Below, in pieces: positions 1 to 64,000 of a stretch of DNA of 64,000 nucleotides (position 1 is the first letter of the stretch; every line of letters begins with the position of its first letter). The translations under genes were made by a program, and so were the position numbers. Source of the stretch: Mytilus californianus (lineage: Eukaryota); the NCBI RefSeq assembly GCF_021869535.1, contig NW_026262734.1, positions 44,454,001 to 44,518,000 on the forward strand, given 5' to 3'. The notes beneath the pieces are model-generated. The model saw nothing but the letters and a program-made list of their open reading frames with translations. It searched no databases and was not told where the DNA came from.

Positions 1-60
1 TATTCAAATATCAATGACGTCACATCGGACCATTTCTTTAGCGCACTCTCGAAAGCTAAT
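1..60 (-). CDS. MMP exon 5, partial (R-LAFESALKKWSDVTSLIFE...), continues beyond the window
   Basis: atttatgtag| acceptor at 61-62, phase 2 fits exon 4; A...WS.VT.L.F motif of the MMP catalytic domain. Confidence 0.88.
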
Positions 61-448
61 CTACATAAATATAATTGATCTCATATACATTATAAAACAA
101 CAAAAACTAATGCTAGTAGTGTCGTATGGGAAGTAGCGATATTTTTTTAATTTGATCGGATATTTTTGTACACATATTGAGGAGGGGTTGAACGACTGTT
201 TGTAACAAAACTTAAAATGACTCCGTACAGTTTGTTAATCCACTTACCGATATTAGAAAGGGTAACAGAGGTGGGGATCTCAAGAAAATAGTTTTTTGTT
301 ATATTGTTGAAGGAAAATATTTGATGGTTTATATCTAATTCATTCACAACATGTTTAGACACGTGACGTTTTAGAGCTTGATAAAAGTTTATACATTGTA
401 TCAATACCTATCTATTGTTGAATGAAAATAACACTCTATAAATCCCGT

Positions 449-490
449 GTTTCCGAAGCGCTTTTTCTGGATTTATCCCATCATGAACGC
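449..490 (-). ncRNA. Degenerate copy of the 17074-17115 hammerhead family
   Basis: Same scaffold, but the core reads AUGAUGG instead of CUGAUGA. Confidence 0.5.
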
Positions 491-667
491 TCATACCTGA
501 TCATTTGAAAGCCATGGATGTACAAATACGTAGAAACGTTAGAATTTTTATGAACGAAAGGGACATAACAAGAATAACACAATTCATTAAAGGGCGAAAT
601 AGGTTTGGACGAAATTTATATGAAATAGATGTAAAAGAGAGGCTAAAGATACCAAAGTGACATTCAA

Positions 668-2024
668 TAAAATTGAGAATGGAAATGGGGAATGTGTCAA
701 AGAGACAACAACCCGACCATAGAACAGACAACAGCAGAAGGTCACCAACAGGTCTTCAATGCAGCCAGAAATTCCCGCACCCGGAGGCGTCCTTCAGCTG
801 GCCCCTAAACAAATATATATACTAGTTCAGTGATAATGAACGCCATACTAAACTCCAAATTGTACACAAGAAACTAAAATTAAAAATAATACAAGACTTA
901 CAAAGGCTAGAGGCTCCTGACTTGGGACAGGCGCAAAAATGCGGCGGGGTTAAACATGTTTATGAGATCTCAACCCTCCCCCTATACCTCTAGCCAATGT
1001 AGAAAAGTAAACGCATAACAATACGCACATTAAAATGCAGTTCAAGAGAAGTCCGAGTCTGATGTCAGAAGATGTAACCAAAGAAAATAAACAAAATGAC
1101 AATAATACATAAATAACAACAGACTACTAGCAGTTAACTGACATGCCAGCTCCAGACTTCAATTAAACTGATTGAAAGATTATGTCTTCATCATATGAAT
1201 ATCAGGCACAATCCTTCCCGTTAGGGGTTTAGTATCATACCATCATAACATATATGAGAAGAACATAACCCGTGTCATGCCAACAACTGGTTTTTAAATA
1301 AATGTGTTTAGTGCCGATGCAAAGACCCTATAAGTGAATCAATATTAACGCCAAAATATGCAATCTTTAATGACCTGACAACAGTATCGTAACTATATCC
1401 CTTCTTAATAAGTCTGTTTAAAGGTTTTGTAAGCTTCAGAGGTGAATACTGACATTTTTGTGCTTTATAAAGAATATTTCCATAAAAAATTGAATGTGAA
1501 ATACCTGAACGTATAAGAAGTCTGCATGTTGAGCTATATTTACGAATGATGTCCTTATACCGATGATAAAATTTAGTAAATGTTTTGACTAGTTTGTGAT
1601 ATCGAAAACCCTGGTGTAATAATTTTTCAGTAATACATACATTTCTCTCCTTAAAATCTAAAACATTGTTACATACACGAGCGAATCGTACAAGTTGAGA
1701 TATATAAACACCGTAAGATGGTGACAAGGGAACGTCACCATCTAAAAAAGGATAATTAACGATAGGAAATGAAAAATCATCTCTTTTATCATATATTTTA
1801 GTATTAAGCTTTCCATTAGTGATATAGATATCAAGATCGAGGAAAGGGCAGTGTTCATTGTTAGTATTAGCTTTATTTAAAGTAAGTTCAACAGGATAAA
1901 TTTCTTTAGTATACATACTGAAGTCGTCATTATTGAGAGCCAAAATATCATCCAAATATCTAAAAGTTTTATTAAATTTGTGTATCAGATGTTGTTTCGA
2001 TGGGTCTTTGCTGATTTTTGTCAT
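668..2024 (-). mobile_element. Penelope-like element (Naiad-type), family B: 3' RT ORF + ~640-bp 3'UTR, in MMP intron 4
   Basis: FRYLDD, FLDL, YDKRDDFSFPIVNYP, YGVYISQL; the ORF ends at 1308 with no C-terminal GIY-YIG; the UTR recurs at 37897-38616. Confidence 0.85.
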
Positions 2025-2560
2025 AAACCCATAAGTCGAAAAATAAACTGACAACGCCATGGCTAAAAAAGAAAAATACAAACAGACAAAAAATAGTACA
2101 CAAAACACAACATAGAAAACTAAAAACTGAGCAACACGAACCTTTTCAAAAACTTAGGATGATCTCTGGTGCTCCGGAAGGGTAAGCAGATCCTGCTCCA
2201 CATGTGGCATCTTTCGTGTTGCTCATGTTAGTACAAACCCGGTTATAAGTATAAATCGGTAGGTCACATTCGGGGAAAAGGCGAAGGGATTATAGTTACG
2301 ACATTTGGAACATATCCGCTATCACCTGTGAAACGAGTATTCCATTACGGTAAAACAAATCGTGATTGCGTCCGTAAAAATTTACGAAGGAATGATTTCA
2401 ACTTCACCACTTGGAACTCTTGGTTAATTGATTTCTTGTGAGCAGCAAGGAAATCACGATAGGAAATACCAGCGCTGGAATATCGTATCAACTGAGAGAT
2501 ATATACTCCGTATGGAAGCGCTGCTAGAATGTTGCTACATAGAAATGGAAAGTTCAAGCT
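2025..2560 (-). mobile_element. Naiad-type PLE family A, decayed 3' end fused head-to-tail to family B
   Basis: FPFLCSNI...YGVYISQLIRY plus a 3'UTR matching 51830-52400. Confidence 0.8.
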
Positions 2561-3962
2561 GTAAAAAGTCCCGAACTGACAAATTTAAAACAAATCAAAC
2601 GAGAAAAAATTAACTGTCTGGTTTATGTACAAAACAAGAAACAAAAACAAATATGATATACAGTAAAAAATGACAACCACTGAATTGCAGGCTCCTGACT
2701 TAAGACAGGAACAAACAAGTGTTAAGGTTTATCATGTTTGCGTGCGCCAGACCCTCCCCATAACCTGGGACGGTGATGCATGTATAACAGCACAACAAAA
2801 TAACAAACTATAAAAATTAGTTGAATAGGGTATTACTCATTAGAATGATACATAGTACACATATAAAAAGTAAGGAGATGTGGTATAATTGCCAAATGGA
2901 CAACTATCCACCAAAGTTCAAATGAAATGGATGTAAGCAATTATAGGCAACAGTAAAGGCTTCAACAATGAGAAAAACGCATACCGTATAGTCTACAAAA
3001 TAAGTCCTAGGCATGAAAAATTTGAACCAATTCAATTGAGAAAACTAACGGTCTAATTTATAACAAAACAATTTACGAAAAACAAATATGACAGAATGAA
3101 TGAACGGCAACCATTAAACTGTAGACTCCAGATGACTTGGGACAGGCACATGAAGAATATGGCGGGGTTAAACATGTTTGTGAGCGCTCAACCCTCTCCC
3201 TAACTTGAGACAGTGGTGTTACAGCACAGCATAAGAACAAACTATAAAAAATCAGTTAAAAAGGGCTAAAATCATCAAATCGATACAAAGCAGAAAAACA
3301 TCTAACAAAAACGCAGACCGGACATGGCAGGGTATTTATACATCCTTAACAAAAAAAAAAATATAAAGTACAAATCTGAGAGTACTTGCAGTTACTAAAA
3401 GCTAGTTCAAAGCCAATAGCAACTAATAAAAAAACACTAGAAGACTAAAATATCAATCAGTTCACATCCAACATCCAATGGATTGAGTGTAAAGACGTCA
3501 TGAACAGTCAGATAAAAACATGACCTTGTGCAATACCATATGTATCGACATATTGTAGTATCATGAAGGGCATATGTGTATACCTATATATATATATATA
3601 ATATTTAGTATGGTTTTAATTTACTGATAACAAAATCGATACTTATACCAATAAAAACACTTTTCAAAGATCTAATTACAGTGTTGAGTTGGTAAACCTT
3701 TAGAGTAAGTTTATTTAAAGTACAAAACAACTGTATAAAACACTAAAATTATGCATATTTTAACCTAGATAGGCACTATATTAGTCAAAAATTTACACCT
3801 GTCTAACGGTTGGTTTAAATATGTTTACAAATACAAGTATAGTTCTTACCAATGTAAAACTTTCGGTATATAGCACCCCAATAGAAATGAACATAGAGCA
3901 TAAAATAAAAACTCTTTACAAAGGACGTCACTGATTGACCTACACGCACTGTGAAATCCCAG

Positions 3963-4135
3963 TTCAGTATATTTAGACAATATACGTATAGTGTCTTGAA
4001 ATATGAAATTTATTTGTATGAGGCTAAGAAACGGGGGGAAATGCGAGGTTTACCGAGCATTTCCCCCTGTTTCGTGCCGAATACAAATAAATTTCATATT
4101 TCAAGACACTATACGTATATTGTCTTTATACTGAA
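3963..4135. repeat. Long near-perfect palindrome (~80-bp arms, 14-nt loop)
   Basis: Arms 3963-4043 and 4058-4135 are reverse complements with few mismatches. Confidence 0.9.
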
Positions 4136-4994
4136 ATCGATAAAAAACATAAAAAACAAAATAAAATACGTAACAAATTTATTGTTAAAAAAAAAGTGTT
4201 TGGAATTTCCCTCTTTGGGTACCATTGTTGGGTATTTCCCTATAAGCGTAGTAAATCATAAAGTCCAGGCGATAAGACATTGACATTTTTAGGAATTAGA
4301 AAGAGAAAATAAACTAATTTAATAATATTTAATAAACATGGTATGTAAATTACGAATTTCAAGACATAACAAGTTTAAATTTACAAAAGTTTGACAATTG
4401 TTACTACACGCTGTCATGGTTGTGACGTGACATTGTTGATGAAATACAGTAGTTCCGGTAAGTAGGCGTGGCTAATAGGTTAGTTGAGGTCATTGACGTA
4501 TAAAGCTAACGTTTATACGTATAGCTTTATCTGTATAGTAAAATAGCTGATTGCAGTATAAAATTGTTTTTCTTGTCAGTTTTAGAGAGAAATCAACGTT
4601 TTCTCCAGTATTTTGTCTTTCAGATTTAGTTTTTGACTTAGAGAGCAGTATTTAAAATTGACGAGTTTGACGAGTTTTTGCCGGTCAATTTTTATTTACT
4701 GTCTCTTATCTCAATATCATATATATTTTGTGTGTAGCTAGTTGATCAGGGATGTATGTGGCATCCTGAACAAATTTAAACAATGTCATTTTGCGTCTCA
4801 ACAGCCATTTTTGATGACATCTTGAATATTTTAGATTGCTTACGAGGTCTTGGTTTACATACAACACTGCACAAAAATGACATATTTGAAGAATAATCTC
4901 GAGTACTGTGTCTTTTTAATTAGGCTTATAATCTGTCCTTGCACTGGTAAAAAATAAGAATGTAGATAATAATGTGACTTAATACTCCGATTAC

Positions 4995-5070
4995 CTTTGT
5001 GTCGAGTTTGGAAGCTGATTGGTATATCCTGTTAGCTTCCATGTTATCCTTTTCCTGCTCCATTTATAAC
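4995..5070 (-). CDS. MMP exon 4, start of catalytic domain (GYKWSRKRITWKLTGYTNQLPNSTQ-R)
   Basis: atttttag| acceptor, AG|gtaatc donor, 76 nt phase 1->2; KW....ITW motif. Confidence 0.9.
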
Positions 5071-6498
5071 CTAAAAATAATTTTTGTTCAAAAAATATTA
5101 ACTCTAAGACTACATTAATATTATATGAATTTTTGTTTTGTTGCGATTATAAATGTCTTCCGACAATGAACAAATATTTAGATTATCTGAGCTCTTTTTA
5201 CATATAACCAGCGTCAAATTACACTGCGAAGGTTTTTCTTTGTGTGTGCGCAGCGAAAACACCCAAAACTATCCTTACTGTGATAAGCAGCTAATATCTT
5301 GCAATATTTGTATACGAAAATAAAATGATTCTTAGTGAATGGTATTGATTCGATGTTTTCTTCACCTTCAGTATATTTGTTATTAAGTTGTTGCTGCCTA
5401 CCGATATAATGTCGTTCAAACTTAAGATTCTCAGTCCAAAACATGGCGTTTTTGATTACTGCGTGTCAAAGTTCACAATGTCATGTCAAATCTTTTGCGA
5501 CGTCACAGACACATTAATACAGGATTTTCAGAAGTGCAGAACAGAATGATATAGACACACGGCGGAAAAACAGTTGAATATGATATATTTTGAAAATTAC
5601 TTGGTCGTTGACTCTGTTTTCATAGAAAGGACATTGCTTTTGGCGCGGACCGGGGAATAGACACCAACATAAACCGTCACATTAACAATTATCGGAAAAT
5701 TTCCACTCGTTTACCATGTTTAGATAATAGGGAATATACCAAAATATCACAATCAAATCGCAAAAGCGTATTTGTCACCAATATTTTGTCTAGTAATATG
5801 TAGATATAAGAAGATGTGGTACAAATGTATGAGTGCCAATGAGACAACTCTCCATCCAAGTCAAAATTTATAAAAGTAAACCATTATAGGTCAAAGTACG
5901 GTCTTCAACACGGAGCCTTGGCTCACACCGAACAGCAAGCTATAAAGGGCCCCAAAAATTACTAGTGCACAAAAAATCGAAATTTCTTGGACGCAGATCG
6001 CAAGGAGGATATAAAACTCAACTATCAAATAAACAGTAATTTTATTGGTTCGTTTGTAGAAGGATTCCAGGGAAAGATTTTAATTTGAACGCCTTAAGTG
6101 GGCTTATATTTGTATCTTCAGACAATATAAAGGTTTTACGTGAAATAAAATTTGACCGATTTTTTTTTATGCAAATGCAAAACTGTGGATAATTTATCAA
6201 ATATGTGATATGTTTCAATGCATCCTTTTAAAATGTGCTATTAAACACTTTTGAATTACTTTTAAAGAGTCAATGCTTTGAAAATAATCGAACTGGTGCA
6301 ATCATATCTATTTAATTTTTTACGAAATGATATCAGGTAGTTTTAAAATGAGAGCTTTATTGAATGCTAAAACTCCGCAAGAGAACTCAGGTTCTGCTCC
6401 CTAAGAAATAATGACAATAGCATGCACTTTCCAAAGTTTTAAATCAGACGTTAAGAGACAAGCATTGTGTATGAAACAGCACATTTATAGTTCCTTAC

Positions 6499-6638
6499 CT
6501 GGCGCAAAGAACTGCAACGGTCTGTCTCGAGAAGACTCGTTGAAGTCTGCAACTCCACAACGAGGCTGTTTTATTTTTTGTATGGTTTCTTCGTCTAGCT
6601 CTCCCGTAATATTCATTCCGTTGAATTGTTGAAATTTC
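6499..6638 (-). CDS. MMP exon 3 with cysteine switch (KFQQFNGMNITGELDEETIQKIKQPRCGVADFNESSRDRPLQFFAP)
   Basis: ttcttgaacag| acceptor, G|gtaagg donor, 140 nt phase 2->1; FQ.F.G..TG.LD..T and PRCGVxD motifs. Confidence 0.93.
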
Positions 6639-7197
6639 CTGTTCAAGAAAAAATATTATAAAGGTAGAAGTAATTGAAATAATGAAAAAAAAAGTTTGCT
6701 TTATCTATTATATTACATCGTTGTAACCTCTGTGTTTACTGTTCATTGATTTTGTTGTCAATTAATAAAAGAGGCACCCGAAGAAGAGGCATAACTTTTT
6801 CTTATTTACGTATCGGATTCATTTGACCTACGTATAATATACTTGTAATTAGTGATCGAGCATTGTTAGCATTATAGTAGTTTTTTATTACCAAAAATAA
6901 ATCAAACTTATACGTCTTGACCGTTAAAACGTATGTAAAAATCTCGAATTTTACATATTTTGCAAGTTTGTGAATTTCAGATCTGTATAAAGGCACTGTT
7001 ATGCTCTTCAATGGGTAGTTTCATAAGCAATTATACCACATCTCCATAATTTTATATTTAACTGATTTGGAAGTAAAATTTAGAGAACGCAACCAATATC
7101 CGTCCCAACTTATGACGTTAAAGTTTGTAAATAAATCTAAAAAAAAAATGATTAATTCAAATATTTTCAATGCTTATTTAAGAAATAAAAAATAAAC

Positions 7198-7286
7198 CTA
7201 ATTGCTTCTTTTCTTTTGTCAGCTTTGTCCACATGTCTTGTTCTTGTAGTTATGTTTTTCATATAACCAAACCGCATGAAAAATAC
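7198..7286 (-). CDS. MMP exon 2 (VFFMRFGYMKNITTRTRHVDKADKRKEAI-R)
   Basis: ttttatag| acceptor, AG|gtttat donor, 89 nt phase 0->2; FGY motif typical of the MMP pro-domain. Confidence 0.85.
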
Positions 7287-8481
7287 CTATAAAATAAAAC
7301 GTCGCAAATAAAAAAAAATATACCATTAGTTGCCATGATAAGCTCTACAAGGCTTCGAACAAGGAGAAATGTGACGACGCTGAACATTTCTGTCCTGTTT
7401 CGTGATCGACATTTACTAATAATTTGTTATGCATCTGAGACAATACAGTGTTAATCTCTTGATATCTTCCAATTTATAATATTCACAAGAAAAAGTTTGG
7501 CTACAAATAGTGAGTTTACGACATTAAACGTTCTGTAAACCTGTAATCCTACGGAACATCATCAATCAAATTTACAGATTTAGTTATATAGTAAAAACCA
7601 TCAAAATAATGACCTATATTATAAAAGAAAGGGGGATACACGTCTTTTAAAGAAATACCACTGCCAAATCAGTAACTTTTATTTTTGAAGTCGTCATTGT
7701 CTTCTTGATATTTGCTATTTTTGTTTTTGTTTCTGGCTCGAGAAATAAGTGTAAACTTCAAATTAATTATTTTTCTTCGACATTGTGTTCAATGCATCAT
7801 TGAATATTTATATGCTCTTCAATGAATTATGTCTTTTGAAAAAATAAAATGAAAATTAAAGAACTATATATACATCATTACAAAGTTATGAGGGCTAGCA
7901 GACTCAAATGAAACAAGCACAATGTCATATAGGCATTATAAATACATGTATATGTTTATACGCAAAATTTAATTGACCAATCGTAGTTTGAGAATTCCAC
8001 AAGAAGAAGAAGCGAATGTTTACGGCACCAAATCCGCGTAGCTTTGTTGAAAAAGTAGTAGTGGACTTAGAGAGAGATAAAAAATCCAAAAGAAGATGAC
8101 TTTAACCACAGAATTTGACTATTTATTTCAATGTATTGTTTTACTTAATTCAACAAAAACGGAAACATTTTTATTTATTGGAGATGATCAACACATACTA
8201 AAAATTACAAAACAAAATAACCATACTTGTACAATTCAGGATATACATGTACCTGGTTTCCATGAAGTTAAACTTAGGGTAAAATATTTAGAAAGATGTG
8301 AAAAAAAAAAAAAAAAAATATCTTTGAATAGATAGGATTTTGAATTGTTGGTCTGACACCTTATAGTAATATCTGAAACTGTAATCTTGCGTAACGATTT
8401 ATAAATATTATGGTTATAATGATGTTGACAAATATTTGTTTTAATATAAAATAAAATAGGAATGGCTAAACAAATACTTAC

Positions 8482-8601
8482 ATCAGCGTTCTTAGCCTGG
8501 ATAGCTTCGTTAAATGATGTTTCGTCCGGAAGTGATCTGATTGGAGCTGCTTGTGACATTCCTATTAACAAAAGAGCATTTACTACGAATAAAAGTTTCA
8601 T
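8482..8601 (-). CDS. Matrix metalloproteinase (matrixin), exon 1: signal peptide + start of pro-domain (MKLLFVVNALLLIGMSQAAPIRSLPDETSFNEAIQAKNAD)
   Basis: ATG at 8601, hydrophobic signal peptide, GAT|gtaagt donor at 8481 (phase 0); splices in frame to the next four exons. Confidence 0.85.
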
Positions 8602-10105
8602 TTGAAAAAAATAATAATCAACTCTTCGGAAAAATAAGTATGCTACTTCTGTTGTTTATTTCCGTTCAATATTTAATTTTTGTTGTCTTTTCAAGGGAAT
8701 CTGTCTAATGCGTGGTTAAAGTACAACCGGTAGAAAAAACTGACTAAATAAACACTTACAGGAAGACTCTTTCCTCAAAGTTGTTTTTATAAATACAAAA
8801 TTTATAATATTTGTTATGATATAATACACGTATGAATGTATGTATGCATCATTTCATAACATTGTTTACATTAAATCGTTACATTTTTCATACATATTTT
8901 ATTTAGTATTCTTAAATATTCAATCTGTTCCTGTAAAAAAAATATCTCCTAGTTTATTATATTTATATAATTCCCGCTTGATATTCAAAACACGTACCAT
9001 TTATATGTTTACAGAGGCGGGATATTAGTTCAACAGTATGTCTATGTGAAATACTTCAATTATTAGTCTGCACCAGCCACTATACATTTTATAACTGTTG
9101 TAATATTCAAAGGAGTCAGTTTTTGATAAACAAGAAATGTCACTGAATGTCAACGATCTTTAATTTCGTGCAAAATTTCATGGTTGAGCTAGATACATGT
9201 ACTTGGCTGCACGTGTAAAAAGTGTGTATTCTTCATTTTTGTAACACAATCATACATTCGGAATTTATCCTGCAATCGACCTTACTACCATCCAAATACA
9301 GGTGTACAGATAACATGAAGCGAAAGTATAGTATACGTTTTTCATCTCCTTGTATCCTGCTTCACTTGTGAACGAACGGTTATAATCGAATAACTAAAAT
9401 TACTATTTTTAAAACTCGCAGTTCAATTTAATTTAAAAACAAATTCAACTGTTGGGAAGCATACAATCTATACTTAGATATTTGTACTCGCTACGAAACA
9501 GGAGACTCAGTTTCTATATTTTCTTACAATATACGTATATTGTCTCTACCTCTGTATATAATATATTATTTTAATGGTGCAGTGTATTATAAATATCAAG
9601 TTTCAGTGTAATAAGTTTATACATTGGCCGGATATGTGATTTTAGAAGTATCTACGTTTAGCCAAAAACCGCATTTCTGATGTTAAAAATCAATATGCAT
9701 ATACATATACAACATTTAAACTAGAAAACAAAAACAATATATAAATAGCTCATAGCTGAGAGTGTGATACAGATATTGTTGCTCCTAGAAAACATTCGCC
9801 ACGGTTGACAATATTTTTGTGGGAAAAAACAATCTGCTCTATCATCCTCTTTGCTAAGTGTTATTTAATCTATTGAATGTTCCGACATTATTGTCATTTA
9901 AATTTAAAATTTAAAATAATAAACTTTGACTTCATGTACATAAAAACGTTACAGTCATTAGAAAAGTAACAAAAGTGAAGAAGATGTATTTGTTTTTATG
10001 ACAGTCTATAAAAAGACACGAGGTCGAAACATAGTACTTGTTTATATAATTATTGACGTCTTTCAGATTATCGATTTTTGATTGGTTTGCACGAGGGGTG
10101 ACATT

Positions 10106-10608
10106 TTATTGTGACTTGGCTGTTAGTGTTGCTCTCCACCTATTACAACTGTCTAACTGGTCAGAAATTTTAACAAACTGCTGTAGAAAACCACAGTCAA
10201 GTCGTGAAAGTGCAAAGTGATAAAATAAAGCATACTGATTCTTATGAATATAGAAGACTTTTTCAAAAGAAAATTGTATGAAAGCTTAGTTTGGACATTT
10301 TTATAGCAATTCAAAATTACTCCATATCACCTTTAGCATGACAATAACAATAAATTTCTATATAAACTGTTAGACAGATTTTTCAAAATAATATTGAAGT
10401 GGAATTAAAGTCTTATAGGATTGTAAGTATGCTTTATTTTATCACCTTGCACTTTCAGGACTTGACTGTGGTTTTCTACAGCAGTTTGTTCAAATTTCTG
10501 ACCAGTTGAACAGTTTGGTTTTATAAAACAAATTGCAATTTGGTCAGAATTTTGAATAATTTGCAATAGGTGGAGAGCGACACTAGCAGTCAATTTAAGT
10601 CACAGTAA
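10106..10608. repeat. Foldback/inverted repeat (~130-bp arms, ~190-bp spacer) between the MMP and racemase starts
   Basis: 10106-10236 is the reverse complement of 10426-10608 apart from a ~50-bp insert. Confidence 0.85.
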
Positions 10609-10967
10609 GAATTTAAAGAATTCACCGTCTAAGCAATGGGATATAGCCAATTGTCTCCCTATGTATATACCAATCAAAATCTTGCATTTTAACGCGAAGT
10701 ATTTTAATGACAACAAGCATCATCTATGAATGATTTAAAAATGCTCTTCATAGTTTGCACGGTTAATACAATTTAACTCCATGACTTTATATATTTATAC
10801 ATTCCCCATTTCCATTCTCAATTTTATATATACATATAGGAAGGACGTTTTTTGGTACAAGGTCACAAACTGAAATATTGTCTTTTTTCCGTTTGCAGGA
10901 CATGTCTTTATTAAATCCATGTACAAGGTCACACACTGATATATTGTCTTTTCTGCGTCTGTAAAAA

Positions 10968-11150
10968 ATGTCGAGTAGGGGAGCTATCTATTTTATTTAT
11001 AAAGCTCACGAACGGATAAAACCTTTTGTTCATAGAACACCTATTATTACTAATTCGACCTTTAACAATTTAATTGGAAAAGAAGCCTTTTTTAAGTGTG
11101 AAAATTTGCAGAAAACTGGATCTTTTAAAGCTAGAGGAGCATTAAATACT
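10968..11150 (+). CDS. SRR: Serine/aspartate racemase family, exon 1 (MSSRG...HRTP...KCENLQKTGSFKARGALNT; PLP lysine)
   Basis: KxE.LQKTGSFKxRGA fold-type II PLP motif; ACT|gtaagt donor, 183 nt phase 0. Confidence 0.95.
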
Positions 11151-11976
11151 GTAAGTGCATGCATGCTAGATTTCATTTAACACTATTCCAATGTTTCACA
11201 TAGAACTTTTTTCACCTATCAATTCAAACAACACATTAGCATATAAAAGGTGCATGCGATGCGGTTAAAGTCATAAAAAACCATAAAGAACGAAATTTTG
11301 CTACCAATAATGGAAGAAATTCCTAGTCAGTAGTAACACAAATTCCTTTAAAACCATTCGTTTAATAGCAGAAACCCCTCTATTAAGCATACATTCTAAT
11401 TTGCAAACCTCGGCATGTCGATTGCAGGTTCTTCTGGAATGTTTCAGCGTTAAAATGTAAAAATAGAAAGTTTTCATACGCAAATTTTTAAGTCTCCTTT
11501 TGCAAAGTCTAAAGAAGTTTGCATATCACATTCAATCTTAAAACGTGTTTCCTATCTTTGCTAATGATATAAAACCTTGTCCTATGACCTCTATTTATTT
11601 TGTTCATGCAGACATACAAATACAAAAATGTATGATCTGATTTGGTTTTATTTGGATATTTGACCATACACGATGTGTTACATTCCATGACTTACATTTG
11701 ACCATATGACTTCGATTCTGTGGCAAAGATGTGATGTTAATTTAATGTACTCTTTCATATCAAAATTTCATCTTGGTTAACATCTTCACTACGTATATGT
11801 AAACATCTGTAAGGTCTGAGAAAAAAATGGACTTTAAAACGTCTCACAACCAAAATAACACAGCCCTTTTCACGAATTGACAAACAAATTAAAAATTATT
11901 TCGAATTATGTATTGTTTTACTTCTGTACTTATTGTGAAAACGTATCATATGACAATAAAAGAATTTGTATTTCAG

Positions 11977-12018
11977 ATATTGAAACTCAAAGAGAGTAAT
12001 CCTAATTTAAAAGGAGTT
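11977..12018 (+). CDS. SRR: Racemase exon 2 (ILKLKESNPNLKGV)
   Basis: tttcag| and GTT|gtaagt; 42 nt, phase 0->0, fills the gap between GALNT and VAYSSGNHG. Confidence 0.9.
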
Positions 12019-12052
12019 GTAAGTAATTAATATTATATTTTCGTAGCATAAA

Positions 12053-12260
12053 AAGTAAAATCACATAAATACTGAACTCCGAGGAAAATTCAAAAAGGAA
12101 AGTCCTTAATCAAATGGCAAAATCAAAAGCTCAAACACATCAAAAGAATGGATAACAACTGTCTTATTTCTGACTTGGTACAGGCATTTTCTTATGCAGA
12201 ACATGGTGGATTGAACCTGGTTTTATAGCTAGCTAAACCTCTCACTTGTATGACAGTCGC
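12053..12260. repeat. Dispersed repeat (AAAAGTAAAATCAC...CTGACTTGGTACAGGC family); other copies ~43215-43310 and 56800-56895 (inverted)
   Basis: Direct sequence similarity between three loci. Confidence 0.7.
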
Positions 12261-12501
12261 ATGTTTGGTTTATAAAAAAAAAAAAAAAATCCAAGGCTTT
12301 ATGAAAGAATCCATGATAGTGTAACAAAGAAAACAAAGAACTGATTATTTGATATATAAACACGTATTATACCAATTTCTTTCCATAGAACAAGTGATAT
12401 TAGAATAAATGTTCTACTCAAGACAAAATGACCCGTAAATAAATAAAATAAAGATTTTTTTTTAAATGCCTGAAGCGTTAATTTTCAAACATCTTTTAAA
12501 G

Positions 12502-12668
12502 GTAGCGTACAGTAGTGGCAATCATGGTCTCGCTACAGCATGGGCATCTCGTTTGGCAGAGGTAAAGTGTTCGGTAGTTATTTCAAAAACGACATCTGAG
12601 TTCAAGGCCACAGCAATTCAAGGTTATGGAGCAGAAGTAGTAACATGTGAATATGATCCAATATCTAG
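12502..12668 (+). CDS. SRR: Racemase exon 3 (VAYSSGNHGLATAW...YGAEVVTCEYDPIS-R)
   Basis: SSGNHG motif with the racemase re-face Ser; ttttaaag| and AG|gtttgt; 167 nt phase 0->2. Confidence 0.93.
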
Positions 12669-12828
12669 GTTTGTTTTCTAGGACATATATGCTAGTATAC
12701 CGCATATGCATGTGTTTCCATTATATTTTGTTGCTGAATAAAAATTGAAAGTTCACAATAGGGACCTTGTCTAATGAAATAATGTATTTATTTTTGAAGA
12801 TAAGTTACATCGAACTTTTTACCTTCTA

Positions 12829-12954
12829 GAAGCAAGTTAAAGAAAGAGTAGATCTATCTTTATCTTTGGTGTCCTGTACTGACAGTTCATTGAAGTAAGT
12901 TAAAGAGAGAGTAGATCGATCTTTATCTTTGGTGTCCTGTACTCACAGTTCATT
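12829..12954. repeat. Tandem duplication, 63-bp period, 2 copies (a 21-bp duplication also at ~13018-13060)
   Basis: GTCCTGTACT at 12871 and 12934. Confidence 0.85.
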
Positions 12955-13714
12955 GGAATCATTTTGATTCATTATTAACAAGTGATTATTACAATTGGCG
13001 AGAAAATAAAAAAAACCAGTTGGTTCACATGGAAGTACAGTTGGTTCACATGGAAGTACAGATTTGCTGTTGAAAAAAATACGCGTATTGAATGAACTGA
13101 ATTACGTTGTCGATAAAAAAACAAGCATCGTTTCGAAAGTTTGTTATTCGATATGCATGAAATATTTGTTTCGCAGATGACCAAGAATATGTTCCACTTG
13201 TCACAGCCACGATCCTGTATTTTTGTTTATATAAACAAATGCGATTTGTCACTTGCAATGAACAGCACGACTATTGTTACTATTGAAACCGAACCGGAAC
13301 TGCATTCCCTTCCAGAGGACCCGAGTGGTTTTGATTGTTTCTTAGCAGTCAGTTATGGATTTTGGTTTTCCGTTATGTTCTGTCTTTCGGTTGTTAACAT
13401 TTCTACTTAAAATATTGGCTTTGTTACATTTAACTCATACATATATAGAAAATAAAGAGATGTGGTATGATTGCCAATGAAACAACTACAATGTATCCAC
13501 CAAGTTGAAATGAAGTGGATGTAAGTAAAATTATGTAACCGTACGGCCTCCAACAATGAATAAAACCCATACCGTATAGTGTGCTATAGTTGGTTTACGA
13601 AAGAATGTTTAGCTGAAAATAATAATAATAATTCATAATTGTTTTTATAAATCTACCTTTACTTAATTATAAGATTACTATACTATAGTTTTTAATTGAA
13701 TAAAACCTGAGTAG

Positions 13715-14012
13715 AAGACTAACAAAGGCTAGAGGTTCCTGACTTGGGACAGGCACAAAAATGCGGCGGGGTTTAACATGTTTTGTGAGATCTCAACCCT
13801 CCCTCATACCTCTAGCCATGCAATGTGGAATAAACAATAGCACAGCAAAAGCACAGTAAAACTCATTTTAAAAGAAGTCCGAGTTCGATGTAAGAATAGG
13901 TATCAGAAGAAACTAAACAAAATAACAATGATCGACACAAATTAACAAAGGATTACTAGCAGTTATATTACTGACATGCCAGCTCCAGACCTCGATTAAA
14001 TTGATCGAAAGA
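13715..14012 (-). repeat. Naiad family B 3'UTR fragment in racemase intron 3
   Basis: Matches 893-1180. Confidence 0.75.
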
Positions 14013-14021
14013 TTATAGATA

Positions 14022-14500
14022 TAAGAAGATGTGGTATGAGTGCCTATGAGACAACTCTCCATCAAAGTCACAATATGTAAAAGTAAACCATTATAAATCA
14101 AAGTACGGCCTTCAACACGGAGTCTTGGCTTACACCGAACAGCAAACTATAAAGGGCCCCAAAAATGACTAGTGTAAAACCATTCAAACAGGAAAACCAA
14201 CGGTCTAATCTATATAAAAAACGAGAAACAAGAAACACTTATGAACCACATCAACAAACGACAACCACTGAACATCAGGTTCCTGACTTAGGACAGATGC
14301 AAACAAATGCAGCGGGTTTAAACGTTTTAATAGGCGCTAACTTTCACCCTACCTGAAACAATAGTGTAACATAATAACATAGAAAGACACACTATAAAAT
14401 ATCAATTGAAATGGCTTAACTCAATCAAAATAACTCAATCAAAAGACATATTAACAAAAAAAAAGTGAACATACACTGAATGAATAAATTTGATCTATGA
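14022..14500 (-). repeat. High-copy short repeat (AAGAAGATGTGGTATGA(G/T)TGCCAATGAGACAACT family); further copies at ~2871-3060, 5808-5970, 13450-13590, 16220-16320, 18100-18220, 48680-48900, 63670-63800
   Basis: Many dispersed, related copies on both strands; the longest contains the CCTGACTTAGGACAG motif shared with Naiad 3'UTRs (strand inferred from that motif). Confidence 0.75.
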
Positions 14501-14951
14501 CACAATGTAAATACAAAATTAATAAAACAAGGGGGTTAGATGTTTAACAATATCAGAAAGACAACCATAACCTTGGACAAAATGCCGCCAAACAAAATAA
14601 CGTACACAGGTAAATAAAAATAATTTTGTTGTAAGGTATACATGGAGTACTGAAATAATTTTTACAAAATAAATAATTTTGTTGTTCCTAGTACGAGAAC
14701 AAAAGTGAAAATTTATCGTCATACTAAACACTTACCAAAGGTGGTATATATTAAAAATAGTGAGACTAGATATAACACTGAATAAGTAAACATTAAATAA
14801 CAAAAATACATTACAAATTGTATCAACAGGTCAAATTTACACGAAAGTACGATTTGAGAGTACTCGCAGTTTCTGAAAGCTACTTAAAAGTTAAAAACAG
14901 TTAATAATAAAAGCTCATGCATCAGAGACTAAACTCAACTAAAACACATCC

Positions 14952-15190
14952 ATTATGTCTTCATTATATGTAAATCAACCACAATTCCTCCCGTTATGGG
15001 TTTAGTATGATGCCATTATAAATTATACGAGAAGAACATAGCCCGTGTCATGCAAACAAATGGTTTTAGAATAAATTTACGAATGATGTCCTTGTACCGA
15101 TGATCAAATTTAGTAAACATTTTGACAAGTTTGTGATATCGAAAACCATGGTGTAATAGTTTTTCAGTAATCAGAGATTTCTTTTGTAAA
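14952..15190 (-). repeat. Naiad family B UTR/ORF-end fragments with an internal deletion
   Basis: Matches 1180-1300 joined to 1540-1650. Confidence 0.7.
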
Positions 15191-15633
15191 AATCATATAT
15201 TCGACAGTAACTATTATTTCTTTTGAAAATAGTGGATATCCACACACCTTTAAATGTTCACCATTTAATAAAAGCGCAATGCACAGTCCTGCAGTCCAAA
15301 TACGTGTTTAAGGAAGTTTGTTCCCTTTAAATGGTCAAACAAAGCTAAGATGGTTCTTATTAATTTATTAGTTGCAGTTGTGACAGGCCATCCTAGGCAT
15401 GAAAGGTCAATAATCGGACAGCTTGTTATTGCTTTTCGAAAAAATTGTTGAGGAAAAGTGTCATACAGAAGTTGGTTATGAACATACAAAGTTAATTAGC
15501 ACTGAATAAAATACGCCTTTCGATTATTTTTGCTAAAAAACTATTAACCTGTCTTAATTCTTATACCTTACATAAGAACTGGACAGTCATAACTATTAGA
15601 AATATTGTTTGAATTTTGTAAACCTTTTTTTAG

Positions 15634-15718
15634 AATAGAAGCCTGTGAAAAAATAGCAGCAAAAGAAGGATATGAAATTATCCATACTTCAGACCACGAT
15701 GACGTCATACATGGACAG
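15634..15718 (+). CDS. SRR: Racemase exon 4 (IEACEKIAAKEGYEIIHTSDHDDVIHGQ)
   Basis: tttttttag| and CAG|gtatat; 85 nt phase 2->0; aligns by eye to human MVHPNQEPAVIAGQ. Confidence 0.92.
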
Positions 15719-16649
15719 GTATATTATATACGTAAAAATACATACGAGATAACATGAAGTAGACAACCATCCAGTAGCACAAATACTGACATCAATATAT
15801 ATTGGTTGCCATATGTATACATATACGTATACATGTTATTTTCACCCACTGATCAGCTTATAGACGAATGTATCTCAACAGTAGATGACAATGTCAGCTA
15901 TGTTAACTTTATGGTTTTATTGTTTTCATTCAATTGCATTTTGTGAAAATGTTACTGTTTACAAAGAAGAACTAAAAATACATAGAATACCATAATATTG
16001 TTTTATAACTGGGGATATAAAGGTTGGGTTAGGGAAGATCTTCTTTGGCCCACAAATCACTAAGTGATACACAAGAAATGTATGTGTAAACCAACTGACC
16101 ATCCATGTTATTTGTCCAAGAATAAACCAATGGTTTTGAATTGTACTTTACAAAAATGATTCAAAGTTGTTTAAACGAATAAATTAAGTATATTTTAATC
16201 ATTTATGCAAACATATGAATGCACAAATAAAATACGGTGACCTATAGTTGTTAACATCTTTGTCATTTGGTCTCTGGTGGAGAGTTGTCTCATTGGCAAT
16301 CATACCACATCTCCTTATTTTGTATAGTATATATATTTCAATGATAGACAAGTGTATTTTCACAGGAATAAACCAATATAACTTGGAAGATATACCAATG
16401 TATGTGTACATGAATAATCCAAGTTATCTGCACACGCATAGACAAATGAATCTATAGTTATATTAATCGGCAAATCTGTACACCAATAATCTGTATACGT
16501 ATAATTTGGTGTTCATGTGCAATAACAAGATATTTGTTGTCATTTAACACTTATTTCTAACTTAAACGTTCTATTTGCAAATGTTAATCTTCAAACAAAT
16601 AAGACAGCTGAGGTCATGAAGACTGCTTTAACAAGTTTCAATCATTCAG

Positions 16650-16776
16650 GGAACAATCGCCGTGGAGTTATTACAGGAAGTGCCAGATTTAGATGCGATA
16701 TTGGTATCTGCAAGTGGAGGCGGAATGATTTCTGGTATAGCTATTGCCGCTAAATCTATCAACAAAAATATAAAAA
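16650..16776 (+). CDS. SRR: Racemase exon 5 (GTIAVELLQEVPDLDAILVSASGGGMISGIAIAAKSINKNIK)
   Basis: GGG phosphate-binding loop; cattcag| and A|gtaata; 127 nt phase 0->1. Confidence 0.93.
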
Positions 16777-17073
16777 GTAATATTTACCATTTGTTATATT
16801 TTCATTTGTGTGTTAAATCTCAACTATGTATATGTGAAAAAGTAGTAGATTTCCAGGCGACGGCAATCGAAAGTTTACTTTCACCTGAAATAAATTGCCT
16901 TTAACTAATTTGATAAAAAGGGATATTTTTAGCATCAATATTTTCGTTTATATATAATCTTTTTAATTGGAATGCAGATTAACTGTTTGTTTCAAAATTC
17001 AAAGAAACGTTAAAATTTCAGAATACAAAATAATACAATAGTAAAAAATGAAAACACTAGTTTTATATTTCAT

Positions 17074-17115
17074 GCATCCGAAGCGCTTTTCTGGATTTAC
17101 CTTCATCAGGAACGC
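17074..17115 (-). ncRNA. Minimal type I hammerhead ribozyme variant
   Basis: gcgttc-CUGAUGA-a gg taaat cc a-GAAA-agcgct-UC-ggatgc; palindromic stem III, weak stem II with an extra A. Confidence 0.6.
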
Positions 17116-17205
17116 TCAAAGCCGAATATTTGAAAGCCCCTGGCTGTAAGCAATCTTGGTGAGACAAACGATATAATGAATAAAATTATATGCTCTCCTT
17201 TTTAG

Positions 17206-17256
17206 TTTTTATGGTAGAACCTAAAGGTAAAATGGCTGAGAAGAGCCTAAGGTCAG
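17206..17256 (+). CDS. SRR: Racemase exon 6 (IFMVEPKGKMAEKSLRS-G)
   Basis: ctcctttttag| and G|gtaaat; 51 nt phase 1->1; VEP motif. Confidence 0.9.
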
Positions 17257-17888
17257 GTAAATATTTCTATTTAGTAATAGTAGCAATCGCTGACAACACA
17301 TCTTTAATTTATCTACTTATCCTGCCAGATCACCTGAGATCACCCTATGTTTTTTGGTAGGGTTCGTTCTGCACAGTCTTTTTGGGAACTTTTTTGAGTT
17401 TTCGTCGTCTTTCGTTTTTTGTCATGGCATTGTCAGTTTCTATAAGCTGAAAAGTTTTGAAATGGCCTTTGATATCCCTGCCTTTATTTCAATAAATAGC
17501 TGTTGAAAAACACGAAAACTAGTAATAATTATGATGACATTTTTTCAAGAACAAGAAAAGGTCTTCCATCTTCAAATTCTCAATTATTTATACTTTGTGT
17601 TTGAAATGCTGCGTGCTTCCTTTGGAATACAACCAAAGATGACGGACATAATCTGTCAACACTTAACTGGATACCCAAAATACTCAAACAACGATATGTT
17701 GCTCGGTCTGTCAAATGCTCCACAAAGCTTGTTTTCCCTTTGTATTACAGATAATAACATTTGTTTATTAGAAACCAAATTCAAGAGCGAACAAGGGTGA
17801 TCAGAAAAACATGACTGTACATTTAAAATTACATTTACACTGGATGGTCAAGCATATTTGTTATATGTAATTTATGCGTTTGTTTTAG

Positions 17889-18016
17889 GCAAAAGATGGT
17901 GGCCCAATCCTCCACAGTTTATAGATACTATTGCAGATGGACTAATGAGTCAACAATTAGGCATTCTTACATTCCCCATCATCTGTAGATTGGTAGAAAA
18001 AGAGGTTTTCACTGTT
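17889..18016 (+). CDS. SRR: Racemase exon 7 (GKRWWPNPPQFIDTIADGLMSQQLGILTFPIICRLVEKEVFTV)
   Basis: TIADGL motif; tgttttag| and GTT|gtaagt; 128 nt phase 1->0. Confidence 0.93.
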
Positions 18017-18468
18017 GTAAGTTTCGATATCAAAAGCTTGGAAAAAGCGAATGACAAAATTAAATTAACGTTAAGGTGTTTCTGGGATATAGAAATATAG
18101 TCATGGGTTTTGGTCACTGTTGAAGGCCGTACGGTGACCTATAGTTGTTTATTCTATATTATTTGGTCGCTGGTGGAAAGTTGTCTCATTGGCAATCTTA
18201 CCACATCTTCTTATTTTTATTCATCAGGACATCCGTCAGTAAAACTTATGCTAAAGAGTGGGATATGTATTGGTTGTACGGGATGTATATATACACAGCC
18301 ACGTGTGGTCGAAATTGGGAAGTTAAATATGATGTATCGCTTTAACTGTTCAATGTGAAATAACAAATCATCTGTATATTGATATATGTAATCTATTTTC
18401 GTGAATACTGCTTTCAATTAGAATAAGTCCACCAAACGTATAGGTTCTCTAGATAAAGAACATTAACT

Positions 18469-21071
18469 ATAATAAATAATAATAAATAATAAATAAATAA
18501 GCTTTATTTAGAGTCGGCAAGGTATACAAACAGAGACAACATAAGTTCTAATGAGCTTTTAACCGACATACAAGACATTTATAGCAATACAACATATAAC
18601 AATACAACACATAATACACATGGAATACATTACACAGCACAAAATGCTAAAAGCATGATGGTAATAAGCAGAATATAAGCATAAGCTAGGTATTAAAGCT
18701 AAAAGCATATAAGTGTAAACTAGGCATAAAAGCTGGTAAAATGCATAGCATAAAATGTTTTAAAGAAAAAAAGGGGGTATGATCCAATTGTTAAATAATT
18801 TTAGCATAATATATTAACTAAAAATCTGCACAAACTGTGCACTTACAGTCATTTCCATTCCACGACTTTAAAATATTTTTGAACTGGCTAAAATTAGCAA
18901 TTTTTCTAAAATCATCAGGTAGATCATTCCATAAAACAGCAGCTGTGTATTTAAAAGAGTTCTTACCATAGGTTGATGTTCGGACCCTAGGTATATCTAC
19001 AATATTAGAATATCTAAAATTATATTTACAATCTTTCAATACAACTAAATCATGTAAACATGGTGGTGACAATTTATATAAAAATTTAAAACATTCAATA
19101 GCCATGTTACGCATACGTCTTATTTTCAGTGATGGAACCTTTGCTCGTAAAAGTAGTTCATCATTTGACTACATGTAGCATAGTTTTTATATATGAATCG
19201 TAAAGCCCTTTCCTGATTTTTTTTCTTATTTAGTGGTGTTATTTTTGTTGCAAAAATGCCATGCCAAAGGACAAAAATTAAAATTAGATAAAATAAATGT
19301 GTGGAAAATGGTCAATTTATTTAATTTAGTAAAGTAGCAGCCAATGCGCTTTAAAACATTCAGTTGTTGAGATGCTTTACGACAAATATTTTTAATGTGG
19401 TGATTAAAATTAAGTTGATAGTCAATATCAATACCTAAAAGTTTGACAATCTCATCACAGGATATTTTTGCTGACTGTATATTAAAAACAGGCTTTTTTT
19501 GCAAATGTTTTATTTCCAACTGCAATGGCTTGGAATTTATCAGGATTTGCCTGCATACAATTAAATCTAAACCAGTCAATTAAAACAGCACTTTCTCTTT
19601 CAAGTGTACACAATAAATTTTCAAAATTGTTGTCAGCATATGACGGAGTATTATCATCAGCATAATTATACAGGGTACCATGTTCAATAAAATAGAATAT
19701 GTCATTTATAAAAATATTAAATAATAGGGATCCCAGGATTGAGCCTTGGGGTACCCCTTTCTGGATGTCAGCCCAACTGCTGAGTACTCCCTGAAGTTTG
19801 ATTTGTTGCCTACGATCTGTAAGATAATTTTGAAGTAATTTCACTAATTCAGAAGAAAGACCGTAGGCAGATAATTTACTTAAAAGAATATAATGTGGTA
19901 GACAGTCAAAAGCTTTCGAAAAATCCATAAGTATAGCTGCCACATACATATTTTTATCCAAAGCTGTTTTCCAATCTTCAAGGAGTCTAAGCAAAGTTGT
20001 CTGACATCCATGACCTTTTCTGAATGCACATAAAAAAGCATGAAATATATTTTCAAAAAATTCAGTCAACTGGTCAGACATAACCATTTCATATACTTTT
20101 GAAATTGTTGGTAAAATGCTCACAGGTCTATAGCTCTTTTTATCCTGTGGATCGTTCTTTTTGTGTAATGGTACAACCTGAGCTTCTTCAAGTATGTTTG
20201 GAAACTCACTGGATTCTATAGTGTTATTTATTAGTGTTGTTATGTGTTTGTTCAGTACTGGTGCACCAGCTCGTAATAGTTTCGATGATATCTGATCTAC
20301 TCCAGTAGCTTTTTTATATTTATCTTTTTCACCAGTTTGTCTACAGTGTCAACATGTATAGGTTTAAAATCAAAAAGTTTATCATGTTGTATGTTAGATT
20401 TAATTTTTAAAATACTAGGATGTGTTTTTTCTTCAAAAATAGTACCTTTGCCTATGTCATTGGTAACATTAACAAAACAGTATTAAAGTTGTCACAAACA
20501 TCTTTAGTGTCGTTTAAAATTTTATTTTCATCCACAAGTACAATTTTTTGTTGGCTTCAGGCAAACTTTTTAGATAAAAATGGCTTGACTGTGCTGTAAA
20601 AGAATTTTGATTTTTGTCCTCCAGCACATCTTTCTTGAAAATAAATTTCGCTGATTTTCTTTTTAATTTTGTAACCATATTTCTTTGTTTTCTATATGCT
20701 TCCCAAGTTTTGTTTGTTTTGTATTTTTCAAATTTTGTTCTCAGCATTTGTTTGTGAAAAATAGCTTTTCTTAGTTCTCTGTTCATATATGGTACCGAGT
20801 TTTTTTCGAGGGTATCTGTATTTCATTGGTGCATGACAGTTTATCACATCAGAGACTTTAGTTTCAAAATCATTATAATTATACCTAGTTTATATCATCT
20901 ATACATTCATCTGAATCATGTAAAAAAATTATATTATCAAGATCATTAATATAATTATCAACATTAAAAGTTTTAAAACTTCTATATTGTGTCTTGCTGT
21001 TTACACAATTAGGTGTATGACCTTTTATAAAAGTAGATATCATATGATGACAATCACTAACACCAGTGTTA
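18469..21071 (-). mobile_element. Older, frameshifted, 5'-truncated CR1/L2-group LINE (RT + 3'UTR + TTA/TTTA tail), 3' portion
   Basis: Broken ORFs 20514-20786, 19482-20123 (DFSKAFD, GVPQGS, YADD), 19226-19579, 18818-19114; 3' GTCGG...CCGAC stem, AATAAA and (TTA/TTTA)n tail at ~18470-18510. Confidence 0.9.
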
Positions 21072-21299
21072 TTACTACTCGTCGAACCCTTGAGTATGAA
21101 GGTGTGAAAATTTTGGGAGACTAAAAAGAGAGAAAAATTATATTTTCCAGTGTATTATGTTGAGATGTTTTCTGATTCTATATCAGAATAGACATTATGT
21201 GTGAAGCTGTTATAGTTTATTCGAATTTTGAGTGACCAAATAGTGACTTTTGCAAAGATTTTCGAAAGTGATTTTGAATTGGAGTTCACAACACACAAA

Positions 21300-22313
21300 A
21301 TGGCTGACCAGGTAACGAATGACAAACAACAACAACAATCAAACATAGACAGTTATTTTAAAAATACACCAAAACATAGTGGTAAAAGGTTACAACCATC
21401 CAGTAGTCCCGACAACTTATCTCCATCTATGCAACAAGTTGAAAAGGTAGCAAGAACAGCCAACCTTGATTCATCTCTCAGTGGCTCTATCGTTTCTGAA
21501 CATGACAGTTCTGAACAGATAATATCATCCATTGAAAATGAAACTGTATTTAAGCTATCGGATGTTGTTTGTGCTACGCTAAAAAATCAAGAGTTTTTGA
21601 ACTCCATCATTCCTCTCATCACTGAAAAAGTAATTGAAATGGTCAAACCTAAAATTGCACTGATCGTTGACGAATGTATTCAGCCTCACTTACTTACCAT
21701 TAAACACAATAAAGAAGCACTTATTTTGAAAGATATTGAACTTAACAATCAAAAAGAGCAAATAAATTCTTTAAACCGCAAATTAGACAAGATCGAAGCC
21801 AGAGTCGAGGAACAGGAACAGTATTCTCGAAGAACCAGTTTACGATTCCATAATGTTCCTGCACCAACTGACGACAAAGGCGATATTATCAAGCCTATAG
21901 ACACAGATTCCCTTATCCTTGGTATTTGCCATAAGCATTTGAAATTGAAGTTAGACACGAGAGATATTGGCAGATCCCATCCCATAGGTGAGATTAAAGA
22001 CGGGAAAATTTCTATCATTGTACGGTTCCTGTCGTATCGTCAAAGGCAGTTAGTTTTCAGCAATAAACGCAAATTGAAAGGAAACATAAACAAAACTTTC
22101 ATTGCTGAAAACCTTACAAAACACAGATACAATCTTTTGCACAGACTAAACACATTGCGTGAGAAAGGTCAAATAAATTCGTTTTGGACACATGACGGGT
22201 CAATATTGATTAAACAATCTGAGAATTCTCGTCCGAAAGTGGTAATTTCAAGGCAGGACATATATAAGCTTGGTGGGGAAGTCCTTGCAGGTGATGACCA
22301 GAAAGAGGATTAG
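21300..22313 (+). CDS. LINE ORF1p (coiled coil + RRM-type), 337 aa from the first true ATG
   Basis: EQEQYSRRTSLRFHNVP motif after a coiled coil, IIVRF and FIAENLT motifs; ATG at 21300 (the track starts 24 codons upstream at a non-ATG). Confidence 0.85.
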   Translation: MADQVTNDKQQQQSNIDSYFKNTPKHSGKRLQPSSSPDNLSPSMQQVEKVARTANLDSSLSGSIVSEHDSSEQIISSIENETVFKLSDVVCATLKNQEFLNSIIPLITEKVIEMVKPKIALIVDECIQPHLLTIKHNKEALILKDIELNNQKEQINSLNRKLDKIEARVEEQEQYSRRTSLRFHNVPAPTDDKGDIIKPIDTDSLILGICHKHLKLKLDTRDIGRSHPIGEIKDGKISIIVRFLSYRQRQLVFSNKRKLKGNINKTFIAENLTKHRYNLLHRLNTLREKGQINSFWTHDGSILIKQSENSRPKVVISRQDIYKLGGEVLAGDDQKED

Positions 22314-23035
22314 ACATTCCGTTTACATCATAGTCTTATGTCTTTTGACTTGCATTTGTTTAAATAACACAATTCTTAAATTGTTTTATCAATTTAATTA
22401 TATACACTTGTATATATATACTTGTTTTCTATGTATTGCTGTACTGAATATTTCTTTTTTCGATACACGTGTTAAGCAGCACGTGCCTGTGTTTGTTTAT
22501 TTATATTTCATTTATTTGCTATTTAAAACATGTGACATGAAATTATAACTCAACTCTTTACACCTGAGTGATTTAAAATCACTTACATACACGTGAACTT
22601 GTGTCGTTCCTGTAACTTTATCAATGATCGTTCTTCAAACGTTTTTATAGCTTACCTGTATTGATTAAATGAAAAGATAGATTACTCTATTTACCTATTT
22701 ACAACTTTTCACAAAAGAGCTTCCGTTTTAAAAAAAAAAACTTCAAATTTTGTTTTCTGATTTATTTGATTTATTTGTTTCCCCCCTAAAATGACATCGA
22801 AACTAAATTCATCTTAACTAAATTAATCTCTCTGATTTCACTACAACTGCATCGAACATTCTTATGATGTTCCAATTTTGCCTTTTGTACATAGATTTTT
22901 GTTTTCCCTTCTTTTTTATTTGCCTGAATTTCATGAATGATCATTCGAACTATATGTGTTTATATCTTGCATCATGTTTTACAAAGCAGTCCAATTTTCT
23001 GATTGTCATTTATATGTATTGTCTTGTATTTGACA

Positions 23036-26000
23036 ATGGGTAATGACATCGTAGCATATAGAATGACAATAGGACTGTTTTATCACAAGATAAGTCTGGG
23101 TTGTTTGAGAAAAACATTTGTATCGTTCTCAGTGTATGAGTTACTTGCCGTTTTATTTACGAATGTTTCAAGACTCAAACTATGTATTTTTAATTTATAC
23201 AGATCTTCTGCTAATATGATTTCATTTTACATACTGTTATTATGTTTGTTGCTAATATGTGGTGACATCGAACCGAACCCGGGTCCTGAGCGCACACCAG
23301 AAATATCTGAGAAAACATTGTCAATTTTCCATGGTAATATAAGAAGCCTTAGAAATAAACTGAATTATATTGTCGATATTATTGAAGATTACGATGTCGT
23401 ATTCTTGACAGAAACCCATTTAGACTCAAATATTACAGATTCTGATTTATATATATCCGGTTTTGAAATACCAGTTCGAAAAGATAGAAATTCTCATGGG
23501 GGTGGCATTATTATGTATTATAAAAGTTATGTTCGCATAACTCGTCGACATGATTTGGAGAATTGCCAACTTGAGAGTATGTGGTTTGAGTTAAAAACCA
23601 AATTGCGATCAATATTGATAAACATCAATTATAGGTCGGAACGGCAATCTTCACTTTATTTCTGGCAGTATTTGGATCAAATGTTGAAAAATGCCCTGGA
23701 TGAAAATAATTGCATAATTTGCTTAGGTGATCTGAATAAAAACTTTATGTCAGATCTACCGTCAAATATAAGAGATATTTTTTTCATCAATGGCCTTGTT
23801 AACATAATTGACAAAGCTACTCATTTTGACACACGAACAGGTAGCACGTCTTTACTTGATCCTATTTTAGTCACTGATTCGATACCGGTTTTAGATAAAG
23901 ACACAATACCTTTTGATAGAGGTATTAGTGATCATGATGGAACATACGTCACAATTGATTGTGGTTTTAGTAAAAGACGAACTTATAATAGATTGATATG
24001 GGATTATAAAAAAGGTGATTATGACCTAATGAAACAAAAAGTAGTTGAAACAAATTGGGAATATTTAATTTCTGATGCAAGTGACGTTCATGTTGCTGCG
24101 ACTAATTTCACGAATTCATTTCTTAATATAGCCTCCGAGTGTATACCTACAAGGGAAGTAACTATAAGATGTGACGATAAAGTTTGGTATGATTCGAATT
24201 TGCGGCATGAAACGAGAAAACGCGACAGGCTTCGTAATATTTTTATTCGCTCAAATAGTACATCCGCAGAAAAGAAATTTAAACAACAAAGGAACAAAGT
24301 AAATAACTTGAAAAAGCAAGCTAAAAAACATTTTTTTACCAGTATTAATGAAAATTTAGATGAACTAAAAGTTACAAACTGTAAACAGTACTGGAAAACG
24401 GTTAACATGTTAATTAAAAGTGATACACCGTCTCATGATTTACCACCAATGACGGACCCTGATCATAACTTTAAACTTGCGTATGAGGGAACCGAAAAGT
24501 CCGACATTTTAAATAAATATTTTTGTTCAATTTCTAATTTAGATGGCGCTAGTAAAGATTTGCCGGAATTTGAAGACCGATGTCTTGATTTTATTTCACA
24601 AATTGTAGTTAGTGAACAAGATGTACTTGATATTCTTTCAACGCTCGATGTTAATAAAGCTGTTGGACCAGATATCGTTAGCAACAGAATGTTACTTGCT
24701 GTTAGAAATGAAATTTCCAAACCATTATGTCTACTTTTTAACAAATCTTTAAATGATAAAATATTTCCAGACCAATGGAAGATTGCACATGTTATTCCCT
24801 TATTCAAAAGTGGTGACAAGTCATTACCGTCTAACTACAGGCCAGTCTCATTATTGTCATGTGTGAGTAAAGTCTTAGAAAAGATTGTTTTCAAAAATAT
24901 TTTTAACCATTTACATGAAAATAAACTATTATACAAGTATCAATCCGGATTTATTCCAGGATACTCAACTTCGCATCAGTTGATAGAATTGTATAACAAA
25001 ATTTTGAGTGCACTAAATGAAAAGCTTTTAACAAGCATTACATTTGCTGATATAAGCAAAGCATTTGATACTGTTTGGATTAAGGCTTTATTACATAAAC
25101 TTGAAAAATATGGTATAAAAGGAGACTTGCTATGTTGGTTGAAAAGTTACTTGTCTAGACGATCTCAGAGAGTTGTCATAAAAGATTCATTATCAAACAT
25201 TGGAAAACTTAACGCTGGTGTGCCCCAGGGGTCGGTATTAGGACCCTTGTTGTTTTTAATATACATTAATGATATAGCTGATGGTATGTCTGGATTCGGA
25301 AGGCTTTTTGCAGATGATACTTCAATAGGTCATACTGCACATGATGAATCCACTTTAAAAAGTTCGATCAGTAGAGATCTTGATTATTTAAGTAAGTGGT
25401 CAGAAAAATGGCTAGTGAAGTTTAATCCTAATAAAACTGATATTATGATATTCAGTTTGAAAAATATATACAGTGATATTACTTTTGATTTTGGTGGTGC
25501 TACATTGAAACCAGTTAGTGCGCACAAACATCTAGGTGTCATATTTAGTAATGATTGTAAATGGAATAAGCATGTTGATAAACTGATTGAGAAAACTTCG
25601 AAGCAGCTTAATGTTTTACGCAAACTAAAATATCGATTAAAAAGGGAATATTTGGAAAAAATTTATATGATATTTATTCGTCCGATACTTGAGTATTCAT
25701 CAGAAGTTTGGGATAATTGTGGGAACATAAATTCTGATCGGATAGAAAATATTCAAATCGAGGCTGCTCGCATTGTTACTGGATTACCAAGTTATGCTAG
25801 CCGAAACGCTATTTACAGGGAGACGGGATGGGAAAAATTAAGCGTAAGGCGGGAGGTAAAAAAGTTGGCCATGTTTTATAAAATTATTAACAATCAGGCT
25901 CCAGATTATCTACATGACTTGGTTCCAGAATTTGTATCTGATATTAGTAATTACAATTTACGAAACAGACACAATATCACTATTCCAGTGAATCGTTTGT

Positions 26001-26479
26001 CGGTTTATCAACATTCTTATTTCCCAGCATCCATAACATTGTGGAACACTTTAGATATTATTATTAGACAGATTCCTACATTTTCATTATTTAAAAGCAA
26101 ATTGCATATGTTATACTATAAGAATAAAAAATCTCCGAGACATTTTTACTCTGGAGATCGCTTACTATCTGTATTACATGCAAGGTTGCGAAACCATTGT
26201 AGCACTCTTCAATCAGATTTGTTTAATGCAAACTTAGTACAAGATGCCAATTGTTTATGTGGCTTCATCAATGAAGATGCTAAACATTATTTATTATATT
26301 GTAACAATTTTTCATCACAAAGGCTTTTAATGATAAATGAAATCAATGTTTTTGCTGTCAATATTACAATTGAGTTATTGCTCTCTGGTGATGAGTCTTT
26401 GAGTTCTGAAGAAAATTATAGTGTTTTTCTATCTGTACAAAAGTATATAAAAAGTACCAAGCGTTTTTCTCAACTTTGA
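23036..26479 (+). CDS. LINE ORF2p: 2A-like peptide + APE endonuclease + reverse transcriptase + C-terminal CCHC
   Basis: APE motifs (NIRS, LTETHL, GDLN, SDHD), RT motifs (NYRPVSLL, DISKAFD, GVPQGSVLGP, FADD), CLCGFINEDAKHYLLYC; no internal stop over 1147 codons. Confidence 0.95.
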   Translation: MGNDIVAYRMTIGLFYHKISLGCLRKTFVSFSVYELLAVLFTNVSRLKLCIFNLYRSSANMISFYILLLCLLLICGDIEPNPGPERTPEISEKTLSIFHGNIRSLRNKLNYIVDIIEDYDVVFLTETHLDSNITDSDLYISGFEIPVRKDRNSHGGGIIMYYKSYVRITRRHDLENCQLESMWFELKTKLRSILININYRSERQSSLYFWQYLDQMLKNALDENNCIICLGDLNKNFMSDLPSNIRDIFFINGLVNIIDKATHFDTRTGSTSLLDPILVTDSIPVLDKDTIPFDRGISDHDGTYVTIDCGFSKRRTYNRLIWDYKKGDYDLMKQKVVETNWEYLISDASDVHVAATNFTNSFLNIASECIPTREVTIRCDDKVWYDSNLRHETRKRDRLRNIFIRSNSTSAEKKFKQQRNKVNNLKKQAKKHFFTSINENLDELKVTNCKQYWKTVNMLIKSDTPSHDLPPMTDPDHNFKLAYEGTEKSDILNKYFCSISNLDGASKDLPEFEDRCLDFISQIVVSEQDVLDILSTLDVNKAVGPDIVSNRMLLAVRNEISKPLCLLFNKSLNDKIFPDQWKIAHVIPLFKSGDKSLPSNYRPVSLLSCVSKVLEKIVFKNIFNHLHENKLLYKYQSGFIPGYSTSHQLIELYNKILSALNEKLLTSITFADISKAFDTVWIKALLHKLEKYGIKGDLLCWLKSYLSRRSQRVVIKDSLSNIGKLNAGVPQGSVLGPLLFLIYINDIADGMSGFGRLFADDTSIGHTAHDESTLKSSISRDLDYLSKWSEKWLVKFNPNKTDIMIFSLKNIYSDITFDFGGATLKPVSAHKHLGVIFSNDCKWNKHVDKLIEKTSKQLNVLRKLKYRLKREYLEKIYMIFIRPILEYSSEVWDNCGNINSDRIENIQIEAARIVTGLPSYASRNAIYRETGWEKLSVRREVKKLAMFYKIINNQAPDYLHDLVPEFVSDISNYNLRNRHNITIPVNRLSVYQHSYFPASITLWNTLDIIIRQIPTFSLFKSKLHMLYYKNKKSPRHFYSGDRLLSVLHARLRNHCSTLQSDLFNANLVQDANCLCGFINEDAKHYLLYCNNFSSQRLLMINEINVFAVNITIELLLSGDESLSSEENYSVFLSVQKYIKSTKRFSQL
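23261..23287 (+). other. 2A-like translational StopGo motif GDIEPNPG|P
   Basis: Matches the D(V/I)ExNPGP consensus, preceded by LLLCLLLIC and immediately upstream of the APE domain. Confidence 0.85.
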
Positions 26480-27013
26480 CAACCTTATTCTGTAACAGAT
26501 CTTACTAGAACATGATCAATGTATGCTCTTAGGGGTACGATAATCGAATGATCTTTATGATTGACTTTTGTATTCTGAAACGTTTCCATGGATTTAAGTA
26601 AAAAACAAAATTGATACTTACAATTATGTGTAGATTTATTCCGTTTTCCTGTTAATCCGTAACTTTAAACTATGAGTGTGTAATTTACATTTAAACAAAT
26701 TTACTCACATGACTTGTCATGTACACTAACATATTTTATTTGACACAGCTCGGTGTGTTTGTATTTATTTCTACTGAAAATAGGCGCATTCGATTGGTTA
26801 TATTAAGTGGTAAATATCCATTGATTCGATTCTTAAAATTTGTATGTAACTTATTTTTATATCTTCATGCTAAAATAATAATTGGTTAAAGTCAGATTTA
26901 TGTAATGTTCATTCATGTGTATATTTATGTATATATTGGAGAAGACGTTACTAAGTTGAAAAACTTGTGTCTAATCCATTTGTCATTTTTGAACAATAAA
27001 ATATGTTTAAACT

Positions 27014-27060
27014 ACCAGTGTTAAAATTTAGTGTTTTGAAACAAAGAGTTGTTCTATTTG
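27014..27060 (-). mobile_element. 5' remnant of the same older LINE, split off by the intact LINE insertion
   Basis: Removing 21072-27013 and one TSD copy restores the frame TNRTTLCFKTLNFNTGVSDCHHMISTFIKG (APE C-terminal SD(x)H motif). Confidence 0.8.
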
Positions 27061-29308
27061 TAACTGTACTTGTTTTTAATATAATATTTTTTTCGTATTT
27101 AAAGATGTTAGCTGCTCTGTTTCAAAATAACACGCTTTTTAAATTACTGTTATAAAGTATAAGTATATAAATAACGGAACTTAAAAAGCAGAAAAACAAT
27201 GAAAGGTCCGAGACCTTGTTTTTGAAATATAAGCAATTCTAAATTTGGCGGGAAACGATTCTCTCTATATTTTCCATATATTTAATATTGGCACCTTTTT
27301 TCTTCCAGAAACTATGAAAAAATAACAAGGATGTTATAAGTTTTTTAAAAATGGCTTTTTAAACTATATGTAATAAAAGTATGAAAAGAAAAGTAGGGGC
27401 TAGCAGGAAAAAAATTGTATTGGCACTATATCGATAAAACTTAGAGAATTCCGAACATCTGACAAAAAGTCAAAACCAGTAACGAACATCCTTAATGATT
27501 ACTTCACGTTTCAAAGTATAAAAATAATTTAACAATTAAAGTGGACAATTTACTGAAAGGTAGTGTAAGGTCAGCGATACACCAAGAAGAATAAAAACTT
27601 ACAAACAATACCATTTACTAAAGAGAAAAGACACAAAACATTATTTAGAACACTAAATATTGGGTTGCAACCTTGCCAACTGTGTCAAGTAAGATGAATG
27701 CTTAAGAGTATAAAATAGTCGTGTTTCCGAAATAAGTGTTTTTTGTTTTTTTTTTTTTCTTAATAAGGATGATGAAATGCATGACATAAGGCTTTTTTCA
27801 TCCTTTTTTGTAATATTGTGACAAACCCACTATCTGGTTTTGAAAAAAATTGAAACAATGTTCTGAAGGATATTCATTATAATAAATGTAGATCATACAA
27901 AAATAATCATTTGATAAAATATAGACATTTCAACTTTTATATAATACTCTAAACTACATGATTAATTCATACAGAACAAATGGAGTCACATTGAAAAGGT
28001 GTATATTCGAATTCACTTATAGATGACATTTGCATAGTTTGAGTTTTTGCAATATTAAGATAAGATAAAAATTGCTATAGCGCTAAATTGGATTCAGAAT
28101 TATTCCCGTTTAGTCACAAATTATTGTTTGCAATTATAATTACACATTTTTACGTTTGAGATTGAACTGAACACAGACATTTTAGAGTAACCTATGAATA
28201 AAATAAGCAATTGAAATATGAAAATTATCACAAACAATACTGAAATAGGGTTAGAGGTAAAACGTCCAATGAAAGTATTTGTAAAATTTGCTATATTTTT
28301 TGAAGGATTTTGTAAAAGTTTCAATAGTATATTCATGCATGCTCCAACGTGTGTAAAAGTTCTTTGCACATGTAATAATTTATGTGCATTAAGTTCACTT
28401 TTAGTGTTAATGTTTGACGCGGTGGCAACTGACACCACATGTCTCTAAACTGGAAAAAAAAAAAACAAAAAAAAAAACACATGTTTTTTACAAATTATTC
28501 CGATTGTGTTTTGCTATTTCATAATGGCAAGAAGAGAGTAGAATTGAAAAATGCAGAAGACAAAAATAGAAGGTGTTTATTTATAGGAAACGAATACTTC
28601 TATATTTAGCACGAAGAACACTAAAACATCATTGCGAACAACAAATGCACTTGGCAATAGAAGTTTTAAGCAAACACACAGAGGCTTAGAAGATTTTAAG
28701 AGTTTAATATAAAAGTAACTAGATGGACTCTTTCAGATTTGCCTATATATAGATCGATTATGGAAGTTAAATGAAAAAGAGTTTAATTATATGACAATAA
28801 AAGTAGTAATATATAATAATGAAACTGTCAAATTGACACGAAAACTCCCCTATCATGCAGCGTAAAAGGTGCAAATTTATTACTGCATTTGAAAAGTCAT
28901 TATATGTGCATACAGCAAAAATGAGGCCAATGAGACTGTAACCAGATAACAAATACAATCGACATCGGGAGAATAACGTTAACATATTTTCCTCAAAAGT
29001 GAACCGATGTCTTTTACAATATTTCAAGCTTAGAATCGCACACAGATCAGTACAACGAAAACGAATGAAATATAATTGCAGAAAAGACCGGAATGGAAGT
29101 GAGCTTTCTTTTTCGTACCTCCCCCCCCCCCCCCCCAAAAAAAAAAAATAAGAAAAAACAAAAAATTACTCTTCACTGCACTTTGAGTTTACTTCTTTTC
29201 AACTGATAATCCACTTTATCACGAATATTCTAGGGCAATATGTTTACCTAATTTATTTCACTGGCACGGACTTACTTACTATCTAATCATATGGATTATT
29301 TTATTTAG

Positions 29309-29359
29309 GAAAATGAAGATATGATTAAGGGAATGGTGTTCTCTTTCCGGTATATGAAG
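29309..29359 (+). CDS. SRR: Racemase exon 8 (ENEDMIKGMVFSFRYMK)
   Basis: ttatttag| and AAG|gtaaac; 51 nt phase 0->0; aligns by eye to human TEDEIKCATQLVWERMK. Confidence 0.88.
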
Positions 29360-30029
29360 GTAAACTTATATATTCAACACTCAATGTGCTTTTAAACAAA
29401 TTTAAATCAATATTAAGGAATATCTTAAGAATTGAAATTTTAAGGGTATTTTTTCCTAGGGAATTAGATTTTTTCATAATTCAAATATTTTATATATAAT
29501 AATTTGGTCATTTTCAGAAGAGTTCGATACAATTTTGAAAATTTCCTGCGAAAATACGTTCCAGACATAATTTACTAGATGGACATATTTTCCTAGAAAA
29601 AAAAATATCCTGAGACTTACTTTTGTAGTAAAATTATGGTCATGGACATGATTACCTAGGAAACAAAGTCTGGGGGACAAATTTTAATACCTGACAGAAT
29701 TTAATTACACACACAAACATTCATAAAGAAAAAAAAACAAGTTTCTCAGAACACGTTCTATGATGATAATCAAATTATAAAATGTAAAGGCCTAGAGCAA
29801 ATGACCTTTAATATCAAAGGGTATTTCCAACAAATGTTTTTTTTTTTTTTTTTGGAAATAGCCATCATGTATATTGATTATATTGATATTGATTAGTGCA
29901 ATATAACTTCAAATGAAATAAAAGTACCACATATGAATATAGGCCAGAATCATGCAATTCTTGAAAAAAAACCCAAGACAACACTATTTTGAAACTGTTT
30001 CAAAATACTTATGTTTATATCTATTTAAG

Positions 30030-30173
30030 ATGGTAATAGAAGCCGCCGCTGGAGCTACAGTAGCTGCTGCCATGTCAGAGAAGTTAAAACAGATGGATCC
30101 TAGTATAAAGAAAATCGGAGTTATATTATGTGGTGGAAATGTTGACATGTTGAAATTACCATGGTACTCATAA
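30030..30173 (+). CDS. SRR: Racemase exon 9, terminal (MVIEAAAGATVAA...VILCGGNVDMLKLPWYS*)
   Basis: atttaag| acceptor, GGNVD motif, TAA at 30171-30173, AATAAA ~85 nt downstream; nine exons total 978 nt = 325 aa + stop with no frameshift. Confidence 0.94.
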   Translation: MVIEAAAGATVAAAMSEKLKQMDPSIKKIGVILCGGNVDMLKLPWYS

Positions 30174-31344
30174 AATGAATAGACCAAAGGGTTTAAATGT
30201 TTCTTATAATGTTTTATGTATAATTGTGTACGATATGCAATAATAGGCATATCAGTGAATAAACTGTTATAACTACGTATTAATTACAATGTAAATGAAA
30301 ACAATTTAACCTTTATTTCAGATTACACGTTCTTACAATTAAGAGTTAAATGCTTCTTTTTGTAATTTTATCGGCCCGGGCCCGTTGTACAAGCGTTGAT
30401 CGAAACATATTTTGTATGACGTGTGGAAGCGTTTCAGTCTAAAAATGTGCGCACGTTCAACGCGTTTACACCCACTATACCATTACAAAAAGAAGAATTC
30501 AATTCATATTATTACATTTGTAAGCTACAACCATGAACTTACGAGTAAAATCAAGCCTTTCATTTGGTTTTGTTATGCATTGTTTTAATATTATCACGGA
30601 TAGCACACGTAGTCATAGACGTTGCATTCTATACGGATATAAATTTGAATTTCTGGAATGCCGCAGCCAATGAAAATTACGGAATCGTATGAAATTCTAT
30701 GTCATGAAATGTTTTATGTATGCAGATTAAAAAATCATGATGACGACATAAGGATAACTGGATAACAAAAGATAATTCCTTTATGATTTGCATATCTACA
30801 AATACTTGAAACGGATTGATCTGTTAGACATTTTTGGTTTGGTTTACACTTCGATAAACCATGTTGCCGAAACTACTTTCATAACCTTCACTGTGATCTA
30901 TTCATGCTATATATGGGATCTAAGCAAAATGAGATAAAAAACAAAAACATAACAGTTTTTATTAACGCATGACAAAAAAGATATAATGCATTAATAATAC
31001 TTGGAAAATGTATGAAATTGAAAGAAAACAAAATTCAAAGAAATATGATGAATGATTTTGGCGCGTTAATGTCATGGCATAACATGACGTCATACGAATG
31101 AAAACTTTCAGGCTGAAGATTATTTCGTTACTTGTACGCTTCAAATTCAGTTAACATCTCATTAAAATGAAGTTTTTGAGGTAGGTGCTTTTTCAGTTTT
31201 GATTCTATTGCACTAATCGAACAGTTATGGATTTTAGAAAGTCAATATAGTTACGACATGCCAATTTTGCATTTGATGGTAAACATTAGCCAATGTACAA
31301 AATTTATTAATCAAGAATTGCAAATCTTTGGCTTCAGAATTATA

Positions 31345-32101
31345 AGGATTAAACACATGTTTTCTAGAGGTTATTGATGTGTAAACTGGGTCGCTTTCTT
31401 ACAAAGTTTTTCGGACTTTTATTCAGTTTGTGAGTTATTCCCAGTTTACACATCAATAACCTCTAGTTCGGACTTTTATTCAGTTTGTAAGTTAATCGCC
31501 CCAGTTTACACATCAATGTATGTATGTATGTACGTAGATCCCTCCGTTTACGGAGCACCCCTCGAGAGCTGCGAGGGTACAGTGGAATCCGTGTACAATC
31601 CCTATCGGGAGTAATGGAGATGTGTCACTAACGTATTTACAATGTTCAATATTTACAAGGACAATCCCCACCCCAACACCAGGGAGTGTTAAGATACCGG
31701 GCGGATCTGTTATTATGGTGGAGGAAGCCGAAGTACTCGGAGAGAACCACCGGGCTGCTCGGCGGGAACAGACAAACCGAAGAGATGTCAGCAGATTGAT
31801 CTCCAGGTCAAAGTCGGGAGCAACTTTGACCTACCGAGGCCCCCATAGTACCCATTCTGGTTTAAACTCCGGTCTGGGTACCAGAGATGTGTGTGAGAGG
31901 GTGAAAATCACCCTTCTGATGTACTGATATTTTTAGCACCCCGAGTGAGAATCGAACTCGGGACCTTCAGTACTGTAGCCATCGGTCTTAACCACTAGAC
32001 CACGAACTCACATAACCTCTAGTTCGGACTTTTATTCAGTTTGTGAGTTAATCGCCCCGGTTTACACATCAATAACCTCTAGAAAAAATGTGTTTAATCC
32101 T
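31345..32101. mobile_element. MITE with ~45-bp TIRs and internal ~58-bp tandem units, interrupted by a SINE
   Basis: AGGATTAAACACAT.TTTTCTAGAGGTTATTGATGTGTAAAC.GGG inverted at both ends; units reuse the right TIR sequence. Confidence 0.75.
31518..32008 (-). mobile_element. tRNA-derived SINE (~490 bp) with (TACA)n tail
   Basis: Box A TGGTCTAGTGG and box B GAGTTCGATTC at the 5' end, central GGTGGTTCTCTCCGAGTACTTCGGCTTCCTCCACCA domain, simple-repeat tail; GC-rich against background. Confidence 0.85.
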
Positions 32102-32193
32102 ATTATATTCAAATAATGAACAGTTGTTTATCTCGTTTGTTAATCTGTTCATCTTCACAAATGTTCATACATTGTGCATGCAGATTATTTATA

Positions 32194-32292
32194 GGTGAGA
32201 TAATACTTGGTCATGTTTTATGAATATTTAAAGCCCGAGGCGTAGCCGAGGGTTTTAAATGATCATAAAATATGACCAAGTATTGTCTGACC
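32194..32292. repeat. Palindrome (~42-bp arms) with a CGAGGCGTAGCCGAG loop
   Basis: Arms read as reverse complements directly. Confidence 0.85.
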
Positions 32293-35200
32293 AATTTAGA
32301 ACATATTCACACCTTCGAGTGACATAACAAAATTAGCCTCTCCCATTGTAATACTTTAACCTGAATATGAGCTCACTCTAAGCGTTAACATGGTTAGTAA
32401 AATGGATGTATATCATATTAAATGGTAATTCCAACAGATAGAAAGAAATAGCAATGCGATAGTTTTGTGATTCAAAAATGAAGATTTCTTCTGCTTCATG
32501 TATAGTTTAACACTTACATATCTAAAATTCCTTCGTTTTAAAAAGGACGTAATGTTATATAAATCAGTTTTCTAAAATTGTATAATTTATGAATAATAAT
32601 AAAACTTCAATAATGATTTTCAAAATTACAATCGTTTCAACGTCAGATGCTTATTTTTTTTATTGATGAATGTATTTTTTTTATCAACAGTCATTGTTTC
32701 CTAAAAATCCATTGATTTTAATGTTTCGTATAAGAATTATATTAAATATCATTTTACCTGCACATTTCTCCCCTTTTCAATTCTTTTTGTCATTTTTTTA
32801 GGGGGGGGGGGGGGGGGGGGGTTCAATATATTTACCACTATATAGCGTATACAACGTTTCTATTCTCCTGTTTTCATTTTCAAAAATTAGACAAACAATA
32901 GTACTCATGATGTTTTCTCTTACTCTTTTCCCTGTTGGGATCTTACACTTCATTATTGTAGTCATAAAGAGTTCACTTTCATGATTAATCTGCAATGGAA
33001 AGTCATTCATGTATAGCATTTTATAGTGCATGGAAAGCCATGTACTATGAAAATTCGAAGGGAAATAAATGATTTTCCATTGGACGAGACGGGGTGAGTA
33101 TGTTCTAAATTATACCATAATACCTCAATCACTAATTATCGAAAGAATGCTAATATCGAGTAACAATTAGAGAAAAACAACACGCAGTCGAACTTAGGAC
33201 AAACACAATAAACGGGATTAAAACTAGTCATTTAAGTCTTCAAATTTAAAGTCATTTTCTCAGTCTGGAAAAAACGATAGAGGGATAAACAAATTATTGG
33301 AAAGGTTTATGACGAGATGTCAATTGGATAACAGAAGGCTATCAATACCATTTGTTGTTCGTTGTCGTGTCTTTTTATTGATTTTATCTTAATTCGCATG
33401 CCTGTAAGAACAGATTTTAAAGAACATGATCTAGATGAATTTGGTGATGATGGTTAGATGCTGATTTTTGGTGGTTTGATTTAGTCATAGCCTTTGTAGT
33501 TCTGGGGCAATATTTAGGTTGCTTTATTGTATAGATACTTTATTTGTTATCATTTGAAATATATGTCTTTCGATTTTTACCCCGTATGTCATAGGACTGT
33601 CGTTACGACGTCAGAAAAAGAAAACTTTTGACAGATTTTTCACTAAAGTTTACAGGGTATATGTTTGTCAAAACCAGTCTTGCACACATTTTAATTTGCC
33701 ATTTGATCTTGCCTGCTTTGATCGAACCATACTTATTCCAAAATAGACTTTGGTCTGATCTGCCACAGGCTTAAGGTCACTACTACGAAGGACTGCATTG
33801 TATTCATTGATGATACTTTTCCAACGCTAATGTAATTAGGGTCATACAGACAGGACGAGTTTCGGAAGACTTAAGAAGATTTACAGAAAAAAAAACGTGA
33901 AAGACAAATAGCAACACAGTAAACAGAAATTAACTCTTTAACAACCTCGTAACGTATAGAGTTAGCTATTTTACGAAAAATGTGCAAAGTACAAAAAGAA
34001 TACATATAAATAAAAAGTATCTACTTTATAATTTTAGTTCTTGTTTTTTGTTGTTGCTGCTCATGATAGGACATTGCAGTGAACCAAACTAACATGGTGT
34101 TTGGGCCATATAATATAATATAGTTTATTTTAAGGTAGCAGACCAGATCCAGGACAGGTATGTTCAAATTAAATTCTGGGACACACCAGCTTTACCCCGT
34201 TTGTGATTGTGTTTAAGACTGATCTCTATAAATTTATTTTAAAAAGTAGACATGAATTGGACTGTTATTGATATAGTTAATTTGCTTGACTGCTCATATT
34301 TCCTGACATGCCCATAGTTAATGTGTGTACAGGATTTTGACCGCGTTTATCTATAGACTGTAGCTATTAATGGAAAAGAAATGATGGGGTATATTAATTC
34401 ATGACACAAAATCAATACGCGAAGCTAGAACCCCATATGAAATTTATTGACCCAATATATTTTGTATTAGGTCAGTAGCACACTGTGTTACGAATTTATC
34501 TTACCGACTATCTTAACATTTGGCATTAAGACTAGTGGCCTATCAAAGTGATCAAGTCTTCTTTATAAAGAACCTACTTCCATTGGTATATACAAAAACA
34601 AATGCCAACAATATCAATAACATCTTATTAGCTTTTAATTCATCATCAATTTCGTTATCTGTTGTCCGATCGAAATGTTTCAGTCTTTTCCACAACGCCA
34701 TGTTGTTTCTATAAAGGAACACAAAACCACTACTAACCGTGTATCAAAATACTGAAAGATTTGAAGAATACCAGAGTGACTGATTTAGACGGAAATGGAA
34801 TAAAACTAGAGCCTCGCTCTCGCTCTAAAAAACACTGTGGCTCACATGGATCTCTTTGCAGCATCTTCAACAATGGCCATTCTCCAATGTGGTAGACTAT
34901 GAAATATATTTCATGACTAAAAACTCTTATTTTTAGGTCGCTTCTTACTGATAATTTTTACAGTTTCTCTCTTTCGCCTTCATTTTTTTGCACAAATTGA
35001 AGAAAGGGTAAATATCGTTATTAATCAAAAATATACGTTTTCTTGTGGCCACAAAACATAAGAAGTCAACATTAATTAAATCATATTTTAACACATTTTT
35101 TGTTTGATAAGTTTTGGTTATCTAAAGACCATCATTTTATACATCTTGTTATGGTAAATTGGCATTATGTATATTGATTTGACACATGATTTCATTATAA

Positions 35201-36617
35201 AAGATGATGAACGACCGTAAAAAAGAAACAAACAACGTTCTTATAATACTATAATATATAAATTAGGCAAGTGGACACAATGTAACAATTCTTTATATTT
35301 AGGTGATGAAGATAATGATCCACATGTGAAACCTGTGGTTGATTTTGGCATTGGAATCGGAAATATGCTTTTCGAAATCGGAGAAAAACATAACAAAAAT
35401 AAATAGTCCATCACGAGTTAAACTAAGGCGTTGCGAATTAAGTTATCCTGTTCATCTCTACTTTAAACCTAGCAAAATACACACCGAAAAGGGGTACAAT
35501 GACGTCTAATGTTTTACACACACGTTGTTTTAAAAATTAGTCAATACACAACACAACTTACACATCTAGGCTACTGCACATACAATCAAGATAACCTCTC
35601 CATTATCCAGGATAAGCATATTATAAAAATAGTCATTATTTAGATTTTTATTTGAATAGGCGAATACCATAGGATTTCGGTAAATTGTATCATGCTAAGA
35701 CCTATGAGGAACACTGAAAATTAGTGTATTGAAATAGCTTTAGATATTGTATATGCTTTTTTTTTATTGCAAATATATTTGATCAGTATGCAACAAAGAT
35801 TAAAATTAGATATTAATAATATTTGTATAACAAGCTTCTTATACAACGTATTTGATGAAACAAAACAAAATATATGTGCGTGTATATTTTTAATATGAAA
35901 TAGTTCTACAATTGTCTATTGACATGATTGATTTAAATTACTTTAATTGTTGTTTTGAATGAACTTTTTATTATAACAGATTGACTGTGTTATATATCTA
36001 TATTTTTACCGATTCGGCAGTATACATTCTCTATTGATTCGTTGGTATTTAAATATTTTATCTCAAGAAAATCTTGCACGAAATAAAGATTGTGAAATTA
36101 CTTTATAATTTAACATCCCTTTTTGTTATTTCGAAGTGAATTACTATTTGACCTTCAATCTGCTTTTGAATTTTACAAAATCAATACGTTTTTAAATATT
36201 TTAGAAGGTCTTCTGATTACAAAGTCTTAAGAATTATCTACTCTGTCCTTGAGTGGTAAGTGACATTTCATGTTTTTTACTACTGAACTATAGTACGTTT
36301 AATTGTAAAGTAGTAAAGATGTTTGAAACAAGTAATATTTGTCCAGCTTTTCCATAAAAAACTTTTTTGTGAAACAACTTTGAATTCTTTACTAAAAACA
36401 AAACTTTATTTGCAGACCCTCAGTTTTTTTAGTAATGAGAATATAGAAAACATAATCGAACTAAAATATTTAAGCTGATTCGAACTCAAAACAGCATAGT
36501 ACAAAAGAGCATATATGTAGTTCCAATATCAATTAATTATATCGTGACAAAAGACATGTAAAAAAAAAGCAAAATCCTTTCATTATTACATTGTACTGTA
36601 TTTGTCTTCAAAACAAC

Positions 36618-36874
36618 GTTGGCCTCGGTGGTCGAGTGGTCTAAGTAGTCGAACTACTGTATCACTAGCCTGTCTACACCGAGGTTGTGAGTTCGAAACC
36701 CGCACGTGGGAGATGCACTGTACTTAATCTTAATTGACTAAGATTGTCAGTTGTTTCCTACTGAAGGTCGGTGGCTCTCTCCGGACACTCCGGCTTCCTC
36801 CATCAATACAAACTGACTGCCACTAAATAGCACAACAGTGCTGAAAGTTGCGCTAAACACCATCAATCAATCAA
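36618..36874 (+). mobile_element. tRNA-derived SINE (~257 bp) with (ATCA)n tail and 13-bp TSD
   Basis: Box A/B motifs, the same central domain as 31518-32008, TSD TCTTCAAAACAAC at 36605-36617 and 36875-36887. Confidence 0.9.
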
Positions 36875-37896
36875 TCTTCAAAACAACAGATGTTCATTCT
36901 TTGTACAGCTTTTCATATTTAAAACAACCATTTATGAATTTATTCTCTCCGCACAAATGAACGAATTTTGCAAGTCACACTTGATCAGAATAAATGTTAT
37001 TTGAAGGGTTGATAATTAATCAAGACATTAAAGTGTCATCTTTTTTTCAATCTGGAACTACTTTTCTAAATCATAAAAATACCTAGCCCTCAAGTATAAA
37101 CGTCAGGCTTCCAGTGAAGATATACTATCAATGGGGACAATTTTCATTGAAATACAAATTTCAAATTGATCAAAAGATATATATATATTTTGAAAATTTT
37201 TCAAAGAAAATTTGAGAATTCTCTGTTTTGTTTTCTTTTTTGAATGGGAATGATCTGATAATAGATAACTGACAAGGTAAAAAAGAACAAATTGTACCAG
37301 TTTTTATTGATCTTCAAGCTAATTACTAGGCCAAATCCAACTAAGTAAGACATTACGTGACTTTGATGACGTAGCGAGATGCCATTTTGTGTCATTTGTC
37401 CCATATAAAATGCATAGGTGCTTCAATAAAGTTCAATTTTCTCATTAATATGACCCGTTTTCCTTAGTATTCGAACATAATTCTACCTTAAAATGTTGGT
37501 CCTGGCAGTTTAAGTTTTGATTAAATTACGTCTCAGGAGATTCGTAAAAATCGTACTCTTTTTGTTATTTCCCCGTTGTCTCAATGGTAACACTAGCGAC
37601 CGCATGTCTTCTTGTACATCAAATTCACAAATTCCGTTGATGAAAGTAATCTTTTGCAGCTATATTGAAAATTTCAACACATATATTTAGCAAAGGAGGA
37701 TACTTTTAACAGTTTAAATCGAGAGGAAATTACGTCCAACATCGATTTAAAAAAGTGAATTATTTGGTATTTTTCAAAATGGCGGATGTGTTTGGCAGTG
37801 TCGCATGTATTTTTATACATCTTTTATTTTTCATGCAGAATTTGTGCTGTTTCTGTTATTTTCTTTGTTGATATTCTGATTAATTTGTTTTTCAGG

Positions 37897-38616
37897 TAAA
37901 ATTGAGAATGGAAATGGGTAATGTGTCAAAGAGACAACAACCCAACCAAAAAACAGAAACAGCCGAAGGCCACCAATGGGTCTTCAACACAGCGAGAAAA
38001 TCCCGCACCCGGAGGCGGGCTTCAGCTGGTCCCTAAACAAAAATGTGTATTAGTTCTGTGAAAATGGACGTCACACTTATCTCCAAAACATTTAGATGAA
38101 TTTAAATTAAAAAAACATACAAGACTAACAAAGGCCAGAGAAACTTGACTTGGGACAGGCGTAAAAATGCGGCGGTGTTAAACATGTTTTGTACGATTTC
38201 AACCCTCCTCTATACCTCTAGCCAATGTAGAATAAACAAACACACAGCAATACGCACAGTAAAACTCAGTTCAAAAGAGTCTGAATCCGATGTCAGAATA
38301 GATAACAAAAGAAACTAAGCAAAATGACAATGATTTATAAATTAACAAAGGACTACTAGCAGTTAGTGACATGCCAGCTCCAGACCTCAATTAAACACAA
38401 TCCCTACCGTTAGGGGTTTAGTATCATACCAACAAAAAAATATATGAGTTGAACAGAACCCGTATTATGCCAACAACTGGTTTTAGAATAAATGTGTTTA
38501 TTTCCGATGCAAAGACCCTATGAGTGAATCAATATTAATACCAAAATATGCCATCATTAATGACCTAACAACAGTATCGTAACTATATCCCCTCTGAATA
38601 AGTCTGTTTAAAGGTT
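37897..38616 (-). mobile_element. Naiad family B 3'-end copy (UTR + last ORF codons)
   Basis: Collinear with 668-1430 over ~700 bp. Confidence 0.85.
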
Positions 38617-38971
38617 AGGTGCATACATACTGAATTGGTTTTGATAATTGTTATGGCCGTACAGAAACCAATAGTTGTTCACACAACTGTTTCCGTTGGT
38701 TTCCGATTGTTCTCTGATTGACAATTATACACATCTCTTTATGTTTACATTTGTAGCAAATTTATTCATCACGAAGATGTATGCTTTCACATAATGCTAT
38801 ATTTAACACGGTACAAATAGAAGGCTACTTCATTTTTTAAGAAATACCATTTAAATCAAAGATATTTCTTTTTTTAATTTTTTGTTTAGGATTCATAAAT
38901 AGGTTAAAGTAGAAATCCTACTTTTTTGTTTGCATCTATACTAGGCTGCAGTAGTTAACCGATGCTCTAAT

Positions 38972-39189
38972 GAGCCCCCTCATGCGGGTGTCCAAGTAAT
39001 CACATAATCACAAATGTTTTGCCAATATAATCACATAATCATTAATTTTTTTTTTAAACAAGATAATCAAATAATCAAAAATACAGTCCTAGATTATTAA
39101 ATAATCATGAAATATTTGATCTGGTATTCAAATAATCACTATAAAAACAGCAAAGTAATCATATAATCAAAAACCCCATGAAGAGGCTT
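38972..39189. mobile_element. 218-bp MITE with imperfect ~17-bp TIRs and repeated ATAATC motifs
   Basis: GAGCCCCCTCATGCGGGT ... ACCCCATGAAGAGGCTT; TCTAAT directly repeated on both flanks. Confidence 0.6.
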
Positions 39190-41018
39190 TCTAATCTCGT
39201 TTATTTGTATGTTTATATAAAGCTGGTAAACAAATCTAAGGTTTTTACAGGCACTCCAAAAAAACTGATACGTCGAAAAAATAGTAAAAAACCTGTGTAA
39301 GCATACTAAGCAGACATTTACTTAGTATGTGTCTTCTGTTATTTTTACTAAAAAATCTGTCGATGGTATAGTTGAATTACTGAATTTTTTCAAAATTGCC
39401 TGAATTTGCCTTTTTAAAATATACATAAATAAAAGCAAATGAAAATCATCGAAAGCTACAATGAAAACAAAAATATGTAAAGCGGCTCATTAACGGGCAA
39501 CATTTTCTAAAAGGAGTCAATTGATGAATACTTCCGATCAAATTATTTGTAGATACTCCCTTGTTTTAGTTAACCTCTTCACAATTTCTCCCAATGACAA
39601 CAGTTTTCACACAAAAAAGCAATGGTAAAGTGTGTTATATATGCAACTTTACTTAACCAGATTTTAAGCAAGTATTGCTATAATGACTAAACTGGAAATT
39701 TCATTTAGTACAGTCAGAGAAGATTTGTTTCAAATGTTAACGATGACAGACGATAAACGACTGTCACCGCAAGGTTCTCGCGATGACTTCAGCTTAGAAG
39801 GTCATCCGGTCTAGGTGAACTATAAATTAGATTGCATTTTCTCCTATCAGAGTCACACGTGTGCCCGTTCGTTGTCTAAAAACATTGCTCAAGAATATGG
39901 AAGTAAAAACGAAATGGCGCAATTGAAATTATTTTTAACATTCACCAATGAGTCCAACAAAAACTCCCACCCCCCCTTTTTCCCCTAAAAAAGATTTCTA
40001 TTTGACATAAAACGTATTTCTTTTTCTTAAAATGTTAGAAAAGCAATATTCAAAATGTTAGTACTTAAGAACATACAAATTAGTTTTTACTATTTTATAA
40101 ATGTATTTTGTGTAAAACAAAATACGTCACAACCTTTTTAAAATCTTATTCTTAACGTACACATATCGCAAAAACATGTCATTTAACATTTATGAAATTA
40201 ATTTGATTGATTGATATAGCGAAACAATGTTTCAAATAATGATAATACCAAAGGAAAGTCAAACTACAAGTCAAAGCAAATTGACAACGAAATGACAAAA
40301 AAAAAAAAAACGAAAATCGACCAAAAAAGACATTCAGCAGTCTTCTGAACATAACGTTGAAAACTAAAGACTTCTTTCTATAGTGAAGGTGATTTGAATA
40401 CGTGTTTTATAGTTATCTAGTTTGTTTGAAAAACAACTGTACGCGAAGTTGAAAAAGGATTCAAATAAGTATAATCTGCAATCCTCTTCTAATAGAAAAA
40501 ACAGAACTGCCATGCCATGTTGTTTGACAGAAGGTTTTATTTCATCATGGTTCTTCAAATGCTGTATTTATTCACCATACTACTAGTAAAGAGACAATTA
40601 GGGTAACTTATTTTATAAATAGCAAATCAGTTGATGAATTGAATTACCATACCAAACCAAACTTGTGCATTTTGTGTAGACAATTTATTTCAGATAAATT
40701 TTTCGAAAATGATTCACACTATCAATCGATATTCAAAGGCGTAAGGTATACATGTCCAGAAAATATCTTTACTGTTATGAAAAGATAATTTGGATAATTT
40801 TAATCAAAGCAGTTGATTACTATTATACCGGAGTGTTGTACTTGTTAATATTTTGCTAAATCTAGACAACAGATTGTCGAACTTATAATGTTCATTTATA
40901 TCTTTCTAATCGTCGACAGCTTATTATCTTCTTTTGTTATTTTTTCCGTTATTATTGGTTACCTTCACACCATACGAACTTCGTACTGTATGCTGTCTTT
41001 TTAAATCTTTTTATTGGA

Positions 41019-41062
41019 GCGTGACTGATAAGTCTTTTGTAGATGAAACGCGCGTCTGGCGT
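41019..41062 (+). ncRNA. Degenerate minimal hammerhead, third family
   Basis: gcgtga-CUGAUAA-gtct tttgt agat-GAAA-cgcgcg-UC-tggcgt; G8A change and a G-U closing pair. Confidence 0.55.
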
Positions 41063-44000
41063 TCAAAATGTTAATCTGAGTATCTATGTTTATTTATTAA
41101 CTTTGGTGTTCTTCTGACACAGACATTGCTCCAAAAGATTTATGAGATAGAACGATTGAAACCAACATTTCATACGTTTTGATGTCATAATAACTTATTT
41201 GTTAACCGATACTATACGTCGTGTCTGTGTATCATCTCAATAGCGACACATTTTCATAGTCTAAAGTCTTCATATAATTTGTTACCAGAATAGTCGCCCG
41301 ATCTGTAAGTTTAAAGATTGTTTCCTATTCCTGATTGTGACATTGTTACTGCATGTGGACTCGAATGGTGGAGTATGCATGCACAGCGAGAGACGCTTAC
41401 CCTGTCAACGCACTAGGTCTCGTTCCTTTTGGAATTCATGCAAATTACTCAAATTGTGTTTTGTGCTGTAACTTGTGTAATTTTCATCTTCTTAATGAGT
41501 TGATGAGACAGCAGTCTCTCATTTGTACGACAGAAACGGTTTTTTTTCATAACATTACTGCCACTACTGTATATATTTTCAACATATTTCATATCGTTAA
41601 CACGTCTTTTCCCTATTCAAGTCATATGGTGAAGGAATCAATGATTCAAAAACGGATGGCCTAAAACGGTTGATGAATACTTTGTCGGATTTTTTCAATA
41701 ACAAAATCTATCCTTCCATCTGAAAAAACAAACCGCCTGCGCTGTGCCCCATGTTTAAGTTCACAAGGTCAACTAAGTTATATATTCAGTTGGGTGATGT
41801 CATGACTTGTACATCAGTTTATCTTGATTACCAGACATTTTACTGACCAAAATAAATTAAATGCGACAGATATTATGACTGGTCCGACCGGTCTTAGGAC
41901 CAAAGTCAGGTCTTTAGACATGTCCGCGACTTGACTGAAATAAACTCCGAAATCTATGCTGCACATAATTTATCTTCGATTCGGAAAGTTCAGATTGAAC
42001 CAGGCTTGTTCTAAATTAACTTTGAATCTGCTCTGCTCTGCGCTTAGTTAACTTGAGATCAAAACTGTTTTGTATAAATTATTAACATATAACAAAAATG
42101 ATTTTTTTCCATATAAGCAATCTGCATAAAAGTTGATTGGATTATAAATATCCCCTGATCTTCCTGTAATAGAACAGAGAAAATGTTTTGGTTACACTAT
42201 TAAAATTCAAACAGATTACGAAAATATACATTCATGTGTATACTACATGTTTTAATCAAAAACAAATCCGTTATAAGATATAACAATCTGTGTATATTTG
42301 TAAGTTTAAAAACTTGGTTGTGAAAGGATCGATTAACACTGGCATCATTTGATCTTAATATTGAAAAATGAAATTCCGGTATCATATATCCGTTAGTTTG
42401 ATAACTCAGGAATAATCGATTAATATAAAGGACACACACATTAATATGCATAAGTAAAGAAAATTGTCAGTTTTAATAAATAAAGTTCCAACTTCCTTGA
42501 CAAAATAAGTTTTAAATTTGTTCCTGTATAATCAAAGACATGAATGAGTGTAAAGTGTTATGTCAAATTTGTATATGTAGCATTTATATGAATTGTATTC
42601 AAACAGAATATTGGTTCTTATTTCACAACAATTGGCTTTAGACATTCGATATCTCAATGTGATTAAAGATATTTCGATTGAAAGATATATAAAATATTGG
42701 AATGATAATCTTCAACAGAATGCTGCAGTGAATAAGATTAAATCATGACCTTATTTGGAATATAAAGATTTTTTTCAAAAGAGATTATTTAACTGATGTT
42801 AAGATTTTTGATAATTTAGTTCAAAATGAAGTATTTATTTATTGTTAAGATTTTTGATATTAGAAAGCTTTTCATCAATTTCACCATTGATCAGAGTAGT
42901 TATACAAATATAAGTGAACATTATACGAATTTGGAAATTTTGTTCTTTAATGGCAATTAAAGATACCATTTTGTTTTCTTATGGAATGATCAGCATTCGA
43001 TCACATCGACAACTTATTTTATATTCTGTAAGTTACAAAAACACATATATTTGTCTTCTTTTGTGTGGTCATGACAAAATATGTAACACCGTGGCTTTGA
43101 GTTGTTATAAATGTTTCACAATTAGAAAGCAACTACTCAAGTTAGCTAAATATTTTTATTAATGGGAAGTCTATAAAAACTGTCAAAATCATAATCTATC
43201 ATTTATCGAAACCAGGAAAAAACAACTGCCATATTCCTGACTTGGTACAGGCATTTTCCGAAGGAAATGGTGAGTTAAATCTGGTTTTATAGCTAGCTAA
43301 ACGCTTCATGTGTATGACATGTGGTTTATAGTTCCTGTTTATTGACAAAATTTGGTGAACAACTCAAACAAACATAATCAGGTTAATGTGCCAGTAATTG
43401 GGATCCAGCAGTTAAAACTGTGTAAACATACATTACAGACATACAACACAACTGACTAAAAAATTAAACAAACATAAAAATTAACTTATGTCTGTTCATA
43501 GTCATAATTATCCTTTGAAGCATACCTCCAAGACACAATGATTTTGAATTTGGGAATAACCTGCTTTTTAGGATTTAGCTGTTGAAATATTTTTTTTCAT
43601 GTTCATTCAACTTTCTGACTATTATCAAGTACGATTCTAGACGTGCACAAGATGAGAACAACATTTTGCGGAATTTTTCATCTGTGTGATATTAACACCT
43701 GACCACTTATTGAAATGTCCAATGTTAAGCCTATTTTGCATTGGAATGGAGATGTTCGTATTGTATTTTAACCATGGTACACGTAAAATGGTTTTACAGA
43801 ATTTCGCAGTTCCAAACGATTTCTAAAATAGCTTAAACAATTGTTTATTTTTTATTAACCGCTCATTATTATTCTTAAAGGCTGTTTCGGTATAATAGAA
43901 TGGATATTGCCATCGTACAATGTATGAAGTGAATATTTCAATCATATGAAAACAGTTATTGTATATCTTGTTATATTAAACATTTTTGTTTCTCACTTTT

Positions 44001-47000
44001 TATCTGTGAGAATGTTTAGTTTTTATACTGAACTAAAGAAAATCTTATGTATGAATAGGCTCTAGTAAGGAAAGGATTTCTTGTTTTCCAAAGAGGATAT
44101 ACCGATCAAGAAGAAAATGAAGTTGATTATTTCATTAGAATGGCAGAACGTAAGTATACCTATATTTCATGATCTTCTGTTGAATGTTTGAATGCACACA
44201 ATCAGTGCATTATTTTGGACTGTGAATCGACTAGTATTAAATCGTATTGCAAAATACTGTGTATTAAGACGACATATACTACAAAAGGACTTTGACGATT
44301 TTAGTTTGACATGGTCCGATATTGAATCAATGACCACGAATCAAACCGACACTTATTTTACGCTTATGACAATGCCACCATGCACGATGTTACTACCAGT
44401 GAATTTTCGTCCTCGACGATTTCATTAGTCAAGTAATTAGCAATCCTCTGCTGACATGAAATATAACTGATACCTGAATTTTGTAAATTATTGTTCAAAA
44501 AGTTTAATCTTTCGAAATGCTAAGATTTTTTAACATCAGTAATACATTACTTTAGCACTAAGCACAATTTTTTGGAACTCAAAAATACACTTATGATACG
44601 CCACTGCTGACGAACATTCTTGCTAAGATGGTTTCATCAGCCCAGTCGTCAACATTTCTATATATGCAGACATGAAATTTATTTGATACATGCTTTTTAT
44701 TATTATTTACTTATCATATCATTCAAATTTTTACTCCCCGGGTATGAATGGGAGCCAGATTTAGAACATTTTCAATTCACCACAATTTATTTATGGATAT
44801 TGTCATTTCATCTGTTTTAATTTGAGCGCAAAGGATGAGTTTTGAAGGTGGAACACGCGCCAGGCATACACTATTAAAAGTCTGGTATATCTGGTTATTT
44901 TGTATAACATCCGTGAAGTATAATTGTATTTTAATTGCAGATGTGTTAGGTGAAAAGGTGTTGCCCGTTATGGTTTCCTTAAACAATTGTGGATTAATAA
45001 AAGAATGCAATGGCAGTGCTGTCCGTTCGTGGATTCCAATTCTGCAATTTAAGGTACATTTGCAATACATTGTTATGTTTTGAGTCATTTGAACAATAAA
45101 GCGATGACTTACAAAATAATTAATAATATTTTCAGGACAGTCTCAGTAAGGTAAATTTTTCTTCTTCATTTTTTCCCGAATCCCTTTACACCCGTACAAC
45201 TGTCTTTTGTTTGTAATTTATTACAGATATTTTAGCTGCATTGGATGAACCTTTAAAAGTAATCATTCCTAACTTTATACATATGATATATAAAATAAAT
45301 ATAGTTCAGAAAAAATTTGTTTGTTGAAAGCATTTACAAATAAATAACACAATAATTTATCCAACATTTGGAATGACAATTATTTTTTCTTTATTTTTTT
45401 TCCATAGAAAAAAAGTTTAGACGTTAACGTTTTAACAACTGAATATAAGGATCGCAAAAGAACTGAATATAAGACAAACTTAAAGACACCATGGAATGCC
45501 AAAAAATCAATATCTAAAGAAAACACCACTAATGTCATGAATTTTGAGAACCATGAAAAAATATCGACCATTACTGATGTGCAAAGTAATTTTGACTTCG
45601 AAGCTTTGATATGTTATGTGGTTATTGGAGGTATGTCATATTCAAACAAACCATCATTCATCAATTATAAGTTTCTGCAAATTGATGTTTCTTTTCTTTT
45701 TATGACACAAGGTAAACTGAAACACAAGCATTTGTTTCTCGTTTTCCTTTGGAATAATAAAAAAAGAATGTTTTTGTCTTAGAAGTACACACTAAACATG
45801 AAGGTTCGTGTAGTATACAATGCCAAAAGAGACACAAGGAAAGTTAAACATTTTGTAACGTTTGAGTCGGTATCATTCGGGTGTACGCGTAATATATTAT
45901 AAATGAGCGGTAATTAAAGCATTTTATTTTATTACTGTGTCCATTAAGTTAACCTTAATACACTTATATCTCGTTTTGAAGCTGTGACGTTTCGCAGATG
46001 TAGTCAAATTTTTTGGAATACCATGTATCATTTTATTTTCAACAATTAAGGAAACCCCGAAAAGTCCTATGTGTTGAGTTTTCAACGAGTAAAATTCCTA
46101 TTTTCATACTTTTCTAACAATCACCCAGGTTTTGTGGGAGGTTAAGTGTTACGCAGTCTTTAGTTTTGTTGTTTTATGTAGACTGTTGTTTGTGTTTTGG
46201 TCGTTTTTCGTTGTTTGCAAAGGCGTTGTTAGTTTGTTTTTCTTTTTTTTTTTGGCGTTTAAATATTACTTTGTTGTATCCCTCCTCTCTTTCGTATGTC
46301 ACAAATTTGTATGAATAATCTAATGTTAACTAGTTTTTATTTTTTATTTTGTTAAACAGTGCATTTGAACTTTGACTTTAATGTAAAACTGTTGATTTGT
46401 CGACAATTAAAAATAGAATACTTTTTAATTGTTACCACTGGAAATTCGGCATTTTCAAACTGATTTGCACATGTGTGCATGTATGAAGAAATACATATAT
46501 GTGTAAAGCTTGTATGAGAACTTCATACACATAATTTACAGTGAGTGCAAACTTACATAACCTAACCCCTTGATTCAAAAGTATAATAGCACATATCCAA
46601 ATTGTGTATTTTGTGCAATAGAACAAACAATCCAAACACAACTTTGTTGTTTTTTGTATCCTGAGTTCCGAAATACCGATTGGAATTGTTTTACCCACTC
46701 GTCAGTCCGTCTGTAAATTATCTTTGTTTCCGGGTACGATACATGAATTACTTATATCGGATTTTTAGCACACTTTTCTTATAACCTGTCAGTGTTGATA
46801 TCACCTAGCCTTCATTTCGTATTTTAGCTTAAACTAAAAGTCATTTATCCAGGTTGTGTTTTGATAGTTTTATAGTGTTATTAAATGGGTGTTTTCATAT
46901 TAATTCTGTATTATGTTCAAGCTCCACCTCGAGCCAATACAACTAACCTCGACCAAATACGACTGTATGAGGACATAATACAGGATTAATATGAAAACAC

Positions 47001-49404
47001 CCATTTTATGACACCTTTATTAACCAATGATTTAAAATAACCACCAAAAGCTGACTGAGGATAAACACGACTGTAAGAAGACCCATACAGGATCAATATG
47101 AACTATTTGGGGTATTTATCATTTTAATGCAAGGAATGTTGAATAACCACCAAAAAATAGTGATGTGCTATGAATTACCCTTGTATTCACCGATAAAAAA
47201 AACTTTGAGCCGCTCGATTTTAACACGAATTATCTCCTATCAAAATGATGTAACTGACGTATATGTAAACAAAATGGCAACGTCCAGGTAAGAATTGGTC
47301 CGTGGACTGGAGAGACGAAGAAACAAGCATTTGATATCTACCTGGTGCCGAGGATAGATTACACAAACGGCCCTTTTCAGAACCACCAATACTTTACGGA
47401 AAGAGTCTTCATTTGTTGTGCATCTGCAGCATTTTTAGTAAAAAAAAAATTCTCTGACTGATAAGTGTTTTGACAAATTATTTTTTACTACAGGATGACA
47501 TTTACAAGAGCTTATTTAACATGTATTTTCAATGGTTTGAAGGCCCTTTGGTAAAATTAAACAAATTTGTCCAATTATAATTTATGCGGTGCTTATCCGA
47601 GAGTGTCAACCCTACAAACTTCTCTCATTTCGGACTGCGCCCTCAGACAAATAATCGTCTATTGTTGACAACTCTGGATATTCACACTTTCTACCTTCCT
47701 ACTCAAAGAAAAATGTAGTATATCATATGAAACATAACAACAACTCTTAACATCAAGCATGTTGAAATATAATATTTCGCATAATACACACATTCATTTT
47801 CTGACACCTTTTTGAACCAAAAACCGGAAGTTAAAATCCTGTATTAAGACCAGTAAAAAATCTGTATGAACCGGCTTTTCTGTATTAGACTTGTATAAAT
47901 GACCAGCTCTCAGACACATGGAAACGTATTACATGGACAAGTTATTATGTATTGTTAAGCCTTGGTTAATAAATGCAAATACAAACTGGTGAACTCGAGA
48001 AAAAATTCTTGATAGCTTTGTCACAAACGAATCGATGCTGTCCTTTATAGGCTTGCAAAAATACTTTGAATCCTTAATGTTAACGTTAATGGAATCTGGT
48101 GCCGAATAACTGTCTCATTGGCAATCATACCACATCTTATTTTTTCATATTGCATGTATTGAGTGTAGTAATCCATTTACTAAAAGGTAAATTTGAATAA
48201 TCAAATTTAGTAATTTCTAATTATTAATATTATAGTAATTACAAGTATCATTTTGAGTAATTTTAAGTTATACCGTTGGGTAATTTGGTAATAGTTAAAC
48301 AAGTAATGTTTAAATATTAATTTCAAGTAATTGCAAGTGATTTCTTTCCTTATATTTCGGTATTGTTGTTGCTTTACTTTTTATTGTATGATTAATAACT
48401 GGTAATTTTACAAATAATTCATAATATTAACCCATGTAAATGTAAGTAATTCAGAGTATGCAATTATAGTTTTTTCATATGTTTAACATGGTTAACCTTC
48501 CCAGCCACTCTTAAGTGCTACATTCTTTATTAATTTTAGCTAGAACCTGAAAAGAAGTCAAAAACAAAAATACCCTGAAAGTGTCCTTTTGGTACATTTA
48601 TCTCTTCCTTTTATACTTGTGAATGTTCAACCAACTCAGTATGTTAAATTTGTTTCAAAACAGCTTACGAAAAGTCAGATGTGTTTCCCGTTTCTCGTTT
48701 TTTATATAGATTAGACCGTTGGTTTTCCTGTTTGAATGGTTTTACACCAGTCATTTGGGGCCCTTTATAGTTTGTGGTTCGGTGTGAGCCAAGGCTCCAG
48801 GTTGAATGCCGTACTTTGCCTTATAATGGTTTACTTTTACAAATTGTGACTTGGATGGAGAGTTGTGTCATTGGCACTCATACTACATCTTCTTATATCT
48901 AATTTATTCTGTGTCGCTGAATTTTCTTATTTGAATCTTCAATCCAATATCATTTATTTAAAACTGGAATTTGTTTTTGTAAATAAGATACTCTTTAGAC
49001 TATCCAATGTATTCCAATGTATTGTAGTACTGTTATTTACGGATTTTAATTTTCTTTCTTTTTGAAATGTCTATTTCAGTTGCCATGGTAACCGAAGATG
49101 AAAAATACGTAAGATTATATAATATGCATATTAAACTGTGAATCACAGTAAAAAGTCATGTCAACTTTTGTAATTTTCAGGTTATTGTCTGCAGAAGTGC
49201 TATTAATCGATATTATGATGTCTAAAAAGAAAATGATTTAACACTGTTTAAGTAAAATAATAAAAAAAAAACCTATGGTCTCGTTTACCAATGTAAATAT
49301 CATCAGGCATGTATGTGAGATAGCCCAGGACTGAAATTTTGTTCGCTTAATACATAAATAAAAGATGCATATGAGCTAAAAATGGCAAATAAAAAATAAA
49401 AAAC

Positions 49405-49845
49405 AGACTGGTAGTCCGGCAGATTGGTGAAAAAATTGTGGGTTCGATGATAAAAGCACCAAATTTGGCATGGTAGTAGTTTTGGGTGTGTCAAGTAATA
49501 TAAGCTATGGATCCACCTTGAAATTTCAATGTGGCGGCTATTTCCAAGATGGCCGCCATAAAATATCAAAATCAACATATATCACTTCTATAAGGTCACA
49601 TTTAAGCTCAAATTAGGCATGGCAGTAGTGCTGGGTATTTCAAAATATAAGCTGTGAACCCACCTTGAAATTCAAATATGGCGGCATTTTTCCAAAATGG
49701 CCGCCACAAAATATCAAAATCAACAAATATCCCTTATATTAGTTCAAATATGTCATTTTATTAGTGCTGGGTGCTTCAAACACTAAAAGCTATGGACCCA
49801 AATTAAAATTTCAATATGGCGGCTTTTTGCAAGATGGCCGGTATA
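49405..49845. repeat. Tandem ~149-bp units with an internal ATGGCGGC...GCCGCCAT palindrome (Helentron/HINE-like); inverted partial copy at ~54970-55300
   Basis: CAAATT(T/A)GGCATGG at 49460 and 49609, third partial unit; family assignment is inference. Confidence 0.6.
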
Positions 49846-51796
49846 AGATGTACGGTACAAAACTACGGTACCAATTTTGCAGAACAGTAGTCAACAACGA
49901 GGGATCATGTATAGAGACTGGCTTTATTCCAATATTCAAGCTAGACGCAACTAGAATGTTTACTTCTCGATTTGAACAGTTTTCTTTATGATCAATTGGA
50001 AGAGGACATAGTAATGATCTGAAAAAAATGCAGTAATCTCAGGCTTGCCAGGCCATTAACAAGGCAGGTGCTTGCCTATCCTGTTTAATGATTATTTTGG
50101 TGTTGCATATAAATAAGCAACCGCAACAATCTGTTTGTATGACAACGGTATTTGAAAAAAGCTGCACATGCTGGTAGTTCAAAAAGACATGATGTAGGCA
50201 AAGGTTTTTTCCACAATCATTAAAACATTAGATGATAATATTTCGGCCAAATATTCAGATGCATTCGAGTTACTCTATTGAGGCAAATACGACGCTATCC
50301 ATTTCAAAGTTACTTCTGGTTTTTTCTCTCTATTCTTTTTTAATATTACATTCAACTGAACTTAACCAATCTTATTTATATAGACCTTCTTATGAATGAT
50401 AGGACCACAAAAGGAGGTACTAAATGACCACAATGTACAGTTTACGTTTGTCGTTTATGAATGATACAATTATCCATGTATCTACAGTACTAGAATATTC
50501 CATCTTCGAAACAATCAACATTGAATATGTGGTTCCTCCCTCGAACCTTGGTGGTTTTACAGCAGCAACCGTGGACAATATTGACAACAACAAGAGTTCA
50601 ACTACGGCTATAGAATCGTTACATTCAGCATCTTCTAAGTCTAACTTGTCAAATTCGTCATAACCTTATGCTTTAAAATAAATGCATTTCCCTTATAAAC
50701 TCTGGTACTTTAACCAATATATTATGCGCCAGCACAACTGTTCGTATTATGGCTCAAACTTAGTATAATATATATATATATTACTATAGAATGAGATACA
50801 ATTTATTTTCTTAATACTTACCAAATATAACCATGCGTTTCATACTTGCATCTTATAATTACCGTTTTATGGACATGAAATACGTGTATGCCAACCTGGT
50901 ACAATTAGTCAATTGTGCAACTCTATCCTTACATGATATAAATAAGTTAACAGAAAGATAACACAGATGGTTTGAAGCAGATGATAATGAAAACATTAAA
51001 TATGTCTGGACAACAGTTTATGAATGTAGAGCCAAAACAAATGGTCATCCGCCTTTATATATCAGTCCGCATTGACCAATGTTTCAGGAAGAGATCAAAT
51101 CTATCAAAATGATTCGACATTCCATTAATACAATTCAACAATGTGTTATTTTTTTTCCAGGGACATGTATCAATTATCACTTGTGACCAATCGTTTTTTG
51201 TTTTTTTTTTGTTTTTTCGCTTTTGCAAAAGCGAAACAGTGGAACTCGGCAAACATATTTCTAGCAGAACAAAGAATGTTTTTGATTGAGGTCTTCATAT
51301 AGAAATTGTATCCTTGAGAATCTTATGTGATTGATTAGTTGAACAAGTGTTCAATCAAGGAAACATAGTACTTCATGAACAGCAGATTCTGTTTTAGAGG
51401 CTTTCATGCATCATGAACAAGACATTTCCATGAGGTTACAGTATGTGTACTTCTCATTCTTATGCAAAGATCCTGACATAATTTTTACTGATTGACGAGA
51501 CCCTGATGAAAACTGTGTACATTCAACGAATGGAGTAACACGAGGGAAATTGAGAGTCTACTTAACCACAACTGGTCTGTAACATAAAAGATTGAACTGG
51601 AAATGTTGATGTGGGATCATTAAGAGAATGCTCAATCTGGGTGCATAAAGATTTCCTTATACTGCTTATTCATTGATTCGTTGCATATTTCCTTCCAAAT
51701 TATGGCTTTCAGTACACGTGCGCTATATTATGTCATTTAACTACTAGTATACAGTTTAAGTGTTGCAAACGTAATTTGAAAATGGAAAAGTAGATT

Positions 51797-53680
51797 AAAA
51801 GAGGGACGAAAGATACCAGAGGGACAATCAAACTCATAGATCGAAAACAAACTGACAACGCCATGGCCAAAAATAAAAAGACAAACAGACAAATAATAGT
51901 ACAGATGACACAACATAGAAAACTAAAGACTAAGCAACACGAACCCCACCAAAAACTGGGGGTGATCTCAGGTGCTCCGGAAGGGTAAGTAGATCCTGCT
52001 TCACACGTGGCACCCGTCGTGTTGCTTATGTTATTACAAATCCGGTAAATAGTCTAATTCGGTAGGTCACATTCGTGAAAAGGGAAGGGTATTGTAGTTA
52101 CGACATAAGGAACATATCCGATATCGTCTGTGAAACGGCTATTCCATAACGGTCAACCAACTCGTGATGGCGTCCGTAAAATTTACGAAGGGATGATTTC
52201 AACTTCATTATTTGGAACTCTTGGTTTAATAGCTTCCTTGTGAGCAGCAATCCTCTATCAAGGAAATCATGATAGGAAATACAAGCCCGGGAATATCGTA
52301 TCAATTGGGAGATATATACTCCGTATGCAGGCGCTGCTGGAATATTGCTACATAGGAATGGAAAGTTCACAATTGGGAAGCTAAAATCATCTCTTTTGTC
52401 GTAAAGTTTTGTTTTCAACCGACCCTCATTGTCAATTTTTAGATGTAAGTCAAGATATGAGGCAGACTTAACTGTATCTGTAGTATCCTTTATCTCTAGT
52501 TCGATGGGATAGATTCGTTCAACATAGTCACCGAATTTTGTATTATTTAGTGAGACAACATCATCTATATAGCGGAACGTAAAGTTAAAGGATATTGGTA
52601 ACATCTTATCTTTCTTCCTGAGAAGTTCCTGTATGAAGTCAGCCTCATAATAATAAAGAAACAAGTCGGCAAGAAGAGGGGCACAATTGGTTCCCATTGG
52701 AATTCCGACATTTTGTTGAAAAACACGTCCTTCAAACGTATGTTGTCAATCAAGAAATCAAGCATCTTGATAATGTCAGTTTCAGAGAATTTTTTGTTTG
52801 AATCAAAGTGATTCTTTACAAAGTAGGATTTATCCCTCCCCAAGACAAGATACTTGTATCTACGTTCGCCATTCTTTTTAATGAAACAAAGTAATACCAA
52901 CTCTTTCAATTTGTCTTTTAGTTTGGAATGGGGAATACTTGTGTAAAGTGTAGAAAAGTCAAATGTTTTAATACTATTGCAAGATGAGAGTCTTAGATTG
53001 TATGTACTCTAAAAGATCTTTGGAATTTTTTAGTATCCACATCTGATTCACGCCACCTCTAGAATAGGCAGTTTCACAATAACTTTGGAGCCCAGCTTTG
53101 ATTGCTGATAAAATAGAGGTGTCGTGGAGCACTTGGAAGACCCAGCAATATACTGTTCTTTGTAAGAACACTTTAGTAGTTTAGATATCCAATACAGTGA
53201 TGGAAGATCTAGTTCTTCACCTTTGGTTGAAATTCCAAAGGAACATAGAACAGACCTATGATTATCCAGGATTTCCTCTTTGGTAAGCGTCGTGAGGATA
53301 TATGTTGAGTTTCCAAGTGAATTGTCAATACCTAATTTATTTATCAAGCAGTTTATGTAATGATATTTACACACAAAAACGATGTTGTTTGGGGCTTTAT
53401 CTGCGGGGACAACAACATATTTGGAGGTAGGACAAGTGTTTTGCAACATTTGGGTCTTTAAAAATTGACGTAGCGTGGGTATCGATAGACCTCACAGCCT
53501 TAATCCATTCGGAAAGAGTATCTACGTCTTCTTTCTCGCGTTTAGCCCATTGCCTGGCATAATCCTCGACTGAATCCATCAGTATTTTGAAGTTGTATTT
53601 CCAATTGATGGATTTAAGCCCATGCGTAGAATTGTACATTTGTAAAAGGAGAAGGTGGGGCAATCAGATTGACAATAAAT
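51797..53680 (-). mobile_element. Naiad-type PLE family A, 5'-truncated and frameshifted RT + 3'UTR
   Basis: VVVPADKAPNNIVFVCK, LPSLYWI, KTFDFSTLYT, MGTNCAPLLADLFL, FRYIDD, YDKRDDF; RT is C-terminal, as in Naiad/Chlamys PLEs. Confidence 0.88.
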
Positions 53681-56218
53681 ATCGCACAACCACAGCATTT
53701 AATGGTATTTTGTCTAGAAATGGCCATAGTAATTTAAAACAAGTATCAATCCACCTTTAAATAATTTAACGTGATCAGGTAAACCACATGATGTTCTACA
53801 TCAGGAACGTTTTAAAAGTAAACACACAACATCCTCAAAGAATGTGAAAGCTTAAGGCGGGGAATGTTTCGCCCTTTTACACAGAGTGCTACTTCGAATG
53901 ACTGTAGATGGCATATGCCATATGGACATTTATCACAAAGGTATCAACATTTTGTAATGAGCTAATAAAATGTGGTTGACAGATATAAAACGAATGTCAT
54001 GGTAGAAGAACTTGCGCGAGGACAATAGTGTTATGTAAAGACTAAATGGCTGTTCTTCAGAAACATTTTGAACATTGCATTAAAAATATGTTGTTGTTTA
54101 GATGATAAAAAAGATGTAGAAGATACTTAGGCACTCAAAAGTCATTAGTAAAACAAAACCAGATAAGAAAATGGACAAAAAACGCAAAAAGGACTAACAA
54201 CATAAAATAGTGGATTCATAAATGTCTCCTTTCTAACTCTTAGAATCACAAAATTTAGAACATGTAAAAACCATTGGTACATGTAAATTATACAAAACTT
54301 GACCGAATGTGAACGTTTGAAATGAAATAAGGTTTCCCATGCATGTACGACGGATAAACAAGACTTTCATTGTTTGACAACACAGACATTGAAAAAAAAA
54401 GAGCAAATATCACAACATTGAAAGCATAAACAACACAAGTCCCTTTTCATTTAAACCAGGGGTATTCCTAGGTGTTCCGAAAGGGTGTGTAGTTTCTGGC
54501 TAACTGGAAGCACTCGTGATGCTACCATGATTACCGTTTGCAAGTAGAAATTTTGTCATAAGTCGTTTTTATTGATCATCTTCATGTTACCACAATCGAG
54601 CAAAAAGAAAGGATTGTGGCAAGGAGAAATAAATAAAGGCAACAGTAATATACCGTATTAGTCATAAATCGATTAAGCGAAAACAAATCCGGGTCACAAA
54701 CCAAAACCGAGGGAAACACATCAACTATAAGAGGAAAACAACGGAAGAACAGAAACATATTAATTATCATTTGTGACTAAGATGGTACCTAATGGTAAAA
54801 AAAATCCTGATGGCGTCCTGAGAACGTTCGGATGTTTCCATCTATAGGATCTTTGATTAAATTATCTTGCAAGCAGCATCCATGTATCATGGAAAGACAA
54901 TCCCTAGAATATTGTATTAAATGCAAAATGCAATTCTATAGAATATAAGCAAAGCCTTGTCCTAGTTTTTTTCATTTTCATTTTTTGGCGGCTATTTTGA
55001 AATTTTCCGCCATTTTGAAAAAAAAAATTAAAAGTCTAATATAACGTCATGACTTACTAGAAACGTTGGATTATATTTTATTCTTTTAAAAGATATGGTT
55101 TGAATATTATTGGCTTTTAATTAGATATGGTTGTGAAATTTAGACTGATTGGCAGACATCTTGAAAATGGCCGCCATATTGGATTGTTCAGAGTGGGTCC
55201 ATAGCTTAGATTGATTATCAAATATATATCTACTATTGTGCAAAGTTTCATGCTTTTATCATCAAACCCACAATTCTTTTAAAAATATGCACGAATCAGC
55301 TGGATTATGGTCAAAGTTGCACAAATAAGACACTTAAAAAAAAAAATCAAAAAAATCTTTATTATTCAAAAACATATCATTTTATTAATATATATATAAA
55401 GAAGTACTGGTACTTTAGTCTTTGACTTATTGTTTGGCGACAGATGAATGAAATTTGTACATATATGGTGCAATGAGGATAATGTAACGTGAAGTGCGGA
55501 ATATGTATCGTGCGATGGGGAAGTATGTATGGGATTTTTACCTTCATTCATTTTTGTCTCAAAGGAATGTAGATTATTTGTGTTATTGCATTTTTAACGA
55601 AATTGTTTTTAGATAATTTCGAATGGTTCGCTATTGTATCTGATTCAAAAGATAATGGAAAATGTTGTATCGTGTATGCCGTACACCGAAGAGTAATTTG
55701 TATCTTTATATCATTATTAAAAATGATGATTTGTGTGATTGACAATGGTATACTTTGGAATAAATCATTGTGTATCGCGTATAATGATAATTGTTTATTA
55801 AGTAGGACGTTAACTCATGAAAAGGCCTGTACCATAGACCTCGTAGCAATATAGAAACACACTTTTATTTTCTTAACATGTCACTGAAATGTAACATGAT
55901 ACTCTAAAACACTTGCATAAATTAAAGGTCACTTATAATATTATAAACCAACTGTTATTTACAATAAAGACTTCCTACGAAAAAGGTTGATGGGAATGAT
56001 AATGCAAGAAATGGAAACATTCATGTCTTATGTTGAAGCGGTTTTCAACAAATTCTGTGGGTGCCTATCGCACATTTGAGGCTTGTAATTCAGTGGATGT
56101 TTTTAGTTTCTGTCCGTCATATTTATATTGCCTTAACTATATTTTGACATAGATCAGGCCGCCAGTTTTCCCGTTTGATTTATTTCACAATATGTCATGT
56201 CGGAGCCCTTTATGTTTG

Positions 56219-56603
56219 ACAATACGAGTTGGGTTTTGCTCGTTGTTGCAGGCCGTACAGTGAACTATTGTTGGTATCATCCATTTAGTATTGACTCTGG
56301 TGAATAGTTGTCTGATCCATAATCATAGCAAATGACATTATGTTATAATGAACTTAGTAATACTTACTTTGCTAAATCATTGACCGTTAACTCCCAATGA
56401 TTTTTTGTCAAGTTTTACAATACGGGTTGGGTTTTGCTCGTTGTTGCAGACCATACAATGAACTATTGTTGATATCAACCATTTAGTATTGACTCTGGTG
56501 AATAGTTGTCTGATCCATAATCATAGCAAATGACATTATGTTATAATGAACTTAGTAATACTTACTTTGCTAAATCATTGACCGTTAACTCCCCATGATT
56601 TTT
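56219..56603. repeat. Tandem duplication, 198-bp period, 2 copies
   Basis: ACAATACG at 56219 and 56417; near-identical distal halves. Confidence 0.9.
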
Positions 56604-59373
56604 AAAAATGAAGAAAAACATAAAAAAAAAAACGATAGGCACAACTAGTCTATCAGAGGATCAATAATGACAAATGTTTGTACATAAATCGTCGCGTTAT
56701 AAAAAATACCATAACACTTAATTGAAGCTTATATGGGAATTCATACTTAATTTTTATTGGATCAAATTAATGAACCCAACCTATAGAAAGCTAAGCTTTA
56801 TTCGTGCATGTGTTTGAGCTTTCGATTTTGCCATTTTATTAGGGACTTTCCTTTTTGAATTTTCCTCGGAGTTCAGTATTTTTGTGATTTTACTTTATAA
56901 TACATGTACTAACAGATTTTGGAATATTCAACACTGAACAGATGTTAATAGTATTATCATATAACTTAAAAACATATTTCAAATTGTAGGGAAAAGATAC
57001 AAAATTATATGCAAATGCTTTATCGATGTATCTTTTGAAAAAAGGAAAATGGCGTATTCCGAAAGAATGCATTAATGAATTACTTGATTATCGATCTGTT
57101 GAATATATCTACGAAGAGGTAAGTAAAGCGTTAACTACAATAACCTTACCGCCTATTTTTCATAACACAAAGTAACATTTAAGCATGGATCATTTGAAAA
57201 TTGTATTACTTCTACAATGTAACCTTCGATAGATAATAGTAACAGGTTTTGTAAATAGTCAACCTAACAAAAGAAAATACCTTGTTTTAGTGTCCAATCG
57301 TTATTATATTCGTTCAGAGTGTAGGGAACAACGAAAACCAAATGCGCATTGTTTCAGAAATTATTTTGCGGCATATTGTAATGCGACATAATTTTTTTCA
57401 TACATCATTAATTTTCTTATGCGGTTTTTTGGGCTTGGTAGAACTGGGACATTGACTATTTTAACCTATGATGGCTTGGCATTATGTATGTTTGATAGAA
57501 ATTGTAGTAACAAAAGTTCATTTAATTCTTTCAAACATTTAGAAAACTACTTATCGTAACATTTTTGTAGTTAACCCAATTGTATACCTGTTATCCAAGA
57601 CAATGTTTAAGATAATACTAAAGCTACTTAACATGTTGAGATATTTGAGCTATGAAAAATTAAGCGCCACCAATTTATATATATCAATTTGGAAATAACT
57701 CTTTTGGCTTTGTAATTGTTTGCTCTGATATTTTAAGGCTATCAATGTACATGTATCTATAAAAAGTTCATTGGGAAAACAATATAATATACAATTGGTT
57801 TTAGGATTGTAGACTGAAATTGACGAATGGATTATTCACTGATTTGCTAGATTTTAGTAGCTCGTTCCATGTGTTACCACTTGAACTAGGAAAAGGTAAA
57901 ATACTGCAGTGTATTAATTTCTTTAGTTTTTAAATCATTCCGCGATTGGTCTGTTTTGATTGAACACCAAAAACAAATGTATTTAAATATTTCATAACGA
58001 ATAACAATTTGGTATCACTTGAGTTATTGAATATCTATATAGTTATAAAACAGCTTCTATCGAATTTGTTAGCATTCGTTATTATTATTGAAATAGGATA
58101 AAATATAAAAATAAGAAGATGTGGTATGATTGCAATGAGACTTGATGCTTTTACAGTAATAACAGTCAGTGTTGGTGGACTTTCAACTGGCAGTAGTCAG
58201 CACGCATACTCTGACAAGAAGTATAATTAATAATTTCTTAATTGAGTTGGCCTTCCAGCAGTTTTAATACCAATATCTTTGAAAAACCTTTGTATAACGC
58301 GAGTGTATCGAACTTAATTGTAAGTCTGGTAATTTTATTGTGTTTTTACATCAAATGGGTCTAGGGTACAGCTGGCTGACATGAAATATCTTTGATACTT
58401 CATTTTTGTAGATTCACTGTTTGTAAACAGTTCGAAATAATGAAGACTGTTTTCCTCTTATGGCTTATTCGGCCCAACTCTTGATTAATTTGTCTTAAAT
58501 GTTCTTTTATTTTATGATACTAGTTGCAAATGTCAGTCTGACACGAATATTTAGTCTGATCAAGTTTAATCGATTGAATTTGTAGCAGAAAAAAAAACGT
58601 TAAAACCTTTTGCTCAGATTTTCAATGGTAAATCTTTGTTAACAACGTTTTAGATTTGGGCTTTGTAGATTAGAGTTTGTCGCATCATAGAGACAACTGT
58701 CATTCACTTAAGGTTGCATGTTAACCTCAACCTTTTTGTATTTTGTGGTTTCTGTGTCTGGAATATAAACCTGATTTTTTTTTATTGTTTCCCATTTGAA
58801 ATATAGTATACATGAACGTCTGCAATTTCCAATACAACGGTAAAGAATGTAATTTCGCTTTCCCTGTCAATATTCATGTCTGACATTACACTTCAAAAGA
58901 AAATTCTATGAAATCTGTATTCTTAGAAACAGGATGAAAAACAAATTTCAAAGGGATACGGAAAAAAAATATATAAAAGAGTTAGTAATACTCCCATCAA
59001 TTTGATTAAAAAACTCCAAGTAATTACAAAGCGTTTGTTGACAGAATTGCATTCACTCCGAAAGGACCGAGACCAAATGCGTCTAAAGGATCAGTGTCGT
59101 CTGCTATGGAATCCAGAAAGCCGACCGTACGAGACCCTCATGTGTAGTCAAGGTCGTTACCCCCATCCCCTACTAGTAGTAGCGTCGTCTGCTAGGAAAT
59201 CCACCCTCAGTCGAAATGTCATAATCAGGAATAGGACATAATAACTAAAATGGTTCAATACACTAAAAGACGACCTATATAAGCACAATATAAGAACAAG
59301 TGATCAATATTATTCAATTTCACTTTTTTTTTAATTTTGATTTAGAATTGTCCAGCATTTGTTTTCTGCATTT

Positions 59374-59657
59374 CTATAGGAACCACGTCTGCGCCTATCC
59401 TTGCCGACCTATTCTTTTAATGTGGGTTGGATGTCCTTCAGATACTTATAAAAGCAAGAAGATCAAAGAAGCTAGATAAGACAGTAATTCCTTTCACATA
59501 CAAATATATTAATGATGAACAGTCCAAATTCTTTTCATTGGTTTCCATCAATATTTAATCCAGAACTAAAGATTAAAGAAAACCCAGACACATATTCCTC
59601 CGCCTTATTTAGACATAAAACTAGAATTTGACTCCAGCGGTCATCTCAGTACGAAAA
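59374..59657 (+). mobile_element. Heavily decayed Naiad-type RT fragment
   Basis: IGTTSAPILADLFF and FTYKYIND resemble MGTNCAPLLADLF / FRYIDD; several stops and frameshifts. Confidence 0.65.
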
Positions 59658-62600
59658 ACGGCGAAAAGACAAACAAAGGCAACGAGACTATTTTATAAAT
59701 GTTTTTGCTATGGCAGAAATATTTCTTTGGTATATGCATTTACCTAATCAAGAATATGAATAACTCGTGGTCGTAACAGAGAATTATTGAATCTATTATA
59801 AAATGGCACGAGAATTATTTAAAGAAATAATGGTTATTTACAGATTAAGATCTTTAATATATTGTATCAGTATTGGATAATAATGAATGTTTAAGATTAT
59901 TTATCTCAACATGAACAAGACATATATCCATATGAAACAAAAATGACTAAAGCTTGTAAAAAACTTACCAGTTTTGTTCCGTATTGTACATGTTATAAAC
60001 AGTATACCTGAATTTTTGTATCGATTCCATTACAGAGAATAGTTTTTTTTTTATTTCAAATAGCCTGTTGTACTTCAATATTACAGGAGGAAAGATGACG
60101 GAGGACGAAATCAAACCTGAACTCTATGGGCTCATATTTTTTGCATTACTGAAGAAAGAATTTTATCCTGGGGCAAAACAACTTGTGGAAACGGGATTTG
60201 TATGTTTAATTATTAGAACCAAATGCACAAAGTTAAGTACTTTCTCAAAATCGTTGACTTGAAAGGGCACTTACAATTTCCATAACGTCTCAGTCTGTTT
60301 TATATATCCAACTGAACCGATAATTTTCTGTCATTAACAATACTGACTATTCCATTTACAAATATAACCCCTCCATACAAAACTGATGATATCAGCGCTT
60401 TTGATGCAATATATTTACTGACAATTTTGGTTTAGAAACTGTTGTATACCCGCTTTAAGTCAACTAGTTGCGTATCTTCAGTAGGCAGTAGACCTGAACA
60501 GAATTAATTTACATGACACAATTTCATCTAGTTGTACCAACACAGCGTTTAAAACTCAAATAGAAAATTATCATAAGATGTGGTTTGACTGATATGTTAT
60601 GCCCTCTTGTTCAAAAGCCAATAAAAACATTTTTTTTATTTTGTCCTCTCAAATCTTCTTTTCTAACAACCTCTGATACATGAAATACCGTGGAATAAGT
60701 TGACAGTAAGAAAACTCATATCTTTTTTTTCTAATATCGTAAAAGTCGTTCATTAGCATTACTTTTATAAAAACAAACTTGATATTAAGTAGATATTTTC
60801 ATTGTTGTATCGTTTAAAATCTCAAGTGCAAAGGAGTACACGGGACTGGAATGGGAATATCGAGTGAAAATACATAATCCCTATATGTAAAGTGAACCTT
60901 ATCAAGTTTACTATTTATCAGTATATTAACTTGCTGTCGTTTTGTAAATGTTCTGCTTTTCATTTAATAAGAAAAACAAATTGTCTAACAGAGGCACAGA
61001 GTAAGATTCTTAAACTATACATTAATTCGAAAGAAAACGTATTTATTCTTTGCCTTTTTTCTCTTTGTTCCAGGTTCGCATTCACCATCTTTTGGTTGGT
61101 TGTCAACTTCTCCAAGAGGTTTCAAACGATTGGAAAACAACGCATTTACAAAAATAAAATTTGACAAGATTAAAAGAGTAAGAAACAAATAAATGCATAA
61201 AAACTCTCAATATTTAAAAGACTATTTAATAGTCTTCCTACATGTTAACTTTCGTCAATATTGGTATAAAATTGAGATTTCGAACACACAATCCTTGATT
61301 ATGTAAACATCCTACATTCACCATTCATAATACCAACCATACACCATTATCCGTTCGCCCTTTCTATTTGTATCATAAACTATATGCATCATTCAAACTA
61401 CCAAAAAAATCAGCGTGTTTGATGAAATAACGTTTTCTAAATTGTTTTTGGTAACTTCAATTAGAAAACTAGCTTAATACTTTGGCAATATAAACATGAT
61501 AAAAACACTGACAAAATACAATTTAAACTGAACAATATTTTTGACATTGTCGGTATCATTAAGTAGCAGTTTAATAAAACAAGCAATTAAACTTGAAAAA
61601 CTTTTAATGAACCTTATCTTAAAGAATGTACATGTATTTAAAATTAACGACATAAGCTGAATATGTTGAAGTTCACAAAAGTCTAAAAATTAAATTGTAT
61701 ATTAATAATGAGACCCAAGGAAACGTTTTTTTTATAGAAATTTTGAAAATACATTCTACTTTAAACCGGAACACCACAAGTGAAAAATCGAACACAAGTT
61801 TATTCAAATTAAAAACATTTAATCGTAAACAATTAAATAGTATAAGATCCAGAGTTTTGTATGTATCTGGTATTTCAGAATAGTCTTATTTTCAAAACCT
61901 TGTAAAATGTTTGATTAACTTTTGTTTCTCCAATGGACATATTATATCAAACATTATATACCTTTTGAGCAAACAATAAGCTGGATTTGTACCGCAACCA
62001 TTAAAAGACCATTGTAGAATATGTTTAGTTTCCTTGCACAAAATGTTGCATTTTAAGAGGAATATCGACATAAATTATAAATACTGTTTTATGCAGTAAG
62101 CTTAAATGAACGCAACAAACATGTTCTTTTTACTTTTTTAAAATACACAAAGTTCACATAATAATTACAACAGATTTTAAAGGATAAAAAGAATAACAAA
62201 AAACATAGACAATGATCATTTTATGTTCCCGAACTTTATAATATTATCCATATGCTGGTTGTGTAAAATACATCAAATCTCATGAATCATATTCAGTCAT
62301 TATATGATATTTATCTTTATTTATAGTTTATACAATATATGCTGAGAAATTGCGTAGAAATATGATCTATAAATTCCATGTCTAAGGCGAGGTACACAAA
62401 AAAATGTAATACGCGATATATTTTTAGAACAGAGCAATTCCAATGAAAAACAATAAATAACATTTCACCAAATTACATAATCAGTCTTTCATATAATAAG
62501 AAGTTGAAAACGTGTTTGCTCATACCGCACAGGTTGGTTTTTATCAACATAATTCTTCTCGAAAAGAACGTTTTGTTGTTCAAAATGTTATATGTAAATG

Positions 62601-62990
62601 CATACAGTACATATTTCATATATCAGTATATATAGAAATTTTTGCACCTCATGTTTGTGGTATACCATCTTTTCCGCAATTTTATTGTTATCAGTTTGGT
62701 TTTAAATTAATAATAAAGATCCATTTAGTTACATCTTGTGATCCGTTTATTTGGCAATCGCCAATGGCAGTCAGCAGGGTTTAAGAACATCCGTTGTTCG
62801 ACCTGTTAGTCAAATGCGTTTTGTTTGAATATACTTTTTTCACTTTTTTGGTCTTCTGGAAAATGTTGTTTGTGCTGTATTTAGACCCCTCAACCAAGAA
62901 ATTTGTTTTGCATGCACACGTATAAGAATTGCGGTTTTTATCCAACGAAATCATAGGTTTGAACGTTGTTTTCAATTTAGACTTAATAAT

Positions 62991-63015
62991 CTATATATAT
63001 ATATATATATATATA
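62991..63015. repeat. (TA)n microsatellite (others at ~3585-3603 and 50764-50782)
   Basis: Direct reading. Confidence 0.9.
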
Positions 63016-63082
63016 GATATATTAACGCCTGAAAAGTGTACAAAACAACACCAATAACAAAAAAAGAAAACTATAAATGTAA

Positions 63083-63130
63083 TAATTTATAAATATTTCG
63101 GATAACAGATATCCTTCATCAGTATAATTA
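63083..63130 (-). ncRNA. Minimal type I hammerhead ribozyme motif
   Basis: taattata-CUGAUGA-a-ggata tctgt tatcc-GAAA-ta-UU-tat(a)aatta: intact core, perfect 5-bp stem II, stem I pairing. Confidence 0.7.
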
Positions 63131-64000
63131 TGATCATGGATGTCAAATGAATCATATCAATCTACTTTGATTAAACTATAACAATCTTGAAATTTATACA
63201 ATAAAACAGTCAAACCGAACATCATAGTTTAGACGCTTGTACAATTCTAAAATTTTTTAAACATGACATAGGTTATATAGCTATTTACAACAGAGACTGC
63301 AAAGATATGCTTCAAATAAAAAAAGTAATGTGCGATATGAACTGGCACAATTCTAAAGTTTAAAAGGGGACGACAGTTACGATGTTACAAGAACGATTAC
63401 GTGAATAAACATTCCAAATAAACAGCACTGACCGATCTAAGTTTGTAAATATTTCAAATTTGACAACGGTAGAGTAATTACAACAGAGGCTGCGTATTTA
63501 AACATCCCAAATAAATAGCAGTTAAAAAATATAATAATAAATTTCGACTAAGGTTAAATAGTTAAACGTGACTGGGTACTTTTACATCCCTCCAAAATGA
63601 ATAGAACCAAGCAATTTAAACTGATATAATTACAAAAATATTTAGAGTTGAGTAAGGTAAAGAAATAGAATACCTTTTATAGCTGACTATACGGTATGGA
63701 CTTTACTCATTGTTGAAGGCCGTACGGTGACCCATAGTTGTTAATTTCTGTGTCATTTGGTCTCTTGTGGAGAGTTGTCTCATTTCTTATTTTTATAGTT
63801 CATATTTGTTCATTGTAAAAATAAATATTTTTTGTCACCACCCTATAATTAAGACTGGCACCTTTTGGTGGTAGATGACACTGATTGACAATCAAATAAA
63901 GAGATTTCAAACACAAAGAATATTAATGTTGAGTCAAGAAATTTACCGACGTTAGCGATTCAGAAAATATCTGTAGGAGGAGCGTATAAAAATAGTCCTA

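What the first reader, a model, noticed from the sequence alone, without database searches (positions are those of the whole stretch)
15683..15691. Racemase with a non-canonical His-Thr-Ser specificity loop: possible aspartate (or other D-amino acid) racemase
Seen: the spliced 325-aa protein keeps the PLP Lys (SFK), the re-face Ser (SSGNH, not the dehydratase SAGNH) and the Arg in DPISR, but reads IIH-T-S-DHDD where mammalian serine racemase has MVH-P-N-QEPA. Known: in the animal SerR/AspR family this 'triple serine loop' sets substrate preference; AspRs carry Ser-Ser-Ser, and serines at the 2nd and 3rd positions convert mouse SerR toward AspR (Uda and colleagues). Inference: Thr-Ser puts hydroxyls at both key positions, so this may be an independently evolved or intermediate AspR, relevant to D-Asp in bivalves.
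Basis: partly seen in the sequence, partly recalled or inferred. Interest (0 to 1): 0.72.

Follow-up and report, generated by a model that had tools for sequence, protein, structure and literature searches.

The report
Mussel racemase with aspartate-type loop
[quoted passage not shown] Its substrate loop (His-Thr-Ser-Asp) is one conservative change from the loop of a known coral aspartate racemase. That makes it a reasonable but untested candidate for making D-aspartate in Mytilus, and another case of a known evolutionary pattern.

Summary
Window 15683-15691 reads CAT ACT TCA (His148-Thr149-Ser150) in exon 4 of a nine-exon gene. Its product is XP_052074734.1, "probable serine racemase" of Mytilus californianus. 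Four of the eight splice junctions, including both that flank the loop exon, are seen in RNA data. All core catalytic residues are kept, and dN/dS among three Mytilus copies is 0.19-0.33.

The loop aligns with Ser157-Ser158-Ser159-Asp160 of the Anadara aspartate racemase (5YBW: 57% identity, TM 0.96). The wild-type Acropora aspartate racemase has His-Ser-Ser-Asp, so His-Thr-Ser-Asp differs from it only by Ser to Thr.

Among 210 family members, HTSD occurs only in Mytilus. Related loops (PSSD, STSD, PTSD, HSSD, NSSD) recur in derived paralogues.

The genome has four family genes on one chromosome, with loops PPYD, HSAD, HTAD and HTSD. The last three form a mussel-specific clade beside the PPYD gene, separate from the oyster SSSD clade (AU p = 0.009).

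The HTSD lineage evolved fastest. It also lost Gln89, which in human serine racemase couples ATP binding to activity.

Asp/Ser racemase activity is likely but unproven. This is a new member of a known kind, and interest is modest.

The parts
10968..11150 (+). Coding exon 1 (Met1-Thr61). It includes the PLP lysine K54 at 11127-11129, within SFKARG.
   Evidence: Exact spliced mapping of P0185. K54 is invariant in 203 of 204 family members.
11977..12018 (+). Coding exon 2 (Ile62-Val75).
   Evidence: AG acceptor and GT donor.
12502..12668 (+). Coding exon 3. It holds S79-S80-G81-N82-H83 (the re-face base S80 is at 12514-12516). It also holds the lineage-specific Ala77 and Tyr78 (12505-12510), Leu85 at the human Gln89 position (12529-12531), Ser103 (12583-12585), and the first two bases of Arg131.
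   Evidence: The exon 3 to 4 junction is seen in RNA.
15634..15718 (+). Coding exon 4, which carries the specificity loop.
   Evidence: Transcript contigs cover 15631-15715 with 0 differences.
15683..15694 (+). Loop codons CAT ACT TCA GAC, coding for His148-Thr149-Ser150-Asp151. They align with human SerR H152-P153-N154-Q155 and Anadara AspR S157-S158-S159-D160.
16650..16776 (+). Coding exon 5, with the phosphate-binding loop S181-G182-G183-G184-M185.
   Evidence: Junctions on both sides are seen in RNA.
17206..17256 (+). Coding exon 6, with Glu206 (human E210, a metal ligand).
17889..18016 (+). Coding exon 7.
18017..29308 (+). Intron 7 (11.3 kb), filled with retroelement ORFs. It does not disturb the reading frame.
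29309..29359 (+). Coding exon 8 (Glu262-Lys278).
30030..30173 (+). Coding exon 9 with the stop codon. It holds Cys312, the partner of the PLP pyridine nitrogen, as C321 is in 5YBW.

Best explanation
The gene encodes a working fold-type II PLP enzyme of the animal serine/aspartate racemase family.

Origin (shown): it arose by duplication of the ancestral PPYD-type serine racemase gene inside the mussel lineage. The copies then diverged into HSAD, HTAD and HTSD loop types.

Activity (inferred): the HTSD copy is the only one of the four family genes in this genome that keeps hydroxyl side chains at loop positions 2 and 3, with Asp at position 4. Characterised aspartate racemases (HSSD in Acropora, SSSD in Crassostrea and Anadara) have this same pattern. 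I therefore think it most likely racemises L-aspartate, probably together with L-serine, and has little beta-elimination activity.

Mechanism (inferred from the family): Lys54 holds PLP and acts on one face of the substrate C-alpha. Ser80 acts on the other face. Arg131 binds the side-chain carboxylate. Thr149 and Ser150 sit over the external aldimine and set substrate preference.

Regulation (inferred): Leu replaces the Gln89 gating residue, so activation by nucleotides is probably weak or lost.
For: Gene integrity and selection:
- The nine-exon ORF is intact and equals XP_052074734.1.
- It is spliced and expressed.
- dN/dS is 0.19-0.33 among three Mytilus copies, and the loop is invariant with synonymous changes.
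- K54, S79, S80, N82, H83, Y117, R131, G182-184, E206 and C312 are all conserved.

Similarity to a solved aspartate racemase:
- The best solved relative is Anadara AspR 5YBW at 389.8 bits, against 228.9 for human SerR.
- The model has pLDDT 94 and matches 5YBW at TM 0.96, rmsd 1.0 A.

Loop evidence:
- HTSD aligns with S157-S158-S159-D160 of 5YBW.
- Wild-type Acropora AspR is H-S-S-D and C. gigas AspR is S-S-S-D. The loop lies just above the PLP imine. Ser at positions 153/154 and Asp at 155 favour racemisation over elimination (PMC6424897).
- Specificity of animal AspR is ascribed to these three residues (PMC11850409).
- Thr at position 2 occurs only in derived, AspR-like clades. One example is a C. 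virginica STSD protein that differs at only 9 residues from an SSSD copy.

Genomic context:
- The genome has no SSS-type gene. Its four family loci carry PPYD, HSAD, HTAD and HTSD.
- Gln89 is conserved in nucleotide-regulated enzymes, and Q89M and Q89A blunt ATP activation. This lineage has Leu there.
Against: - No enzyme with Thr at loop position 2 has been characterised in anything I could read. The beta-methyl group could hinder aspartate binding.
- The lineage changed several otherwise conserved residues next to the catalytic Ser loop: T77A, H78Y, Q85L and A157H. M. californianus alone also has P103S.
- The stem of this lineage evolved about five times faster at codon positions 1 and 2, relative to position 3, than its sister stem. 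This fits relaxed constraint or a shift to some other substrate as well as it fits an aspartate racemase.
- Mouse SerR with H-S-S-Q keeps strong serine racemisation. The loop alone therefore does not exclude a mainly serine enzyme.
- Expression is low in the sampled runs.
- I found no data on D-aspartate in Mytilus.
Confidence: 0.5

Rival explanations
1. It is a plain serine racemase/dehydratase, as the NCBI name suggests. The loop change only tunes racemisation against elimination of serine.
For: The re-face Ser and all other SerR residues are kept. Mouse H-S-S-Q and H-S-N-Q mutants are very active serine racemases. Thr at position 2 is untested.
Against: No canonical SerR in the 210-sequence census has Ser or Thr at position 2 together with Ser at position 3. 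These loops occur in derived paralogues that sit beside a retained PPYD or HPYD gene. The genome already keeps a slowly evolving PPYD gene (96-97% identity between species) that can supply SerR function.
Confidence: 0.25
2. It is a neofunctionalised racemase or lyase for another substrate (for example Glu, Asn, Thr or L-threo-hydroxyaspartate). The three derived mussel paralogues would then divide different D-amino acid tasks between them.
For: The stem branch is fast, and the lineage has changes beside the substrate-binding Ser loop and in the GQG helix. Family members have evolved Asp/Glu and Arg racemases through this same loop. The best bacterial family matches are hydroxyaspartate lyases, though below their cut-offs.
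Against: Hydroxyls at positions 2 and 3 plus Asp at position 4 is the AspR pattern, and Arg131 for an acidic side chain is kept. Nothing points to one particular alternative substrate.
Confidence: 0.15
3. It is a decaying or functionless duplicate.
For: It is the fastest-evolving paralogue, shows a P103S change at a 94%-conserved proline in this species, and has low RNA depth.
Against: The ORF and all GT-AG sites are intact, and the four junctions tested show correct splicing. dN/dS is well below 1, and every catalytic residue and the loop are conserved across three divergent copies.
Confidence: 0.05

Closest known systems
Anadara (Scapharca) broughtonii PLP-dependent aspartate racemase, PDB 5YBW
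   Same: Same family and fold: 57% identity, TM 0.96, rmsd 1.0 A. It shares the Lys, the SSGNH motif, the Arg and the Cys at the pyridine nitrogen. Asp is at loop position 4 and Ser at position 3.
   Different: Its loop is S-S-S-D, against H-T-S-D here. Anadara keeps Thr-His before the Ser loop and keeps Gln89; this gene has Ala-Tyr and Leu. Anadara itself was not in my tree. The mussel clade is separate from the oyster SSSD clade there.
Acropora millepora aspartate racemase (wild-type loop H-S-S-D)
   Same: His at position 1, a hydroxyl at position 2, Ser at position 3 and Asp at position 4. It is a characterised AspR that also racemises Ser with little elimination (PMC6424897 Table 2).
   Different: Ser rather than Thr at position 2. 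It is a cnidarian enzyme of independent origin, and I did not retrieve its sequence here.
Crassostrea AspR-type genes (S-S-S-D, S-T-S-D)
   Same: Bivalve paralogues derived from a PPYD gene. Thr at position 2 occurs in a copy that differs at only 9 residues from an SSSD copy.
   Different: A separate duplication. One clade joining them with the mussel genes is rejected (AU p = 0.0087).
Mammalian serine racemase (H-P-N-Q), PDB 3L6B
   Same: Same catalytic apparatus and fold, at 39% identity.
   Different: Pro-Asn at loop positions 2 and 3 and Gln at position 4. It has the Gln89 ATP gate and a strong dehydratase side reaction.
Mytilus PPYD paralogue (XP_052072601.1, C154:12.67 Mb)
   Same: Same nine-exon structure and same chromosome, 64% identity.
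   Different: It has the ancestral P-P-Y-D loop, as in S. pombe SerR, and evolves slowly.

Membership tests
Serine/aspartate racemase family (fold-type II PLP, PF00291) | PLP-binding Lys in the S-F-K-x-R-G motif | tested here: met
   K54 in SFKARG. The column is invariant.
Serine/aspartate racemase family (fold-type II PLP, PF00291) | S-S-G-N-H loop with the re-face base Ser (human S84) | tested here: met
   S79-S80-G81-N82-H83.
Serine/aspartate racemase family (fold-type II PLP, PF00291) | Arg equivalent to human R135 | tested here: met
   R131. Arg is present in 201 of 204 relatives; its role is described.
Serine/aspartate racemase family (fold-type II PLP, PF00291) | Full-length similarity and fold | tested here: met
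   E = 8.9e-116 to 5YBW. Model pLDDT 94, TM 0.96. PF00291 is precomputed for this protein.
Aspartate racemase (functional class within the family) | Strict triple-serine loop S-S-S | tested here: not met
   The loop is H-T-S. The characterised Acropora AspR is H-S-S, so S-S-S is not strictly required.
Aspartate racemase (functional class within the family) | Hydroxyl residues at loop positions 2 and 3, and Asp at position 4 | tested here: met
   Thr149, Ser150 and Asp151. Whether Thr is equivalent to Ser is not known.
Aspartate racemase (functional class within the family) | Measured racemisation of aspartate | not testable with these tools
   This needs a recombinant enzyme assay.
Canonical serine racemase | Loop of the form (H/P)-P-(Y/F/N) | tested here: not met
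   Pro at position 2 and an aromatic residue or Asn at position 3 are both absent.
Nucleotide-activated SerR-type enzymes | Gln at the human Q89 gate | tested here: not met
   Leu85 in all three HTSD-type proteins. Gln is present in paralogues B, C and D; its role is described.
Bacterial threo-3-hydroxy-L-aspartate ammonia-lyase (NF005454) | Score above the curated cut-off | tested here: not met
   287.9 bits against a cut-off of 452.

The most novel reading that the evidence does not exclude
After a private duplication, mussels built a three-gene set of derived racemases (HTSD, HSAD, HTAD). The HTSD enzyme would be a nucleotide-insensitive racemase whose main substrate is neither serine nor aspartate, or a new Thr-based solution for aspartate with distinct kinetics.
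Probability: 0.15. Interest if true: 0.55.

Novelty: new member of a known kind. Interest (0 to 1): 0.32.

Why it matters
If the enzyme racemises aspartate, it would name the source of D-aspartate in Mytilus, a major ecological and aquaculture genus. It would add another independent origin to the known parallel evolution of aspartate racemases. It would also show that Thr can replace the second Ser of the loop.

The set of four paralogues in one genome (PPYD, HSAD, HTAD, HTSD) is a natural mutational series for testing how loop positions 2 and 3 set specificity. The Gln89-to-Leu change offers a natural test of the proposed ATP gate.

Tried and rejected
- The spliced protein had no reference at first, so I searched by exons. 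The 28-aa loop exon alone gave only a weak 5YBW hit (E = 0.18). The exon 3 search of protein representatives returned mostly fragments. It did lead to full-length relatives and then to the window's own protein, P0185.
- The papers by Uda and Moe 2022, Wang 2011 (Aplysia DAR1) and Mizobuchi 2017 (5YBW) are not held. Loop data for characterised enzymes therefore come from two open papers, a review and a 2025 study.
- Literature searches for aspartate racemase or D-aspartate in Mytilus gave nothing useful.
- I asked whether the C. virginica X1 and X2 proteins (STSD and SSSD) use alternative loop exons. This is rejected, because the nine differences are scattered along the protein.
- A scan for columns that separate derived-loop from canonical-loop proteins was confounded by taxonomy and gave no clear second determinant.
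- More distant PLP loci on C143, C1 and C88 are only 30-50% identical over parts of the protein. They are not family members.
- The organism of the NSSD relative P0270 (transcript contigs ERZ27229299 and ERR3342472) could not be named.

Full report
**Observation.** Window 15680-15700 reads ATC CAT ACT TCA GAC CAC GAT, which codes for Ile-His-Thr-Ser-Asp-His-Asp. The reported codons are therefore real and sit at the stated coordinates. They lie in exon 4 of a plus-strand gene.

I rebuilt the gene by exact spliced mapping. It has nine coding exons: 10968-11150, 11977-12018, 12502-12668, 15634-15718, 16650-16776, 17206-17256, 17889-18016, 29309-29359 and 30030-30173. All have AG/GT borders, and the coding sequence is 978 nt with the stop.

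The translation is identical to P0185. This is XP_052074734.1, "probable serine racemase [Mytilus californianus]", on a contig of 115,541,503 bases. The window's own contig has the same length. The 11.3-kb intron 7 is full of retroelement ORFs but leaves the frame untouched.

**Expression.** I laid one raw stranded RNA-seq run and three contig sets on 12400-18100. They show GT..AG joints at 12668|15634, 15718|16650, 16776|17206 and 17256|17889.
- Depth is confined to the exons, apart from repeats in the introns.
- Transcript contigs cover 15631-15715 and 15660-15715 without a single difference.
- Reads lie with the first mate on the minus strand, as expected for a plus-strand mRNA in a usual stranded library.
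- Depth is low, so the gene is expressed weakly in these samples.
- The junctions of exons 1-2, 2-3, 7-8 and 8-9 lay outside the laid stretch. One 523-nt contig runs 157 nt beyond exon 7, which would fit exons 8 and 9.

**Family and catalytic residues.** The whole protein matches the Anadara broughtonii aspartate racemase 5YBW at E = 8.9e-116 (389.8 bits). Dictyostelium SerR gives 257 bits and human SerR gives 229 bits. An AlphaFold model built from a 42-sequence alignment has mean pLDDT 94.2. It superposes on 5YBW at TM 0.96, rmsd 1.0 A and 57% identity, and on human SerR at TM 0.91.

I aligned 210 family members. The protein keeps:
- Lys54 (human K56);
- Ser79, Ser80, Gly81, Asn82 and His83 (human S83-H87, including the re-face base S84);
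- Tyr117 and Arg131 (human R135);
- Gly182-184 and Glu206 (human E210);
- Cys312, the partner of the pyridine nitrogen, as C321 is in 5YBW.

**The loop.** HMMER aligns His148-Thr149-Ser150-Asp151 with human H152-P153-N154-Q155 and with Anadara S157-S158-S159-D160.

The open review PMC6424897 places this loop just above the PLP imine. Its Table 2 lists these wild-type loops:

| Enzyme | Loop |
|---|---|
| Human and mouse SerR | H-P-N-Q |
| S. pombe SerR | P-P-Y-D |
| Crassostrea gigas AspR | S-S-S-D |
| Acropora millepora AspR | H-S-S-D |

The review also says that Ser at positions 153 and 154 raises racemisation, and that Ser at 152 or Asp at 155 lowers beta-elimination. PMC11850409 states that substrate specificity of animal AspR is controlled by the three residues of this region. 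It also says that AspR activity arose independently several times, and it calls His-Pro-Tyr-Asp a typical SerR sequence.

The premise that AspRs carry Ser-Ser-Ser is therefore too narrow. The window's loop differs from that of a characterised AspR only by Ser to Thr at position 2.

**How common is HTS?** In the census, canonical loops dominate: PPYD 58, HPYD 33, PPFD 28, with smaller numbers of PPYN, HPFD and KPYD.
- HTSD occurs three times, and only in Mytilus (californianus, edulis, galloprovincialis).
- Close variants recur: SSSD 9, PSSD 9, HSSD 2 (crayfish), STSD 2, PTSD 1 (Pinctada), NSSD, QSSD, STCD and SSCD.
- Thr at position 2 is found only in such derived loops.
- A C. virginica STSD protein differs at only 9 of 326 residues from an SSSD copy. 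Ser/Thr exchange at this position is therefore tolerated in an AspR-type background.

**Paralogues.** Exon-wise searches of the 1.65-Gb genome find four family loci, all on contig C154. All four have the same nine-exon structure and an intact frame.

| Gene | Protein | Position on C154 | Loop |
|---|---|---|---|
| A (this gene) | XP_052074734.1 | 44.46 Mb | HTSD |
| B | XP_052075596.1 | 45.06-45.08 Mb | HSAD |
| C | XP_052074140.1 | 43.23-43.25 Mb, minus strand | HTAD, one residue shorter after the loop |
| D | XP_052072601.1 | 12.67-12.69 Mb | PPYD |

Other hits, on C143, C1 and C88, are distant PLP enzymes. There is no SSS-type gene. A is the only copy with hydroxyls at both key positions.

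**Phylogeny.** I built a careful IQ-TREE tree of 89 proteins (LG+C20 PMSF). The bootstrap had not fully settled (correlation 0.973). It gives (Mytilus PPYD, (P0270 NSSD, ((B, C), A x3))), with support 100/98, 100/99 and 100/90.

Oysters have their own PPYD group and their own derived group (PSSD, PTAD, SSSD, STSD), placed beside it with weak support (57/97). Heterodont clams also carry derived-loop genes.

Forcing the mussel and oyster derived genes into one clade costs 35 log-likelihood units (AU p = 0.0087). Two caveats apply:
- I named the group after seeing the tree.
- Gene conversion between paralogues could mimic lineage-specific clustering.

With those caveats, an independent origin in the mussel lineage is supported. 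This is the pattern already described as frequent parallel evolution of AspR. By parsimony, with NSSD as the outgroup, Ser at position 3 is ancestral in the mussel derived clade. It was lost to Ala in B and C and kept in A. Thr at position 2 is derived.

**Selection.** Pairwise dN/dS between the A-type coding sequences of three species is 0.19-0.33. The loop codons are conserved, with synonymous TCA/TCT and GAC/GAT differences.
- On a fixed tree, the stem of the A lineage has a ratio of 0.37 for codon positions 1+2 against position 3. The B/C stem has 0.075.
- Between M. californianus and the other species, A is 90% identical, B and C about 92%, and D 96-97%.

A is therefore under purifying selection, but it is the fastest-evolving copy and changed quickly after the duplication.

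The A lineage departs from highly conserved columns at four places: Thr77 to Ala, His78 to Tyr, Ala157 to His, and Gln85 to Leu (the human Q89 position). Pro103 to Ser occurs in M. californianus alone and is confirmed in transcripts.

The review reports three things about Q89:
- It is conserved in nucleotide-regulated enzymes.
- It is replaced by Ala or Met in enzymes that ATP does not regulate.
- Q89M and Q89A reduce ATP activation.

This predicts weak or absent nucleotide activation in the A-type enzyme.

**Interpretation.**

*Shown:*
- the gene, its splicing and its expression;
- family membership and intact catalytic residues;
- the alignment of the loop and its conservation;
- the set of paralogues and their mussel-specific origin.

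*Inferred:* substrate preference. The best reading (about 0.5) is an Asp/Ser racemase with little dehydratase activity. The rivals are:
- a mainly serine enzyme (0.25);
- another substrate (0.15);
- a decaying copy (0.05).

The gene is already annotated, and the evolutionary pattern is already published. I therefore class it as a new member of a known kind. Thr at loop position 2, the natural series of four paralogues and the loss of the Gln89 gate make it a good but not surprising target for an enzyme assay.

Noticed in passing
G000:C154:45064457-45082416 (+), 43234825-43251930 (-) and 12673291-12693421 (+): Three intact paralogues lie on the same chromosome with the same nine-exon structure. 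Their loops are HSAD, HTAD (one residue shorter after the loop) and the ancestral PPYD. The Ala at position 3 of the first two matches no characterised loop I could find.
   Followed up: partly
window 12505-12510, 12529-12531 and 15710-15712: The HTSD lineage alone replaces Thr-His before the catalytic Ser loop with Ala-Tyr. It also replaces the ATP-gate Gln (human Q89) with Leu, and the Ala of VIAGQG with His.
   Followed up: partly
P0184 (M. edulis) against P0193 (M. galloprovincialis); loci L025 and L026: The HTSD-type proteins of these two sister species are only 90% identical (dS 0.16). Their B-type and D-type proteins are 99% identical. The two HTSD genes may be different copies or very divergent haplotypes.
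   Followed up: no
window 13444-13487, 14015-14117, 16257-16321 and 18118-18220: A short dispersed repeat (core GGTGGAGAGTTGTCTCATTGGCAATCATACCACATCTCC) sits in introns in both orientations. It has very high RNA depth (up to about 32,000 summed word depth), evidently from copies elsewhere in the genome.
   Followed up: partly
window 18818-26476: Intron 7 holds three sets of retroelement ORFs. There are reverse-transcriptase fragments on the minus strand (about 18818-20123). A 361-aa ORF lies on the plus strand at 21228-22313.
   Followed up: no
window 12829-12954: A tandem duplication of a 63-nt unit (94% identical) lies in intron 3.
   Followed up: no
P0303 and P0306 (Crassostrea virginica): Two AspR-type proteins labelled isoforms X2 and X1 differ at nine scattered residues, including loop position 2 (SSSD against STSD). 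They are near-identical gene copies or alleles, not alternative exons.
   Followed up: partly
L027:116-1105 (P0270; ENA ERZ27229299 and Logan ERR3342472): An unnamed transcript encodes an NSSD-loop protein that branches at the base of the Mytilus derived clade. Its organism is not known.
   Followed up: no
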